A stretch of 64,000 bases of DNA from Spirochaetota bacterium (GTDB lineage: Bacteria; Spirochaetota; GWE2-31-10; JAFGQB01): the NCBI GenBank assembly GCA_016935915.1, contig JAFGQB010000058.1:2496-66495 (forward strand). Reading direction: 5' to 3'. The position numbers and the translations under genes are program-made. The notes beneath the pieces are model-generated. The model had not been told where the DNA came from. It saw nothing but the letters and a program-made list of their open reading frames with translations, and did no database searches. The first letter of the stretch is position 1; each line of letters opens with the position of its first letter. Shown in pieces: positions 1 to 64,000 of the stretch.

Positions 1-1171
1 CTGCAGTGATTGTGTTTTAAGATCATTTGAAGCAATAACAAGATCAGAAAAAATGTCATCAAATGATATATTCGATATTAAATTGCCCGCTCCAATTGAA
101 ATTAAAAATTTTTTAGATCAATATGTCATAGGGCAGGAACATGCAAAAAAAGTTCTTTCAGTTGCAGTTTATAATCATTATAAAAGAATTAAATATAACA
201 GTCAAAATAATAAAAACAGTGAATTTGATGATATTGAGCTTGAAAAATCTAATATATTATTAATTGGACCAACAGGTTCAGGAAAAACAATGCTTGCAAG
301 AACATTGGCAAAGAAACTCAATGTACCGTTTGCAATAGCTGACGCAACTACCGTTACTGAAGCCGGTTATGTTGGTGATGATGTTGAAACCATTTTATTA
401 AAATTAATACATGCAGCTGACGGCAACATCGCATTGGCAGAAAAAGGTATAATTTATATCGATGAAATTGATAAAATAGCTAAAAAAAGTGAAAATGTAT
501 CTATAACAAGGGATGTTTCTGGTGAAGGGGTACAGCAGGCATTATTAAAGATCATTGAAGGAACTATAGCGGATGTGCCACCTCAAGGCGGCAGAAAACA
601 TCCGCATCAGGATTTAATTAAAATAAATACTAACAATATTCTATTTATTTGCGGAGGAGCTTTTGTAGGTCTTGATAAAATCATAGAATCAAGAATCAGT
701 TCTAAAAAAATAGGATTTGGATCTGATGTTAAGGCAAATAAAGAGCAGGCATATGATGAACTTTTTAAAGAGCTTCATCCGGAAGATATTATAAAATATG
801 GAATGATCCCGGAATTTGTCGGAAGACTGCCGATTGTATCAATATTAAAACCATTGACAGAAGAAGATTTAATAAGGATAATTAAAGAACCAAAGAATTC
901 CATAATCAAACAATTTAAATGGGTATTGCATTTAGAAGACAATATTCAACTTGATTTTAAGGAAGAAGCAATAGAAGCTATAGCTAAAACGGCGATTAAA
1001 CAGAAAACAGGAGCAAGAGGCATCAGGACAATAATAGAAAAAATCATGCTTGATATTATGTATGATATCCCTTCACAAAACAACATCGAAAAAATTATAA
1101 TCGATAAGGATGTAATCGAAAAAGGCAAACCTGTAGTGTTAATTAAAAAAGAAAAGGAAAAAACTGCATGA
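1..1171 (+). CDS. clpX: ClpX, ATP-dependent Clp protease unfoldase subunit; 5' end lies outside the window
   Basis: The frame of the listed 53..1171 ORF stays open back to nt 2 ([17 protein letters not shown]). This includes the second CxxC of the ClpX N-terminal zinc-binding domain, so the listed Met is internal. Walker A GPTGSGKT, pore loop GYVG, Walker [13 protein letters not shown] loop (KKIGFG). Confidence 0.95.
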
Positions 1172-3672
1172 AGATATTAAAAAACAGATCTTTAAATAAT
1201 CTTAATCCAATGGAATTCCCTTTACTGCCTTTAAGAGAAATGGTAATTTTCCCGCAAATGTCTAAAACCTTTTATGTAGGAAGAAAGGATTCGATAGAAG
1301 CTGTTCAATTAGCCGCTTCTCAATATGACAATCAGATTTTTATAATAACTCAAAAAGATTCAAACATTGAAAATCCCAATTTGAATGATATATTTGAGAT
1401 CGGAACATTATCCGAGATAAAAAAAATAACAACAGGACCAGACAAAAAAATAATTAAAATAACAATTACTGGTTTGGAAAGAGCCAAAATAAAGGATTTT
1501 TATGATGAGAATATTATTAAAAAAGTAATTCTAGAAAAATTAAAATCAAAACCGCTTCAGGATACCTTAGAATCTGAAACTATATTGAATTATCTCGTGA
1601 AAGATTTTAAAAAATATATCAATCTTACTAAAATCCCTTTTGAATCGATTAAACAGATCAGTGAATCAAAAGACGAAGATATGCTTATAAATTCAATTAT
1701 TCAGCACTTAAAAACAACTATTGAAAAAAAGATTGAACTATTATCAGAAACTGATCCAATTAAAAGACTGACAATTCTCGATAAAATTATAACCGACAAT
1801 ATAGATATGCTTTATCTTGAAAAAAAGATTAATTTTGAAGTAAGAAAAAAAATTGATAAATCCCAAAAAGAATACTACCTTAACGAACAGATTAAAGAAA
1901 TCCAGAAAGAACTTGGCCAATTAACAGACGATGATTTTTATACTGAAGAAAATTTACTAAAAAAGCTTGAAGCATTAAAAACGCCGGAATATGCAAAAGA
2001 AAAAGCATTAAAGGAATTAAGAAGATTAAATAAAATACCTGCATTATCTCCAGAAGCAGGTGTTATAAGAACATATATTGACTGCATTCTTGAGCTGCCA
2101 TGGGGAAATATTTTAGAAGAAAGCAATGATCTAAATAGAGCAAAAAAAATATTAAATGAAGAGCACTATTCATTAAAAAAGGTAAAAAATAGAATTTTAG
2201 AATATCTAGCAGTGCGACAGCTTAATAAAATGACCAAAGGACCTATATTGTGTTTTGTAGGTCCTCCAGGAACAGGCAAAACATCATTGGGCAAATCAGT
2301 TGCACATGCCGTAGGTAAAGAATTTATCAGAATTTCACTCGGTGGTGTCAGGGATGAAGCTGAAATAAGAGGTCACAGAAGAACGTATTTAGGTGCGTTA
2401 CCAGGTAAAATTATCCAATCAATGAAAAAAATTTCATCAAATAATCCTGTTTTTTTACTGGATGAAATCGATAAAATGAGCTCTGACTTCAGGGGTGATC
2501 CTTCAAGTGCATTGCTTGAAGTTTTGGATCCCGAACAAAATAACCAATTTGTTGATCATTATCTGGAAATACCTTATAATCTGTCAAATGTTATGTTCAT
2601 TACAACTGCAAACTCTAAACAGGGCATACCCTACCCTCTCTTGGACAGAATGGAAATAATTAATATTTCAAGTTATACTGAAATAGAAAAACTCAACATA
2701 GCAAAAAAATTTTTACTGCAAAAGGAACAGCTTGAGAATGGCTTGACCAATATTGATATTAAAATCAGCAATGCATGCTTAATAGAAATAATACGTTCCT
2801 ATACAATGGAAGCCGGAGTAAGATCATTACAGAGACAGATTGCAACAATTTGCAGAAAAATCGCCAAAAACATCGTACTTCATAAAAAAGAGATCAAATC
2901 AATTGTAATCACTAAAAGAAATCTGGAAAAATTCTTAGGAAAGAAAAAATTTATTCAGCCGGAAATTGACAAGGTTCTTGACATCGGCGTTTCTCATGGA
3001 CTTGCCTGGTCAGAATTCGGCGGATCAATTTTACCGATTGAAGTTGTTTTATACCCGGGTACAGGCAAGATTAATTTAACCGGTAAAATCGGGGATGTTA
3101 TGCAGGAATCAGCTCATGCTGCTTTTTCATATATAAGGGCAAATGCCGATCTTTTTAATATAAAATATAATAATTTTTATAAAGATTATGACGTTCATAT
3201 TCATTTTCCCGAAGGAGCAATACCAAAAGATGGTCCTTCTGCCGGCATAGCTATAACATGCGGTATACTTTCTGCCCTGACAAAAGTTCCTGTCAATGCA
3301 ATTATTGCAATGACAGGTGAAATAACCTTAACCGGTAAAGTTTTGGCAGTGGGCGGACTTTTAGAAAAAACAATAGCAGCTTTAAAACATAGAAAAGAAA
3401 AGATAATTATTCCTTTTGAAAATCAAAATGATATTTTAGAGTTTCCAAAAAATATAAAAGACAGGATTGAATTTATTTATGTAAAAAAAGCACTTGAAGT
3501 AATCATATTAACTTTCAACGAAAAAATATTTAAAAACAAGGTAGAAAGAAAAAAAGCTTCATTGCCTCAAGAATACAATAAAAAGAATCAAATCAAGGGA
3601 AATATAAAAGATAAAATAATTTCCGACAAATTAAATACTATCATAGAGAATAACAATATCATAACTCAATGA
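1168..3672 (+). CDS. lon: Lon protease (LonA type)
   Basis: 834 aa. N-terminal LON domain ([13 protein letters not shown]), Walker [10 protein letters not shown], Walker B FLLDEIDK. Protease domain has the catalytic Ser in PKDGPSAG and the Lys region [12 protein letters not shown]. The ATG overlaps the clpX stop (ATGA). Confidence 0.97.
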
Positions 3673-4222
3673 ATTTCAAGATAAAATAAAGTAAATCCGT
3701 ATTAACCAAAAACACTGCAAATAATCCGCTTATTAATCCTATTAAAAAACCAGCGACACAATCACTTAAAAAATGGTAGCCGCGTGATATTCTTGAAACA
3801 GAAACTAAAAAAATTAAAACTAAAAAAATAATTGATATTATCGGTATGACTGAAGCTGATGGAATAAACAAGGATAATCTTGAAATATGACCGGAGGGGA
3901 AGGAATAGGGATCATATTTTTTAATGAATTTGCTTTTATCATTATATTCTATCCTTCTTCTTTTTACAGTGTATTTAAAAATAAAAACAATGAATGTGCT
4001 TATTGTCAGACTTAAAAATGATATAACTGAAATTAATTTTGAATTAAAAAAAGGTGAAAAATATAGCATAATAATGATAAGCAGGCAAAAAATAAAACCA
4101 CCGATATGGCTGAATATTTTAGTTATTAAATTATTATTGAGGATTAAAAGTTTTTTATTTACAATATTATCAATATTTAAAATAAATCTTTTGATTCTTA
4201 AAAAAAATGAAATAAGTTTCAT
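3659..4222 (-). CDS. PAP2-family membrane phosphatase (undecaprenyl-PP/phosphatidic acid phosphatase-like)
   Basis: 187 aa, multi-pass hydrophobic. PAP2 motifs PSGH and SRISRGYHFLSD (SRx5Hx3D). 3' end overlaps the lon 3' end convergently by 14 nt. Confidence 0.75.
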   Translation of the reverse strand: MKLISFFLRIKRFILNIDNIVNKKLLILNNNLITKIFSHIGGFIFCLLIIIMLYFSPFFNSKLISVISFLSLTISTFIVFIFKYTVKRRRIEYNDKSKFIKKYDPYSFPSGHISRLSLFIPSASVIPIISIIFLVLIFLVSVSRISRGYHFLSDCVAGFLIGLISGLFAVFLVNTDLLYFILKFIEL

Positions 4223-4375
4223 AATAAATCATTAAAGCTTTTTCTTTTATCTATAATAAATAAAAAATGATAAAAATCAATAATAATTTTTGATTTATAT
4301 TGATTTAATTTACATAGACAAAAAAAACTATAAATGTTAAACAATTATAAAATTTGATAATAACTGGATACAATT

Positions 4376-4897
4376 ATGCTAGAATTATTAAAAAAACGAA
4401 GAAGCATAAGAAAATATAAAAAAAAAAGTGTTGAAAAAGAAAAGATTGATATTATAATCAAAGCCGTTTTATTGTCTCCCTCATCGAGAAATTTAAATCC
4501 ATGGGAATTCATAATTATTGATGATAAAATATTATTGGGAAAGCTTTCCAGATCAAAAGTTCATGGTTCAAGTTTTTTAAAAAATGCTCCTTTAGCGATA
4601 CTAGTTATAGCTCAACATGAAAAGTGTGACGTCTGGATAGAGGACTGCTCTATAGCTTCAATAATCATACAACTTACAGCCGAATCAATAGGATTATCAA
4701 GCTGCTGGATACAGATCAGGCAGAGGTTTCATGATTCTGGAATAACTTCAGAAGATTACATTAAAAAAATAATGAAAATTGATAATAAATATAAAATAGA
4801 ATCAATTATTGCCATAGGCTATAATGATGAAATAAAAATGATCCATACAGAAGAAGAATTAAATTATAATAAAATACATAAAAATTCTTTTAAATAA
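4376..4897 (+). CDS. Nitroreductase-family protein
   Basis: 173 aa. N-terminal LLKKRRSIRKYKKK...SPSSRNLNPWEFIII is typical of the NADH oxidase/flavin nitroreductase fold. Confidence 0.8.
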   Translation: MLELLKKRRSIRKYKKKSVEKEKIDIIIKAVLLSPSSRNLNPWEFIIIDDKILLGKLSRSKVHGSSFLKNAPLAILVIAQHEKCDVWIEDCSIASIIIQLTAESIGLSSCWIQIRQRFHDSGITSEDYIKKIMKIDNKYKIESIIAIGYNDEIKMIHTEEELNYNKIHKNSFK

Positions 4898-4909
4898 AGA
4901 ACAATCAAT

Positions 4910-5809
4910 ATGGTTTTAAATAACAGTTCAAAAAAACAGTTGAATGAATTTTATTCTGGTATTATCTATACTTTGTTATCATTTGTCATTTGGGGGGCAC
5001 TTCCTCTTTACTGGAAATTATTTGAAAGTGTAAAAGCTTTTGATATTCTAATTTATAGAATTATATGGTCTTTTATATTTTTGATGATAACAATCATTGT
5101 TTTAAAGAATTATATCTTTTTAAGACTTCTTTTGAATTTAAAAAGTCTATTATCACTATCATTGTCAGGTATGGTTATAGGAATTAACTGGTTTTTATTT
5201 ATTTTTGCTGTTAATTCAGATCATGTGGTGGAAACCAGTCTGGGATATTATATAAATCCTTTGATCAGCATCTTTTTTGGAATGATATTTTTGCATGAAA
5301 AATTAACACGGATCCAATGGACTGCTCTAATTCTGGTATTTATATCAGTTCTTTATCTTACATTAAACTATGGTAAATTCCCTTGGATTGCCTTATCATT
5401 ATCCATATCATTTGCCACATACGGTCTTTTAAAAAAAATATTTAAATATGAAACTTTAGCAGGTTTGACCATAGAAACTTTGATACTTTTTCCGATAGCA
5501 TTTGTTTTTTTTATAATTTCTTATTTTAAAAAATCAAGTTCAATAATTTCACTTTCACCTGATTTTCATTTTTATTTAATTTTATCCGGCATTGCTACCG
5601 TTGTACCATTGGCATTATTTGCAATGGGCACTAAAAGAATACCATTATCAACTGTTGGTTTTATACAATATATAGCGCCTACCCTCATGCTTTTAGAGGG
5701 TATATTTATTTACCATGAGAGCTTTTTAAAAACCCATTTTATCAGTTTTTCTTTGATCTGGTGCGCTTTGATTCTATATTCAATTTCTCTGTTTTATAAA
5801 AAGAGCTAA
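4910..5809 (+). CDS. rarD: RarD/EamA-family (DMT superfamily) permease
   Basis: 299 aa, about 10 TM. RarD-like N-terminus GIIYTLLSFVIWGALPLYWKL. Confidence 0.8.
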   Translation: MVLNNSSKKQLNEFYSGIIYTLLSFVIWGALPLYWKLFESVKAFDILIYRIIWSFIFLMITIIVLKNYIFLRLLLNLKSLLSLSLSGMVIGINWFLFIFAVNSDHVVETSLGYYINPLISIFFGMIFLHEKLTRIQWTALILVFISVLYLTLNYGKFPWIALSLSISFATYGLLKKIFKYETLAGLTIETLILFPIAFVFFIISYFKKSSSIISLSPDFHFYLILSGIATVVPLALFAMGTKRIPLSTVGFIQYIAPTLMLLEGIFIYHESFLKTHFISFSLIWCALILYSISLFYKKS

Positions 5810-6858
5810 TCAATTATTTTAGTATAAATAAACTCGTAATTTTTTTCAGATATCTTTTTTAATAATATATTCTTGCTGACAGTTACTTTATAATTATTTT
5901 CATTACCTGAAGCAACGATAACATCAACATCATCCGTTTGATTCGCAAAATCGATTGCTCCTCTTTCGCCCATAACAAATAACGCTGTAGCAAGCGCATC
6001 AGTTTTTGCAGGATTACTGCTGATGACTGTTAAAGAATGAACTCCATTAAAAGCAGGATAGCCTGTTTTCGGATCTATTATATGATGATAATTAACTCCA
6101 TCATTGCCGGTAATAAATTTTTCATAATCGCCTGATGTGATTATACAGACATCTTTAAGCTGAATACTTCCTATATAATTGTTTTTATCAAACGGATCGG
6201 TAATGGCAATTTTCCATAAACGTTTGTTCTGATATTTTCCTTTAATGAATATATCACCGCTTGCATTGATTAAAAAATCCTTTACTCCGTTTTTAATCAA
6301 AAAATCTGCTATTTCACCGATTATTTTACCCTGTGCTATCCCGCCAAAGTCAAGAGAAACATTATTTAGCAATCTAACATTATTATTATTTATTATGACA
6401 TTTTTAAAACCGGTACTTTTTAATGCATATTCAATTTCTTCTCTTGCAGGTATTTTAGGACCTTTTGGAGAACTGAATCCCCATAAATCCGTAATGTTGA
6501 ACAATGAAAAATCAAATGCGCCATCGGTCAATCTAGAATATTCTATTGAATCATTTATAAGTTCAAGTGTAAAATGATCATTTAATGTATCTAAAGTCAT
6601 TTCCTTTTTTTTGTTGAGTATTGATATCAATGAATCAGTATTTTGACTGCTTATTTTTTTTTCAAGTTCATCTGAGAGATTAAATGCAGTGTTCAATAAA
6701 TTATCAGCCTGTTTTTTATCATCAGAAAATAATATGATTGTCAATGTACTTCCCATTGCAAACCTTGTATCAGAATATTTTACATAACTGGTTTCAAGAC
6801 ATGAAAAATTTATAGAAACAACAATCAGTAAAAAAAACAGTAAAAAATGCTTAATCAT
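5806..6858 (-). CDS. apbE: FAD:protein FMN transferase ApbE (lipoprotein)
   Basis: 350 aa. Signal peptide with Cys (INFSC). ApbE motifs FAMGS, GAFD, DFGGIAQGK, SGDYEKF, HHIIDPKTG, TDALATALFVMG. Confidence 0.92.
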   Translation of the reverse strand: MIKHFLLFFLLIVVSINFSCLETSYVKYSDTRFAMGSTLTIILFSDDKKQADNLLNTAFNLSDELEKKISSQNTDSLISILNKKKEMTLDTLNDHFTLELINDSIEYSRLTDGAFDFSLFNITDLWGFSSPKGPKIPAREEIEYALKSTGFKNVIINNNNVRLLNNVSLDFGGIAQGKIIGEIADFLIKNGVKDFLINASGDIFIKGKYQNKRLWKIAITDPFDKNNYIGSIQLKDVCIITSGDYEKFITGNDGVNYHHIIDPKTGYPAFNGVHSLTVISSNPAKTDALATALFVMGERGAIDFANQTDDVDVIVASGNENNYKVTVSKNILLKKISEKNYEFIYTKIID

Positions 6859-7435
6859 GAAAATCCCTGCTTCCTTTCCTTAAAATTTTGTATGGTTTTA
6901 CCCTCAAGTCAACAACAGCAGATGCTGTCCCAGAAATAAAATTTTTGTCCAAAATTATCAAATCCGCTTTATCCTGAAATTCATTAATTATACTTTTTAT
7001 GTCATTTAAAGCTTCCTCACCGCTGTAATTTACGCTTGTTGATATTAATGGAGAGTTTACCTGTTTAATTATCTTTCTTAATGCATCTGAATCCGGCATT
7101 CTGACTCCGATACCCTGCAAATTATCATCAAGAATAAATGTAAAAGGTCCTGGCCAGTATTTATTTAAAATATCTAAACTCAAATCATTTAAAATGCATA
7201 AATCAGATAACATCCCAATTTCATTAATTAAATATAAAAAAGGCTTGTCATCTCTTTTTTTTATTTGTCGAAGCTTTTTTTCATTTTTAGGTAAAGCCAG
7301 AAAGCCATAAACAGTATCAGACGGCATTATTACTATCTTATTTTTTTTAATATATGCTGCAATTTTTTTTATAATAACACTATTATAATCATTTATCTCT
7401 AATATTTCACTATTCATCTTTTTTCTTAATTCCAA
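6851..7435 (-). CDS. tsaC: L-threonylcarbamoyladenylate synthase, YrdC/TsaC type
   Basis: 194 aa. YrdC-domain signature IVIMPSDTVYGFLA, later SPLISTSVNYSG and ASAVVDL. The true start may be Met7 at 7417, which would reduce the overlap with the upstream gene to 8 nt. Confidence 0.85.
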   Translation of the reverse strand: MELRKKMNSEILEINDYNSVIIKKIAAYIKKNKIVIMPSDTVYGFLALPKNEKKLRQIKKRDDKPFLYLINEIGMLSDLCILNDLSLDILNKYWPGPFTFILDDNLQGIGVRMPDSDALRKIIKQVNSPLISTSVNYSGEEALNDIKSIINEFQDKADLIILDKNFISGTASAVVDLRVKPYKILRKGSRDFHD

Positions 7436-7868
7436 AAATAACTATAAAAATAAAAAATCCGAAAAAAAGGAAAAAAAACAGATTCAAATAAAATTTTATT
7501 CTGTCTATTTTTTCATTGTAATTATTTTTTTTCTTATATTCATTGAAAATTTTATTAACTTCATCTAAGCTGTTCTCATTTTTTGCATAAAGATCTATTT
7601 CATCGATTATTTTTATGAATTTATAATCATCTTTATAAAAACCTAGTTTTTCGGCAAAATCATTCAAGGCATTGGGATGATCTTTTAAGTATTTGATATA
7701 ATCTGAGAGTTCATCTCTCTGTCTTTCCAAAAGACTTTTATAATATAAAGCCATTTGTTTTTCTTTTTGAGTTCTGATCCCTTCGATTAATCCGTTTTTA
7801 CTTAATATCAACTGAAAAAAAATCAGACCGCTGAATAAAGTAAATATAAACAAAAAAAATTTTTTCAT
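7410..7868 (-). CDS. Hypothetical protein with N- and C-terminal hydrophobic segments and a charged helical centre
   Basis: 152-aa ORF in an operon-like array with tsaC/apbE. N-terminal signal/anchor FFLFIFTLFSGLIFFQLIL and C-terminal TM. No recognisable catalytic motif. Confidence 0.5.
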   Translation of the reverse strand: MKKFFLFIFTLFSGLIFFQLILSKNGLIEGIRTQKEKQMALYYKSLLERQRDELSDYIKYLKDHPNALNDFAEKLGFYKDDYKFIKIIDEIDLYAKNENSLDEVNKIFNEYKKKNNYNEKIDRIKFYLNLFFFLFFGFFIFIVIFGIKKKDE

Positions 7869-7994
7869 ATTTTTAATTTTAATTATCGATTGTAATATTT
7901 TTATAGCAAATTTTTAAATTTAAGTCTATTTTGAATTAATAACTTTACAATAATTAAAAATATTTGTATTAAATAAAATAATATTTAAATTTTT

Positions 7995-8642
7995 ATGAAT
8001 AAATTTGATGCAAAAAAAGACATAAAAAAAATTTCCTATTTCACACTATCCATTTTATTTTTATTATTAACATTCATCCTTTTTTCAGCAATTATTTTAT
8101 TGCCGATATATTTAATCAGCAAATATAATGTCAAAATATATTCATATACAGCTTTAACAATAATACTCTGCTTAATTAGCTTTGCAATAATAAAAAAAAT
8201 AAAGGAAATTAAAAATATATATGAAAATAATTATATATTCATTCTTAAAATTATCATGTCCCCATTAATTATTTTTATAAGTTTGACATTATTTGGATTT
8301 GAAGCAATAATATTTAACCTGTTAAAAATAATATTTATCTATATCCCCGCCAAATATATTATATTACAAAATATTTTATTAATTCTAATCAATCTTGAAA
8401 AAGTTATCTATCTTCTCACTTTATCAATAAATTTTTTTAATATATATCTGCTTTTGCCTTCCGTAATTATTCTTTTGCAGTCTTTATTTTTTAAGTCGCT
8501 ATATGAATTATTTTCATTTATACCGGCAACAATTTTATTATCTGTAATTGATTTATTCTTAATCGTTATTGCTGTTTTATTATTCAGAAGATTATTATTT
8601 TTATTTAAAAATCTTTTTGATAAATATAAAAAAGTTGACTAA
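7995..8642 (+). CDS. Hypothetical multi-pass membrane protein
   Basis: 215-aa ORF, almost entirely hydrophobic helices. No family recognised. Confidence 0.45.
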   Translation: MNKFDAKKDIKKISYFTLSILFLLLTFILFSAIILLPIYLISKYNVKIYSYTALTIILCLISFAIIKKIKEIKNIYENNYIFILKIIMSPLIIFISLTLFGFEAIIFNLLKIIFIYIPAKYIILQNILLILINLEKVIYLLTLSINFFNIYLLLPSVIILLQSLFFKSLYELFSFIPATILLSVIDLFLIVIAVLLFRRLLFLFKNLFDKYKKVD

Positions 8643-8649
8643 AAAATTC

Positions 8650-9654
8650 TTAAAAATTCATATAAAATATTCTGATTATAATTCTCTTAATAATAGTTCT
8701 CAAAGAATAAAAAAGCAATTTTGAAAAAAAATATTTCATTTTCTTATAATTAAAATTACTTTTTATTAAAAGATACCAGTAATAACCTGTAGTATCTTTA
8801 AATTGCCTTTCAGGATAAATTTTCAATTTATTATTTTTTTCGATCATTTTTAAAAATAAATTCTTAATGATTGTTATGTCATCATTTTTGATAATTAAAT
8901 CTTTGTTTATAAAAAAACCGATTATAATTTTTTCTCTCTCAGTTAATTTTATTCCAATTTTTTTATAGTTATTTTCATAAATTTTTTCAAGATATTTGAC
9001 ATAAATATCATTATTTTTTCTTCTTAAGCTGTTATTTGATATTCTGTATTTTAATAAAACCTTTGGAATATTATAAAATTGTAAAAACTCAACAGCTCTG
9101 GTCCATAATTCAAAATCTTCTGCATGGATAAAATTATTATCATATAAAAGGCAGTAGTGCATAAGTTTTGATTTTCTTATTATAAAAGATGAGTTGATTA
9201 TTGAACTGTTAAAAAAAAAATTAGATCGGATATGTTTATCTGTTACAGGATATCTCCATATAATTTTATTCTTATCAATAAGCTCTGCCCATGATCCGCA
9301 TATATCTATATTTTTATTTTTCTCTAAAAATTTTATTTGTATTTCCAATCTCTTGTGAAGACTGATATCATCAGCATCCATTCTTGCGATGTATTCGCCA
9401 AGCGCTGTTTTAATGCCAAAATTCATGCAAAAAGCAACGCCATTATTTTTCTTGTTATTTATAACTTTAATTCTTCCATCATCATATGAATTAATTATTT
9501 TCAGGCTGTTGTCAGTTGATCCGTCATTTATTATCAAAAATTCAAAATCTTTAAATGTCTGATTTAAAATACTATCAATAGATTCCTTTAAAAACTCTTC
9601 TGCATTATAAACAGGCATTATTACTGATATTTTTGGGATCATATTTGAATCCAA
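8650..9654 (-). CDS. Family 2 glycosyltransferase
   Basis: 334 aa. Canonical GT2 N-terminus ISVIMPVYNAEEFLKESIDSILNQTFKDFEFLIINDGSTDNS and a DxD-type motif (RMDADDIS). Confidence 0.9.
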   Translation of the reverse strand: MDSNMIPKISVIMPVYNAEEFLKESIDSILNQTFKDFEFLIINDGSTDNSLKIINSYDDGRIKVINNKKNNGVAFCMNFGIKTALGEYIARMDADDISLHKRLEIQIKFLEKNKNIDICGSWAELIDKNKIIWRYPVTDKHIRSNFFFNSSIINSSFIIRKSKLMHYCLLYDNNFIHAEDFELWTRAVEFLQFYNIPKVLLKYRISNNSLRRKNNDIYVKYLEKIYENNYKKIGIKLTEREKIIIGFFINKDLIIKNDDITIIKNLFLKMIEKNNKLKIYPERQFKDTTGYYWYLLIKSNFNYKKMKYFFSKLLFYSLRTIIKRIIIRIFYMNF

Positions 9655-10511
9655 TCCTGAGGAATTAAGTCACCAGTATCAATTGTTTCATTGAACCATT
9701 TTGAAGGACAGATAACAATTTTATTATTATATTCCGACAGCCATGCAGACCACCAGCTGAAAGAACTGTTAGCTGTAATATGATGCCGGCAGTTCTGCAT
9801 TAATCTAAAATCATCATAATCATTATTCCCTTCAAAAATCTTATATTTTATATCCAGTTTCATTTCTTTCTTTACAGATTCAAAATCATCAGAAAAAATA
9901 TAATATACCGGGTTTTTTATTTTATCACCAATAATATGTACTGCCTTTTGATAATATTCCAGTGGACAAACACCATGATATTTATTTGTCTTTGGATTTG
10001 TGATATAGTCGCCTCTTCTTACATGAATAGAAACAGAATCCTCATTTTTTATTTTATTTAAAAATTTTACTATCTTTTTATCAGGCTTGATTTTTATTAT
10101 AAAATCCTTTTTTATTATGTCTTTAATATCAATAAAATACTTTTCTGACTGCCAATAACCTTCAAAATAAGCATTATTTAACTTTATTATACTTAAATTA
10201 GCATTAAAATTAAACTTTTTCTCATTAAAATAACATTTTTTGAATAAAATATTATCTTTTGTTATTTTTTTTAATAAATTGTTTACAAAAGGCAATTTAA
10301 TTTTATATTTTAATCTATTTATTTCTCTGTTATTGGCAAATTTTTCTTCTATATTGAAAATATTGAGCATATATTTTCTGCTGTAATTACTTTTAGAAAA
10401 CCATGAAATATCAAATTTTAATTCTGTTTCATTTTTTAAAGATAAAAATCTTCCAAAAGCATATTGAAACATCTGGTTGCCCAGACCACCCATTAATTTA
10501 ACTATTATCAT
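9639..10511 (-). CDS. GT11 alpha-1,2-fucosyltransferase
   Basis: 290 aa. GT11 motifs GGLGNQMFQYAFG, HVRRGDY, YYIFSDD, NSSFSWWSAWL. Confidence 0.88.
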   Translation of the reverse strand: MIIVKLMGGLGNQMFQYAFGRFLSLKNETELKFDISWFSKSNYSRKYMLNIFNIEEKFANNREINRLKYKIKLPFVNNLLKKITKDNILFKKCYFNEKKFNFNANLSIIKLNNAYFEGYWQSEKYFIDIKDIIKKDFIIKIKPDKKIVKFLNKIKNEDSVSIHVRRGDYITNPKTNKYHGVCPLEYYQKAVHIIGDKIKNPVYYIFSDDFESVKKEMKLDIKYKIFEGNNDYDDFRLMQNCRHHITANSSFSWWSAWLSEYNNKIVICPSKWFNETIDTGDLIPQDWIQI

Positions 10512-10572
10512 AATATCACTTGCTTTATATTTTCATTGTAGAAAAAAATAAAAAAATTTGTGGCAGCTTAAA

Positions 10573-11835
10573 TTATTTTTTCAGCATCCATTGTAAAATC
10601 GGTGCTATGATACCGGGTCTTTTTATCATCCAATATGATGAATTGCTCAAACCTCCTTTAATATTTAAATTAATAGAAGGATTATCCTTGCTCGGCTGAA
10701 AAATCCATTTTCTGAAATGAAGGCTGCATATTAATTCTAATCTATAATTGCCTTCGTTCAACAAATTATTGGGAAATTTACAATAAATAGTGTTATTGCC
10801 TTTTTTTAGTTTGGGCCAATTTGTATCCTTGGTATCAGTTTGATAGCTCCAGAAAAGGCAATTATTTATTTCATCAAAAACCGCAAATCCGATAGTTAAA
10901 GAATTATCAAGTTCATTTATTTCTCCCTGAATGTAAATATAAAAATCTTCATTATTTCTTACAGGCATTGTAAGCAAATTACCCATTTTATCACCAATAT
11001 AAAATTTAATAGGTTTAAAATATTGATTTATATAGATATTTTTAATATTTTCCCAATAAGATGATAATATTAATTCATTACTAAGGTATTTTTTTATAAT
11101 TTCAGAAGGATCAGATGAAAAAAACTTGATCTCTCCATTTTCTAAAAGTAAGCATTTGCTACAAAGTTTTTCAATTGCACCAAGATTATGACTTACAAAT
11201 AAAATTGTCCTGCCCTGCTTATTTGAAACTTCTTCCATTTTACCAAGACATTTCTTTTGAAAACCTACATCGCCGACAGCCAATACTTCATCAATTAATA
11301 GTATATCTGGATCCAGATGAGCAGCAATTGCAAAAGCAAGTCTCACATACATACCGCTTGAATATCTTTTGACGGGCGTATCAAGAAACTTTTCCACTTC
11401 GGCAAAATTGACAATTTCATCAAATTTACTTTTAACTTCAGCATTCGACATTCCCAATATTATGCCATTTAAAAAAATATTTTCTCTTCCGGTTAATTCA
11501 GGATGAAAGCCTGTACCTATTTCTAGAAGACTTGCAACCTTGCCATTAATTTTCAATTTGCCCGTAGTCGGTTCAGTAATGCGGCTTATTACCTTTAATA
11601 AGGTGGATTTTCCTGCTCCATTCCTTCCTATAATACCAATTCTTTCTCCTGATTTTACTTCGAAATTGATATTTTTTAAAGCCCAAAATTCCTCTTTTTT
11701 ATGCTTTACATTTTTTCTAAATAAATATTTAACTTTTTTGGACAGATTATCTCTAAGTGTCTGATATCTGTCTTTAACTTCATGTGAAATAATATATTTT
11801 TTACCAATATTTTCAAGTTTAAGATCAATGTTCAT
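10573..11835 (-). CDS. wzt: Polysaccharide ABC exporter ATPase (Wzt/TagH type) with C-terminal extension domain
   Basis: 420 aa. Walker A GRNGAGKST, signature YSSGMYVRLAF, Walker B ILLIDEVLAVGD. About 170 extra C-terminal residues of beta-rich character, as in Wzt carbohydrate-binding domains. Confidence 0.88.
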   Translation of the reverse strand: MNIDLKLENIGKKYIISHEVKDRYQTLRDNLSKKVKYLFRKNVKHKKEEFWALKNINFEVKSGERIGIIGRNGAGKSTLLKVISRITEPTTGKLKINGKVASLLEIGTGFHPELTGRENIFLNGIILGMSNAEVKSKFDEIVNFAEVEKFLDTPVKRYSSGMYVRLAFAIAAHLDPDILLIDEVLAVGDVGFQKKCLGKMEEVSNKQGRTILFVSHNLGAIEKLCSKCLLLENGEIKFFSSDPSEIIKKYLSNELILSSYWENIKNIYINQYFKPIKFYIGDKMGNLLTMPVRNNEDFYIYIQGEINELDNSLTIGFAVFDEINNCLFWSYQTDTKDTNWPKLKKGNNTIYCKFPNNLLNEGNYRLELICSLHFRKWIFQPSKDNPSINLNIKGGLSNSSYWMIKRPGIIAPILQWMLKK

Positions 11836-12665
11836 ATAATATCCGCAAAAAATTTTTCTGTTTTTCTAAAATAAAATAAACCAAATACTAACATTATTAA
11901 AGAAATAACAATTGATAAATATAAAGAAGGTAAATATAAAACCGTTTTACCTGTTATTGCCCATCTGAAGCCGTCAATTATTCCGACCATAGGATTAAGC
12001 GAAAAAATTATTTTTAATTCTTTAGGGATTATACTTGTTGAATAACCTACGGGAGATAAATATAATCCGATTTGAACTATGAACGGAACTATATATCTAA
12101 AATCCCTGTATTTTACATTTAATGATGCAACATATAAGCTGAAACCGGTGATAAATAAAAATCCTATGAAAAAAAATACAGGAACTAAAAGAATAGTAGC
12201 TTTGGGTATAAATCTAAAAAAAAGCATTAAACCAAGTAATAAAATGAAATTAATTATAAAGTCTACAAAACAGGTTACTATTGAACTTATTGGTATAATG
12301 ATTTTAGGAAAATAAACTTTTGAAATCAGATTGGAATTTGTGATTAAACTATTGCTTGATTCTGAAAATGAATTGGAAAAAAAACTCCATGGCAATAAAC
12401 CGGAAAAAACCAATATTGAATAGGGTATTCCTTCAGATGGTAATTTTGCCAATTTGCCAAAAACTACAGTAAAAATTAATAACGTTAAAAGAGGTCTGAT
12501 TATACTCCAAGCCAAACCAACAGCTGTCTGCTTATATCTTACTATTATATCACGCCATGACAAGAAATAAAAAAGTTCCCTGTATTTCCATATATCAAGC
12601 CAGTAATTCTTTTCAGTTCTTCCGGCTTCGATATTAATTGTTTGTTTTTTGGTTTCTTTTCCCAT
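11832..12665 (-). CDS. wzm: ABC-2 type polysaccharide exporter permease (Wzm/TagG type)
   Basis: 277 aa, 6 TM. ABC-2 signature region RYKQTAVGLAWSIIRPLL. 4-nt overlap with wzt. Confidence 0.88.
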   Translation of the reverse strand: MGKETKKQTINIEAGRTEKNYWLDIWKYRELFYFLSWRDIIVRYKQTAVGLAWSIIRPLLTLLIFTVVFGKLAKLPSEGIPYSILVFSGLLPWSFFSNSFSESSNSLITNSNLISKVYFPKIIIPISSIVTCFVDFIINFILLLGLMLFFRFIPKATILLVPVFFFIGFLFITGFSLYVASLNVKYRDFRYIVPFIVQIGLYLSPVGYSTSIIPKELKIIFSLNPMVGIIDGFRWAITGKTVLYLPSLYLSIVISLIMLVFGLFYFRKTEKFFADII

Positions 12666-12785
12666 TTAAAAAAAATTACTTTATTTTCTTATTTGTTGTC
12701 AAGATTATTTTTTATTCTTTTTATTAATCATGTTTTAATTCTTTTCATTATAAAACTATATCATTGTTCAACAATTTCATCATTA

Positions 12786-14642
12786 TCAACTTCTACAGCT
12801 TGCTATTAAAAAAATACTGATCAAAACTATAATTATATTAATAACAATGCAAAAAATTAATAAAATATTGAAATTTATTATTAAAAGCAATACAGAAATG
12901 ATCAAAGTAATTGATGAGAGTATAAAATTGATAAAATAATATATAAAAACCGGTATTATCAATAAAAAAAGATAAAATATTATAGGAAATTTATTAATAT
13001 AAGTAGATCTAAATCTCCATGCAATACTGATCATTATCAAATTAATTGCAAAAAACAAAAATAATCTGGATACTTTATCCAATATTGCAGTTTCAATAAG
13101 ATGTTTATTCAAACCAATAGAATAATTATCATTTTTATTTTTAGAATTTTTGTTTGCCGAAATTTTTCTTAAGCTAAACAAACTTATGATTGAAGTGTTC
13201 AATGTTTTTTCATAATTATAAGAAAATTCAAATAAATTGTTCAAACTGACTGGTATTTCTATAAAAATTTTATCATATCTTTGTCTTTTATTATTCACAA
13301 TAATACTCGGATAATATTCTTCATTCCTGTTTGATTGAGAAAAAGTATACAAACTTATTTTATTGTCAGACTTTGTTATTCCGTATTTAGATTCTATTAT
13401 ATAATTAACTTTAAAATCATTGTTTATATTATATATCCTGATGTTGTAACAATAAAAATAATTAAAAAATTTTGATATTTCCTCTATATGTAAAAAATCA
13501 TTAGGTCCTATAAAAAAAATAAAATCATACTGCTTCGGATAAAATCTGGCTAAATTAAATTCTGATATTTCTCCTGCTGTTTCTTTTAATTTTGATAATG
13601 ACAGCTGTTTTTTATCAGCTATATCACGAAGATTCTGGTTTATTTCCAATATATCATTATAAATAAAATATGCTTTTTGATAATCATTTTTATTAAAATA
13701 ATTATCAGCTCTTTCCTTTAAAACATAGATCTTTTTTAAATTTTCATCTAATTTATTAGTATCTATTACATTAGTACTTTCATTCAGATTTTTCTGATAA
13801 TTTAATATCTGTTTTATTGATTGTATTTTTTTTAATGCATCAGCTCTTTCACTGCCTCTAGTTTCAGCAACATACTTGTAATAATATAAAGCAGAAGCAT
13901 AATCTTTTTTTTCATAATAAATTTTTGCTAATTTATTATATTCTGTTATTGTTGAAGTTACATCTTTATATTCATTATTCTTTTTTTCTAATTCAGCATT
14001 TTTTTTATTTTTATCAAATTCTGCACCTTTAATGGTATTATTAATTTCTCTTATCCTGTCTTTTATAATATCATCATTTTCAATCAAATTTATATAGTTT
14101 ATATAATAATTCAGTGAATCTATATAATTTTTTTTGAAATATTCTTCATTTCCTTTTTTTAAAAGATTTATTGAAATTGTCGTGTCATTTTTTATTGATT
14201 CAATCTTTTTTTGAATCGGCTTGTTTAAAAAATCAAGAGAAAAATAATAAATTATGTTAAAAAAAATTATAATATAAAGACCTCTTGAAACAATTTGTGA
14301 AAAGAGGTTTTGACCACCATCGCTATTTATTAAATCATTTTGATTTATAAAAAAAGAAAAACATAAACTTGAAAATAATAATATTATGAAAAATAAATTT
14401 TTAAACAGTAAAGATAATGTATTAATGAAAATAAAATCATTGCGTAAAACATTATGAATTTTGTCTTCTACTATATCAGTTTTATTATATAAATAACTTT
14501 GATCATATTTAGGTATTATTCTATTCACATAAAAATGATAATAAGAAATAATAATAAATATGATAATGCTGACAATTAAAATAAAAAGTAATGACAAATA
14601 TGTTTTTCTAAAAATCCTTGATAAATTTTCTCTTGTTGTCAC
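12786..14642 (-). CDS. Membrane protein with 3TM / large soluble domain / 3TM topology and TPR-like repeats; tentatively LptF/G-like
   Basis: 618 aa. Three N-terminal and three C-terminal hydrophobic helices. The central region has TPR-like Tyr-rich repeats (AKIYYEKKDYASALYYYKYVAE, ADNYFNKNDYQKAYFIYNDILE) followed by a beta-rich segment. Family assignment is by topology and context only. Confidence 0.35.
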   Translation of the reverse strand: MTTRENLSRIFRKTYLSLLFILIVSIIIFIIISYYHFYVNRIIPKYDQSYLYNKTDIVEDKIHNVLRNDFIFINTLSLLFKNLFFIILLFSSLCFSFFINQNDLINSDGGQNLFSQIVSRGLYIIIFFNIIYYFSLDFLNKPIQKKIESIKNDTTISINLLKKGNEEYFKKNYIDSLNYYINYINLIENDDIIKDRIREINNTIKGAEFDKNKKNAELEKKNNEYKDVTSTITEYNKLAKIYYEKKDYASALYYYKYVAETRGSERADALKKIQSIKQILNYQKNLNESTNVIDTNKLDENLKKIYVLKERADNYFNKNDYQKAYFIYNDILEINQNLRDIADKKQLSLSKLKETAGEISEFNLARFYPKQYDFIFFIGPNDFLHIEEISKFFNYFYCYNIRIYNINNDFKVNYIIESKYGITKSDNKISLYTFSQSNRNEEYYPSIIVNNKRQRYDKIFIEIPVSLNNLFEFSYNYEKTLNTSIISLFSLRKISANKNSKNKNDNYSIGLNKHLIETAILDKVSRLFLFFAINLIMISIAWRFRSTYINKFPIIFYLFLLIIPVFIYYFINFILSSITLIISVLLLIINFNILLIFCIVINIIIVLISIFLIASCRS

Positions 14643-14647
14643 CTAAT

Positions 14648-15616
14648 TTAATCCTCATCCTGTTTTTTTAAGAATACAATTCTTATTGATTGTAAAATTA
14701 ATGAACAAAATAATAAAAATAAAGCTAAAAAAATATCCCTTAATACAGACCTTGATAGAATATTTAAAAATAATTTATTATAGAGGTCAAAAATAAAAAT
14801 AAATCCATAATAAAAGAATAATAAAAATATTATATTATAAATAAAAGTTAAAAATTTGTAATTTTTAAACTTGAAAATTAGAGTAAATGACAATAAAAAA
14901 AAAGATGCCGATAACCACAAAAATAAATTTATATATATATTTGAGGAAAATATGAATTTATAACTTATACTTTCAAACAGATTCAATAAATTAAATCTGT
15001 TGAATTTTGAGAATGATTTATATTCACCTAATTGATCCTTATCAAAATAAATACTTCTTGCATTATTATTATTGTCAATATAATTAACAGTTACCTGATC
15101 TTCAAAAAAATTTACATCGGCACTTTGAACAATATTCAGTTTTCTATCATCCAAAATGATTATTTTTTTGATATTATCCTGATAAATATCATTAAAGAAA
15201 AACTTTTTGTCTTTATATTCAAAAAACACCTTTTTTTGAAAATATAATCTTGCATCATTTACCTTATTAAAATTAAGGTCTTGATAAGATGGTTTTAAAT
15301 AAAATAAAACCAGATAAATAAAAATTGAAGATATAATCAATGGAATAAAAAATGCTATAAACCTGTTCCTTCTAAGATTATTATAAATCATCAGATCAAA
15401 TACAAAAATGGATATTATCAATGAATTAAAAAAAGTATGATAAAAAGCAGGTATCGCAATGGACCAAAAAACATTCGTTATTTTATGGTACCCGGAAATA
15501 ATAAACAAAACAGAAAAAATCTTTATGATAAATACCAATGCAAATAAAATAATAAACAATGCAATAAATATCAATAAATATTTTAATATAATTATAAATA
15601 TATTTTTTATCATCAT
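14648..15616 (-). CDS. LptF/LptG (YjgP/YjgQ)-like permease, tentative
   Basis: 322 aa. 3TM, then a ~150-aa beta-rich periplasmic segment, then 3TM. Lies 5 nt upstream of the 618-aa paralogue-like gene and next to wzm/wzt. Confidence 0.4.
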   Translation of the reverse strand: MMIKNIFIIILKYLLIFIALFIILFALVFIIKIFSVLFIISGYHKITNVFWSIAIPAFYHTFFNSLIISIFVFDLMIYNNLRRNRFIAFFIPLIISSIFIYLVLFYLKPSYQDLNFNKVNDARLYFQKKVFFEYKDKKFFFNDIYQDNIKKIIILDDRKLNIVQSADVNFFEDQVTVNYIDNNNNARSIYFDKDQLGEYKSFSKFNRFNLLNLFESISYKFIFSSNIYINLFLWLSASFFLLSFTLIFKFKNYKFLTFIYNIIFLLFFYYGFIFIFDLYNKLFLNILSRSVLRDIFLALFLLFCSLILQSIRIVFLKKQDED

Positions 15617-15932
15617 AGTATTTATATTAATAAATTAAGCAAATAATCAGACCATTTTAAAGAATCAATTGCCCAATCAAAATTTTTTTTTAACAAAATT
15701 CAATAAAAATGATCTTTTAACTTTTAACATTTATTTTATATTTTCATCAATAAATGTTAAATCCTTCTTAAATTTACAAGAAAAAATCTTTTAAAATTTA
15801 ATCTTATATTCCAATTTAATCTTCGTAATTTTAAAAATAAAAAATAAATTTTTTACTCAAATTTATTTAAGTATATAAAATATATTATGATATTTAAAGT
15901 TAAATTTATTTTTATTTTTTTTATAATATTTA

Positions 15933-15962
15933 TTGACATTTTTATAATTCCGATAATATAAT
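15933..15962 (+). promoter_or_regulatory. Near-consensus sigma70-type promoter (TTGACA-18 nt-TATAAT)
   Basis: TTGACA at 15933-15938 and TATAAT at 15957-15962, about 25 nt upstream of a GGAGG RBS and the ATG at 15988. Confidence 0.45.
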
Positions 15963-15987
15963 AATGATATATTGGGGAGGGAGTATA

Positions 15988-16200
15988 ATGGGGAATCATT
16001 GTTCAACTAACTGCGAAAGAAAATTATATTTAAAAGATTTTAAATCTTACATGAAAAAACAAATCTCTGAAATCAACAAATATAAAGAAATCAGATTAAA
16101 GGAAATGCCGTATATTGACTCAAATCAATGTGTTTTTGAATGGATTCAAAAAAATGCTAAAACTTTCAGAGACAACTGGGCTAAAAAGATTAATTACTAA
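15988..16200 (+). CDS. Small Cys-containing hypothetical protein (70 aa)
   Basis: The listed ORF starts at 15964, but GGGGAGGGAG precedes the ATG at 15988 (MGNHCSTNCERK...). Charged helical protein with a CxxxC plus one further Cys. Confidence 0.5.
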   Translation: MGNHCSTNCERKLYLKDFKSYMKKQISEINKYKEIRLKEMPYIDSNQCVFEWIQKNAKTFRDNWAKKINY

Positions 16201-16741
16201 GAGTTTTTTTCATATCTTCTATTAAATTCTCGCCTAACTGCAGTCTTATGTCAAAATATATCTGGTATTTCCAATTATATCTCTTTTTAAAATATTCATT
16301 ATTTGTAATGTCTTTTATATATAAATCATTAAAGGCACCATTAATTATCATTACATTATCCTTAAAAAATATAGAAAATATAACCTTCTTCTCAATGAAT
16401 TTCTGATTACATCTTATGGATACAGGAAGAACATATCTGCCGCTTTTGTTATATGATATTTTTTTTATTGTGAACAATATCTCTGATTCAAAATATTTAG
16501 GGGTAAAAGGCTCCTTTTTTATATCATCTTTTTTTATTAGAATTTCCAGATTAAAAGTATTTTTTTGAAATCCAAAGTATATATTATATTCATCTGATAA
16601 CGGAAAATAGAATAAAAATACTCTAGAATAGACTTTACTCCCAGGCAATAATAAAAAGCTTTTAGAATCTGTCTGCTGGGAATAAAATTTAAAAGAAAAT
16701 AATAATAATAAAAAGTTAATAATAATAATCTTTTTGTACAT
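16190..16741 (-). CDS. Hypothetical secreted protein
   Basis: 183 aa. N-terminal signal peptide IIIINFLLLLFSFKFYSQQ. No recognised family. 3' end overlaps the small ORF by 11 nt. Confidence 0.5.
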   Translation of the reverse strand: MYKKIIIINFLLLLFSFKFYSQQTDSKSFLLLPGSKVYSRVFLFYFPLSDEYNIYFGFQKNTFNLEILIKKDDIKKEPFTPKYFESEILFTIKKISYNKSGRYVLPVSIRCNQKFIEKKVIFSIFFKDNVMIINGAFNDLYIKDITNNEYFKKRYNWKYQIYFDIRLQLGENLIEDMKKTLSN

Positions 16742-16868
16742 TGAACAACCAATAATAAATAAAAAATTAATTTATAAGCATATTAACAAAAATAATTTTA
16801 TTTTTATATTAAAATTTATAAATTTTTTATAGAAATTAATAATAAATTCAGGTATTTTTAATAATATT

Positions 16869-17720
16869 ATGGGCAGTAATTATTTATTTTTAGACAATAA
16901 TAATCTTGAACTTTTTTTTAAAATTTTTACCGATTCATTATCCGATTATTATTTTAATGAAATAATAAAACTTAAAGATTTCATAAACTTCATTAAATAT
17001 TTAAATGCTAGTGAAAAAACCTCATTCCTGTTGTTGGGAAAAAATGAACCTATTGGTATTTTTTTAAGTACTATAAAAAAAAATGAAGGATATATACCGG
17101 CACTTGGTATTAAAAAAGAATTCAGAAGCATGGGATACGGGAGAGTGTTGATGCAGAAGGGGTTGTCTCTGCTCAATGAAAACAGTGTCAATAAAGTATC
17201 GCTGGATGTATTAAAGGACAATAATTATGCCATAAATCTTTATAAATCAGAAGGTTTTAAAATAATAAACGAAATAAACAACTTCAGGAGTGAAAAGAAT
17301 TCATTTTACAGTAAAGAATATTTTAATGATGTCCAAATAATAAATACGGATAAATTCGGATTTAGTATAATCCATAAAAACTTTCATTTAAATGAAAAAC
17401 TACCATGGCAAAAACAGCTGAACTGCCTTATTAATAAATTTGAGTTTTATGATCCCGATCTTTTTATCATTAAAGTATCCAAAAGCATTGCAGGGTATGC
17501 AGTAGTATCGCGAAATAAAAATTATATGCAATTGCATGATTTGTCGTTAAAAAAAAATTATGATTTTTTATTCAGATTTTTTTTAACAGGTTTATTGAAG
17601 AATGAAAATATCGTTCAGGCTAACGGCTATTATAAGGATAATTACATTTCAAAATTATTCACAGACAACGGATTTTACATTGATAATCAGCAATATGAAA
17701 TGCAGAAGGTCATATTATGA
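16869..17720 (+). CDS. GNAT-family N-acetyltransferase
   Basis: 283 aa. Acetyl-CoA binding motif A region [18 protein letters not shown] and [12 protein letters not shown]. The second half looks like a degenerate second GNAT fold. Confidence 0.7.
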
Positions 17721-19705
17721 ATAAATTTAAAGTGAAATCAAGTTTTCAACCTGCAGGCGATCAGGAAGAAGCTATTGAAAAATTATCAAATAATATTAAA
17801 AATAACGTTAAATTTCAAACTCTTTTAGGCGTTACAGGTTCTGGCAAGACATTCACAATGGCTAAGGTCATTGAAAGGGTGCAAAAACCTACTCTTATAA
17901 TTTCACATAATAAAACGCTCTCTGCCCAGCTTTACAGGGAGTTCAAGGATTTTTTCCCTGAAAATGCAGTGGAATATTTTGTAAGCTATTATGATTATTA
18001 TCAGCCTGAAGCATATGTTGCAGCAAGGGATCTTTATATCGAAAAAGATTCCTCTATAAACGATGAAATTGACAGGATGAGACTTGCAGCAACAAGTGCG
18101 CTTCTTGAAAGAAATGATGTAATAATAGTAGCTACAGTATCATGTATTTATGGATTGGGTAATCCCGAAGACTATAAAAACTTAAGCATAGAAATACAAA
18201 AACGAATGAAATTGGACAGGGATGATTTTATCAAAAAACTAATTGAAATCCAATATTCTCGTGATGATGCAGTATTTCAAAGAGGCAGTCTAAGAGTTAG
18301 AGGCGATATAATCGATTTATTTCCTGCTTACCTAGAAACAGGTATAAGGATAGAATTCTGGGGAAATGAAATTGATAAAATCCATAAAATCGATATTTTA
18401 AACAACAGCCTGATAAAAGAAATTGATAAAATAATGATTTTCCCTGCAAAACATTTTGTTACACAGAGAGAAACAATAAAAAGTGTAATCCCTTTAATAA
18501 AGGAAGACCTTGAAATGAGAGTGGAAGAACTTTTAAAAGAAAACAAAGAACTTGAAGCAAAAAGATTAAGGATGAAAACCGAATATGATCTTGATATGAT
18601 CCAGGAGATCGGATACTGTAAAGGCATAGAAAATTATTCAAGATACTTTGCAGGAAGAAAATCAGGATCAAGGCCATCCACATTGATTGATTTTTTTAAG
18701 AATGATTTTTTAATATTCATAGATGAATCCCATGTTACAATCCCTCAGATCGGAGGTATGTACCAGGGGGATAAATCAAGGAAAACTTCTCTGATTGAAT
18801 ACGGATTCAGACTTCCTTCGGCTCTTGATAACAGACCTCTTTATTTTGAAGAATTTGAATCTCTTATTAATAAAGCAGTTTTTGTTTCAGCCACCCCAAG
18901 AGAATATGAAAGAGAAAAATCTCAAGTTATTGTGGAACAACTTATAAGACCTACAGGGCTTGTTGACCCCGAGATAATCGTTAAAGGGACAGAGGGACAG
19001 ATAGACGATCTTTTAAATGAAATAAAAATCACAACTGACAGAAATGAGAGGGTGCTTGTAACAACACTGACTAAAAAGATGGCTGAAGATTTAACGGAAT
19101 ATCTTGCGGATAACGGAATCAAGGTTACATATCTGCATTCTGAAATAGAAACCATTGAGAGAGTCGAAATAATCCATGATTTAAGGAACGGAAAATTCGA
19201 TGTACTTGTAGGGATCAATTTATTACGCGAGGGACTGGATCTGCCCGAAGTTTCTTTAGTTGCCATACTTGATGCAGATAAGATCGGTTTTTTAAGGTCC
19301 GCCATATCTTTGATACAAACCATAGGCAGAGCCGCAAGAAATATAAACGGCAAAGTGATAATGTATGCAGACAGAATGTCCGAAGCCATGACAGAAGCAC
19401 TAAATGAAACAGACCGCAGAAGAAAATATCAGATTGAATATAATAAAACCAATAATATAACTCCAAAATCAATAGTTAAAAAAGTTGAAGCAATATTAGA
19501 GCGGAAAAAAGAACTCGAACGAAAAGAAGAGGAGTTTGAACTTGAAGTATTAAAAAGAAAATATAATCTTTTCAATAAAAAAGAAAAGAATGAATTAATA
19601 AAAATCTTAGAAGAGCAAATGCTGGAATGTGCAAAAAATCTTGAATTTGAAAAAGCTGCTGTAATCAGAGATGAAATTAAAAAGATACAAGACGGGATTA
19701 TATAA
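17717..19705 (+). CDS. uvrB: Excinuclease ABC subunit B
   Basis: 662 aa. [10 protein letters not shown] Walker A, DESH box (FIDESHVT), SATP, and C-terminal UVR domain ([16 protein letters not shown]). ATGA overlap with the GNAT gene. Confidence 0.98.
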
Positions 19706-19808
19706 AAATCAGTTAATAATTCGAATTGTTTTATAATATAAAATTTGACTTTTAAAATAAAAATATTTATTTTATCAAAAATAACTATTTATTACAAATG
19801 AGGTATAA

Positions 19809-21407
19809 ATGAAAAAAAACTTTTATTTCAAAAAAATCCTGATTTTAACATGTACTTTTCTCTTTATAATTTCAGCAAAAAAGAATACAAAAACAGTTTT
19901 ACTTCCGCCAGAAAATCTCTCGGTTCCTTTTATGGGCGCATCAGACAATTCAATCACCTTGATTTGGAATAAACCTGCAGAATATTCAAATATTGCAAGT
20001 TATGATATCTATCAGGATGATAAATTAATTGCAAACAGTACTAAATTAAATTTTACTGCATCAGATCTGTCCCCAAATACAACTTATTCTTTTTTTATAA
20101 AATCAAAGGATATAAACAATAATCAATCAGCAGAGAGTAATAAAATATCAGTTGCTACTTTGAAACCTTTAAAAGTAATCGATATAACAGCCTATGGCGC
20201 AAAAGGCGACGGAAAAACTCTCAATACAAAATTTATACAAAAAGCCATAGATGAATGTAAAAACGACAGTATAATTTTTATTCCAGAAGGAGTATTTTTA
20301 TCAGGAGCAATATTTTTAAAAAGCAATATCAATTTAAAAATACAGGGTACACTCTCAGGCAGTGATAATGTTGAAGATTATCCTTTTACAAGTAAAAGAT
20401 TCCCTTATTATGAAACCAATAATTATATGGGATTGATAAATGCATATACAACTGATTATGGATCATTAAAAAACATAAAAATTTACGGTACAGGTACAGT
20501 AAACGGAGGAGCATTATCAAAAGATCCTGCTCTTACAGAATTAGCACTTAAGCAGATGAAGTTAAAAAGTGATCCTGCCAGAGCAGATTTGATAACAATA
20601 AAAGGTGTTAATAATTTATATATAGGCGGCATAAAATTAATAAATCCTGCAGAACATACTATTTTCATTAGTTACTGCAAAAATATTACAATAGACGGCA
20701 TTGACGTAAAGACTTATGATATTCACAATGCCGACGGAGTTGATCTTGCAGTCAGTGAGAATATAAATGTCTTCAATTCTTTTTTTGATACAGGAGATGA
20801 CTGTATAAATTTCAATGCGGGTTTTTGTTATTACGGAGTTCAAGAAAACATACCCTGCTCAAACATAAGAGTTTTTAACTGTGAAACCAAAAGGGGTCAT
20901 GGAGGAGTTGTTTTTGGAAGCTATACCAGCGGATGGATCAAAAATGTACTTATAGAAGACTGCATATTCAACGGAACAGACAGGGGCATAAGATTTAAAA
21001 CATCAAAAATAATAGGCGGCGGAGCAGAAAATATTTTGATCAGGGACATAGTTATGAAAAAAATAAAAATGGAATCAATAATATTCGACAGCAAATATAC
21101 CCAAACAAAAGCAAAACCTGCTGAAACTGCAGGGCAGTTCAAAAATATTACCATAAAAAACATTGTCAGTGAAGAGAATAATATGTTTGGAATTTACATT
21201 GACGGACTTAAGGATTTACCGAATACAAATATTAATTTTGAAAATATAACATTAAAAAATACAGTCGGAGCAAAAATAAAAAATTTAAATGACTCGACTT
21301 TTACCAATGTCACAATCATATCCGACAATAAAAATCCATGGGACATAACGGATTCAAAAAACTTGAAATTCGTAAAATGCAAGCCGAAACCAAAATATAA
21401 AAAATAA
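19809..21407 (+). CDS. Secreted GH28 polygalacturonase-family glycoside hydrolase with N-terminal FN3-like domain
   Basis: 532 aa. Signal peptide, FN3-like segment (ITLIWNKP...TTYSFFIKSKD), and GH28 motifs HNADGVDL, TGDDCINF, KRGHGGVVFGS, DRGIRFKT in a parallel beta-helix repeat context. Confidence 0.85.
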   Translation: MKKNFYFKKILILTCTFLFIISAKKNTKTVLLPPENLSVPFMGASDNSITLIWNKPAEYSNIASYDIYQDDKLIANSTKLNFTASDLSPNTTYSFFIKSKDINNNQSAESNKISVATLKPLKVIDITAYGAKGDGKTLNTKFIQKAIDECKNDSIIFIPEGVFLSGAIFLKSNINLKIQGTLSGSDNVEDYPFTSKRFPYYETNNYMGLINAYTTDYGSLKNIKIYGTGTVNGGALSKDPALTELALKQMKLKSDPARADLITIKGVNNLYIGGIKLINPAEHTIFISYCKNITIDGIDVKTYDIHNADGVDLAVSENINVFNSFFDTGDDCINFNAGFCYYGVQENIPCSNIRVFNCETKRGHGGVVFGSYTSGWIKNVLIEDCIFNGTDRGIRFKTSKIIGGGAENILIRDIVMKKIKMESIIFDSKYTQTKAKPAETAGQFKNITIKNIVSEENNMFGIYIDGLKDLPNTNINFENITLKNTVGAKIKNLNDSTFTNVTIISDNKNPWDITDSKNLKFVKCKPKPKYKK

Positions 21408-21612
21408 GGTCACCTGAAAGTATCTAAGCGCATAATAGACGATACCTATCACTTTGGGAAAATGTAACCTGACAGTCCCCAGATATGACTTCGCTCTGGG
21501 ATGTGTTTACACTTCAAGCATCCATATGATTGAAAAAATTGAGATATTTATGTTTTTTGATAAATGAACTTAATTAAAAATATAATAATAAGTTTTAATA
21601 AATGAAAGAAGA

Positions 21613-22137
21613 TTAATTAAGTAATTTTATTAAAATTACAGAATATTTCCTGTCATATTGTACGGCAAAATGTTTTTTCAACGACAATTGTCTTACCATC
21701 ACCTTTTTATGCCATATCTTTTCATTTCTTTTTATATTTTTCCATTTTTCTTCAGCTTTTTTCAATATCTTTAAAAACCTACTTAGCCCATATCTCTCCA
21801 CACCTCTAATGAAAACTTTTATTATATATCTTAACTGTGATGCAATGGAATACGTATTGTTATCTTTATGTATAGTTTTTAGTTTATTATACAATTCCTC
21901 TTTGCTTCTGTTTATATAAACATGCAAATGACAATTCCAGTTTACTATTTCAACAGCATTATTTTCCTCTTTATACAGTAAATGCATTTTATTAAATAAA
22001 GGTGTCATGTTTTCTAAAATAAATATAACTGTTTTAGATAATTTAAGTTTAAAATTCTCACTGATGGTCATAAGTTTATTTTTTAAAGAATCATTAAGGA
22101 CAAAATGATATTCAATAGTTTTCAAGCGGTTTATCAT
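21613..22137 (-). CDS. Hypothetical protein (174 aa)
   Basis: The ORF is listed from 22167. AAGGAG sits 7 nt upstream of the ATG at 22137 (MINRLKTIEY...), so that start is preferred. Basic, helical, no family recognised. Confidence 0.5.
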   Translation of the reverse strand: MINRLKTIEYHFVLNDSLKNKLMTISENFKLKLSKTVIFILENMTPLFNKMHLLYKEENNAVEIVNWNCHLHVYINRSKEELYNKLKTIHKDNNTYSIASQLRYIIKVFIRGVERYGLSRFLKILKKAEEKWKNIKRNEKIWHKKVMVRQLSLKKHFAVQYDRKYSVILIKLLN

Positions 22138-22225
22138 AAAAATCTCCTTGAAAATATTAATATCCAAAATGTTATAATTCTTTATTTCTTTTAAAAAAAA
22201 AATGAGATTAAATTAAATTATGTTA

Positions 22226-22255
22226 CACAAAGTCCCGAAATCTCTACACTTTGTG
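22226..22255 (-). terminator. Hairpin downstream of yoeB (8-bp stem CACAAAGT/ACTTTGTG, 14-nt loop)
   Basis: Perfect inverted repeat at 22226-22233 / 22248-22255, 43 nt after the yoeB stop. The T-run on the transcribed strand lies about 24 nt further on, so this is not a textbook intrinsic terminator. Confidence 0.3.
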
Positions 22256-22297
22256 AACTCAATGCATCAGTGAGAAATTCTCGAGCTAGTTTCGAAC

Positions 22298-22567
22298 TTA
22301 ATAATGATGCCTGCAGGATACTATACGAATACAGTCATCTTCAATCAGATATACCAGACGATGTTCTTTATCAATTCTTCTTGACCAGAAATTGCACAAA
22401 TTAAATTTTAAAGGTTCCGGTCTGCCCATTCCTTCATATTCTAGACCAGATAACTGAGTTCTTTGAATATCCTGAATTAAATTATTAATTTTTTTTAAAA
22501 TCTTTTTATCGGTATTTTGCCAATAAAGATAATCTTCCCAGCTGTCAGGCGTAAAAACAACTTTCAA
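22298..22567 (-). CDS. yoeB: YoeB/Txe-family mRNA interferase toxin
   Basis: 89 aa, aligns end to end by eye with E. coli YoeB (SWEDYLYWQ, KKINNLI, RPEPLK, FWSRRIDKEHRLVY, C-terminal RHHY). TTG start with GAGG 7 nt upstream. Confidence 0.88.
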   Translation of the reverse strand: MKVVFTPDSWEDYLYWQNTDKKILKKINNLIQDIQRTQLSGLEYEGMGRPEPLKFNLCNFWSRRIDKEHRLVYLIEDDCIRIVSCRHHY

Positions 22568-22902
22568 ATTACAACCTCAATTTTCTATTCAAAAAATGTT
22601 CAATGTTACTAAAATTTAATAATAAAAAGATTAATTATTATAAATTAACTATTTATTTGTGCTAAATATTTAACTAATTTAACAAAAACCGTTTAATCAA
22701 TAATTGTATAATATTACTCATTATTCAAAAATTAGTCAATTAAAAATAGCAGATGAAAACATAAAAAGAAAAATGATAATACTATAAAAGTAAATGATTT
22801 TAAATCATAAAAAATTTTATATATACTTTTTTAATTTCTTATTGTATATTTTTATCAATAACAAAAATTCATTTTTAACTTTTTTTTATAAAATAAAATA
22901 TA

Positions 22903-23535
22903 ATGTCAAAAACTAAAGATGTCTTTCTATACAATGATTACTTAAATTTCCTGAAAAACAAAAGAAGCATTAGAATTTATAATAACAAAAAAGTTTCTCA
23001 AGATGACATTTTAAAAATCATTAATGCAGGTATTCAGGCTCCAAGTCCTACAAATACTCAAGGATGGAAGTTCAAAATTATAGATGATCAAAATGAAATA
23101 TATGACCTGACTTTAATAATAAAAAATGAAATTGACGAATATCTTATTAAACTTGATGACGGCTTTTTGAAACAAAGTTTTAAAGAGTACAGCAAAAATT
23201 TTACTTTCTTAAAGAATTCACCTTGTGTGATTTTATTATATTCAATAAAACCAAGAAAAATCTTAAGAAATTTCTTTAAATCAAAATTAAATTTTTATAA
23301 AGGTGAAGGTTCTTTGTTAAGTCTAGGTATGGTAATGCAAAATATGATGCTATCAGCTTATACCCTCGGTATTTCAAGCTGTCCCTTGACCGGACCTCTT
23401 ATTGCCGAGAAAAAAATCACAACTAAATATCCTCCACCAAAAAAATACGAATTGTCGGGTTTAATCACGTTCGGTTTTACCAATAATTTTCCTATAAATC
23501 CAGGCAGGAAACCAATGGAAAAATTTATTATCTGA
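22903..23535 (+). CDS. Nitroreductase-family protein
   Basis: 210 aa. KNKRSIRIYNNKKV...APSPTNTQGWKFKII signature. Confidence 0.75.
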   Translation: MSKTKDVFLYNDYLNFLKNKRSIRIYNNKKVSQDDILKIINAGIQAPSPTNTQGWKFKIIDDQNEIYDLTLIIKNEIDEYLIKLDDGFLKQSFKEYSKNFTFLKNSPCVILLYSIKPRKILRNFFKSKLNFYKGEGSLLSLGMVMQNMMLSAYTLGISSCPLTGPLIAEKKITTKYPPPKKYELSGLITFGFTNNFPINPGRKPMEKFII

Positions 23536-23804
23536 TTACTTTTTATAGGGTACTTTGAAAAAACTTCTTTTTTGTAGTAACATTTATAAGGAGAGAAATT
23601 GATTTTAATAGTTTTTCAAAAACATCTTTGACTGGTTTTTAGAAATATCTTATAAAATTAGTAAAATTTTCAAAAATTTCACACATTTCAATTGATAATA
23701 TTGACATTTTTTATTATTATATATTGGCTTAAAATTAATATATATTACATATATTTATTACATCCAAATTTAATCATTTCTATTCATATAAGGAGTAAAA
23801 TAAA

Positions 23805-26800
23805 ATGGCAAAAAAACAAACAATTGATGGTAATTTTGCAGCAGCTTATGTGGCTTATGCATTCAGTGAAGTTGCGGCAATTTATCCGATAACTCCCTCT
23901 TCAACAATGGGCGAATATTGCGATTTGTGGGCAACTCAGGGACAAAAAAATATATTTGGACAAGTTCTGCAGGTTGCTGAAATGCAATCTGAAGCAGGAG
24001 CTGCAGGAGCTGTTCATGGTGTATTGACAGGAGGAACAATGTCAACTACATTTACTGCTGCTCAGGGCTTGCTTTTAATGGTACCCAGCATGTATAAAAT
24101 AGCCGGAGAATTACTGCCGACAGTATTTCATGTATCAGCAAGATCTTTAGCTATACAGTCATTATCAATTTTTGGTGATCATTCAGATGTGATGGCAGTT
24201 AGACAAACAGGTTTTTCTCTTATTGCAGCATCTTCCATTCAGGAAACAATGGATCTTGCAGTTGTTTCACATCTTGCTACACTTGAAGCTTCTATACCCT
24301 TTTTAAACTTTTTTGATGGCTTTAGAACTTCTCATGAAATACAAAAAGTTGAAATGATAGATTATGAAACAATGAAATCCCTTGTGGATATGAAATATAT
24401 AGAAAATTTCAGAAATAGATCATTGAACTCTGAAAGACCTATGGTAAAAGTAGCACAGCAGGCACCAGACGTATATTTCCAGGGAAGGGAAGCTCAAAAT
24501 AAAGTTTATGAAGCCGTGCCTGAGATAGTTCAGAAATATATGGATAAAGTCGGTGAAAAAATTGGCAGACATTATCACCTTTTTGATTATTTCGGTGATC
24601 CGAATGCAGAAAAAATCATTATTGCAATGGGATCAGGTTGTGATACAATTGAAGAAACAGTAAATTATCTTGTAAAAAAAGGTGAAAAAGTTGGTTTAAT
24701 AAAGGTTAGACTTTACAGACCATTCTCAGTAAAAGATTTTATCAATGCTGTCCCTAAAACAGTTAAAAAAATAGCTGTACTGGACAGAACAAAAGAACCG
24801 GGCGCCATAGGCGAACCTTTATATCTTGATGTTGTTACTGCACTAGAAGGTAAAAACATTAAAATCATTGGAGGCAGATACGGACTTTCATCTAAAGAAT
24901 TTACTCCTTCCATGGTCAATGCTGTATATGATCATCTTGATGGTGAAGCATTTCATAACTTTACAGTGGGTATTGATGATGATTTGAGCAATAGATCACT
25001 TAAAATTAAAGAAATAATTTCAACAGAACCTGAAGATGTTATAAGATGTATCTTCTGGGGTCTGGGTTCAGACGGAACCGTAGGGGCAAATAAGAACTCG
25101 ATAAAAATTATCGGGGATTATACGGACATGAATGCTCAAGGGTATTTCAGCTACGACTCAAAGAAATCAGGCGGTATTACAATAAGTTATTTAAGATTCG
25201 GTAAATCAAAGATACAGTCTCCATATCTCATAGCAACTGCAGACTTTGTAGCATGCCACAATCCTGCATATATAGGAAGATATGACATGCTGAAAGAATT
25301 AAAAGAAGGAGGGATATTCCTGTTGAATTCAGAGTACCCTAATGAAGAGGTATTTGAACACTTAACACGTGATATGCAGGAAACCATTATCAATAAAAAA
25401 ATCAAATTTTACAACATTAATGCATTAAAAATAGCAGGTGAAGTCGGCTTGGGCGGAAGGATCAACACTGTTATGCAGGCTGCATTTTTTATAATATCAG
25501 GCATTCTGGATAAAAAAGAAGCAATATCTTTAATCAAAAAATATATTGAAAAAAGCTATGGAAAAAAAGGACAACAGATCGTAGAAATGAACTGGAAAGC
25601 GGTAGATAAATCAGAAGAAGCTTTGGAAGAAATCAAAGTCCCTGAAAAAGTTACAGATATTAAAAAATCATTCACAGAACCAAAACTTATACCTGATGAT
25701 GCAGGAGAATATGAAAAAAGAATCATTGAAAAAACAATGAGGCTTAAAGGAGATACAATCAGTACAAAAGATCTGGCTGATTTTTCAATTGACGGTATGC
25801 TGCCTACAGCGACCACAAAACTTGAAAAACGCGGTATAGCACCATATGTGCCGAAATGGATTAGTGAAAACTGCATACAGTGTAATCAGTGTTCATTAGT
25901 TTGTCCTCATGCAGCGATCAGAGCAAAACAGATTGAACCTGAAAATTTAAAAAATGCTCCAAAATCTTTCAAAACATTAAAATCAACAACCAAAAATGAT
26001 AAAAATCTTGAATATAAGATACAAATTTATATTGAAGATTGTACAGGCTGCGGAAATTGCGCAAACACATGTCCCGGTAAACAGAGTAAAAAGGCACTTG
26101 AGTTCTCTCCGATTGATACAGAAAGAAAAGCAGGAGAAAATGACAATGTTGCTTTTTTTGATGAACTGCCTGATAATATACTTGACGGGACTCAAATCAC
26201 TCAGTTTAAAGGCACACAGTTTAAAAAACCGCTGTTTGAATTTTCAGGTGCCTGTGCAGGATGCGGTGAAACGCCGTATGTCAAGCTTGCAACACAATTA
26301 TTCGGTGAGAGAATGATCGCAGCAAATGCAACCGGATGTTCCTCTATCTATGGCGGAACCTTTCCGACAATACCTTATGCAAAATCGAAAGAAGGTAGAG
26401 GTCCTGCATGGGGCAATTCACTTTTTGAAGATAATGCAGAATATGCATACGGAATGAGGCTTGCTGTTGATGCCAACAGAAAATATTTAAAGCACAGCAT
26501 TGAAAAGGTTTTATCTTTAGGAACAACAAAAGAACTTACTGATGCATTAAAAAAACAAATAGAGATTTGGGATAATACTGATGATGAGGCAATTAAAAAT
26601 TCAGACAAAATAAAAAAACTTCTTCCTGCTGCTTTAAAAGATGCAAAAGGCGATGCAGCATGGTGGATTGGCAGAATAAATGAATTTAAAGATTATATAG
26701 TTGATAAATCAATCTGGGCAATTGGCGGTGACGGTTGGGCTTATGATATAGGCTACGGCGGACTGGATCATGTTGTTGCAATGAACAGAAATGTAAATAT

Positions 26801-27353
26801 TCTTGTTCTTGATACTGAAGTTTATTCAAATACTGGAGGTCAGTCATCCAAGGCTACTCCTTTTGGTTCAATAGCAAGATTTGCCGAAGCAGGAAAAAGA
26901 ACAGCAAAAAAAGATCTTGGTTTAATATGTATGAGCTACGGTTATGTTTATGTTGCTTCAATTTCTCTTGGCGCTAACATGAGCCAGGCTGTTAAAGCAT
27001 TTATTGAAGCAGAAGCTTATAACGGTCCTTCATTGATTATAGCTTATTCACCATGTATTAACCATGGACTTTTAAACGGTATGGGACGAAGTATCGAAGA
27101 AGAAAAAATTGCTGTCTCTTCTGGCTATTGGCCTTTATATAGATATAACCCTGCCTTGTCATTGGAAGGTAAAAATCCTTTTATCTATGAATCAAAAGAT
27201 CCGACAACAAACATGCTTGACTTCCTGATGAATGAAACAAGATACACCGCTTTAAAAATACAGTTCCCTGAACAGGCGGATGCATTATATGAACAGGCAA
27301 TAACTTTAAAAAAACAAAAGCATGATTTTTATAAAAAATTTAGTTCAATATAA
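23805..27353 (+). CDS. nifJ: Pyruvate:ferredoxin (flavodoxin) oxidoreductase, single-chain type
   Basis: 1182 aa. Collinear PFOR domains, two ferredoxin-type clusters (CIQCNQCSLVCPH, CTGCGNCANTCP), and a TPP-binding GDGWAYDIGYGGLDH motif. AAGGAG RBS. Confidence 0.97.
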   Translation: MAKKQTIDGNFAAAYVAYAFSEVAAIYPITPSSTMGEYCDLWATQGQKNIFGQVLQVAEMQSEAGAAGAVHGVLTGGTMSTTFTAAQGLLLMVPSMYKIAGELLPTVFHVSARSLAIQSLSIFGDHSDVMAVRQTGFSLIAASSIQETMDLAVVSHLATLEASIPFLNFFDGFRTSHEIQKVEMIDYETMKSLVDMKYIENFRNRSLNSERPMVKVAQQAPDVYFQGREAQNKVYEAVPEIVQKYMDKVGEKIGRHYHLFDYFGDPNAEKIIIAMGSGCDTIEETVNYLVKKGEKVGLIKVRLYRPFSVKDFINAVPKTVKKIAVLDRTKEPGAIGEPLYLDVVTALEGKNIKIIGGRYGLSSKEFTPSMVNAVYDHLDGEAFHNFTVGIDDDLSNRSLKIKEIISTEPEDVIRCIFWGLGSDGTVGANKNSIKIIGDYTDMNAQGYFSYDSKKSGGITISYLRFGKSKIQSPYLIATADFVACHNPAYIGRYDMLKELKEGGIFLLNSEYPNEEVFEHLTRDMQETIINKKIKFYNINALKIAGEVGLGGRINTVMQAAFFIISGILDKKEAISLIKKYIEKSYGKKGQQIVEMNWKAVDKSEEALEEIKVPEKVTDIKKSFTEPKLIPDDAGEYEKRIIEKTMRLKGDTISTKDLADFSIDGMLPTATTKLEKRGIAPYVPKWISENCIQCNQCSLVCPHAAIRAKQIEPENLKNAPKSFKTLKSTTKNDKNLEYKIQIYIEDCTGCGNCANTCPGKQSKKALEFSPIDTERKAGENDNVAFFDELPDNILDGTQITQFKGTQFKKPLFEFSGACAGCGETPYVKLATQLFGERMIAANATGCSSIYGGTFPTIPYAKSKEGRGPAWGNSLFEDNAEYAYGMRLAVDANRKYLKHSIEKVLSLGTTKELTDALKKQIEIWDNTDDEAIKNSDKIKKLLPAALKDAKGDAAWWIGRINEFKDYIVDKSIWAIGGDGWAYDIGYGGLDHVVAMNRNVNILVLDTEVYSNTGGQSSKATPFGSIARFAEAGKRTAKKDLGLICMSYGYVYVASISLGANMSQAVKAFIEAEAYNGPSLIIAYSPCINHGLLNGMGRSIEEEKIAVSSGYWPLYRYNPALSLEGKNPFIYESKDPTTNMLDFLMNETRYTALKIQFPEQADALYEQAITLKKQKHDFYKKFSSI

Positions 27354-27366
27354 AAAAATATTTTTA

Positions 27367-27394
27367 TTAACCCGCATTATCAATTGCGGGTTAA
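27367..27394 (+). terminator. Intrinsic terminator after PFOR
   Basis: 10-bp perfect stem TTAACCCGCA/TGCGGGTTAA with an 8-nt loop, followed by a T-rich tract. It starts 14 nt after the stop codon. Confidence 0.7.
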
Positions 27395-27446
27395 TAATTT
27401 TATAATGTTACATTTATAAATAATAATAAAAGGTGTTAATATATTT

Positions 27447-28412
27447 ATGAAAAAAATAGTCTTATCTGGCATCCAGCCTTCCGGTACACTGCATATAGGT
27501 AATTATTTTGGCGCAATGAAACAATATCTGGAGCTTCAGGATGAATGTGAATCATTTATTTTTATTGCAAATTATCATGCAATGACAAGTATTAAAGATA
27601 AAAATTTATTAAGGAACAATACAATTGACGTTGCATTAAATTATCTTGCAATAGGACTTGATACAGAAAAAGTAACGCTTTTTAAGCAATCAGATATACC
27701 AGAAGTCTGCGAACTTACATGGATATTATCAACAATAACACCTATGGGACTATTGGAAAGATGTCATTCATATAAGGATAAAATTGCAAATGGTATGTCT
27801 CCTGACCATGGTCTATTTGCCTACCCTGTACTGATGGCGTCGGATATTTTGATCTATAAATCAGATATTGTACCTGTAGGTAAAGATCAAAAACAGCATG
27901 TTGAAGTAACACGCGACATTGCAATAAAATTCAACAATACCTTTGGAGAAATATTAAAAGTACCCGATATAAGATTAAATGAGGATACTGCCGTTGTTCC
28001 GGGCATAGACGGAAGAAAAATGAGCAAATCTTATGATAATCATATTACTATGTTTGATGATGAAAAGACTATTAAAAATAAAATCATGAGTATTGTCACC
28101 GACTCAACACCATTGGAAAAGCCAAAAGATCCTGAAAAGTGCAATGTTTTTGCATTATATAAACTTCTTGCAACTAAAGATGAAATCAGTAAAATGCGTG
28201 AAAATTATTTAAAAGGCGGATATGGATACGGGCATGCAAAAAAAGAACTATTAAATAAATTTTTTGAATTTTTCGAAAAACCGAGAAAAAAATACAATGA
28301 ATTAAAAAATAATCTCGATTATGTCGAATTAATATTAAAAAAAGGTGCCGAAAAAGCAAGAACTGAAGCTGTAAAAACAATGCAGGAAGTCAGAAAAGCA
28401 GTCGGTATTTAA
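27447..28412 (+). CDS. trpS: Tryptophan--tRNA ligase
   Basis: 321 aa. SGIQPSGTLHIGNYFGA (HIGH), KMSKS motif present, typical length. Confidence 0.96.
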   Translation: MKKIVLSGIQPSGTLHIGNYFGAMKQYLELQDECESFIFIANYHAMTSIKDKNLLRNNTIDVALNYLAIGLDTEKVTLFKQSDIPEVCELTWILSTITPMGLLERCHSYKDKIANGMSPDHGLFAYPVLMASDILIYKSDIVPVGKDQKQHVEVTRDIAIKFNNTFGEILKVPDIRLNEDTAVVPGIDGRKMSKSYDNHITMFDDEKTIKNKIMSIVTDSTPLEKPKDPEKCNVFALYKLLATKDEISKMRENYLKGGYGYGHAKKELLNKFFEFFEKPRKKYNELKNNLDYVELILKKGAEKARTEAVKTMQEVRKAVGI

Positions 28413-28432
28413 AAAGCATAATAGGAAAATTT

Positions 28433-29629
28433 ATGGAAGATAAAAGTATCATAAAACCTATTTTAGATGCCTTGGAATATTTTAATGCAAGTAAAGAAGA
28501 AATCAATTATTTTTATAAAATTATTGATAAATTTTGCGCTAACTGGTTTGGCAAGAATATCAATATTAATAATTTAACATCAAATGAAATGACCCTGATC
28601 CACGACCTCTTAGGCGAATATATCAGGTTTGAAGAAAACAATAAAAGAGTTGCATTATGGTTATTGTCAATAAACAGAGTCTGTTATAATTATAGTGTAG
28701 ATTTATCCAGCTTAAAAGAAGAATTAAATTTACAATCTGAAATTTCTGATCAAAATTTTGATTCAACATTAATCGAACCTATTTTAGTACAGCTTAGAAT
28801 GCTCAATGTCCTGCATAAAGACGCAGGGAAAAATGACTTGGGGCAGTCTGATATTATTTCCAATTTTCTGCAATGGGTTATGGTTTATTCAACAATTATT
28901 TATCCTTCACTTGAAAATAAGTTCGATTTTTATGATAATACAATATTAAAGGCAATGCATTTTATACTTTTAGAATTCATTAAACAGCGGTCAAATGATA
29001 AAAGAATGGCATATCTTATAATGGCGATCATTGAAGCATGTAAAAATTACTCCATTCAAACGGACAATGACTGTTCAAGTTTTATTAATACTTATAATCC
29101 AGAAGAAGGCGCGGTAATCCCCGGACAGGAAGAAACAATGATCAAAGAACTATTGGAAAAATTAAAGGATCAAACTATTCAGCAGAGGGATAATGAGGAA
29201 GATAAAAATAACAACTCAATTGAATCATATATAAAAAACAGATATGATAATTTTATTGATACATTATTAAATGATACAGAAAAAGTAAATAAAAATTTCA
29301 ACAGCTTTATAGAAGATTTAACAGAAAAAGTTATATCACTGGAGATTGAAAAGACAATTGCATTTTTTAAGATATTATTCAGATACAGATCTCATACAAA
29401 ATTATGCTTAAATCAGCAAATTATAGATATTTTAAAAAATTCAATTGATAAGCTTCCAGATAACAGTAAAGACTGGATTAATAAAAAGATCAAAAATTTT
29501 TCAACAGAAAAAGAACAATATATAAAAAATATAATTAAATATAGAAATAAAAAAAGATCAGAGTTTTTTAAATATGTTAAACCTTATATAATGATCTTTT
29601 TAATATATAAACTTGAACTTTTTAGTTGA
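28433..29629 (+). CDS. Hypothetical protein with an internal ~100-aa duplication and a C-terminal hydrophobic tail
   Basis: 398-aa ORF 20 nt after trpS. No family recognised. The duplication is described in the findings. Confidence 0.5.
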   Translation: MEDKSIIKPILDALEYFNASKEEINYFYKIIDKFCANWFGKNININNLTSNEMTLIHDLLGEYIRFEENNKRVALWLLSINRVCYNYSVDLSSLKEELNLQSEISDQNFDSTLIEPILVQLRMLNVLHKDAGKNDLGQSDIISNFLQWVMVYSTIIYPSLENKFDFYDNTILKAMHFILLEFIKQRSNDKRMAYLIMAIIEACKNYSIQTDNDCSSFINTYNPEEGAVIPGQEETMIKELLEKLKDQTIQQRDNEEDKNNNSIESYIKNRYDNFIDTLLNDTEKVNKNFNSFIEDLTEKVISLEIEKTIAFFKILFRYRSHTKLCLNQQIIDILKNSIDKLPDNSKDWINKKIKNFSTEKEQYIKNIIKYRNKKRSEFFKYVKPYIMIFLIYKLELFS

Positions 29630-29685
29630 CTTTTTATTAATTAATAATTTTTTTTTTAAAGTTTAAACCATTAAGGAAAGTAAAG

Positions 29686-30858
29686 ATGAAAGTGAAAAAT
29701 ATTAATATTTTATTATTTGCAGTTGTCCTTTTTTATATCTTATCTTCGGTCAATTGTCAGATTAAGGTTAAAAATAAAGATATAAAAAAAATTTTAAAAC
29801 AGCAGATAAACCACATCAACCAGAAAAATATGTTGAAGATCACTTCAATTTCATTCAATGATCTTAGTTTAACAGAATTTCCAGAAATAATTTCATACAT
29901 GAAAAATTTAGAGACTCTGGATTTGAGCGATAATAAAATTTCAAAAATTCCAAACTTTATTAAAAACAACAACAAGCTTCTGCAAATTAATCTAAACAAT
30001 AATGAACTGTTAACCTTTCCAAAAAACATTTTAAACATAAAGTCATTGGAAAAATTATATCTTTCGCATAATAAAATCTTCGAGATTCCTGATGGTATTA
30101 ATAATCTGGTAAAATTAAAAGAACTTTATATTTCAAATAACGAATTAACAGATATATCAGAAGATTTTATCGATCTTTATAATTTAAAATACCTTGATCT
30201 TTCAAATAACAAACTCACCAAAATCCCGTCATATTATAATCCCTCCCTTCTATATATAAACCTTGAAAATAATCAGCTTTCATCACTGCCCAATGAAATA
30301 TTTACAATAAATATAATTACGATTAAAGCCGGCAATAATAAAATCACAAAGATAAATAATGTTATTTCAAAATGTACTTCTTTAAATACATTGGAACTTC
30401 AGGACAATAACATTATATATTTCCCGGAAGATACAGAAAATATAATATCACTGAGAAATCTCAACATCTCAAGAAACAATCTTACACATTGTCCATATCC
30501 TATCTGCAAAATCTCCTCCCTGGAAAATTTATGGCTGAACGGCAATAAAATAAACACTATTCCCACTTATATAATATATTTAAATAATCTGAAAAAATTA
30601 TATCTGGATGACAATCTATTATATTCTTTTCCTGAATCATTGTATCTATTAAAAAATAAATTAAGCGAACTTTCCCTAAAAAACAATTACATCTCATATA
30701 TTCCGTATGATATAAAAGAAAAAACAAATTTGAATGTTCTGTATCTTACAAATAATCCGATAAAAATTATCGATAAAAATTTAATTACATGGCAGAAAAG
30801 AGAAACAGCTTTAATTTTATTAAATGAATCTGCAAGTAAAAATGTAATAATATTATAA
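29686..30858 (+). CDS. Secreted/lipoprotein leucine-rich repeat (LRR) protein
   Basis: 390 aa. Signal peptide ending LSSVNC. About a dozen tandem ~23-aa LRRs (LxxLxLSxNKIxxIPxxIxxL). Confidence 0.85.
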   Translation: MKVKNINILLFAVVLFYILSSVNCQIKVKNKDIKKILKQQINHINQKNMLKITSISFNDLSLTEFPEIISYMKNLETLDLSDNKISKIPNFIKNNNKLLQINLNNNELLTFPKNILNIKSLEKLYLSHNKIFEIPDGINNLVKLKELYISNNELTDISEDFIDLYNLKYLDLSNNKLTKIPSYYNPSLLYINLENNQLSSLPNEIFTINIITIKAGNNKITKINNVISKCTSLNTLELQDNNIIYFPEDTENIISLRNLNISRNNLTHCPYPICKISSLENLWLNGNKINTIPTYIIYLNNLKKLYLDDNLLYSFPESLYLLKNKLSELSLKNNYISYIPYDIKEKTNLNVLYLTNNPIKIIDKNLITWQKRETALILLNESASKNVIIL

Positions 30859-30950
30859 GAGAGCTATCGAATTATTTTAAAACTCTCTTTTAATTTGATC
30901 TCAAATTTTCATTTTATCTTTTTTTAAATATTGATAATTATTTTTTCACT

Positions 30951-30977
30951 TTATTTTGGCGCATAAAAACTATCGCT
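30951..30977. repeat. Copy A of a ~26-nt imperfect direct repeat (TTATTTTGGCGCATAAAAACTATCGCT)
   Basis: Matches 34294-34319 (CTATTTTTTGCGCAAAAACTATCGCT) with a 17-nt core GCGCA(T)AAAAACTATCGCT. It stands out as a GC-richer island in AT-rich spacer. Confidence 0.6.
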
Positions 30978-31014
30978 TTTTACGCATTAAAAGCCATTAT
31001 ACCTTTTAATTTAA

Positions 31015-31698
31015 TTACTCCAGAAAAGTTTTTAAAAAATTATCCGGATAATATGAAGTACTGAGTTTAATATTTTCATTCATCAATATACTTTTTTCAA
31101 ATTTATATTTCATATAAAAACTTAAATTCATGTACCAATCGCCAAAATATTGTTTTTGAACTGAAGTTATATAGTTTTTCATACTTTCATTATATTCAAA
31201 CTCAGAGCTTCTGTATCTGTCGCTTCCCTGTTTTATTGATACTGACGACAAAGCAAAAAAATCAGAAACATCTTTTACATCAATCATAATGGTTATAATA
31301 TTATCTTCAATATTCAGTGAATACTGAGGTTCAAATTTTTCTATCTTCATTGATAAATTTAAATCTTTATTTACTTTAATATTTTTTATATATGAATAAT
31401 TTATGACATTCATTGATGTTTCATTTTTATATGACAGACCAAAATAATATAAATTGTAACTACCATAGCTGACTGAAAGCTCTAAATAGTCTTTAAAATC
31501 ATAATAATATTGATGTAAAGATTTGTCTTTAATATCAATATTTTCCAAAAAAATATGATGATAAACAGCATTATTCAATTCATTGTTCATTATGATTTTT
31601 AAATCGGCTTTTTTTAAATGCAAATTTTCATCAATATAATTTGAACATGAATTCGACATGGATATAATAATTATAATAAATTTAAAATATTTTTTCAT
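31015..31698 (-). CDS. Hypothetical secreted protein / possible lipoprotein
   Basis: 227 aa. N-terminal hydrophobic leader followed by Cys (IISMSNSC). No family recognised. Confidence 0.5.
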   Translation of the reverse strand: MKKYFKFIIIIISMSNSCSNYIDENLHLKKADLKIIMNNELNNAVYHHIFLENIDIKDKSLHQYYYDFKDYLELSVSYGSYNLYYFGLSYKNETSMNVINYSYIKNIKVNKDLNLSMKIEKFEPQYSLNIEDNIITIMIDVKDVSDFFALSSVSIKQGSDRYRSSEFEYNESMKNYITSVQKQYFGDWYMNLSFYMKYKFEKSILMNENIKLSTSYYPDNFLKTFLE

Positions 31699-31946
31699 GT
31701 TTATGCTCCTTTAAAATTATTAATGTGAATATCATAGGGAAAACAAAATTTCTTAAAAAACTTTCGTTAAAATATTTCTCAGCAATCTTTTTAAAACTCT
31801 ATTTCCAAATATTTATAAAAATATTTTTTTAAAAAAATTTAATATTACTTTCATATATAAATCCATTTATTTGTAATAATTCTTTACCCTAAATGTTATA
31901 AATTTGAAAAAAAATAAAATTAATGATATAAAATATATTAAAAAAT

Positions 31947-32360
31947 ATGCATAATAAAAAAGAACCTGTAATTAAAAATAAAAATATCATAAATTATCCT
32001 TCAAGAACATTGGATCCTCCCATATCACTTATAGACTTAGCAAAAGAAATCGAACGATCCGAAGAAATAATTAAAATAAATATTAATGGAAAATTAGATT
32101 TGATATTAAAAGAGATTAACAGGTTAAAAGAAGAAGCAAAAAAAATTATTGAACAGACATATAAAGACCTTGAACTGCATAAGGTTAAATGCAATTTTCA
32201 AAAAATTCCAGGAGAAATTATCTACCTTTATAAAAAAACCAATGAAGAATTTTACTTTTCAAGATTATCCTTTTCAGACTGGAAAAACAATCCCCCGGAT
32301 GAATTTATAGATGCTTACATATATAAATCCGACAGGACTTTTGAAAAAATAAAAATCTAG
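31947..32360 (+). CDS. Hypothetical protein (137 aa)
   Basis: ORF with a coiled-coil-like centre. Its stop overlaps the stop of the convergent AAA+ gene. No family confidently recognised. Confidence 0.45.
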   Translation: MHNKKEPVIKNKNIINYPSRTLDPPISLIDLAKEIERSEEIIKININGKLDLILKEINRLKEEAKKIIEQTYKDLELHKVKCNFQKIPGEIIYLYKKTNEEFYFSRLSFSDWKNNPPDEFIDAYIYKSDRTFEKIKI

Positions 32361-34132
32361 CTTCTTTCCCCTAAAATTGCCTTTATCTCTCTGATAGCTT
32401 CAGCAATCTTTATTTTAGGCATAGCTGCATACTTTTGAGGTATCATATTTACATGAGTGCATTCCAGTACTGATACAAGATTCTGCAGTTCTACTTCATA
32501 CGGATAAACTGCAGGTATAAAATTATTGATAGCTTCATTTATATGTTCATTGTCAACATAATCCAAACCGTCGGATACACTTATGCTTTTAGCTCTTACC
32601 AAAATAGCTTCAATATCCGCACCTGAATATTGATATTTTTGCTTTTTAAATATATCATCATCATATTTGATATTGGTATTTATATTTAATTTTTTCAGCA
32701 TGATTTTAAAAAGATCTTCTCTTTCCTCAAGAGTAGCCGGATAAAAAAGTGCAAAATGCTCTTCACATCTGCCCTGACGTTTTATATCGATCGGTAATAA
32801 ATCTGGTCTGCATGTTATTAAAAACCAGATGATTTTTCCTCTGTAATCTGTATTTCCCATAAACGATGAAAGTTGCGCAAAAACCCTGTTGGAAGTACCA
32901 CTGTCGCCATCCATGTTCCTGTCGCCCAAAACAGCATCTGCTTCATCGATCATAACAGCAACAGGAGCCATAGCTTTTAAAATATCCAATATCTTTTCAA
33001 TATTGCTCTCTGTTACACCTACATATTTTGATCTGAAGTTTAAAAATCTTACCACCGGTATACCTATCTCTCCTGTAAAGCATGATACAAGATATGATTT
33101 ACCTGTCCCTACAGGTCCTGCTATTAGATAACCCATAGGCAAAACATCGAGTCTTCCATGTTTTATATTTTCTGCAGATCTTTTTAATGCTTTTTTTACA
33201 TACTCATGCCCGCTTACCATACTAAGATCACTGTCGGATTTTATGATTTCCAGTAATCCTGCAGATTCCGCTTCAATCAGTTCCTTTTTTCTTTTTCGTA
33301 AATATTCCATTGAAATATTTTTCTTTTCCTGATAACTCTCTGCAATAATCTGGTTTATATTTACCAAATTTAATCCACCGGTGATCTTTGCAACAGTTGA
33401 TTCTGTCAAACCGGGTTCCAGATAAAGTTTCCCTTCCCGTTTATTGAACTCCAGAAAATTAAATCTTGTTTTTTCATCAGGTAAAGGTACATGTATGCTT
33501 ATAACATTGGGACATTTGACAAGATTTTGATTTAATTCGGATAGATTTTCTGTGAGTAAAATAGTTGTTACATCCTTATGGATAAAAATAGGATTATAAG
33601 CCCATCTTTTTATTGTAACAAAACTGAATCTGTCATCCTCTGAATAAGATGATCCGATATTTGTAGGTATTATAGTTTCTGCAAAATCAACAATAAAAAC
33701 AACTCTTTCTTTTTGTTTGATCTTTCTATAAAAATATTTTTCAATTAATTCAAAGGCAGCAGTTACTTTTCTTGTAAACAGTTTCCTTGTATCGCTTTCA
33801 TCCGGCAGATATCCTGATAAAGAATTTACAAAATCTTGTTTTGTGGATGAACCTGTTTTATTAAAAGGGTTTTCAACAAATCCTATACCTGAAGATCGGT
33901 CAAAGCAGACAATCCTGCCCTTGTAGCCGAATAAAACATCAGCGATATAATCCTGAATTTCCACAAATTTAAACTCACTTACTCCGGTTCTCTGGGCTAA
34001 AAAATCCCTTATATTTCCATGAAAAATATAAGTACTTGCAGTATTTGAACAATATTTAATAGCAAAGGTCTTTGCCCATTCGGGAAGTTTTTGTATAAAG
34101 CTGTAATTTTTCTGTATTAAATGCTGAGCCAT
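32357..34132 (-). CDS. Classical-clade AAA+ ATPase with a degenerate N-terminal AAA-like domain
   Basis: 591 aa. C-terminal module has Walker A GPVGTGKS (33095-33118), Walker B VAVMIDEAD, and second region of homology CRPDLLPIDIKRQGRCEEH. The N-terminal half looks like an inactivated AAA module. Confidence 0.8.
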   Translation of the reverse strand: MAQHLIQKNYSFIQKLPEWAKTFAIKYCSNTASTYIFHGNIRDFLAQRTGVSEFKFVEIQDYIADVLFGYKGRIVCFDRSSGIGFVENPFNKTGSSTKQDFVNSLSGYLPDESDTRKLFTRKVTAAFELIEKYFYRKIKQKERVVFIVDFAETIIPTNIGSSYSEDDRFSFVTIKRWAYNPIFIHKDVTTILLTENLSELNQNLVKCPNVISIHVPLPDEKTRFNFLEFNKREGKLYLEPGLTESTVAKITGGLNLVNINQIIAESYQEKKNISMEYLRKRKKELIEAESAGLLEIIKSDSDLSMVSGHEYVKKALKRSAENIKHGRLDVLPMGYLIAGPVGTGKSYLVSCFTGEIGIPVVRFLNFRSKYVGVTESNIEKILDILKAMAPVAVMIDEADAVLGDRNMDGDSGTSNRVFAQLSSFMGNTDYRGKIIWFLITCRPDLLPIDIKRQGRCEEHFALFYPATLEEREDLFKIMLKKLNINTNIKYDDDIFKKQKYQYSGADIEAILVRAKSISVSDGLDYVDNEHINEAINNFIPAVYPYEVELQNLVSVLECTHVNMIPQKYAAMPKIKIAEAIREIKAILGERS

Positions 34133-34293
34133 AAAAACCTGTTTTTAAAAAAATATCAGGTAAAGTTTATAGTATAATCAATAAAATGTCAAACATAACA
34201 TTATAATTAATTACATTTTTTTTTATAAATTAATATTGCTTATTTTTAAAGATGCTGAATAATTTACTAAAGTGTATCTTTACGTAATTTGCG

Positions 34294-34319
34294 CTATTTT
34301 TTGCGCAAAAACTATCGCT
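34294..34319. repeat. Copy B of the ~26-nt imperfect direct repeat
   Basis: See copy A. Here it is embedded in a small palindrome TGCGC-TATTTTTT-GCGCA in the divergent spacer between the AAA+ gene and the TPR/greA operon. Confidence 0.6.
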
Positions 34320-34395
34320 ATCGAAAACAAGACAGCGGCTTTGCAAATAATAATATTTTAAATTAACAAATCAACTTTATACAGTTTTATTTATA

Positions 34396-34423
34396 TTGAC
34401 ATTCTCTGTATAAATGTTAAAAT
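34396..34423 (+). promoter_or_regulatory. Candidate sigma70-type promoter of the TPR-greA operon (TTGACA-16 nt-TAAAAT)
   Basis: TTGACA at 34396-34401 and TAAAAT at 34418-34423, 30 nt upstream of the ATG at 34453. AT-rich context makes chance matches likely. Confidence 0.3.
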
Positions 34424-34452
34424 AGTTTTTAATTATAAAAAAATAATTTGAA

Positions 34453-35418
34453 ATGACATTTAAAAATGAAAAAATTAAAAATGACTTAGATTTAGTAAAT
34501 TTAATTAATAGTTCATTGGATTTGTTAAAAATCGGCGAATTTAACAGGGCAATTATTTCATTTAACAATGCATTAAAACAAAATTATTCAAACTTAATCG
34601 CCGAATCCGGCATAAAATGCTGCAAGTATTGGATAGCAAGATTAAATAAATTTAATAATTTAAATGAATCTTATAAAAAAGGTAAAACCTTATTAGAAGA
34701 ATGGTTTAAATTTGAAAATTTTATACAAACAATTAAAAATATTCAATCTAAAGTTACGACAAATATAATGCATTTTATATTTAACACAGCTTTAGATGAA
34801 TTTAAAAAAGTAAAATTAGAAAATAAAATATTTGATTTAGATATAACTTTTAATATTGCATTATGTTATAAAAAAATTGGAAATTATACCGAAGCAATAA
34901 AAAATTTAGCAGAAGCAATGAGTTATGAAAATGACAACTCAAATGTTATGTGTCAGCTGGCTGATTGCTATGCTCTGATTGATGAAGAAAAAAAGGCAAA
35001 ATTATTATTCAGAGAAGCTTTTTTTATAGATCCTTCATCAATTGAATTGAACTTACTTGATTCAAATATTATTAATTATATAATTGCAAAAATTAAAGAT
35101 TATAAAATATCAAGTAATGAAATTAATTATTGGATACCTGTTTACGGTAGAATATTAGGTATATTAAATATTTATCGGGAATTGCTCCCGATCGAAGCTG
35201 CAAAAATAAAAAAAGAAATTTTATCTATAGAAAATAATTTTGGTTCAACTTTGGATGATGATAATATTTTAAAATCAAAATTATTGAATTTGTGCTTATG
35301 GTATTATGATTTTGTAAAATATTATAAAAAAGACAAAAGTGATCTCTCTGAGATCGAATATAAAATAAAAAATACATCTGAACATATATATAATATTTTT
35401 TTTAAAAATATGAAATAG
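34453..35418 (+). CDS. TPR-like helical repeat protein
   Basis: 321 aa. TPR-like segments (IALCYKKIGNYTEAIKNLAEAMSYEND, MCQLADCYALIDEEKKAKLLFREAFFIDP). Its stop overlaps the RBS of greA. Confidence 0.55.
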   Translation: MTFKNEKIKNDLDLVNLINSSLDLLKIGEFNRAIISFNNALKQNYSNLIAESGIKCCKYWIARLNKFNNLNESYKKGKTLLEEWFKFENFIQTIKNIQSKVTTNIMHFIFNTALDEFKKVKLENKIFDLDITFNIALCYKKIGNYTEAIKNLAEAMSYENDNSNVMCQLADCYALIDEEKKAKLLFREAFFIDPSSIELNLLDSNIINYIIAKIKDYKISSNEINYWIPVYGRILGILNIYRELLPIEAAKIKKEILSIENNFGSTLDDDNILKSKLLNLCLWYYDFVKYYKKDKSDLSEIEYKIKNTSEHIYNIFFKNMK

Positions 35419-35427
35419 GAGATAAAA

Positions 35428-38127
35428 TTGAAAGAAAAAATAATTGAAAAATTCGAAACAATGCTCAATGAAGAAAAATGGACAAGAGCTACAATTAATA
35501 ATTATACTATTACAAATTTTGAAAAATTAAATGAGCTGATTAATGAATTTAAAATAAATAACATGCTCAACGAAATTAAGGACATCGGTGATGAATATTT
35601 AAAGCATAATAAAAATTCTATAGTTGCTTTGTACGTCAATTCAATCATTCAGCTTGAAGAAAAAATCATAGATGAACTTATGATCTACAGTTTAATAAAA
35701 ATATTTTCAGATAATTTAAAATGGAATATTGTTGAATATTTATGTTTAAAAGCTCTTACTTATGTAGAAGATAAAATATTATTAAAAACTTTAATTACAA
35801 CATATATTAATCTAAATAGAAAAGATGAATTGCCCCCGCTTTGGGAAAGATTAATAAAAGTTGATTATGAAGAAGCGGAAATTGTTGTTAATCTGGCTAA
35901 GATAAGAGAAGAAAACAATGAAATTGAAGATGCTGTTACCTACTATAAAAAGGCTATAAACAGATTTATTTTATCTAAGAACTTTATACAGGTTGAAGAA
36001 CTTTGGAAAAAACTCTTAACTTTTGAAAACATCGGTAATGATTACTATTTTAATTTGGATCAAAAGATTTCAAAAAACTTCAGTATTGAAAGATCTATTG
36101 AACTTTTAAAATTATTATATCAGAATACAATTGCTAAGGACGATTATGATTCCAGTATAAAAGTCTTAAAACTCATATTGGATAAATCAAATTCTGATGA
36201 ACTGGCAAGAAAAGAAATAGTAAACATCTATAGAAAAAAATACAAAGATCATTCTCAACTTGAAGAATATATAAGAATCAGCAATCTTGAAGGCTCTTGG
36301 AGAAATATATTTGATGCATTAGACAGTTTTGAAAAACATATAGCTTTTGATAAAGGAAATTTTGTTTATCACAGAAGCTGGGGTATAGGAAGAATTGTAG
36401 ATGTTTCAAAAGATATTTTTACAATTAATTTTCAAAATAAAAAAGAACATAAAATGTCTCTAAAAATGGCATTAAGTTCATTACAGATACTTCCAAAGAA
36501 TCATATATGGATTTTAAAATTAAAAAATATTGATTTATTAAAGAAAAAAGTCAAGGAAGATATTCTCTGGGCATTAAAAATAATTATACAAAGTTACAAT
36601 AATCAGGCTACTTTAAAAAATATACAGGAAGAACTTGTTCCGGATGTAATACAAGAATCAAAATGGTCATCATGGTGGAATCAGGCAAAAAAAATACTTA
36701 AAACTGATCCTACTTTTGGAACCAGCATGAATTCCAACAATACATTTGAAGTAAGGGAAAAACCCCAAACATTTGAAGAAAAAACCTTTGAATCTTTTAA
36801 AAATGCCAGAGATTATGGTCAAAGATTAAATTTAATTCTTGATTATCTAGAATATACAGAACCAGAACCCGACCCTGACTTTCTTGAAGAAATGCTTTCT
36901 TATTTTTCATCCTTTTTAAATTCAAAAAACAACGTTAATGAAAATACTATAATAAGTTATATACTTGTAAAAGATGTGATAACCAAATATACTTTTATCA
37001 AACAGTCTATTCCCTATTCTTTCAATGATTATTTTATTAATTTAGAAGATCCTATTAAAATTTATTCAGAATTGCCAACATCTGATTTTAAAAAGGAATT
37101 TTTAATCCAGATAAAAAAATCAACTGATGAGTGGATTGATTTTTTTATAAAATTATTTTATCTTTTCCCAAATAAATTCATTTATGATGAAATCTTATAT
37201 AAAGATTTTAGTATTATTGAAAAAATAATAAAAGATTTAATTACCCGATATAAAGAATATTCAGATGCATTCTTTTGGATCGTTACAAATGTTCTTGAAA
37301 AAAATTTAATTGAAAAACTCAGCATTAATATTGATAATATAGTTTTTTCAGTGCTTCATTTGATAGAAATTACAACAAAGAACATAAATAATAAAAAAGA
37401 ACTAGTTAAAAATAAAAGACTTGTTAAACAGTTAAAAGATTATCTTACAAACAACAATTTTTTAATTAATTATATAGAAAAAGCTGATAAGGAATTTTCA
37501 AAAAGGCTCTATGGAATTATTGATGAATTGATTTATTTAGACAGTGAATATGTTGTCATGATTAAGGATAAAATCGCCAAACTCTATCCGGATATTGATG
37601 CTGATAAAGTTTTAAAATTTGACAGCAAAATATCAAAGTTAAGTATAGGTGATAAAATTCTTACAACTCAAGAAAGTTATGAAAGAGTATACAAGGAAAT
37701 GATTCATATAAAAGATATTGAGATACCTGAAAACTCCAAAGAAATAGGTTTTGCAATGGAAAAGGGGGACTTAAGAGAAAACGCGGAATATAAGGCTGCT
37801 AAAGAACAACAGACTTTTCTTAATAATAAACTTAACAAATTAATGAATGATCTTTCAAAAGTTCAGATTATCAAAATATCAGATATATCTGGTGATACTA
37901 TAAGTTTCGGTACAAAAGTTAAACTAAATGATTTAATACAAAATAAGGACATTGAATATACAATATTGGGACCATGGGAATCACAAACTGAAAAAAATAT
38001 TATATCTTATCAATCACCATTGGGATTAAATTTATTGGATAAAAAAATAAATGAAGAAGTAAAGTTCTCAATTAATAATAAAGAATATAATTACTTAGTG
38101 AAAGAAATAAATATAGCTGATTTTTAA
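35428..38127 (+). CDS. greA: Extended transcription elongation factor GreA (about 750-aa N-terminal extension plus C-terminal GreA module)
   Basis: 899 aa. TTG start with AGGAG 6 nt upstream. The C-terminal ~150 aa is a GreA module (KGDLRENAEYKAAKEQQ coiled coil, then FGTKVKL...ILGPWES...ISYQSPLG globular domain). Confidence 0.85.
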   Translation: MKEKIIEKFETMLNEEKWTRATINNYTITNFEKLNELINEFKINNMLNEIKDIGDEYLKHNKNSIVALYVNSIIQLEEKIIDELMIYSLIKIFSDNLKWNIVEYLCLKALTYVEDKILLKTLITTYINLNRKDELPPLWERLIKVDYEEAEIVVNLAKIREENNEIEDAVTYYKKAINRFILSKNFIQVEELWKKLLTFENIGNDYYFNLDQKISKNFSIERSIELLKLLYQNTIAKDDYDSSIKVLKLILDKSNSDELARKEIVNIYRKKYKDHSQLEEYIRISNLEGSWRNIFDALDSFEKHIAFDKGNFVYHRSWGIGRIVDVSKDIFTINFQNKKEHKMSLKMALSSLQILPKNHIWILKLKNIDLLKKKVKEDILWALKIIIQSYNNQATLKNIQEELVPDVIQESKWSSWWNQAKKILKTDPTFGTSMNSNNTFEVREKPQTFEEKTFESFKNARDYGQRLNLILDYLEYTEPEPDPDFLEEMLSYFSSFLNSKNNVNENTIISYILVKDVITKYTFIKQSIPYSFNDYFINLEDPIKIYSELPTSDFKKEFLIQIKKSTDEWIDFFIKLFYLFPNKFIYDEILYKDFSIIEKIIKDLITRYKEYSDAFFWIVTNVLEKNLIEKLSINIDNIVFSVLHLIEITTKNINNKKELVKNKRLVKQLKDYLTNNNFLINYIEKADKEFSKRLYGIIDELIYLDSEYVVMIKDKIAKLYPDIDADKVLKFDSKISKLSIGDKILTTQESYERVYKEMIHIKDIEIPENSKEIGFAMEKGDLRENAEYKAAKEQQTFLNNKLNKLMNDLSKVQIIKISDISGDTISFGTKVKLNDLIQNKDIEYTILGPWESQTEKNIISYQSPLGLNLLDKKINEEVKFSINNKEYNYLVKEINIADF

Positions 38128-38265
38128 TAATTGATTAATAAATATAATTTAACAATTGCTATTAAAATTATAAAAAAATAAAAGGAACAAAAAAATATAT
38201 TTATAAATTAAATTTAATTATATATAATTAAATAATAATTAACAAATTATCCGATATTTAATTAT

Positions 38266-39510
38266 ATGAAAAAATTAATAATTATTATTACGCTATTATT
38301 ATTTATATTAAATCTTAATTCTCAGGAAATTATTGATGCACCATTTATCTCTAATATTTCTTTTGAAGTTTCAAATGCAAAAGTTTTAATTCAGTGGGAA
38401 AATCCTTCAAACTTTGATCAATATTTAACAATATATCGTTCCAATTCTATAATTGACACTAATCCTAAAATTTTTACAAGCCAAAAAATTGCTGTATTAA
38501 AAAAACAGGAAGAAAAATATACTGATACACTAGAATCCGAAGGAAGCTATTATTACTCAGTAATCATTACTAACAAAAATACAAATAATGATTATATAGT
38601 TCTTATTCCATATCGAAATTATACATTAAAACCTGCTGTTATTCAAAAAGAAGACTTTTTTACAATAAAATCATTAAAAGTATCATCAAAAAACAGTTAT
38701 ATAGATATAAATTGGGATTATGAAAAATCCAGTGAAACATCTACAAAAGTACTGATCTATAGAAATATTAATCCTATTGAAAATGACAAAATTTTACAAT
38801 CATCAATAAAAATTGCAACATTGAATATCGAATCAAAATCATACATTGATGTTCCGCTTCCAAACATTACATATTATTACGCAATTTTTGTTGAAAATGA
38901 AAAAGAGAAAAAATTTATATCTGATATTAATATTTCAACAAATCCAGTCATGATAAGAGGCGAAGATTTCACTTTAAAAAATTTTTCAATTGATTACTTT
39001 ATTCCATTACCTTTACTATCAATAAAAAATGACCCTGTAACAGGAAAATCATTTGTTGATCCTCAGGTTATGTTTAATCCAAAAAAAATTGATTATACAA
39101 AAAAAACAAAAGAAATCATTGAAGATGATAAATTATTGTATAAAGACATATATTACAATTATGAACAGGAACTTAAATCAAAATACAATCTTTTAGAAGC
39201 TAATATTTTGAATAATGAAGTTATATTTGAAACTGAAGATTATAAAAATGAGTACAAAAATGCCATAATATATTTCAATAATAAAGAATATGACCTTGCA
39301 TTAAATATATTCGAAAATCTCACATTAGAGCTTATACCGGAAAATCTATTAAACAGGATTTCTTATTATATTGGTCTTTTATATTATTTAAAAGGTAATT
39401 TTTATCTCTCATATATCTACTTAAATTATTCATATGAAAGCTTTAAAAAAGAAGTCGAGCCGTATTTGAACTCAATTTATGCAATTATCTTTGAAAAGCT
39501 GGAGAGGTGA
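38266..39510 (+). CDS. Hypothetical secreted protein with two FN3-like modules and a C-terminal TPR-like region
   Basis: 414 aa. Signal peptide. Two similar modules (VLIQWENPSNFDQYLTIYRSN...YYYSVIIT and YIDINWDYEKSSETSTKVLIYRN...YYYAIFVE). Confidence 0.5.
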   Translation: MKKLIIIITLLLFILNLNSQEIIDAPFISNISFEVSNAKVLIQWENPSNFDQYLTIYRSNSIIDTNPKIFTSQKIAVLKKQEEKYTDTLESEGSYYYSVIITNKNTNNDYIVLIPYRNYTLKPAVIQKEDFFTIKSLKVSSKNSYIDINWDYEKSSETSTKVLIYRNINPIENDKILQSSIKIATLNIESKSYIDVPLPNITYYYAIFVENEKEKKFISDINISTNPVMIRGEDFTLKNFSIDYFIPLPLLSIKNDPVTGKSFVDPQVMFNPKKIDYTKKTKEIIEDDKLLYKDIYYNYEQELKSKYNLLEANILNNEVIFETEDYKNEYKNAIIYFNNKEYDLALNIFENLTLELIPENLLNRISYYIGLLYYLKGNFYLSYIYLNYSYESFKKEVEPYLNSIYAIIFEKLER

Positions 39511-39517
39511 AAAGCAA

Positions 39518-40516
39518 TCAAATTTTTCCAGAAATTATCTCCTGACTTCTATGGCATGCGGCAAGATGTTCTATTTCGATATTATCATTGATATCAATTA
39601 ATTCTGGTTCTTTTATTTTACATATATCAATAACATATGGACACCTTGTATGAAACCTGCAGCCTTTTGGTGGATTTGATGAGGATGGGGGTTCACCCTT
39701 TAAAATAATTTTATTATACTTTTTAGATGGATCTGGAATAGGAATTGCTGAAATCAATGCTTTAGTATAAGGATGTACTGGATTTGAATATATAATTTTA
39801 GAATCTGTAAGTTCAACAATTTTACCCAGATACATTACTGCAACTCTATCCGAAATATGTTTAACAATCGATAAATCATGCGCTATAAAAATATAGGTTA
39901 GATTTAAACTTTCCTGTAATTCCAGCAATAAATTAATAATTTGGGACTGGATAGAAACATCAAGAGCAGATACTGGTTCATCACAGATTATCAATTTAGG
40001 GTTTAGCGCTAAGGCTCTCGCTATTCCAATACGTTGTCGTTGACCACCACTAAATTCATGAGGATATCGTTTTAATGAGTTTTTTGGTAAACCAACTTTG
40101 TCCAATAGATCAAGAATTTTTAATTTTCTTTCTTTTATAAAAGTTTTATGTATTAAAAAAGGTTCTTCCAGAATATATTCAACTGTATGACGGGGATTCA
40201 ATGATTCATAAGGATCTTGAAATATCATCTGAATATTATGTCTGAGATTCTGCAGGTCATTATGCTTTAATTTTATAAGATCTATATTAGTAAATTTAAT
40301 TACACCGTAAGTTGGTTTATATAAATAATTTATTACCCTGCCTAAGGTAGTTTTACCACAACCCGATTCTCCCACAAGACCTAAAGTTTCCCCTTCTTTT
40401 ACATAAAATGAAACATCATCAACAGCATAAACCTTACCAACTTCCTTCCAAAAAACACCACCTCTGATAAAAAAATATTTTTTTAAGTTTTTTACTTCCA
40501 ATAAATAACTATTCAT
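39518..40516 (-). CDS. Peptide ABC transporter ATP-binding protein (OppF/DppF type)
   Basis: Walker A GESGCGKTT, signature FSGGQRQRIGIARAL, Walker B LIICDEPVSALD, C-terminal oligopeptide-type extension. Start moved to Met25 (MNSYLLEVKNL) at 40516; the listed 40588 start would overlap the upstream gene by 80 nt. Confidence 0.9.
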   Translation of the reverse strand: MNSYLLEVKNLKKYFFIRGGVFWKEVGKVYAVDDVSFYVKEGETLGLVGESGCGKTTLGRVINYLYKPTYGVIKFTNIDLIKLKHNDLQNLRHNIQMIFQDPYESLNPRHTVEYILEEPFLIHKTFIKERKLKILDLLDKVGLPKNSLKRYPHEFSGGQRQRIGIARALALNPKLIICDEPVSALDVSIQSQIINLLLELQESLNLTYIFIAHDLSIVKHISDRVAVMYLGKIVELTDSKIIYSNPVHPYTKALISAIPIPDPSKKYNKIILKGEPPSSSNPPKGCRFHTRCPYVIDICKIKEPELIDINDNIEIEHLAACHRSQEIISGKI

Positions 40517-41501
40517 TTCTAAATTTTCCCTGTAATAAAAAACAGCTTGCTTTATGATTATTTTTAACAATAAACACTGGAGGATCATTTTTGCATATAT
40601 CCATTACATAGGGGCATCTGTTTTGAAACCTGCAGCCTTTGGGAAGCTCATTTAATGCAGGAACAACACCTTTTATAGTATTTAATTTTGTTTTTGGAAT
40701 ATTATCAAGCTTTGGAATGCTTTCCAATAATCCTTTAGTATAAGGATGCATGGGATTTTTAAACAATTCAGTAACAGGTGCAATTTCAGCAATCTTCCCT
40801 GCATACATTACAACTACATCTTCGCACATCTGTGCAATTACACCCAAATCATGTGTGATAAATATAATTGACATATTATTTTCTTTTTGAAGTACCTTTA
40901 TTAAATCAAGTATCTGAGCTTGAATTGTTACATCAAGAGCGGTTGTCGGTTCATCGGCAATTAATACTTCCGGATCACATGATAATGCCATTGCGATCAT
41001 TACCCTCTGACGAATTCCTCCAGAAAGCTGATGCGGATATTCATTTAATCTTCTTTCAGGATCAGGGATGCCGACTTTATTTAATAAATCAAGTGCTTTT
41101 TTATTTTTTTCGTTTTTTGTCATTTCAGGTTTATGAAGATCAAGCATTTCTGTTATCTGTTTACCTATTTTATGAACAGGATTAAGTGCAGTCATTGGCT
41201 CCTGAAATATCATGGCTATTTTTGAACCACGAATTTTATGCATTTCATCAGGATTGATTTTTAAAAGATCATTATTTTTAAACAACACTTCGCCGCTATT
41301 AATATTTCCAGCAGGTTTTGGAATTAATCTTAAAATAGATAGAGCTGTTACACTCTTTCCACACCCAGACTCACCTACAAGACCTAAACTTTTTCCCTTC
41401 TTAAGTTTAAAGGTTATATCTTCTACAGCATTTATCCTTCCGGATTCTGTATTAAAAGAAGTGACCAAACCTTTTATTTCTAAAATATAATCTTTTCCCA
41501 A
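40509..41501 (-). CDS. Peptide ABC transporter ATP-binding protein (OppD/DppD type)
   Basis: 330 aa. GESGCGKSV, LSGGIRQRVMIAMAL, VLIADEPTTALD. Confidence 0.92.
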   Translation of the reverse strand: MGKDYILEIKGLVTSFNTESGRINAVEDITFKLKKGKSLGLVGESGCGKSVTALSILRLIPKPAGNINSGEVLFKNNDLLKINPDEMHKIRGSKIAMIFQEPMTALNPVHKIGKQITEMLDLHKPEMTKNEKNKKALDLLNKVGIPDPERRLNEYPHQLSGGIRQRVMIAMALSCDPEVLIADEPTTALDVTIQAQILDLIKVLQKENNMSIIFITHDLGVIAQMCEDVVVMYAGKIAEIAPVTELFKNPMHPYTKGLLESIPKLDNIPKTKLNTIKGVVPALNELPKGCRFQNRCPYVMDICKNDPPVFIVKNNHKASCFLLQGKFRNE

Positions 41502-41521
41502 TTTTTTTATATTCCTGTAAA

Positions 41522-43387
41522 TTATTTTATAATATCCATTTTATAAGTTTCATCAACTATTGTGACAGGTTCAAATTTTATACCTGACTTTAAAGCATCC
41601 AGAGTCTCTTTCTTTATATTTTCATCTATCCAGAATAAACCTCCATAGGAAGTATTAAAAGGATCAAATAAATTATCTGTAACTTTTGTTCCAAATTTTT
41701 TTGGCAATTTAATCCATCTCCAGTAAGCTTCTCTGACATAAGGAATCATAAAAGTTGGAACAAAATCACCTATATTATAAATCTTTTCCTGGAGAATTAA
41801 TGATAATTTTATTCTTTCATTTTCATCAATGGAATTTCTGTATTGATCAATTAATATATCAAGTTCTTTATCATCATTATTTGTTACATTATTTGTCTGG
41901 GGTTTATGTGCATTATCAGAATGATAATGTTCCCAGAATCTTGGTCTTGATGATGTACTCCATCCCATCCATGCGACATCATGCTTCTTTTCCAGGATTT
42001 TTTTATAAGAAGTTGCAGGATCCAATCTATCCAAATTCAATTCTACGCCGGCTTTTTTTGCTTCTTCCTTTAATACAACAAGACGCTTTGTATGTTCTTC
42101 CTGACTATAAACTACATCTACAGAAAATCTTAATCCGTTTTTTATCCATATACCGTCATCTCCCCTATTCCAGCCAGATTTTTTCATATAATTGTCAACT
42201 TTATCAAGATCAAATCTTCTTGCCCTGATTTTGTTATTTGAATATTTCCCATATCCGACATAACCGTTTTCAAGCCTGAAATAATCATCTCTTAAAACTG
42301 TTTTAATAACCTTCTCAACATTCATTGCATGGGCAAATGCATAGCGTACATTTTTATCCTTAAAAATCTCTTTATCCTGATTTAAATACATTCCCATTGC
42401 TGACTGCGGGGTATCATTAAAAAACCATATCTTATTTATATAACCATATTCAAATTCCTTCACTTTTGTTTTATCATACCAGTAATCCGGTATTGTTAAA
42501 CCAAAAACATCGATACTGCCTTTTTTAAAATATTCCCATGCAATATTATTATCCTTTATTACCTTAAATATTACTCTATCTGCATTAAATCTGTTTTTAA
42601 AATATTTTAAATCTTTAGCCCACCAGTCTTTTTTTCGCTCAAAAATGATAAATTTTCCTTTATTAAATTTAGTAATTTGATAAGGTCCTGTATTGGGTAC
42701 AATAGACCAGTTATATTTTGTGATAAATTCCTCGTTTAACTGTTTATAAAAGTGGCGCGGAGTAGGACTTAAAGTTAGATATAAATATAATTCTGGAAGT
42801 GGTTTATTTAATGAAATTGAAATAGTATAATCATCATATACTATTACTTTTTCTATGAAGTTTGTATAATAATCATTATACCAGGGTGCAACAATATGCT
42901 TTGATCTCATAAATTCAATTGTATATGCATAATCATGTCCTGTTACAGAGACTCCATCTGACCATTTTGCATTTTTATCAAGCTTAAAATACATTGTTCT
43001 CTTATTTTTATCAAAAGCCCAATGAGTAGCCAGCGAAGGAATTAAATTTTCACTATTTGGATGCATCTCAAGCAATGATAACTGATTATCTAATATTAAG
43101 CCTCTTAAACTGTTATTTGAATCTGGACCGACAACTCTAAAAGTATTTGGAAACGAAAGTATAAAAGAATTTAGAGTTCCTCCTTTTTTAGCCTCAGGTG
43201 ATGCAAATTCTAAATCAGTATCATTTGTAAGCCAAATAATATCTGAAGGTATTGGTTCTGAAGAATAGAAAGCTTTAAATATTTCTTCTGAATCTTGACT
43301 GACATTAGAATCTGTTTTTTTACAAGAAATTATAATTATAAAAAATATAATTAAAATCGGCAAAAAAATATTTATTAATTTTTTCAT
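41522..43387 (-). CDS. Family 5 extracellular solute-binding lipoprotein (YejA/OppA-like)
   Basis: 621 aa. Lipoprotein leader IIIISCKK. Length and sequence character of SBP_bac_5 proteins. Located in an operon with the permeases and ATPases. Confidence 0.85.
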   Translation of the reverse strand: MKKLINIFLPILIIFFIIIISCKKTDSNVSQDSEEIFKAFYSSEPIPSDIIWLTNDTDLEFASPEAKKGGTLNSFILSFPNTFRVVGPDSNNSLRGLILDNQLSLLEMHPNSENLIPSLATHWAFDKNKRTMYFKLDKNAKWSDGVSVTGHDYAYTIEFMRSKHIVAPWYNDYYTNFIEKVIVYDDYTISISLNKPLPELYLYLTLSPTPRHFYKQLNEEFITKYNWSIVPNTGPYQITKFNKGKFIIFERKKDWWAKDLKYFKNRFNADRVIFKVIKDNNIAWEYFKKGSIDVFGLTIPDYWYDKTKVKEFEYGYINKIWFFNDTPQSAMGMYLNQDKEIFKDKNVRYAFAHAMNVEKVIKTVLRDDYFRLENGYVGYGKYSNNKIRARRFDLDKVDNYMKKSGWNRGDDGIWIKNGLRFSVDVVYSQEEHTKRLVVLKEEAKKAGVELNLDRLDPATSYKKILEKKHDVAWMGWSTSSRPRFWEHYHSDNAHKPQTNNVTNNDDKELDILIDQYRNSIDENERIKLSLILQEKIYNIGDFVPTFMIPYVREAYWRWIKLPKKFGTKVTDNLFDPFNTSYGGLFWIDENIKKETLDALKSGIKFEPVTIVDETYKMDIIK

Positions 43388-43405
43388 TTTAATTATCTCC
43401 TTTTA

Positions 43406-44452
43406 TTATTCATATGTAGTAAATAATTTCGGATCAAAAGCCTCTCTTACAGCTTCACCGATAAAAGTTACCAATGTTAATACAAGTATCATTGCCGAAA
43501 TAACAGAACCGGCAATCCAGTAACTTTGAAGGCTTGACCATCCCTGCTGTAATAATTCTCCCCAGCTTGGTGAGGGAGGTTTTAAACCAAATCCGAGATA
43601 ATCAAGTGACGTTAAAGTAATTATGCCTGAAGATATCGAAAATGGTGCATAAGTAATTATAATTGAAATCGTGTTCGGTATAATATGCCTGAAAATGATC
43701 CTTGAGCTGCTTGCCCCTAGTGATCTTGCGGCAAGTACATAATCTCTCTCTTTTTCTTTATAAGTTATTGTTCTCATGACCCATGTCATACCTATCCATT
43801 GAAAAAAAACCATAATTAAAATCAATAACATTATATTAGGTGTAACAATTGAGGAAATTATTATAACAACATATAAAAAGGGAACATTTGACCAGATTTC
43901 AATTATTCTCTGAAAAACAATGTCAAAAACACCACCAAAATATCCCATAATACAACCTATAGATATCCCTATCATATAATTGATAATCAATAAAGTAAAA
44001 GAAAATAATAAAGCCAGCCTGAAGCCATATACAAGTCTTGCAAGTATATCTCTTCCTGCTTTATCCGTTCCCACAAAATGTTTGTCTTTTAATGACGGCG
44101 GATATGGAGGATATAAATTTTCTTTTAAATCATTTTCATAACTGTTAAAAGGCACAATTGGCAGTAAAACCCAGTTGTCTGAACTAGAATTACTAAAATT
44201 GTTTTTTAATTCCCTGTAATTTGTTTCATAATCATAATCCAGTCCAAAAACTTTACCAGGATACATTTTATTGTAGACAGGAAAATAAATTTTTTTATTA
44301 TAATATACAATTAAAGCCCTGTTATTGATAAAAAGCTCAGCAAATAAAGTAAATAATATAATTATAAAAAAAATAATAAATGAATAATATCCTCTTTTAA
44401 TAGATTTAAAACGTTTTATTTTATTTAAAGTTAAGGGATTTATTCTTATCAT
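43406..44452 (-). CDS. Peptide ABC transporter permease (YejE/OppC type)
   Basis: 348 aa. BPD-transport EAA-type region (LAARSLGASSSRIIFRHIIPN) and an N-terminal extension typical of YejE. Confidence 0.88.
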   Translation of the reverse strand: MIRINPLTLNKIKRFKSIKRGYYSFIIFFIIILFTLFAELFINNRALIVYYNKKIYFPVYNKMYPGKVFGLDYDYETNYRELKNNFSNSSSDNWVLLPIVPFNSYENDLKENLYPPYPPSLKDKHFVGTDKAGRDILARLVYGFRLALLFSFTLLIINYMIGISIGCIMGYFGGVFDIVFQRIIEIWSNVPFLYVVIIISSIVTPNIMLLILIMVFFQWIGMTWVMRTITYKEKERDYVLAARSLGASSSRIIFRHIIPNTISIIITYAPFSISSGIITLTSLDYLGFGLKPPSPSWGELLQQGWSSLQSYWIAGSVISAMILVLTLVTFIGEAVREAFDPKLFTTYE

Positions 44453-45480
44453 TTAAATTGTACCCTCGGGTCAACAATTGCAACACATATGTCAGACAGA
44501 ATATTACCTGTTAAAAAAAGAAGTGAAGAAATAACTAGAATACCCATTACAACGGGATAATCCCTGTCAACAATTGATTCATAACCTAATAATCCCATAC
44601 CATTAATATTAAAAACAGTTTCAATTAAAAAAGAACCAGTTAAAATTATTGATATATTATTACCGAAACCTGTTGCAATAGGAATTAAACTGTTCCTTAA
44701 TGCATGCTTAAATATGGCACTTTTAAAGGTTAATCCCTTTGACATGGCTGTTCTTACAAAATCACTAGCCAGATTATCCATTAAAGTATTTTTCATTAAA
44801 AAAGTTAAAACAGCAAAAGAACCAAAAACATATGAAAATAAAGGAAGAGCTGTATGCCATAGTATGTCTAAAATTTTATGAAAAAAATTTAGATCAAAAA
44901 AATTATCGCTTGTAAATCCGCCCAAAGGAAAAATTTCAAATTTTGCAGCAAAAAGAAGCAATAGAAGTATACCTATAACCCATCCTGGTATTGCATATCC
45001 TATGAATACAATCACAGATGTTGAATTATCTATAATTGTTTTATGTTTAATAGCTTTAATAATACCTAAAGGAATACAGATAGAATAAATAATTATTAAT
45101 GAAAAAAAACCAAAATATAATGATATTGGCATTCTTTCAACAATCATTGTTAAAACAGGATCATAATACCTTGTTGAATTTCCAAAATCCCCTGTTAAAA
45201 TCTTGCCAAGCCAGATAAAATAACTTACAAAAATGGGCTTATCAAATCCGTAATATTTTTTTAATTGATTTAATTGATCGTCAGATAGAGGCTGAGATTG
45301 ATTGGTTTTAGTAAAATTTATTCTGCTTCCTCTTTCGGCAGCATTCATCTGCTGGACCTGCATAATTATTCTTTCAATAGGTCCACCAGGAACTAATCTA
45401 GTAATTGTAAATACTAAAAGTGTAATCCCCAAAAAAGTCGGAATAATTAATAATAATCTTCTTATAAAATAAGTCTGCAT
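44449..45480 (-). CDS. Peptide ABC transporter permease (YejB/OppB type)
   Basis: 343 aa. Starts MQTYFIRRLLLIIPTFLGITLLVF. EAA-type region RTAMSKGLTFKSAIFKHALRNSLIP. Confidence 0.88.
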   Translation of the reverse strand: MQTYFIRRLLLIIPTFLGITLLVFTITRLVPGGPIERIIMQVQQMNAAERGSRINFTKTNQSQPLSDDQLNQLKKYYGFDKPIFVSYFIWLGKILTGDFGNSTRYYDPVLTMIVERMPISLYFGFFSLIIIYSICIPLGIIKAIKHKTIIDNSTSVIVFIGYAIPGWVIGILLLLLFAAKFEIFPLGGFTSDNFFDLNFFHKILDILWHTALPLFSYVFGSFAVLTFLMKNTLMDNLASDFVRTAMSKGLTFKSAIFKHALRNSLIPIATGFGNNISIILTGSFLIETVFNINGMGLLGYESIVDRDYPVVMGILVISSLLFLTGNILSDICVAIVDPRVQFK

Positions 45481-45505
45481 TATTATTTCAATTTAAAAAT
45501 TTATA

Positions 45506-46357
45506 TTAATTTTCTTTCTTTTCACTTTTATTTTTCTTATTATCCTTCATAAAATTTGTCTGATTGATGATCGGAACAATTACATCAGCAGGGCATTTTA
45601 CCGCTGCCTGATATAGATCAATATCAGAATCATAATTAACAATTGCAAGATTATTTTCTACTTTGATCCTATCAACTCCTGCTGTTTTTTCGCATATTTT
45701 GCAGCCAATACAGCCTTTTTTGCATATTTGTTTAACAAGTTTTCCTGGATCTTTGCTTGAACAGGCTACAAAATAACCTCCGTTTTTTGGTACCATGTGA
45801 ATAACATTTTTCGGGCATATTGAAACGCATCTTTCACAGCCAATGCAGATATCCGCATTGATCCATACTCTATTATACTCATCTCTTTTAATAGCATCAA
45901 CAGGACAAACTCTGATACAATTACCCTTGCTGACGCATCCGTATTTGCATTTTTTTTCCCCCTCAAACAAATTGCTTACAGCAGTACAATCTTCTTCTCC
46001 ATTGAACTCATAATCCTTTAATGCGATTGCATCATCGCCTAAGCAGAAAACTTTTGCCACAAGTTTTAATTTAGCTATGCCTTTTTTCCCTAGTATTGAA
46101 CCTATTCTTTCCATGACATCATTACCGCCTGGTGTGCAAAGATTTATCTCAACATCTTTTTTAGACAGAGCATCTGCATAACCTGCACAGCCTGGATAAC
46201 CACAAGCTCCACAATTTATACCTGGTAATATAGATAAAATCTTATCAAATTTTGGATCGGTCTTAACATGAAAGAAAACACCTGCAAAAGCTAATCCTAG
46301 TCCAAATATAAATCCCAATAAAAGCAGTAAAACCAAACCTATAACTATACTAATCAT
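45506..46357 (-). CDS. rnfB: Rnf complex subunit B (polyferredoxin)
   Basis: 283 aa. N-terminal TM, CGACGYPGCAGYADAL motif, several CxxCxxCxxxCP clusters. Confidence 0.92.
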   Translation of the reverse strand: MISIVIGLVLLLLLGFIFGLGLAFAGVFFHVKTDPKFDKILSILPGINCGACGYPGCAGYADALSKKDVEINLCTPGGNDVMERIGSILGKKGIAKLKLVAKVFCLGDDAIALKDYEFNGEEDCTAVSNLFEGEKKCKYGCVSKGNCIRVCPVDAIKRDEYNRVWINADICIGCERCVSICPKNVIHMVPKNGGYFVACSSKDPGKLVKQICKKGCIGCKICEKTAGVDRIKVENNLAIVNYDSDIDLYQAAVKCPADVIVPIINQTNFMKDNKKNKSEKKEN

Positions 46358-46369
46358 ATGCCATCCTAA

Positions 46370-46975
46370 TTACTTTTGTACAAAAATGGATAAAATATTT
46401 TTATCTGCAGCAAAAAATGCCAAAGCCATTAATCCTGCTGTTATAAAAGCTATGGGTACACCCTTAAAAGGTTTCGGGATATCTGAAAATTCTAGTTTTT
46501 CCCTTATAGTAGCCATAATAAACATTGCAAATAAAAAACTTACACCACCCATAAAACCATGAACAATTGAATCAAATAGATTATATCCGAGATTTATATT
46601 AAGTTCAGCAACACCCAATACAGCACAATTTGTCGTTATTAGAGGAAGATAAATTCCAAGTGCATCATATAATGGAGGCATAATTTTCTTCAAAATAATC
46701 TCAACCAATTGCACTAAAGCAGCGATTACTAAAATAAAAGTTACTATTCTTAAATATTCTAAAGCAAATTTTTCTAAAACATACTTATATATAATAAAAG
46801 TAACGAAACTTGAAAGGGTCATAACAAACATTACAGCCAATCCCATACCTAATACAGAATCAAGTTTTTTGCTTACACCTATAAAAGGGCACAGACCAAG
46901 AAATTTTGACAGAACAAAATTATTAATAAATATAGTTCCTATAGAAATCTCTAAAAATCTTAATAAAAGATCCAT
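46370..46975 (-). CDS. rnfA: Rnf complex subunit A
   Basis: 201 aa integral membrane protein. RnfA/NqrE-type sequence (FLGLCPFIGVS, TTNCAVLGVA). Confidence 0.92.
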   Translation of the reverse strand: MDLLLRFLEISIGTIFINNFVLSKFLGLCPFIGVSKKLDSVLGMGLAVMFVMTLSSFVTFIIYKYVLEKFALEYLRIVTFILVIAALVQLVEIILKKIMPPLYDALGIYLPLITTNCAVLGVAELNINLGYNLFDSIVHGFMGGVSFLFAMFIMATIREKLEFSDIPKPFKGVPIAFITAGLMALAFFAADKNILSIFVQK

Positions 46976-47679
46976 TACAAAATCTCCTTATCTTCAAATT
47001 TCGATTTAAAATAATTAATGACGGCTAAAATCAATCCTATAACAAAAAAGGCGCCGGGTGCCATTGCAAGTACAAATATCCCTTTATAAAATTCTATTTT
47101 TTTACCGAATAATTCTATAATTAATTCTGAATCTTTGGTTATTACGGGTAATGTTAATACTTCCTTAACACCATAATTTCTGAAATCAATCCAGCAGTAA
47201 CCGAATATTTCTCTTATCATACTGATTAAAAGAAGAGATAATGTAAATCCAAGTCCCATACCTAGAGCATCCATTATTGATTCTAAAACATTCTTTTTAT
47301 TGGCGAAAGCTTCTGCTCTGCCTAAAATAATACAGTTAACTACAATTAATGGAACAAATATTCCGAGTGTTTTTGCTAGAAGAGGCACATAAGCCTTCAT
47401 CAGCATTTCAACTATTGTTACAAATGATGCAATAACTACTATATAAGCAGGTATTCTAACCTGTTCAGGTATATAGTTTTTTAATAATGAAATCATTATA
47501 TTTGAACAGATCAAAACTGCCGAAGCAGCAATGCCCATGCCTATTCCGTTTGCTATACTTGTAGTAACTGCTAAAGTCGGACATAATCCAAGTAAAATAA
47601 TAAGGCTCGGATTTTCCTTAATTATGCCTTTTGTAAATTCTTTTAATAAACTATTTTCTTGCTTAATCATATTGCTCAT
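46975..47679 (-). CDS. rnfE: Rnf complex subunit E
   Basis: 234 aa. RnfE/NqrD-type sequence (LLGLCPTLAVTT, VVNCIILGRAEAFA). Confidence 0.92.
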   Translation of the reverse strand: MSNMIKQENSLLKEFTKGIIKENPSLIILLGLCPTLAVTTSIANGIGMGIAASAVLICSNIMISLLKNYIPEQVRIPAYIVVIASFVTIVEMLMKAYVPLLAKTLGIFVPLIVVNCIILGRAEAFANKKNVLESIMDALGMGLGFTLSLLLISMIREIFGYCWIDFRNYGVKEVLTLPVITKDSELIIELFGKKIEFYKGIFVLAMAPGAFFVIGLILAVINYFKSKFEDKEIL

Positions 47680-47698
47680 AATAATTATTCCATAAAAA

Positions 47699-48286
47699 TT
47701 ATTTTATTTCATTTTTTAATAAATTTACACCTTTTTCCAATGCCCCTGCTATACCCTTAAAACTGATCGTAGCAGATGTTACAGTATCTTTATCTTCCGG
47801 AGACAATGAAACTAAATTATTTGGCAGCGGTTTTTCCTTAGTATTGGATCCATAAAAAAATTTCACATTTTCTTCCATTTCATATTTTTTGCCATATCCA
47901 GGTGTTTCGGAATTATCCATTAATTTTATTTTTATTATTTTCATATCTGTATCAACTGAAAATCCAACCTTCATTGCCCCTCCGAAACCGCTTCCCTGAC
48001 TATAAACAACATAGCCAAGTGTATTTTTGCCGGCATCAAAAGCTTTAAAATAATAAATGATTTTTTTATCCTTTTCATTAAGAGAACTAAATATCTGTTT
48101 TTCACTAAAACTTACAGCATTAGCAAAAAGGAATTTATTTGCCCTATCCTCTTCTGTTTTACTGTTTTCCTGTATTTTTCCAATTGTCAATGCATTAACT
48201 GAAATTAATAATGAGACAGCTATAAAACATATTATTGTTAATCTTAATGATATAATTAATGGCGTTAACGATTCTTTATTATTCAT
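47699..48286 (-). CDS. rnfG: Rnf complex subunit G (FMN-binding)
   Basis: 195 aa. N-terminal anchor. FMN-attachment region DTVTSATISFKG. Confidence 0.88.
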   Translation of the reverse strand: MNNKESLTPLIISLRLTIICFIAVSLLISVNALTIGKIQENSKTEEDRANKFLFANAVSFSEKQIFSSLNEKDKKIIYYFKAFDAGKNTLGYVVYSQGSGFGGAMKVGFSVDTDMKIIKIKLMDNSETPGYGKKYEMEENVKFFYGSNTKEKPLPNNLVSLSPEDKDTVTSATISFKGIAGALEKGVNLLKNEIK

Positions 48287-48297
48287 TAATCTTTCCT

Positions 48298-49401
48298 TTA
48301 TTTATTCTTGTTTTCCTTTATATATCCCATAGGCTTTATTTTAAATATCCTGTCCAATGTAGGCGTCATCATATTCATAAATAATATTGATAAACTAACC
48401 CCTTCCGGCAGACCGCTTAAAAATCTGATCAGCATTGTAATAACTCCGCAGCCAATTCCAAAAACTATTCTGCCTTTTATAGTAATAGGAGTTGTTACCA
48501 TATCCGTAGCCATAAAAAAAGCGCCAAGTACTAAACCACCGGTAAGAAAATGAAATAAAAAATCACCCTGAAAATATCCATTCCCAAGCTGCACACCGCC
48601 GAAAATCCATGCAATCAATAAAGCAGTTAATAAATACGATAACGGTATATCCAAAGTTATAATTTTTCGATATATTAAAAAACTTGCTCCAATCAATAAA
48701 AGGAATACAGATATTTCACCAATACATCCTCCCTTAAATCCAAAGAAAAGATCTATATATGAAATATCGGAATTACCGACACTTGTTTGATATACCTGAA
48801 GAGGACCTGAAAACATCCCTGCAATAAAACCGCTTGCTTTTGTAATACCGTCAGTAACACTGCCCTGTAATAATGCAGATTTATAAGCACCTAATGGTGT
48901 GGCTGATGAGACTGCATCAGCAGTAAATGGCAATGCCCATACAGTCATTTTTTTACTCCAAGCGAACAATGCAAATACTCTTCCTGCAATAGCCGGATTA
49001 GCCCAATTTTCACCTAATCCCCCAAAAGCCTGTTTAACAATGCCAATAGCAAAAATTGATGATATTATCGGTATATATAAAGGGACTCCAGGCGGCATAT
49101 TTAAAGCCAGGAGCAATCCTGTCAAAACTGCAGAACCATCATCCAAAGATATATCTTTTTTACGAATTTTTAATATAATCGCTTCTGTCACTAATGAAGC
49201 AGCTATGGAAGACATAATTATGAACAATGTATAAATTCCAAAGGCAAATATGCCAAATACTGCTGCAGGAAGTAATGCTAGATTTACAAGCCACATAATA
49301 TTTTTTGTGGTTTCTCTTTTATATAAATGAGGTGAAGTTGAAATTATATATTTAACAGATTCTTCAGTAACCTGTTGTTGATTATTAATATTTTCTTCCA
49401 T
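48298..49401 (-). CDS. rnfD: Rnf complex subunit D
   Basis: 367 aa polytopic protein of RnfD/NqrB type (TSPHLY, DAVSSATPL). Confidence 0.92.
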   Translation of the reverse strand: MEENINNQQQVTEESVKYIISTSPHLYKRETTKNIMWLVNLALLPAAVFGIFAFGIYTLFIIMSSIAASLVTEAIILKIRKKDISLDDGSAVLTGLLLALNMPPGVPLYIPIISSIFAIGIVKQAFGGLGENWANPAIAGRVFALFAWSKKMTVWALPFTADAVSSATPLGAYKSALLQGSVTDGITKASGFIAGMFSGPLQVYQTSVGNSDISYIDLFFGFKGGCIGEISVFLLLIGASFLIYRKIITLDIPLSYLLTALLIAWIFGGVQLGNGYFQGDFLFHFLTGGLVLGAFFMATDMVTTPITIKGRIVFGIGCGVITMLIRFLSGLPEGVSLSILFMNMMTPTLDRIFKIKPMGYIKENKNK

Positions 49402-49419
49402 AATTATGTAAAACCTTTA

Positions 49420-50748
49420 TCAATATAATTTTAATTTTTTTGTTATATCTTTGCCAAGCTTGAAATTTTGAACCAAAGGTATCTGTGCCGGACAAACCCA
49501 TGAACAGCATCCGCATTCTTTACAGTTTAATAAACCGGCATCAATAACTTCTTTAAATTTTTTATACTTTAATAATTTATTTATATATGTCGGCATCAGA
49601 CCAAAAGCACATGATATTACACAACGCCCGCAATTAATACAAATAGAATCAGTTTTATAAAAACTTAATTCTTCATCTGTAAAAGCCAATATCCCGCTGC
49701 ATGCTTTTGTAACCGGCACTTCCAGATCCATTTGTGCAAAACCCATCATCGGTCCGCCTATTATAACTTTTTTAACACCGGGCTTTAAACCTCCGCATTC
49801 GTTTATAACCTCTTTTACAGGAGTACCGACTTTGACTTTTAAATTCTTTGGTTCTTTTATTCCTGAACCTGTAACTGTAACGACTCTTTCTATTAAAGGT
49901 TTATCATTAACTATAGCCTCTTTTATTGCTATTACGGTAGAAACATTATGTACAACTGTATTTATTTCAAGAGGTATTTTACCTGCAGGTACGATCCTGC
50001 CTGTTATTGCTTTTATCAATTGCTTTTCATCACCCTGAGGATACCTTACTCTTAAAGGGACAATTTTAATATTATATTTATTACTGGATAAAATTTTCAA
50101 TCTTTTTATTGCATCTTTTTTATTTTCTTCTATTCCTATATAAACCTTTGGATTTTCCAGTATTGTACTTATAATGCTTATACCTTCCAGTAAATCTTCA
50201 CTCTTATCAATCATCAGTCTGTGATCTGCTGTTAAAAAAGGTTCGCATTCAGCGCCGTTAACAATAAATGTATCAACTTTTTTATCTTTTGGAATTGACA
50301 ATTTAACATGAGCAGGAAAAGTTGCACCGCCAAGACCGACAATGCCGTATTCTTTAATTTTATCAAGTAAAAAATCTTTGGATTTGCTTCTCCAGTCAAC
50401 AAGTTGAAGAATTTTACCCGACTTTTTGAATTCACCTTTGAGCTGTATAACTACTACTTTACTCCTTTTACCTATGCTGGTGAATCTTTCTTCTATCTTT
50501 ATAACAGTTCCGGGTATTGAAGAATGAACATTACTCGAAATGAAACCGTTAGCTTTTGCAATTAACTGCCCTTCCTCAACTTCCTGTCCTTCTTTTACTA
50601 TTATTTCAGCTGGTGTGCCAAGATGCTGATTAACAGGAATATAGGCTATATTGGGTACATCTGCATTTTCAATTTTTTTATGATTTGTTAAGAATTTAAA
50701 ATCCTCAGCATGTATACCGCCCATGCCAAAATTTTTTGTGAAAAACAT
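49420..50748 (-). CDS. rnfC: Rnf complex subunit C
   Basis: 442 aa. GLGGATFPAHVK nucleotide/FMN-binding region and two 4Fe-4S motifs (CINCGRCVISC, CKECGCCSWVCP). Confidence 0.93.
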   Translation of the reverse strand: MFFTKNFGMGGIHAEDFKFLTNHKKIENADVPNIAYIPVNQHLGTPAEIIVKEGQEVEEGQLIAKANGFISSNVHSSIPGTVIKIEERFTSIGKRSKVVVIQLKGEFKKSGKILQLVDWRSKSKDFLLDKIKEYGIVGLGGATFPAHVKLSIPKDKKVDTFIVNGAECEPFLTADHRLMIDKSEDLLEGISIISTILENPKVYIGIEENKKDAIKRLKILSSNKYNIKIVPLRVRYPQGDEKQLIKAITGRIVPAGKIPLEINTVVHNVSTVIAIKEAIVNDKPLIERVVTVTGSGIKEPKNLKVKVGTPVKEVINECGGLKPGVKKVIIGGPMMGFAQMDLEVPVTKACSGILAFTDEELSFYKTDSICINCGRCVISCAFGLMPTYINKLLKYKKFKEVIDAGLLNCKECGCCSWVCPAQIPLVQNFKLGKDITKKLKLY

Positions 50749-50864
50749 TTATGATTATCCTAAAAAAAATATGTGCTAATATAAATATTATATTAGACTA
50801 TGTCAATATATTTTTTTATTAAAACTTAAGTGATTTATTTGTTTATAATTTATTTTTTTTTATG

Positions 50865-51689
50865 TTATTTATTTTTTTGAATTATAAAATTGTAAATTCT
50901 GGAAGCAATCTCTTCTGGGGTGCCGGGGAAATTTGATTTTTTCTGAACACATTCAAAACCGTAAACATTTGAATAATTATTCTTTTGTAATAAATAAAAA
51001 AAATTCTCATAATTAATAACTCCGTCTCCGGGTATTCTATGATCATCAATTTTACCGTCATTATCATGTATATGAAGTGCACAAATTCTATGCGCATATT
51101 TCGAAAAATAAAGTTCCCATGTACCTGAAATTTCAGCATGTCCTGTATCAAAACATAGAGAAAGTTCAGGAATATTATCCAAAACATTTTGAATTATATC
51201 ATGGACAGGATCGTCAATTAAATTTTCGATTGCAGTTGTAACATTTTTTTCTTTTCCGTAATTAAATAATATTATAAATGCTTTTATAAGATATTGCATG
51301 CAATTATCATCTAAAGTTAATAGCTGTGTCCCCATAACAGGATGAATTACGGCATTTTTTGCATTTAAAAAACTTCCGACATCAATCACTTTTTTTGCCG
51401 CTGAAACCGACACTGACCACAATTCATAATCAGTTGTATATAGATTGATATTAAAAAAAGGTACATGGATCCAGTCAATCTTAAAATTAAAATCAGCCAA
51501 TAAACCTTTAAATTTATTCAAATAAATCTCGTCAGCTTCACTAATTAAAAATCTGGAAAATTCAGAACTGATGTTTATGTGGGTAAAACCTATCTTGTTT
51601 AATATTTTAAGTAATTCTTTTAATTTTATAAAATTTAAATATTCATTGTTAAAATAAACAGGATAATCTATATTTATTGAAATTTTCAT
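50865..51689 (-). CDS. Xylose isomerase-like TIM-barrel protein (sugar phosphate isomerase/epimerase family)
   Basis: 274 aa. Metal-ligand-like motifs IHPV..., IENL, FDTGHA, LHIHDNDGKIDDHRIPGDG. Confidence 0.65.
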   Translation of the reverse strand: MKISINIDYPVYFNNEYLNFIKLKELLKILNKIGFTHINISSEFSRFLISEADEIYLNKFKGLLADFNFKIDWIHVPFFNINLYTTDYELWSVSVSAAKKVIDVGSFLNAKNAVIHPVMGTQLLTLDDNCMQYLIKAFIILFNYGKEKNVTTAIENLIDDPVHDIIQNVLDNIPELSLCFDTGHAEISGTWELYFSKYAHRICALHIHDNDGKIDDHRIPGDGVINYENFFYLLQKNNYSNVYGFECVQKKSNFPGTPEEIASRIYNFIIQKNK

Positions 51690-51707
51690 GATATTATTTA
51701 TTAATAT

Positions 51708-52562
51708 TTATAATAATTTTAGTTTAAAAGACTCTTTATTTTTTATTTTATCATTTATAATGCAAACGCCCAAATTTCTCAGATCAAAAAAAACCTTAAC
51801 TCTTTCATCTGTAGATATATTTTTCCATGCTCTTTTCATACCGTCTGACCAGGATATATCATCAAAAACCAAAACAGCATTGTCTGAAAGATAAGGCAAA
51901 ATCATTCTATAATAATCTTGAGTTGCATGCTCATCGTGATGTCCGTCGATAAAAGCAAAATCTATCGGATTGTTCTTTCTTAAAATATCAGGAAGGACAT
52001 TTTGAAATCTGCCGCATATACTTACAATGTTATTTAAATTTAATTTATTGAAATTTTCAACTGCTTTTTCTCTAAAAGGCATGTTGCCTTCAATAGTTAT
52101 TAATTTACCTTTATTATTAAGCTTTAAAGCACTGGCTATATAACTTCCTGAAATTCCTATAAAAGTACCCAATTCTAAACAAAGGGTAGGTTTTAAATTT
52201 CTGATCAATTTAAAAATAAACAAAGCCCAGAAATAAGGTTTGCTTGCTTTTCTGCATAAATTCCCTATAATTTTAAAATTAATCTTTTCTATATTTAAAT
52301 TATTTTCTTTTTCTCCAGCACCATAATCAGTTATTTCAATCTTTTCTTTAGAATTATTTAATTTTTTTCTTAATGACTCTACTTTATTGATCATTTCATT
52401 TTCATCTTTATCTTTACTATTATATAATGCATCTTGTAATGCATTTGAAACAGCAAAAGTTTCATTGTTGATAAATTTAAATTTAGAAAATTTAAATTTG
52501 GAAATATGTATATATAAATTTTTAATAAATTGCTTTATTAAAATTTTAATTTTCTTCATCAT
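51708..52562 (-). CDS. Class I SAM-dependent methyltransferase (O-methyltransferase family 3-like)
   Basis: 284 aa. Motif I CLELGTFIGISGSYIA, later FAFIDGHHDEHATQDYY and VLVFDDISW. Confidence 0.75.
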   Translation of the reverse strand: MMKKIKILIKQFIKNLYIHISKFKFSKFKFINNETFAVSNALQDALYNSKDKDENEMINKVESLRKKLNNSKEKIEITDYGAGEKENNLNIEKINFKIIGNLCRKASKPYFWALFIFKLIRNLKPTLCLELGTFIGISGSYIASALKLNNKGKLITIEGNMPFREKAVENFNKLNLNNIVSICGRFQNVLPDILRKNNPIDFAFIDGHHDEHATQDYYRMILPYLSDNAVLVFDDISWSDGMKRAWKNISTDERVKVFFDLRNLGVCIINDKIKNKESFKLKLL

Positions 52563-52976
52563 ACCACCTCATAAAATATTAAAATTAATAAAAAAAATCA
52601 TTTTTTTAAATCCAACATAATTTGATTATTATGCAAAATCAATCATTTAAATAATTTTATAAATATGATCAGACAATATATAATATTTTTTTTTATATTT
52701 AACAAGGTTTATTATAAATTGAAATCACTATATAATTATTTGTGATATATTTTTAAATTATTGATTTTATAATATTTTAAAATATTAAATACAGACATTA
52801 AATTTCAAGGAATTTATGTTTTTCTGAATAAATAACCATTAAAGATTAAAATTATCTTTATAAATTAAAAAATAGCATTTTTGATGAAAATATTCAAATT
52901 TTACATGCTAATTTTAATAAATTTATAATTTAAAGGGTTAAATTTAAAAAAAATATGCAAAATATCAAATATTATA

Positions 52977-53005
52977 TTGACAAATTAAATTTTATCAACT
53001 ATATT
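52977..53005 (+). promoter_or_regulatory. Candidate sigma70-type promoter of glnN (TTGACA-17 nt-TATATT)
   Basis: TTGACA at 52977-52982 and TATATT at 53000-53005, 82 nt upstream of the glnN ATG. AT-rich context. Confidence 0.4.
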
Positions 53006-53086
53006 TAATTTAAAGATTTTTATTATTTAAAATATCATTATTAAAAAAAGGTTTAATATATTTTTTATCTACAGGAGAATAAATCT

Positions 53087-55192
53087 ATGAAAAGCGAAAA
53101 AGCAAGTACCATTTACGGGGAATTAACATTCAATAAAACCAGGATGAAAGAACGTCTGAGTAAAGTTGTTTACGAAAAATTAATTGCTACTATTGAAAAT
53201 GAAGAACCACTGGACCATTCTATAGCTTATGATGTGGCGCATGCCATGAAAGAATGGGCAATGGACAACGGCGCAACTCATTTTACCCACTGGTTTCAGC
53301 CTCAAAGAGGAGGAACAGCCGAAAAACATGATGCGTTCATCAGTTATGATGACGATGGTGAAATAATTGAAAAATTCTCAGCTAACCAGCTTATTCAGTC
53401 CGAACCGGATGCGTCAAGCTTTCCATCAGGCGGAATAAGATCAACTTTTGAAGCCAGAGGCTACACTGCATGGGATCCAACCTCACCTGCTTTTTTAATA
53501 AAAGCGGAAGACACCTCAACTTTAGTTATTCCATCGGTTTATATGTCATGGACAGGTGAAGTCCTTGATATAAAGACGCCATTATTAAGATCACAAAAAG
53601 CAGTTAAAGACAGCTGTTTCAAACTGCAGAAACTTTTAGGAAACAGACTTGCAAAAAGAATAAAAGTTTATGCAGGTCCTGAACAGGAATACTTTTTAGT
53701 TTCAAAAGATCTTTATGACACAAGACCTGATTTGCATGTATGCGGTAAAACTTTGTTCGGCGCTGCACCTGCAAAAGGACAGCAGATGGAAGATCATTAT
53801 TTCGGCTCTATTAAAGATAAGGTTTTTGTATTTATGGAAGACCTTGACAGAGAACTTTACAGACGAGGAATACCAGCAAAAACAAGACATAATGAAGTAT
53901 CTCCCAATCAGTTTGAAATTGCACCGCTTTATGAAGAGGCAAATTTAGCAATAGATCATAATCTTCAGCAGATGGAAATTATGAAAAAAGTTGCAGAAAA
54001 ACACGGCATGGTTATGTTATTGAATGAAAAACCCTTTAAAGGTGTTAATGGTTCGGGAAAACATTTAAATTGGTCAATCGGCGATAATACAGGCGCCAAT
54101 TATCTTGAACCTTCGAAATCTCCTCTTAAAAATTTGAGTTTTTTAATTACAATCGGAGCAATCTTAAAAGGCGTTGATAAATTCGGCGGCTTGTTGAGAG
54201 CAAGTATAGCTGACGCAAATAATGATTACAGACTAGGTGCCAATGAAGCTCCTCCAGCCATCATGTCTGTCTATCTTGGAGAATATCTTGATGCAATTTT
54301 AAACGAAATAGAAGGCATCAGCACTTTTACTGAAAATAAAATAGCACATATTAATTCAGGAGTACAAAATTTACCGAGAGTATCCAAAGATATTTCCGAC
54401 AGAAACAGAACCAGTCCTATAGCATTTACAGGCAATAAATTTGAATTCAGGGCAGTGGGTTCAAGCCAGAATTGCGCAGAACCGGCAACCATATTAAATC
54501 TGATACTATGTTACGGTTATGATTATATTTATGAAAAATTAATAAAAATGAACGGAGATGTAAAAACAAATGCATTCAAGCTTCTAAAGGAAATATTTCA
54601 GGAAACAAAACATGTAAGATTTGAAGGTAATAACTATTCTGAAGATTGGCACAAAGAAGCTTTAAAAAGAAATCTGCCTAATGCAAAAAATACACCTATT
54701 GCACTTGAATATTTTTTAAAACCAGAGACAGTTGAACTTTTTGAAAAATATAAAATATTATCAAAAAGAGAACTTCATTCAAAAATCGAAATAAAACTTG
54801 AAAGTTACGTGAAAATAAGAGAAATAGAATATAAAACCGCAATAAATATCGCTAAAACAATGATACTGCCTGCAACAGCCAGACATTTAACTGATATGGC
54901 AAAAGCTGCAGGAGCAGTTGCATCTTCAGGTTTGACATCTAAAGTGTTGATAGATGAAGTAAAATCATTAGATTCTATATTGTCCCAGATCAAAAACAAT
55001 ACAGTAGAATTTGAGAAAACAGTATCTGAATGTTTTTCTGAAATTGATTTACACAAAAAAGCACTTAAAATAGCTGACAAGGGTGAGAATGGACTGGAAA
55101 AATTAAGAGAAGCAGTAGATACAGCAGAACTTGTAATTGCTGATGATCTATGGCCTATGTCAAAATATCAGGAATTATTGACAATTTTATAA
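53087..55192 (+). CDS. glnN: Glutamine synthetase type III
   Basis: 701 aa. GSIII-type N-terminus (HFTHWFQPQRGGTAEKHDAF, EPDASSFPSGGIRSTFEARGYT) and catalytic region (HNEVSPNQFEIAP, NGSGKHLNWS, RLGANEAPPAIMS). AGGAG RBS. Confidence 0.95.
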   Translation: MKSEKASTIYGELTFNKTRMKERLSKVVYEKLIATIENEEPLDHSIAYDVAHAMKEWAMDNGATHFTHWFQPQRGGTAEKHDAFISYDDDGEIIEKFSANQLIQSEPDASSFPSGGIRSTFEARGYTAWDPTSPAFLIKAEDTSTLVIPSVYMSWTGEVLDIKTPLLRSQKAVKDSCFKLQKLLGNRLAKRIKVYAGPEQEYFLVSKDLYDTRPDLHVCGKTLFGAAPAKGQQMEDHYFGSIKDKVFVFMEDLDRELYRRGIPAKTRHNEVSPNQFEIAPLYEEANLAIDHNLQQMEIMKKVAEKHGMVMLLNEKPFKGVNGSGKHLNWSIGDNTGANYLEPSKSPLKNLSFLITIGAILKGVDKFGGLLRASIADANNDYRLGANEAPPAIMSVYLGEYLDAILNEIEGISTFTENKIAHINSGVQNLPRVSKDISDRNRTSPIAFTGNKFEFRAVGSSQNCAEPATILNLILCYGYDYIYEKLIKMNGDVKTNAFKLLKEIFQETKHVRFEGNNYSEDWHKEALKRNLPNAKNTPIALEYFLKPETVELFEKYKILSKRELHSKIEIKLESYVKIREIEYKTAINIAKTMILPATARHLTDMAKAAGAVASSGLTSKVLIDEVKSLDSILSQIKNNTVEFEKTVSECFSEIDLHKKALKIADKGENGLEKLREAVDTAELVIADDLWPMSKYQELLTIL

Positions 55193-55252
55193 AAAATTAA
55201 AGAATTTAAGATTTAATTTCAAGTTATAGAATTTAATAAAATCTATTTTCTC

Positions 55253-55285
55253 TGTAGGGACTAAAAAAATTTTATTGTCCCTACA
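55253..55285 (+). terminator. Hairpin after glnN (stem TGTAGGGAC/GTCCCTACA, 15-nt loop)
   Basis: 9-bp perfect inverted repeat 60 nt after the glnN stop. No clean U-tract follows. Confidence 0.4.
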
Positions 55286-55328
55286 TGATAAAATAGTTAA
55301 TTTACAAATAAAATCGTGAGATTAATAT

Positions 55329-56759
55329 ATGAACAAGATCAGTGAATTAAATTACAATGATATAATAAATCTTCTTCAAAAAAATGAAATATCATGCAAG
55401 GAATTGATCGAAGATGCCGTAGATCAAATAAATAAATATGATAAGATCATTGAATCATATATTTCAATATTTGATAAAAAGGAACTTATTAAAAAAGCCA
55501 TAGAAAGTGATAAAAGATGGAAAAACAAAATGCCGATGAGCCTGATCGATGGCATCCCTATAGCTGTAAAAGATAACATCCATGTTAAAGGCATAAATAC
55601 CACATGCGGATCAAACATCTTAAAAAATTACAATCCACCTTTTAATGCTACGGTAACTGAATCAATAATATCTGGCGGAGGAATAATAATCGGTAAAACC
55701 AATCTTGATGAATTTGCCATGGGGTCAACTACAGAAACTTCAGCTTTTTTGCACTCCAAAAATCCGTGGAATCCAGATAAGGTTGCAGGCGGCTCTTCAG
55801 GAGGTTCAGCAGCCGCAGTATCCTCAGGAATGGCTGTATTGGCTTTAGGCTCAGACACAGGAGGGTCTATCAGACAGCCTGCATCATTTTGCGGAGTTAC
55901 AGGATTAAAGCCTACTTATGGGCTGGTTTCAAGATACGGACTGGTTGCATATGCATCTTCGCTTGATCAGATCGGACCGATATCAAAGGATATATATGGT
56001 CTTGCGGTTTTATTGAACCTTATATCAGGTTTTGATAAAAACGATTCTACTTCGATAAATGCAATAAAAAAAGATTATACAAAATTAATTGGCAAAGATA
56101 TTAAAAATAAAAAAATTGCTGTATTTCCAGAATTATATAAAGAAGGTATTTCATCAGAAGTGCATGATAATTTTATTAAAACACTGGATTTACTTCAAAA
56201 TCAAGGCGCTGTAATCAAAGAAATATCCTTCCCTGCCCTTCAATATGTCATTTCTACATATTATTTTATAGCAACAGCAGAAGCAAGCTCAAACTTATCA
56301 CGATATGACGGGGTAAAATACGGATACCGCAGTCAAAAACAGGAAAATTATGAACAGATGCTCTATTCTACACGTTCCAATGGTTTCGGCAAAGAAGTAA
56401 AAAAAAGAATAATATTGGGAAGTTTTGTATTATCATCAGGATATTATGACGAATACTATAGAAAAGCACAAAAGATCAGAAAATATATAATGGATGAATT
56501 GAAAAAAGTCTTCATTGATTTTGATGCAATTGCCATGCCCGCAACTCCGGATATTGCTTATGATCTCAATGAGAGCATTAATGATCCTCTTAAAATGTAT
56601 TTGTCAGATGTAACAACAGTCCTGGCAAATTTAGCCGGAGTTCCGGCAATATCAATACCTTCAGGTGTCATCAATAATATGCCTATTGGCATTCAATTAA
56701 TGGGAAGACCACTTGAAGAGGATGTTTTGTTTCAAATAAGTAAGAAAATAACTGATGAT
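55329..56759 (+). other. GatA (amidase-signature glutaminase) domain of the fusion
   Basis: Amidase signature and Ser-cisSer-Lys triad context are present. Length matches stand-alone GatA (~480 aa). Confidence 0.9.
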
Positions 56760-58208
56760 ATAAAAATCGATTTTACTCCTGATCTTGAAAGATTAAAAAC
56801 TTTTAACTTTTCAGGTAAAAAATTCAAAAAAAATGAAGAAACAGAACAGCCAACAGTTATATATTCAAAGGATAAAATAAAGCAAATTTCGAAATCTTAT
56901 AATAACAGAACAATTAGTATTAACCGTGTTTTATGCAATGAATTAAAAGATCATATCAACAGATATGTCTGTTTATCAGGATGGATCCATAAAATCAACA
57001 GTTTAGGAGGCATTGAATTTTTCATATTAAGGGACAGAACAGGCATGACACAGCTTGTCATAGAATCCAATATCAATACCGAAAAAATCACCCCGGAAAC
57101 CGTAGTTGAAATAAAAGGACTGGCAGCAAAAGAGGAAAGAAGTCCTTATGAAAATATAGAAATTAAAGTAAACGAAATCAAAATACTTTCATTTGCAAAC
57201 AACAACATACCCCTGAATATTTATGCTTCATATGATAACATTAATCTTCCAACAATTTTAGAAAACAGACCAATTTCAATACGAAACACAAAAACATTGA
57301 AAATATTCAAAATACAGTCAGAGTTCATAAGACTTTTTTCAGAATATTTAAGAAATAATAATTTTACAGAAATTAAAACACCAAAATTAATATCAAGCGG
57401 CACTGAGGGAGGAACAAATATTTTTGAAGTTAAATATTTTGAAAAGAATGCATTTTTGGCTCAATCACCTCAGTTTTATAAACAAATAATGGTAGGCAGC
57501 GGTTTTGAAAGAGTATTTGAAATAGGTCCTGTTTTCAGAGCCGAAATGCATAATACTAACCGCCATTTAAATGAATATACAAGCATGGATATTGAAATGG
57601 GATTCATCAATGATGAACAGGATATCATTGATATGCAGGAAGGATTAATAAAATATATGTTCAAAGAAATTATCAAATGCCAAAGGGAAATCCTTGATGA
57701 ATTTAATGTTGAAATTCTTATACCTGATAATATTCCAAGGATTCATTTTCTGGAAGCATTAAACATAGCAGAACAATCAGGCATTTCTGATATGGACGGT
57801 GACATTTCACCGGAAGGAGAAAGGGTAATATGTGATTTTATGGAAAAAGAAAAAAAGTCTTCATTTGTTTATATAATCGGGTACCCGATGAAAAAACGAC
57901 CTATGTATACTATGCCTGATGAAAGACTTCCCGGTTATTCAAGATCTTTTGACCTTTTATTTAAAGGTCTGGAGATAACAACAGGAGGTCAGCGTATTCA
58001 TGATTATAATATGCTTAAAAAAAGCATGAAAAAAAAAGGATTTAATCCAAAGGAATTTAAAGATTATCTGCAATGTTTTGAATTCGGAATGCCGCCTCAC
58101 GGAGGTCTTGGCATGGGCTTAGAGAGAATTACCATGAAGCTGTTAAATTTAAAAAATATCAGGGAAGCAACTCTCTTTCCCAGAGACAGAAACAGGATCT
58201 CACCTTAA
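55329..58208 (+). CDS. gatA: Fusion protein: Asp/Glu-tRNA amidotransferase subunit A (GatA) followed by archaeal-type aspartyl-tRNA synthetase
   Basis: Uninterrupted 959-codon ORF. Residues 1-477 are GatA (AVKDNI, GGSSGGSAAAVSSG, GSDTGGSIRQP). Residues ~529-959 are class IIb AspRS (OB fold, FRAEMHNTNRHLNEYTSMDIE, GGQRIH, GMPPHGGLGMGLERI, FPRDRNRISP). Confidence 0.9.
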   Translation: MNKISELNYNDIINLLQKNEISCKELIEDAVDQINKYDKIIESYISIFDKKELIKKAIESDKRWKNKMPMSLIDGIPIAVKDNIHVKGINTTCGSNILKNYNPPFNATVTESIISGGGIIIGKTNLDEFAMGSTTETSAFLHSKNPWNPDKVAGGSSGGSAAAVSSGMAVLALGSDTGGSIRQPASFCGVTGLKPTYGLVSRYGLVAYASSLDQIGPISKDIYGLAVLLNLISGFDKNDSTSINAIKKDYTKLIGKDIKNKKIAVFPELYKEGISSEVHDNFIKTLDLLQNQGAVIKEISFPALQYVISTYYFIATAEASSNLSRYDGVKYGYRSQKQENYEQMLYSTRSNGFGKEVKKRIILGSFVLSSGYYDEYYRKAQKIRKYIMDELKKVFIDFDAIAMPATPDIAYDLNESINDPLKMYLSDVTTVLANLAGVPAISIPSGVINNMPIGIQLMGRPLEEDVLFQISKKITDDIKIDFTPDLERLKTFNFSGKKFKKNEETEQPTVIYSKDKIKQISKSYNNRTISINRVLCNELKDHINRYVCLSGWIHKINSLGGIEFFILRDRTGMTQLVIESNINTEKITPETVVEIKGLAAKEERSPYENIEIKVNEIKILSFANNNIPLNIYASYDNINLPTILENRPISIRNTKTLKIFKIQSEFIRLFSEYLRNNNFTEIKTPKLISSGTEGGTNIFEVKYFEKNAFLAQSPQFYKQIMVGSGFERVFEIGPVFRAEMHNTNRHLNEYTSMDIEMGFINDEQDIIDMQEGLIKYMFKEIIKCQREILDEFNVEILIPDNIPRIHFLEALNIAEQSGISDMDGDISPEGERVICDFMEKEKKSSFVYIIGYPMKKRPMYTMPDERLPGYSRSFDLLFKGLEITTGGQRIHDYNMLKKSMKKKGFNPKEFKDYLQCFEFGMPPHGGLGMGLERITMKLLNLKNIREATLFPRDRNRISP
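56913..58205 (+). other. Archaeal/eukaryal-type AspRS domain of the fusion
   Basis: Anticodon-binding OB fold plus class II motifs 1-3. The C-terminal FPRDRNRISP is characteristic of AspRS rather than AsnRS. Confidence 0.85.
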
Positions 58209-58228
58209 TACTATTACGAGGATATGAT

Positions 58229-58510
58229 ATGAAGAAAAATAAATATCTTGATTTTGAAAACTTAATAAAATTGTCAGCAATTACTTTAGATGATGATGAG
58301 AGAAAAATATTTCAAAAAGAATTGGAAGATTTTTTGAATTATTCCGAAATAATAAATAATTTCCCGGTTGAAAATTTAAAAGCCGCTAGTCATGCTGTTG
58401 AAAAAGAAGTATATTTTAGAGATGATATAGTGAAAAAATGGGATAATCTTGACAAATTATTAAACAACGCTCCTCTTATCGAGGATACGAGTTTCATTGT
58501 ACCTCCGCAA
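58229..58510 (+). other. GatC-like domain
   Basis: About 94 aa with the size and motif order of stand-alone GatC. No stop codon separates it from GatB. Confidence 0.75.
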
Positions 58511-60016
58511 AAAGGAAGAACAGCAGACGAAAACGGTGCACATGATATGTCAAATGCAAAAATCATTGACCATGAAGAATACGAAGCAGTTATAGGTCTT
58601 GAAGTACATGCTCAATTAAAAACAAAATCAAAACTTTTTTGTTCATGCTCAACCGAATTTGGCAAAAAACCCAATTCAAACACATGTCCTGTATGTACAG
58701 GTCAACCCGGTTCACTTCCTGTTTTAAACATGGAAGCTGTAAACATGGCAATTAAAGCAGGGCTTAGCGCAAATTGTCAAATAAATATGCATTCCGTTTT
58801 TGCACGGAAAAACTATTTTTATCCCGATCTTCCAAAAGCATATCAAATTTCACAATTTGAAGAGCCGATATGTTCAAAAGGTTATATAGAAATTGAAATT
58901 GATGGTAAAATTAAAAAAATCAGACTTAACAGGATACACATGGAAGAAGATGCAGGCAAGCTTGTTCATATAGGCGCTCCCGGTATTTGGGGGTCAAAGG
59001 CAAGCGCTGTCGATTTTAATAGGACTGGCATTCCTTTAATAGAAATAGTAACAGAACCGGATATAAACAGTGCCAAAGAGGCAAAAGAATACGTTATCAT
59101 GCTCAGAGCTATACTTGTATCACTTGGCATCTGTGACGGAAATATGGAGGAAGGAAGTTTAAGATGTGATGCCAATATTTCAATAAGGAAAAAAGGGGAA
59201 ACAATATTAGGGACAAAAACAGAAATAAAAAACATGAACTCATTTAAGGCAATTGAAAGAGCAATAGATTTTGAAATAAAAAGACAAAAAAAAATGAAAA
59301 AATTCGGTTTTGAAATATTTCAGGAGACAAGACTCTGGGATGAAAGTTCTCAAAAAACAATTTTAATGCGGTCAAAAGAAGAGTCGCATGATTACAGATA
59401 TTTCCCTGATCCGGATCTTCTTCCGTTGGTTTTAACAAAAGACTGGATAGAATCATATAATAAAGTATTACCTGAATTGCCGTTGAAAAGGAAAAAGAAA
59501 TATATTGAAAAATATCAATTTAGCGAAGATGAAGCAAAGCTTTTTATGACAAATCCGGATTATGCGGATTATTTTGAAGAAGTATTAAAATTTTATGATA
59601 AGCCAAGAAATTGTGCAAACTGGTTTTTCAACGAAATACTCTGTTATGCTTCAAGCGGAATTAAAAATATAATTATAACACCCTATGATCTTGGACAGTT
59701 TTTATTAAAAATAGATAATGATGAAATTAGCGGTAAGATCGGAAAATATGTTATTGAAAAAGCATTTGAAAGTAAAAAAAGCTTGAATCAGATTATCGAA
59801 GAAGAAAATTTAAAACAGATCACCGACAACAGCACTATAGAAAAAATAATTATTAAGATACTTGAAAAAAATAAAAATGAAGTTGAATCATATAAAAACG
59901 GTAAAACCAATTTATTTGCGTTTTTTGTAGGACAGGTTATGAAAGAGACAAAAGGAAAGGCAAATCCCAAACTTGTCAACAAAGTATTGAAATCAAAGTT
60001 AGATGAAATTCAATAA
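58229..60016 (+). CDS. gatB: Fusion protein: GatC-like N-terminal domain followed by Asp/Glu-tRNA amidotransferase subunit B (GatB)
   Basis: 595 aa. Residues 1-94 resemble GatC (LSAITLDDDERKIFQKELEDFLNYSEIIN...VYFRDD...LLNNAP...FIVP). From residue ~118 it is canonical GatB (YEAVIGLEVHAQLKT, CPVCTGQPGSLPVLN, NRTGIPLIEIVTEPD, C-terminal YqeY-like tail). GAGGA RBS. Confidence 0.88.
   Translation: MKKNKYLDFENLIKLSAITLDDDERKIFQKELEDFLNYSEIINNFPVENLKAASHAVEKEVYFRDDIVKKWDNLDKLLNNAPLIEDTSFIVPPQKGRTADENGAHDMSNAKIIDHEEYEAVIGLEVHAQLKTKSKLFCSCSTEFGKKPNSNTCPVCTGQPGSLPVLNMEAVNMAIKAGLSANCQINMHSVFARKNYFYPDLPKAYQISQFEEPICSKGYIEIEIDGKIKKIRLNRIHMEEDAGKLVHIGAPGIWGSKASAVDFNRTGIPLIEIVTEPDINSAKEAKEYVIMLRAILVSLGICDGNMEEGSLRCDANISIRKKGETILGTKTEIKNMNSFKAIERAIDFEIKRQKKMKKFGFEIFQETRLWDESSQKTILMRSKEESHDYRYFPDPDLLPLVLTKDWIESYNKVLPELPLKRKKKYIEKYQFSEDEAKLFMTNPDYADYFEEVLKFYDKPRNCANWFFNEILCYASSGIKNIIITPYDLGQFLLKIDNDEISGKIGKYVIEKAFESKKSLNQIIEEENLKQITDNSTIEKIIIKILEKNKNEVESYKNGKTNLFAFFVGQVMKETKGKANPKLVNKVLKSKLDEIQ
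58574..60013 (+). other. GatB domain
   Basis: Full-length GatB core plus helical and YqeY-like tail domains. Confidence 0.92.
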
Positions 60017-60017
60017 A

Positions 60018-61136
60018 TTATAAAACTTCTGATAAAATTTCAACGATCTTTTTGCTTGTCATCCCGTCGCCGTAAGGATTTTTCGCCTTTGACATTTTAT
60101 TATATATTTTTTTATTTCTCAATAATAGTGTTGTTTCTTTAATGATTTTATCATAATTTGTACCGACTAATTTAGCATTCCCTGCTTTTACCCCTTCCAT
60201 TCTTTCTGTAACATCCCTCATAACTAAAACAGGTTTGCCAAGGGACGGAGCCTCTTCCTGTATCCCTCCCGAATCAGTCAGAACAATGTATGATCTGTTC
60301 ATAAGATATATTAAATATGGATAATCAAGTGGTTCAATCAGATGGATATTTTTAATGCTCTTTAAAATGGTTTTAACGGTTTTTTGAACATTGGGATTTA
60401 GATGAACCGGATAGATAATTTCAACATCACTGTTTTTTTCAGCAATAAATTTCAATGCATTACAAATATTTTCAAACGGCTTGCCGAAACTTTCTCTTCT
60501 GTGACCTGTTACTAAAATTATTTTTTTGGAAAAGTCAGTAAAATTAAAAAAATCCAAATAATCATTCTCTTTTGTACTTTTTATTATATCCAGACCTAAA
60601 AATAAGGCATCAATCACAGTATTGCCTACTACCCAGATATTTTTGAATATATTTTCTCTGTTAAGATTTTTTTTTGCTTTTAATGTCGGTGCAAAATGAA
60701 AATCTGCAATATGACCTGTTAAAGTACGGTTTATCTCCTCTGGAAAAGGTGAATATTTATTATTGCTTCTTAAGCCTGCTTCCAGATGAGCAACAGATAT
60801 TTTATGATAATAACTTGCTAGAGTTGATACTAAAACCGTAGTGGTATCGCCCTGAACAAAAACAAGATCAGGTTTATAGTTACTTATGATTTTATTTACA
60901 CCTAATAATCCATCAGATGTAATGTCAAAAAGCGTTTGATCTGTCTTCATTAAATTTAGATCAAAATCAGGTTTTATTTTAAAAAAATCAAGTATTTGAT
61001 CAAGCATCTGTCTATGCTGGGCTGTGATGCAGACCTTTATTTCAAATTTATCTTTATGTTCATAGAATTCTTTTATTAAAGGAGACATTTTAATTGCTTC
61101 AGGTCTGGTGCCGAAAATAAACAATATTTTTTTCAT
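60018..61136 (-). CDS. wecB: UDP-N-acetylglucosamine 2-epimerase (non-hydrolysing)
   Basis: 372 aa. KILFIFGTRPEAIKMSPLI, HLEAGLRS, DSGGIQEEAPSLGKPVLVMR. Confidence 0.93.
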   Translation of the reverse strand: MKKILFIFGTRPEAIKMSPLIKEFYEHKDKFEIKVCITAQHRQMLDQILDFFKIKPDFDLNLMKTDQTLFDITSDGLLGVNKIISNYKPDLVFVQGDTTTVLVSTLASYYHKISVAHLEAGLRSNNKYSPFPEEINRTLTGHIADFHFAPTLKAKKNLNRENIFKNIWVVGNTVIDALFLGLDIIKSTKENDYLDFFNFTDFSKKIILVTGHRRESFGKPFENICNALKFIAEKNSDVEIIYPVHLNPNVQKTVKTILKSIKNIHLIEPLDYPYLIYLMNRSYIVLTDSGGIQEEAPSLGKPVLVMRDVTERMEGVKAGNAKLVGTNYDKIIKETTLLLRNKKIYNKMSKAKNPYGDGMTSKKIVEILSEVL

Positions 61137-61189
61137 GTTTTTATCCTTAAGTTTTAAAAAATCTAATTTTTTAAACCGTTTAATAAAAA

Positions 61190-62200
61190 TTATAAAAAGT
61201 TCTTAATATTAAAAAGATTTATACTATTATAATATTTCGCCAAATATTCAAGGTTTTTTACAAAACTTTTCGATAGTTTTTTGGGATGTCCCACAGCAGT
61301 TAAAAAACTTCGATTTTGCTTATCAGTTTTTTTTAATAGTTTGATAAATAAGTTTGATGATAATCCGTCAAGTGACAAAGGCGCATATGTTTTTTTAAAT
61401 AAATTTATTATTTTTTTAATTCTTTTTGATTTTTCACCATCATCAATTGGCAGAGGTTTACCATCACCTTTTTCATTTTCATATTTTTTTAAAAAATTAT
61501 AATCCAGGGTTAACTTGAATTTTTTTATTTTAATAGTTGTCAGAGGAATTTCATAAAAGGACCCTTCCGACTCTATCATTGGATCATTATGAAACTTCCA
61601 GAAAGCTTTTTTTGAATCCACACAAGAAAAATCAAAGTAATTATATTTTCCATGATTAATCATACCGGGTACAACGCTGAAATCATATATCAAACCATTA
61701 TTAATAAAAAGTTCCTTTAATGTTTCAAAAGGCTGAACTGCCCAGCCGCCTGCCCTGAAAGCTTTAATTTTATAATCAGATTTAACATCACTTAATGTTT
61801 CACTCAATAAGTTTAAGCCTTCATTAAAGACTTCCTTTAAATGATCTTTGTCCAGAGAATGAACTCTGTACTTTTCAAAAGATTTAAATCCCCATTCTCT
61901 CTCATTTATCTGATATGCATCTAGCCATTGAGGATGGAGGTGAAATTCAACATTATGCCCTGAGTCTGTTATTCTTTTGATTTGATCCGTGACTTTTAAA
62001 AAATCCCTGTGCTTGTGTTTTTTTAAGGTTAAAATATAAAGAGAATCGGCAAAAAATATAGCTTTTGAATTATATCGATTCAATATTTCCAATATTATAT
62101 TTGCGGGTTCAATTATGCATTTTTCAACAGTACCGCTTGATGTACCCAATGAAAGTTCATAATCAAAAGTTATAATTACATTTTTATCTGTTTTATTCAT
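61190..62200 (-). CDS. Polysaccharide deacetylase-like (carbohydrate esterase) protein, tentative
   Basis: 336 aa. VIITFDYE start and HNVEFHLHP histidine motif are reminiscent of the NodB-type/related deacetylase fold. Lies in a glycan locus. Confidence 0.4.
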   Translation of the reverse strand: MNKTDKNVIITFDYELSLGTSSGTVEKCIIEPANIILEILNRYNSKAIFFADSLYILTLKKHKHRDFLKVTDQIKRITDSGHNVEFHLHPQWLDAYQINEREWGFKSFEKYRVHSLDKDHLKEVFNEGLNLLSETLSDVKSDYKIKAFRAGGWAVQPFETLKELFINNGLIYDFSVVPGMINHGKYNYFDFSCVDSKKAFWKFHNDPMIESEGSFYEIPLTTIKIKKFKLTLDYNFLKKYENEKGDGKPLPIDDGEKSKRIKKIINLFKKTYAPLSLDGLSSNLFIKLLKKTDKQNRSFLTAVGHPKKLSKSFVKNLEYLAKYYNSINLFNIKNFL

Positions 62201-62206
62201 AATAAA

Positions 62207-63472
62207 TTATAATTTTTCAATAAGCTCAATATATTTTTCCGATAATTTTTTATATGAAAAATCCTTTATATCCTTTTCGGATTCAGTTTCATAATAAGGA
62301 TTTCTTTCCCAAAGTTTAAATATTTTAAAAATACAATTTTTGATACCCTGATAATTATCCTTATAAATAACAGAATATCCGAGCTTCTTACTGTTTATCA
62401 ATTGCTCGGTATCTCCGCCGAAATTAAGCGACAAAATAGGACGTTTTAGCATTGCGTACTCGAATATTTTGATTGAAATTATAAATTTCTGTGTCTCCGG
62501 CATGAAATGTAATGCCGTAAATGAATTATAAATTTCATTAAATAATCTGTCCTGAGAAATAAAATCATTAATAATTATATGACCATCTTCAATTAATCTT
62601 TTGTATCCTGCCCGAATGCACTTACTGTCATTCAAAGACAGGAATAATTTTATCTTTATTTCTTGCAATTTTCCAATGTTATCATTTACAACATCCAAAA
62701 AAGAAATCATGGGCTTATCTCTGTTGTTGCTCAAACTTCCTGCATAAATAAAGCTGAAATCCCTTTTGATTTTTCCCTTGTCTCTTGTTATTTCATCGAT
62801 CGATTCCTCATCAAAACCGTTATGAATTACTTCAACCTTTATCTTCTTATTTTTAATTTTATCACTTAAAATTTCAGCCAATCCTTTGGATATTGTTACC
62901 AATGCATTGCAGTTATTCAATGCAAATTCTTCAAATTTTAAACTTAAATTTTTTTGCCATTTGAATGGAAAATATCTGAACTCATTCCATTCATCACGAA
63001 AATCCTGAATTAATTTAATATCAGGAAGTTTTCTTTTTAAAATTCCAGCCCAATAATTTACCATGTAAGGTCCGCCGGTTGCTATTATCACTTCAATATT
63101 TTCTTTTTTTAAAAGTTTCAGACAGTACGGCATTAAAATTTTACCCCAGTCCTGCGCTTCATCGATGAAATAAAAAAAGTTCACGATTTTTAATATCTGA
63201 TTTCTGATTTTTGATAAAAAACGTCCGGAAAAATCATCAGAAAATTTTTTATATTTAAAATTATGGAAATAATTGGATTTAATCCTGTGAATTTTAATAT
63301 TTTCATTATCTATGTCATTGTGCCAGGGCTGATCAAACTGATTTTTCCATCTGACAGTAATTACATGAACAATGTATTTTTGCGACAGATATTTAACGAA
63401 CTTTGTCCATCTGTATGCACCGACATCAGAGTAAGGAGGAAATTTAAAAGAAATTAATAATAAATTTTTCAT
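62207..63472 (-). CDS. Glycosyltransferase (GT-B fold, GT4-like), tentative
   Basis: 421 aa. N-terminus KNLLLISFKFPPYSDVGAYRW and C-terminal region IKIFEYAMLKRPILS typical of GT-B enzymes. ATGA overlap with the upstream flippase gene. Confidence 0.55.
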   Translation of the reverse strand: MKNLLLISFKFPPYSDVGAYRWTKFVKYLSQKYIVHVITVRWKNQFDQPWHNDIDNENIKIHRIKSNYFHNFKYKKFSDDFSGRFLSKIRNQILKIVNFFYFIDEAQDWGKILMPYCLKLLKKENIEVIIATGGPYMVNYWAGILKRKLPDIKLIQDFRDEWNEFRYFPFKWQKNLSLKFEEFALNNCNALVTISKGLAEILSDKIKNKKIKVEVIHNGFDEESIDEITRDKGKIKRDFSFIYAGSLSNNRDKPMISFLDVVNDNIGKLQEIKIKLFLSLNDSKCIRAGYKRLIEDGHIIINDFISQDRLFNEIYNSFTALHFMPETQKFIISIKIFEYAMLKRPILSLNFGGDTEQLINSKKLGYSVIYKDNYQGIKNCIFKIFKLWERNPYYETESEKDIKDFSYKKLSEKYIELIEKL

Positions 63473-64000
63473 TTTTTTTGATTTTTTCTGAAACTAAAAG
63501 GCAACTCCACCAGTTTAAACAAATAACAAACAAATAAAGCACTTAAAATCAATAAAGTTTTTATAACAATCGATAAAATAAGATTATAAGGAATTTTTAA
63601 TATCAATAAATAATATACAGACAACATTACGATACTTACAAAAACCGTATAAATTAAAATTTTCCAATTAATCCTTAACTTAACAAATCTGCGGCTCCAG
63701 AAAAAAAGCCATAGAAAATAAATAATAAAACAGATCAAAGTTGTCCATGCAGCGGCAATTCTGTCATAAATCGGTATCAAAATCAAATTCAATATGAAGT
63801 TCGATCCGGCCTGTATTATTGATCCGACCAAAAAAATCCATGTTCTTTTATAAAATGAAATTAAATTATAAAAAGGCTTATAAAGGCTCTGGAATAAATA
63901 AGCGGCTGCCACAATCGGCACTATTTTATACGCTTCATAAAACTTTTCTGATGCCAGTATAGTGATTATCTCTTTTGAAAAAAAAGCAATACTGAAGGCT
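63469..64000 (-). CDS. wzx: Wzx-type (MOP superfamily) polysaccharide flippase, C-terminal part; 5' end lies beyond the right edge
   Basis: The listed start at 63921 is a GTG, and the frame stays open to nt 63999 (AFSIAFFSKEIITILASEKFYEAYKIVPIVAAAYLF...). Polytopic hydrophobic sequence typical of the C-terminal third of Wzx/RfbX proteins. Confidence 0.7.
   Translation of the reverse strand, partial: AFSIAFFSKEIITILASEKFYEAYKIVPIVAAAYLFQSLYKPFYNLISFYKRTWIFLVGSIIQAGSNFILNLILIPIYDRIAAAWTTLICFIIYFLWLFFWSRRFVKLRINWKILIYTVFVSIVMLSVYYLLILKIPYNLILSIVIKTLLILSALFVCYLFKLVELPFSFRKNQKK

What the first reader, a model, noticed from the sequence alone, without database searches (positions are those of the whole stretch)
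58229..60016. GatC fused in frame to GatB, so the amidotransferase plus synthetase is encoded by two genes instead of four
The ORF starting 20 nt after the GatA-AspRS gene begins with ~94 residues that have the length and motif order of stand-alone GatC (LSAITLDDDERKIFQKELEDFLNYSEIIN, AASHAVEKEVYFRDD, LLNNAPLIEDTSFIVP). It continues without a stop through a short linker (QKGRTADENGAHDMSNAKIIDHEE) into a canonical full-length GatB (YEAVIGLEVHAQL...). In characterised GatCAB, GatC is a separate ~95-aa protein that wraps the GatA/GatB interface. Together with the neighbouring fusion, this locus would build the whole ND-AspRS/GatCAB machine from two polypeptides. An in-frame ATG at 58547 (Met107) could additionally give a free GatB, but no Shine-Dalgarno sequence is visible within normal spacing upstream of it.
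Basis: partly seen in the sequence, partly recalled or inferred. Interest (0 to 1): 0.7.

Follow-up and report, generated by a model that had tools for sequence, protein, structure and literature searches.

The report
Conserved natural GatC–GatB fusion protein
In this AT-rich spirochaete-like genome, the small GatC subunit of the enzyme that makes Asn-tRNA and Gln-tRNA is built into the N-terminus of GatB; the neighbouring gene fuses GatA to an aspartyl-tRNA synthetase, so two proteins replace the usual four, and this layout is conserved across a whole uncultured lineage but was not found described in the papers searched.

Summary
ORF 58229..60016 (595 aa) has three parts. Residues 1-96 are a GatC domain that scores above the curated cut-offs of TIGR00135 and PF02686. 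Residues ~97-116 are a linker. Residues 117-595 are a full-length GatB.

It is not a sequencing artefact. 93 full-length homologues (51-84% identity) from independent assemblies keep the same open frame. In a rough distance tree of the GatB domain they form one clade, and six of the seven "short" members are mis-called starts, frameshifts, gaps or contig ends.

The linker is poorly conserved in sequence (15% identity) but tightly constrained in length: 19-24 aa in 92 of 93. Met107 occurs only in this window. Eleven of 14 loci have no in-frame start codon in the linker, and none has a Shine-Dalgarno-like core there.

The upstream gene (55329..58208) is a conserved fusion of GatA and a non-discriminating, archaeal-type AspRS. 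It lies directly upstream in 8 of 12 distinct loci.

The carriers are Spirochaetota MAGs plus Candidatus Uabimicrobium (Planctomycetota).

Databases name these proteins simply "GatB" or "GatA", and I found no paper describing either natural fusion. I rate it a new variant of a known system. No protein-level data exist, and a stand-alone gatC elsewhere in the genome cannot be excluded.

The parts
55329..58208 (+). gatA-aspS fusion gene (959 aa). GatA amidase domain: aa 15-477 (nt 55371-56759). Tether with a variable core: aa ~490-509. Archaeal-type non-discriminating AspRS: aa 532-959 (nt 56922-58205).
   Evidence: TIGR00132 gatA scores 590.8 bits and NF003483 aspartate--tRNA(Asn) ligase 559.2 bits, both above cut-off. 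Pfam finds Amidase, tRNA_anti-codon and tRNA-synt_2. 66 full-length homologues exist; the linker core is 12% identical against 64-71% in the domains. K81, S156 and S180 are invariant, as are the class-II motifs FRAE (736-739) and GGLGxGLER (925-933). In the AF2 model, residues 495-511 have pLDDT below 50 and pTM is 0.54.
58209..58228 (+). 20-nt intergenic spacer holding a Shine-Dalgarno-like GAGGA (58218-58222), 6 nt before the ATG at 58229.
   Evidence: Read directly from the sequence.
58229..60016 (+). gatC-gatB fusion gene (595 aa plus stop codon).
   Evidence: ORF list, domain hits and 93 full-length homologues.
58229..58516 (+). GatC domain, aa 1-96. It ends in the conserved motif (S/T)(Y/F)(I/L)VPPQKGRT.
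   Evidence: TIGR00135 covers aa 9-92 and PF02686 covers aa 20-91. It aligns to A. aeolicus GatC residues 10-89 of 94, and without gaps to S. aureus GatC 8-93. F35, Y38, D66 and P92 are invariant, and R64 is at least 90% conserved. AF2 predicts helices 9-16 and 22-43 and a strand at 88-91.
58517..58576 (+). Inter-domain linker, aa 97-116 (ADENGAHDMSNAKIIDHE...). It includes the non-conserved Met107 codon at 58547-58549.
   Evidence: Mean pairwise identity is 15%. The distance from VPP to YE is 19-24 aa in 92 of 93 proteins. The composition is rich in E, G, K, A, S, T and D. pLDDT is below 50 for residues 97-104. No conserved internal start codon or SD exists.
58577..60013 (+). GatB, aa 117-595: cradle/catalytic domain (aa 121-408), helical domain, and YqeY tail domain (aa 447-591).
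   Evidence: NF004014 scores 666 bits. Residue Y118 aligns to residue 2-3 of free-standing GatB chains. Foldseek matches 3ip4_B with E 1.5e-49 and TMt 0.85.

Best explanation
The gene encodes a single 68-kDa polypeptide. A functional GatC module is tethered to the N-terminus of a complete GatB by a flexible spacer of about 20 residues whose length is constrained.

Shown here: the domain identities, the continuous reading frame, the conservation of the architecture, the lack of a conserved internal start, and the co-occurrence with the GatA-AspRS fusion.

Inferred: the GatC module does its usual job, as an extended belt around the GatA/GatB interface. Its R64/D66 loop and C-terminal strand (aa 88-91) would dock on the GatB part of the same chain. 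Its two N-terminal helices would reach over to the GatA domain of the neighbouring GatA-AspRS protein. Because class II AspRS is a dimer, the two gene products would assemble into a (GatA-AspRS)2(GatC-GatB)2 particle. That particle would be a covalently pre-wired asparagine transamidosome. tRNA(Asn) would be charged with Asp by the AspRS module and amidated to Asn-tRNA(Asn) in GatB, using ammonia tunnelled from the GatA glutaminase site.

The fusion would fix subunit stoichiometry at 1:1 and make assembly independent of a small, largely unstructured free subunit.
For: Domain identity: GatC and GatB both score above curated cut-offs. 41 of 42 homologous N-terminal domains match TIGR00135.

Constraint on the GatC part: its mean pairwise identity is 49%, the same as the GatB C-terminal half (51%), against 15% in the linker. 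R64 and D66 are conserved. They sit, in an ungapped alignment, opposite S. aureus GatC R64/D66, which contact GatB in the crystal structures (PMC4027206).

Frame continuity: the frame is continuous in 93 clusters from independent assemblies. The fused proteins form one clade in a neighbour-joining (NJ) tree that excludes all 18 canonical GatB sequences. Six of the seven short members of that clade are annotation or assembly artefacts.

No conserved internal initiation.

Structure: the AF2 model has mean pLDDT 83.5 and pTM 0.79. GatC residues 61-80 have pLDDT 84-90, the predicted GatC secondary structure is as expected, and the linker is disordered. Foldseek recovers GatB chains and, weakly, GatC chains.

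Precedent: an engineered GatC-linker-GluRS chain was used for the T. maritima glutamine transamidosome crystal, 3AL0 chain C. In free GatCAB the C-terminal hairpin of GatC already pairs with a GatB hairpin (PMC7541841; PMC4027206).

Partner gene: GatA-AspRS is conserved and adjacent, and its catalytic residues are invariant.
Against: There is no protein-level evidence, such as size, N-terminus or activity.

The GatC-GatA contact and the distance spanned by the linker are therefore untested. The N-terminal GatC helices have only moderate confidence (pLDDT 65-87).

Only 64 kb of this genome could be searched for a separate gatC.

A selected GatC-GatA fusion in M. smegmatis is viable but mistranslates (PMC7541841), so covalent GatC fusions are not automatically neutral.

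The Uabimicrobium members have lost R64, and the one tested (P0089) falls below the Pfam GatC threshold.
Confidence: 0.85

Rival explanations
1. Assembly or sequencing artefact: gatC and gatB are really separate genes, and a missed stop codon or frameshift joined them.
For: Single-contig metagenome data can carry such errors. One related noisy assembly (L012) does show a frameshift in the linker, and its GatA-AspRS is broken into three pieces.
Against: 93 independent clusters keep the frame open through a linker that has diverged to 15% identity. Every locus inspected at the DNA level, apart from the noisy L012 and the gap-containing L004, is open across the junction.
Confidence: 0.01
2. The long ORF is real, but GatB is mainly made from an internal start (Met107 or another codon). 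The GatC-like region would then be a leader or a minor product.
For: An in-frame ATG exists at 58547. Older annotations of relatives-481-aa GatB proteins.
Against: Met107 is present in 1 of 93 proteins, and only 7 of 93 have any Met in the linker. Eleven of 14 loci have no ATG, GTG or TTG in the linker, and none has an SD-like core. The GatC part is as conserved as the GatB C-terminal half. The short annotations are mis-calls.
Confidence: 0.04
3. The fusion is translated as one chain but is then cleaved in the linker, giving ordinary free GatC and GatB.
For: The linker is disordered and exposed. The conserved PPQKGRT(G) motif at the domain boundary could in principle be a processing site.
Against: I know of no precedent for processing of GatCAB subunits in bacteria (own knowledge). 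The tight conservation of linker length (19-24 aa) is what a tether that must span a fixed distance would show; a cleavage site would not need it. Canonical GatC also ends a few residues after the VP motif, so the conserved motif is explained as the native GatC tail.
Confidence: 0.06
4. The N-terminal domain is a vestigial GatC relic, and a separate gatC elsewhere in the genome supplies the working subunit.
For: The rest of the genome is not available. The Uabimicrobium copies are divergent: R64 is lost, and the one tested scores below the Pfam threshold.
Against: The GatC-defining residues are conserved across the clade and 41 of 42 domains match TIGR00135. There is no second GatC in the 64-kb window. 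In the exhaustive search with the GatC domain, the closest GatC-like proteins are fragments or frameshifted copies of fusions, and the best full-length free GatCs listed are at most about 40% identical.
Confidence: 0.04

Closest known systems
Canonical bacterial heterotrimeric GatCAB (e.g. S. aureus 3IP4/2DF4, A. aeolicus 3H0L)
   Same: It has the same three modules. GatB is 45-47% identical to the solved chains, with TMt 0.85-0.92. The GatC part aligns along its full length and keeps the R64/D66 pair and the C-terminal VP strand. The GatA catalytic residues are conserved.
   Different: GatC is not a separate ~95-aa subunit. It is joined through a spacer of about 20 aa to residue 2-3 of GatB. 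GatA carries an AspRS at its C-terminus. The gene order is gatA(-aspS) then gatC-gatB, not gatC-gatA-gatB.
Asn-transamidosome of Thermus thermophilus (3KFU) and Pseudomonas aeruginosa (4WJ3)
   Same: The protein parts list is the same: ND-AspRS plus GatC, GatA and GatB. The AspRS here is the short archaeal type without a GAD domain, like the T. thermophilus enzyme that forms the most stable complex (PMC3367201).
   Different: The known complexes are non-covalent and are held together by tRNA(Asn) acting as a scaffold. Here the synthetase is covalently tied to GatA, and GatC to GatB, so stoichiometry and proximity are fixed genetically.
Engineered GatC-linker-GluRS chain in the T. maritima glutamine transamidosome crystal (3AL0 chain C)
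   Same: The C-terminus of GatC is extended by a linker into another protein of the pathway. This shows that the GatC C-terminus tolerates a tether.
   Different: That chain is artificial and is fused to the synthetase, not to GatB.
GatC-GatA fusion mutant of Mycobacterium smegmatis (PMC7541841)
   Same: It is a covalent fusion of GatC to a catalytic subunit, and it is viable.
   Different: It arose by selection in the laboratory from a 1-nt insertion. It is fused to GatA without an evolved linker, it raises mistranslation, and modelling suggests it pulls the GatC hairpin away from GatB. The natural GatC-GatB fusion would instead keep that hairpin next to GatB.
Variants of the small subunit: fungal GatF in GatFAB (4N0H) and the GatC-less GatAB of the Plasmodium apicoplast
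   Same: They show that the third subunit is the evolutionarily flexible part of the enzyme (PMC4027206; the GatAB reference is cited in PMC6242988).
   Different: In those systems GatC is replaced or absent. Here a bona fide GatC is kept but fused.
Deinococcus GlnRS-YqeY chimera (PMC1865053)
   Same: It is another natural fusion between a synthetase and a module of the amidotransferase pathway.
   Different: It involves a different module (the YqeY tail, not GatC or GatA) and belongs to the direct pathway.

Membership tests
GatC (TIGR00135 / PF02686) | The sequence matches the family model above the curated cut-off. | tested here: met
   TIGR00135 scores 55.9 bits (cut-off 47.1) and PF02686 scores 41 bits (cut-off 23) on aa 1-106. 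41 of 42 homologous domains match.
GatC (TIGR00135 / PF02686) | Conserved Arg/Asp pair (S. aureus R64/D66) that contacts GatB. | tested here: met
   R64 is at least 90% conserved and D66 is invariant. The alignment to S. aureus GatC is ungapped, 8-93 to 8-93. The role of the pair is taken from PMC4027206.
GatC (TIGR00135 / PF02686) | Fold: two N-terminal helices, a long extended loop, and a C-terminal beta-strand. | tested here: met
   The AF2 model has helices 9-16 and 22-43, an extended stretch, and a strand at 88-91. Foldseek gives weak hits to GatC chains 2f2a_C and 2df4_C, E about 0.05. This is a prediction only.
GatC (TIGR00135 / PF02686) | A free-standing subunit of about 95 aa encoded by its own gene. 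| tested here: not met
   It is fused in frame to GatB with no stop codon and no conserved internal start. I therefore describe it as a GatC-homologous domain, not as a GatC subunit.
GatC (TIGR00135 / PF02686) | It encircles the GatA/GatB interface and stabilises GatA. | not testable with these tools
   This needs a complex model, a structure or biochemistry.
GatB (NF004014 / TIGR00133) | Equivalog model above cut-off, with cradle, helical and YqeY domains all present. | tested here: met
   NF004014 scores 666.3 bits (cut-off 414). GatB_N covers aa 121-408 and GatB_Yqey aa 447-591. Foldseek matches 3ip4_B at E 1.5e-49.
GatB (NF004014 / TIGR00133) | Kinase and transamidase activity on Asp-tRNA(Asn) and Glu-tRNA(Gln). 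| not testable with these tools
   The only evidence is sequence conservation, such as the invariant GxE125xH127 motif.
Asn-transamidosome (ND-AspRS + GatCAB + tRNA-Asn) | All four protein modules are present and co-encoded. | tested here: met
   GatA-AspRS and GatC-GatB are 20 nt apart. They are adjacent in L001, L004, L006, L008-L011 and L015.
Asn-transamidosome (ND-AspRS + GatCAB + tRNA-Asn) | The AspRS is non-discriminating, i.e. it also charges tRNA(Asn). | tested here: inconclusive
   NF003483 'aspartate--tRNA(Asn) ligase' scores 559 bits (cut-off 353) and TIGR00458 aspS_nondisc scores 441 bits (cut-off 368). This is assignment by model name; tRNA specificity has not been assayed.
Asn-transamidosome (ND-AspRS + GatCAB + tRNA-Asn) | The physical complex forms and channels Asp-tRNA(Asn); the organism depends on it (no AsnRS or asparagine synthetase). 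| not tested
   Only 64 kb of the genome is available, and it holds no tRNA genes.

The most novel reading that the evidence does not exclude
The two adjacent fusion genes encode an obligate, covalently pre-assembled asparagine transamidosome, (GatA-AspRS)2(GatC-GatB)2. It would not need tRNA(Asn) as an assembly scaffold and would hand Asp-tRNA(Asn) from synthetase to amidotransferase without release. It would behave as a self-contained two-gene cassette that has moved between phyla, from Spirochaetota to the planctomycete Ca. Uabimicrobium. This would be the first natural case in which an aminoacyl-tRNA synthetase and its tRNA-dependent amidotransferase are hard-wired together. It would also raise the question of how, or whether, the same particle still serves Glu-tRNA(Gln).
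Probability: 0.4. Interest if true: 0.72.

Novelty: new variant of a known kind. Interest (0 to 1): 0.55.

Why it matters
GatC has been treated as a separate third subunit of every GatCAB, and transamidosomes as non-covalent assemblies scaffolded by tRNA.

A lineage-wide natural design that reduces ND-AspRS plus GatCAB to two polypeptides gives three things:

- **Topology.** It is genetic evidence that the C-terminus of GatC ends on GatB, within reach of the GatB N-terminus through a spacer of about 20 residues.
- **A simpler experimental system.** Two proteins with fixed stoichiometry would make structural and kinetic work on substrate channelling and fidelity easier. They would also help address how one amidotransferase is shared between the Asn and Gln pathways.
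- **A contrast case.** The mistranslating GatC-GatA fusion selected in mycobacteria can be compared with a natural fusion that has been retained across the lineage.

It also corrects annotation. Public records call these proteins plain "GatB" or "GatA", or truncate them to 471-481 aa.

Tried and rejected
- **Close relatives that looked unfused.** P0071, P0085, P0090, P0096, P0097 and P0099 all turned out to be artefacts: mis-called starts (L002, L011), a scaffold gap (L004), a frameshift in a noisy assembly (L012), or contig-end truncations (L013, L014). P0100 sits on a 1.7-kb contig and was not checked.
- **Short GatC-like top hits of the exhaustive search.** P0241-P0244 and P0283 are fragments or frameshifted copies of fusions, not free GatC proteins.
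- **Scan of species-representative genomes.** The 42-sequence GatC alignment was too divergent for the tool. A narrower 8-sequence alignment found only six loci, all Spirochaetota MAGs, so the taxonomic census is incomplete.
- **Exhaustive representative search.** It could not count fusions, because clustering at 50% identity leaves only one fused representative in the list.
- **Linker geometry.** Model coordinates are not exposed, so I could not measure the distance the linker must span.
- **RNA and transcription signals.** There are no tRNA genes or Rfam matches in the window. The promoter and terminator scans were uninformative in this AT-rich DNA.
- **Literature.** Searches for GatC-GatB, GatCB, GatA-AspRS and "transamidosome" with "gene fusion" found no description of the natural fusions. 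The library does not hold most subscription-journal papers, so an earlier report cannot be excluded.
Full report
**1. What is in the sequence**

ORF 58229..60016 (+) is 595 aa long and begins at the first ATG after a stop codon. The upstream gene ends with TAA at 58206-58208. The 20-nt spacer holds GAGGA at 58218-58222, 6 nt before the ATG.

The N-terminal 106 aa score above the curated cut-offs of both GatC models. TIGR00135 gives 55.9 bits against a cut-off of 47.1 (E 4e-15, aa 9-92). PF02686 gives 41 bits against 23.

Residues 117-591 match the GatB equivalog NF004014 at 666 bits (cut-off 414). GatB_N covers aa 121-408 and GatB_Yqey covers aa 447-591.

Against PDB sequences, the GatC part aligns to residues 10-89 of the 94-aa A. 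aeolicus GatC, and without gaps to residues 8-93 of S. aureus GatC. Y118 aligns to residue 2-3 of free-standing GatB chains. Canonical GatC ends 5-7 residues after its VP motif. The material added between the two native proteins is therefore about 16-20 residues.

**2. It is not an artefact**

A search of 5.8 billion proteins returned, among the best 120 hits, 93 clusters of 575-640 aa. They cover 98-100% of the query at 51-84% identity, and most carry PF02686, PF02934 and PF02637 together. They come from NCBI, JGI, ENA and Logan assemblies.

In a rough neighbour-joining (NJ) tree of the GatB domain, all fused proteins fall in one clade of 101 sequences. That clade excludes all 18 canonical, unfused GatB proteins in the list.

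Seven members of the clade looked unfused, and I checked six of them at the DNA level:
- two are mis-called starts inside 589-590-aa ORFs (L002, L011);
- one has a run of N at the junction (L004);
- one is a frameshift in an assembly whose GatA-AspRS is also broken into three pieces (L012);
- two are cut by contig ends, with the GatC tail and linker visible in frame (L013, L014).

The short GatC-like top hits of an exhaustive HMMER scan are likewise fragments or frameshifted copies of fusions.

**3. Anatomy of the junction**

Mean pairwise identity across the 93 proteins:

| Region | Identity |
|---|---|
| GatC part | 49% |
| Linker core | 15% |
| GatB catalytic domain | 75% |
| GatB helical and YqeY half | 51% |

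The GatC module is thus as constrained as the tRNA-binding half of GatB.

The distance between the conserved VPP and the YE that opens GatB is 19-24 residues in 92 of 93 proteins (median 22). This stretch is rich in E, G, K, A, S, T and D. Variable sequence with fixed length is what a tether that must span a set distance would show.

At the DNA level, 11 of 14 loci have no in-frame ATG, GTG or TTG in the linker. The three loci that do have one lack any SD-like core upstream. Internal initiation is therefore not a conserved feature.

**4. GatC hallmarks and structure**

F35, Y38, D66 and P92 are invariant, and R64 is at least 90% conserved. In the ungapped alignment, R64 and D66 face S. aureus GatC R64 and D66. 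[quoted passage not shown] The same paper and PMC7541841 state that the C-terminal strand or hairpin of GatC forms a sheet with a GatB hairpin. The native C-terminus of GatC therefore already lies on GatB.

AlphaFold2 with an 80-sequence alignment gave mean pLDDT 83.5 and pTM 0.79. The GatC part has helices 9-16 and 22-43, an extended stretch and a strand at 88-91. pLDDT is 84-90 for residues 61-80, which is the R64/D66 loop. pLDDT is below 50 for residues 97-104.

Foldseek found GatB chains first (3ip4_B, E 1.5e-49) and, weakly, GatC chains.

As an inference, 20 residues can reach about 70 Å, which I judge enough to bridge the cradle domain.

**5. The neighbour and the "two genes instead of four" claim**

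ORF 55329..58208 (959 aa) combines GatA (TIGR00132, 591 bits, aa 15-477) with a short, archaeal-type AspRS. The AspRS matches the models named aspartate--tRNA(Asn) ligase (NF003483, 559 bits) and aspS_nondisc (TIGR00458, 441 bits).

Sixty-six full-length homologues (53-86% identity) share the architecture. The domains are 63-71% identical. A tether core of about 20 aa (aa 490-509) is 12% identical and is disordered in the AF2 model, where pLDDT is below 50 for residues 495-511 and pTM is 0.54.

K81, S156 and S180 are invariant. From my own knowledge, their spacing is that of the amidase Lys/cis-Ser/Ser triad. The class II motifs FRAE and GGLGxGLER are also invariant.

The two fused genes are adjacent in L001, L004, L006, L008-L011 and L015. 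L015 lies on a 4.8-Mb single contig. In L002/L003/L005 and in L007, gatA-aspS is not directly upstream.

**6. Who has it**

All named carriers are uncultured Spirochaetota MAGs, with two exceptions: Candidatus Uabimicrobium (Planctomycetota) and one MAG labelled Chrysiogenales.

The window itself looks spirochaetal. Its nearest homologues are Spirochaetota. It encodes an 899-aa protein with GreA only at the C-terminus, which I know as a spirochaete trait. Its GC content is 21-35%.

The Uabimicrobium proteins nest inside the fused clade, and both genes are adjacent there. This suggests transfer of the pair between phyla.

**7. Most likely mechanism**

Shown: one reading frame, bona fide GatC and GatB modules, a length-constrained flexible spacer, no conserved internal start, and a conserved partner fusion.

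Inferred: the protein is made as one 68-kDa chain. Its GatC module docks its R64/D66 loop and C-terminal strand on its own GatB domain, and lays its N-terminal helices on the GatA domain of the partner protein. Class II AspRS dimerises, so this would give a (GatA-AspRS)2(GatC-GatB)2 particle. The AspRS module would charge tRNA(Asn) with Asp, and GatB would amidate it using ammonia from GatA.

Background from PMC3367201 fits this picture. The archaeal-type ND-AspRS of T. thermophilus forms the most stable transamidosome. Organisms that must share GatCAB between AspRS and GluRS keep the complexes dynamic. A covalent GatA-AspRS link would commit the enzyme to the Asn branch, at least spatially.

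**8. Comparison with what is known**

The parts are ordinary, and the architecture is what differs. Known GatCABs are heterotrimers. Fungi replace GatC with GatF. The Plasmodium apicoplast enzyme is a GatAB without GatC (reference cited).

A GatC-linker-GluRS chain exists only as a crystallisation construct, 3AL0 chain C.

A GatC-GatA fusion arose under selection in M. smegmatis and mistranslates. Its authors found no natural gatC-gatA fusion among about 500 operons.

I found no paper describing a natural GatC-GatB or GatA-AspRS fusion. The library lacks most subscription-journal papers, so an earlier report cannot be excluded.

Public records name these proteins plain GatB or GatA, "hypothetical protein", or truncate them.

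**9. Verdict and limits**

This is a new architectural variant of a well-known enzyme system, conserved across a lineage.

Limits:
- there are no protein-level data;
- there is no model of the complex;
- the rest of this genome is unavailable, so a free gatC, asnS or glnS elsewhere cannot be excluded (one search covers only the window);
- the tree is a quick distance tree.

Interest is moderate to fairly high for specialists in aminoacyl-tRNA synthesis, mainly because of the paired fusions.

Noticed in passing
P0201, P0207, P0237 (hits; not in the window): Natural GatC-GatA fusion proteins exist in metagenome assemblies. They are 589-591 aa, with GatC at aa ~20-90 and Amidase at aa ~125-567. 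A published survey of about 500 gatCAB operons found none (PMC7541841).
   Followed up: partly
window 53087..55192 (+): A type III glutamine synthetase (GSIII_N, Gln-synt_C and Gln-synt_C-ter domains) lies 136 nt upstream of the gatA-aspS gene on the same strand. A producer of glutamine thus sits next to a glutaminase that consumes it. The adjacency is not seen in the related loci that have enough upstream sequence.
   Followed up: partly
L001 8001-9746 and 5128-7992 (Ca. Uabimicrobium sp.); P0089, P0091, P0095: The planctomycete Ca. Uabimicrobium carries both fused genes side by side. Its GatC-GatB proteins nest inside the Spirochaetota clade in the GatB-domain tree, which suggests inter-phylum transfer of the pair. 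The GatC part is divergent: R64 is replaced in all three, and P0089, the one scanned, falls below the Pfam threshold.
   Followed up: partly
L002 7674-9446; L011 3650-5419: Public annotations truncate the fused gene to 472-481 aa by starting inside or after the linker. The GatC-coding 330-350 nt is left unannotated.
   Followed up: yes
window 35428..38127 (+): An 899-aa protein carries GreA domains only at its C-terminus, aa 745-895. From my own knowledge, a long N-terminal extension on GreA is typical of spirochaetes, which fits the taxonomic placement of the window.
   Followed up: no
window 60018..63472 (-): Downstream, and convergent with gatC-gatB (1 nt between the ORF ends), lies a polysaccharide-synthesis cluster: a UDP-GlcNAc 2-epimerase, a weak polysaccharide-deacetylase-like protein and a family-4 glycosyltransferase.
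   Followed up: no
P0223 (hit; not in the window): A 714-aa protein has a full Amidase (GatA) domain followed by only the last ~40 residues of GatB_N and then the YqeY domain. It is probably an assembly chimera or a deletion. It was not examined further.
   Followed up: no
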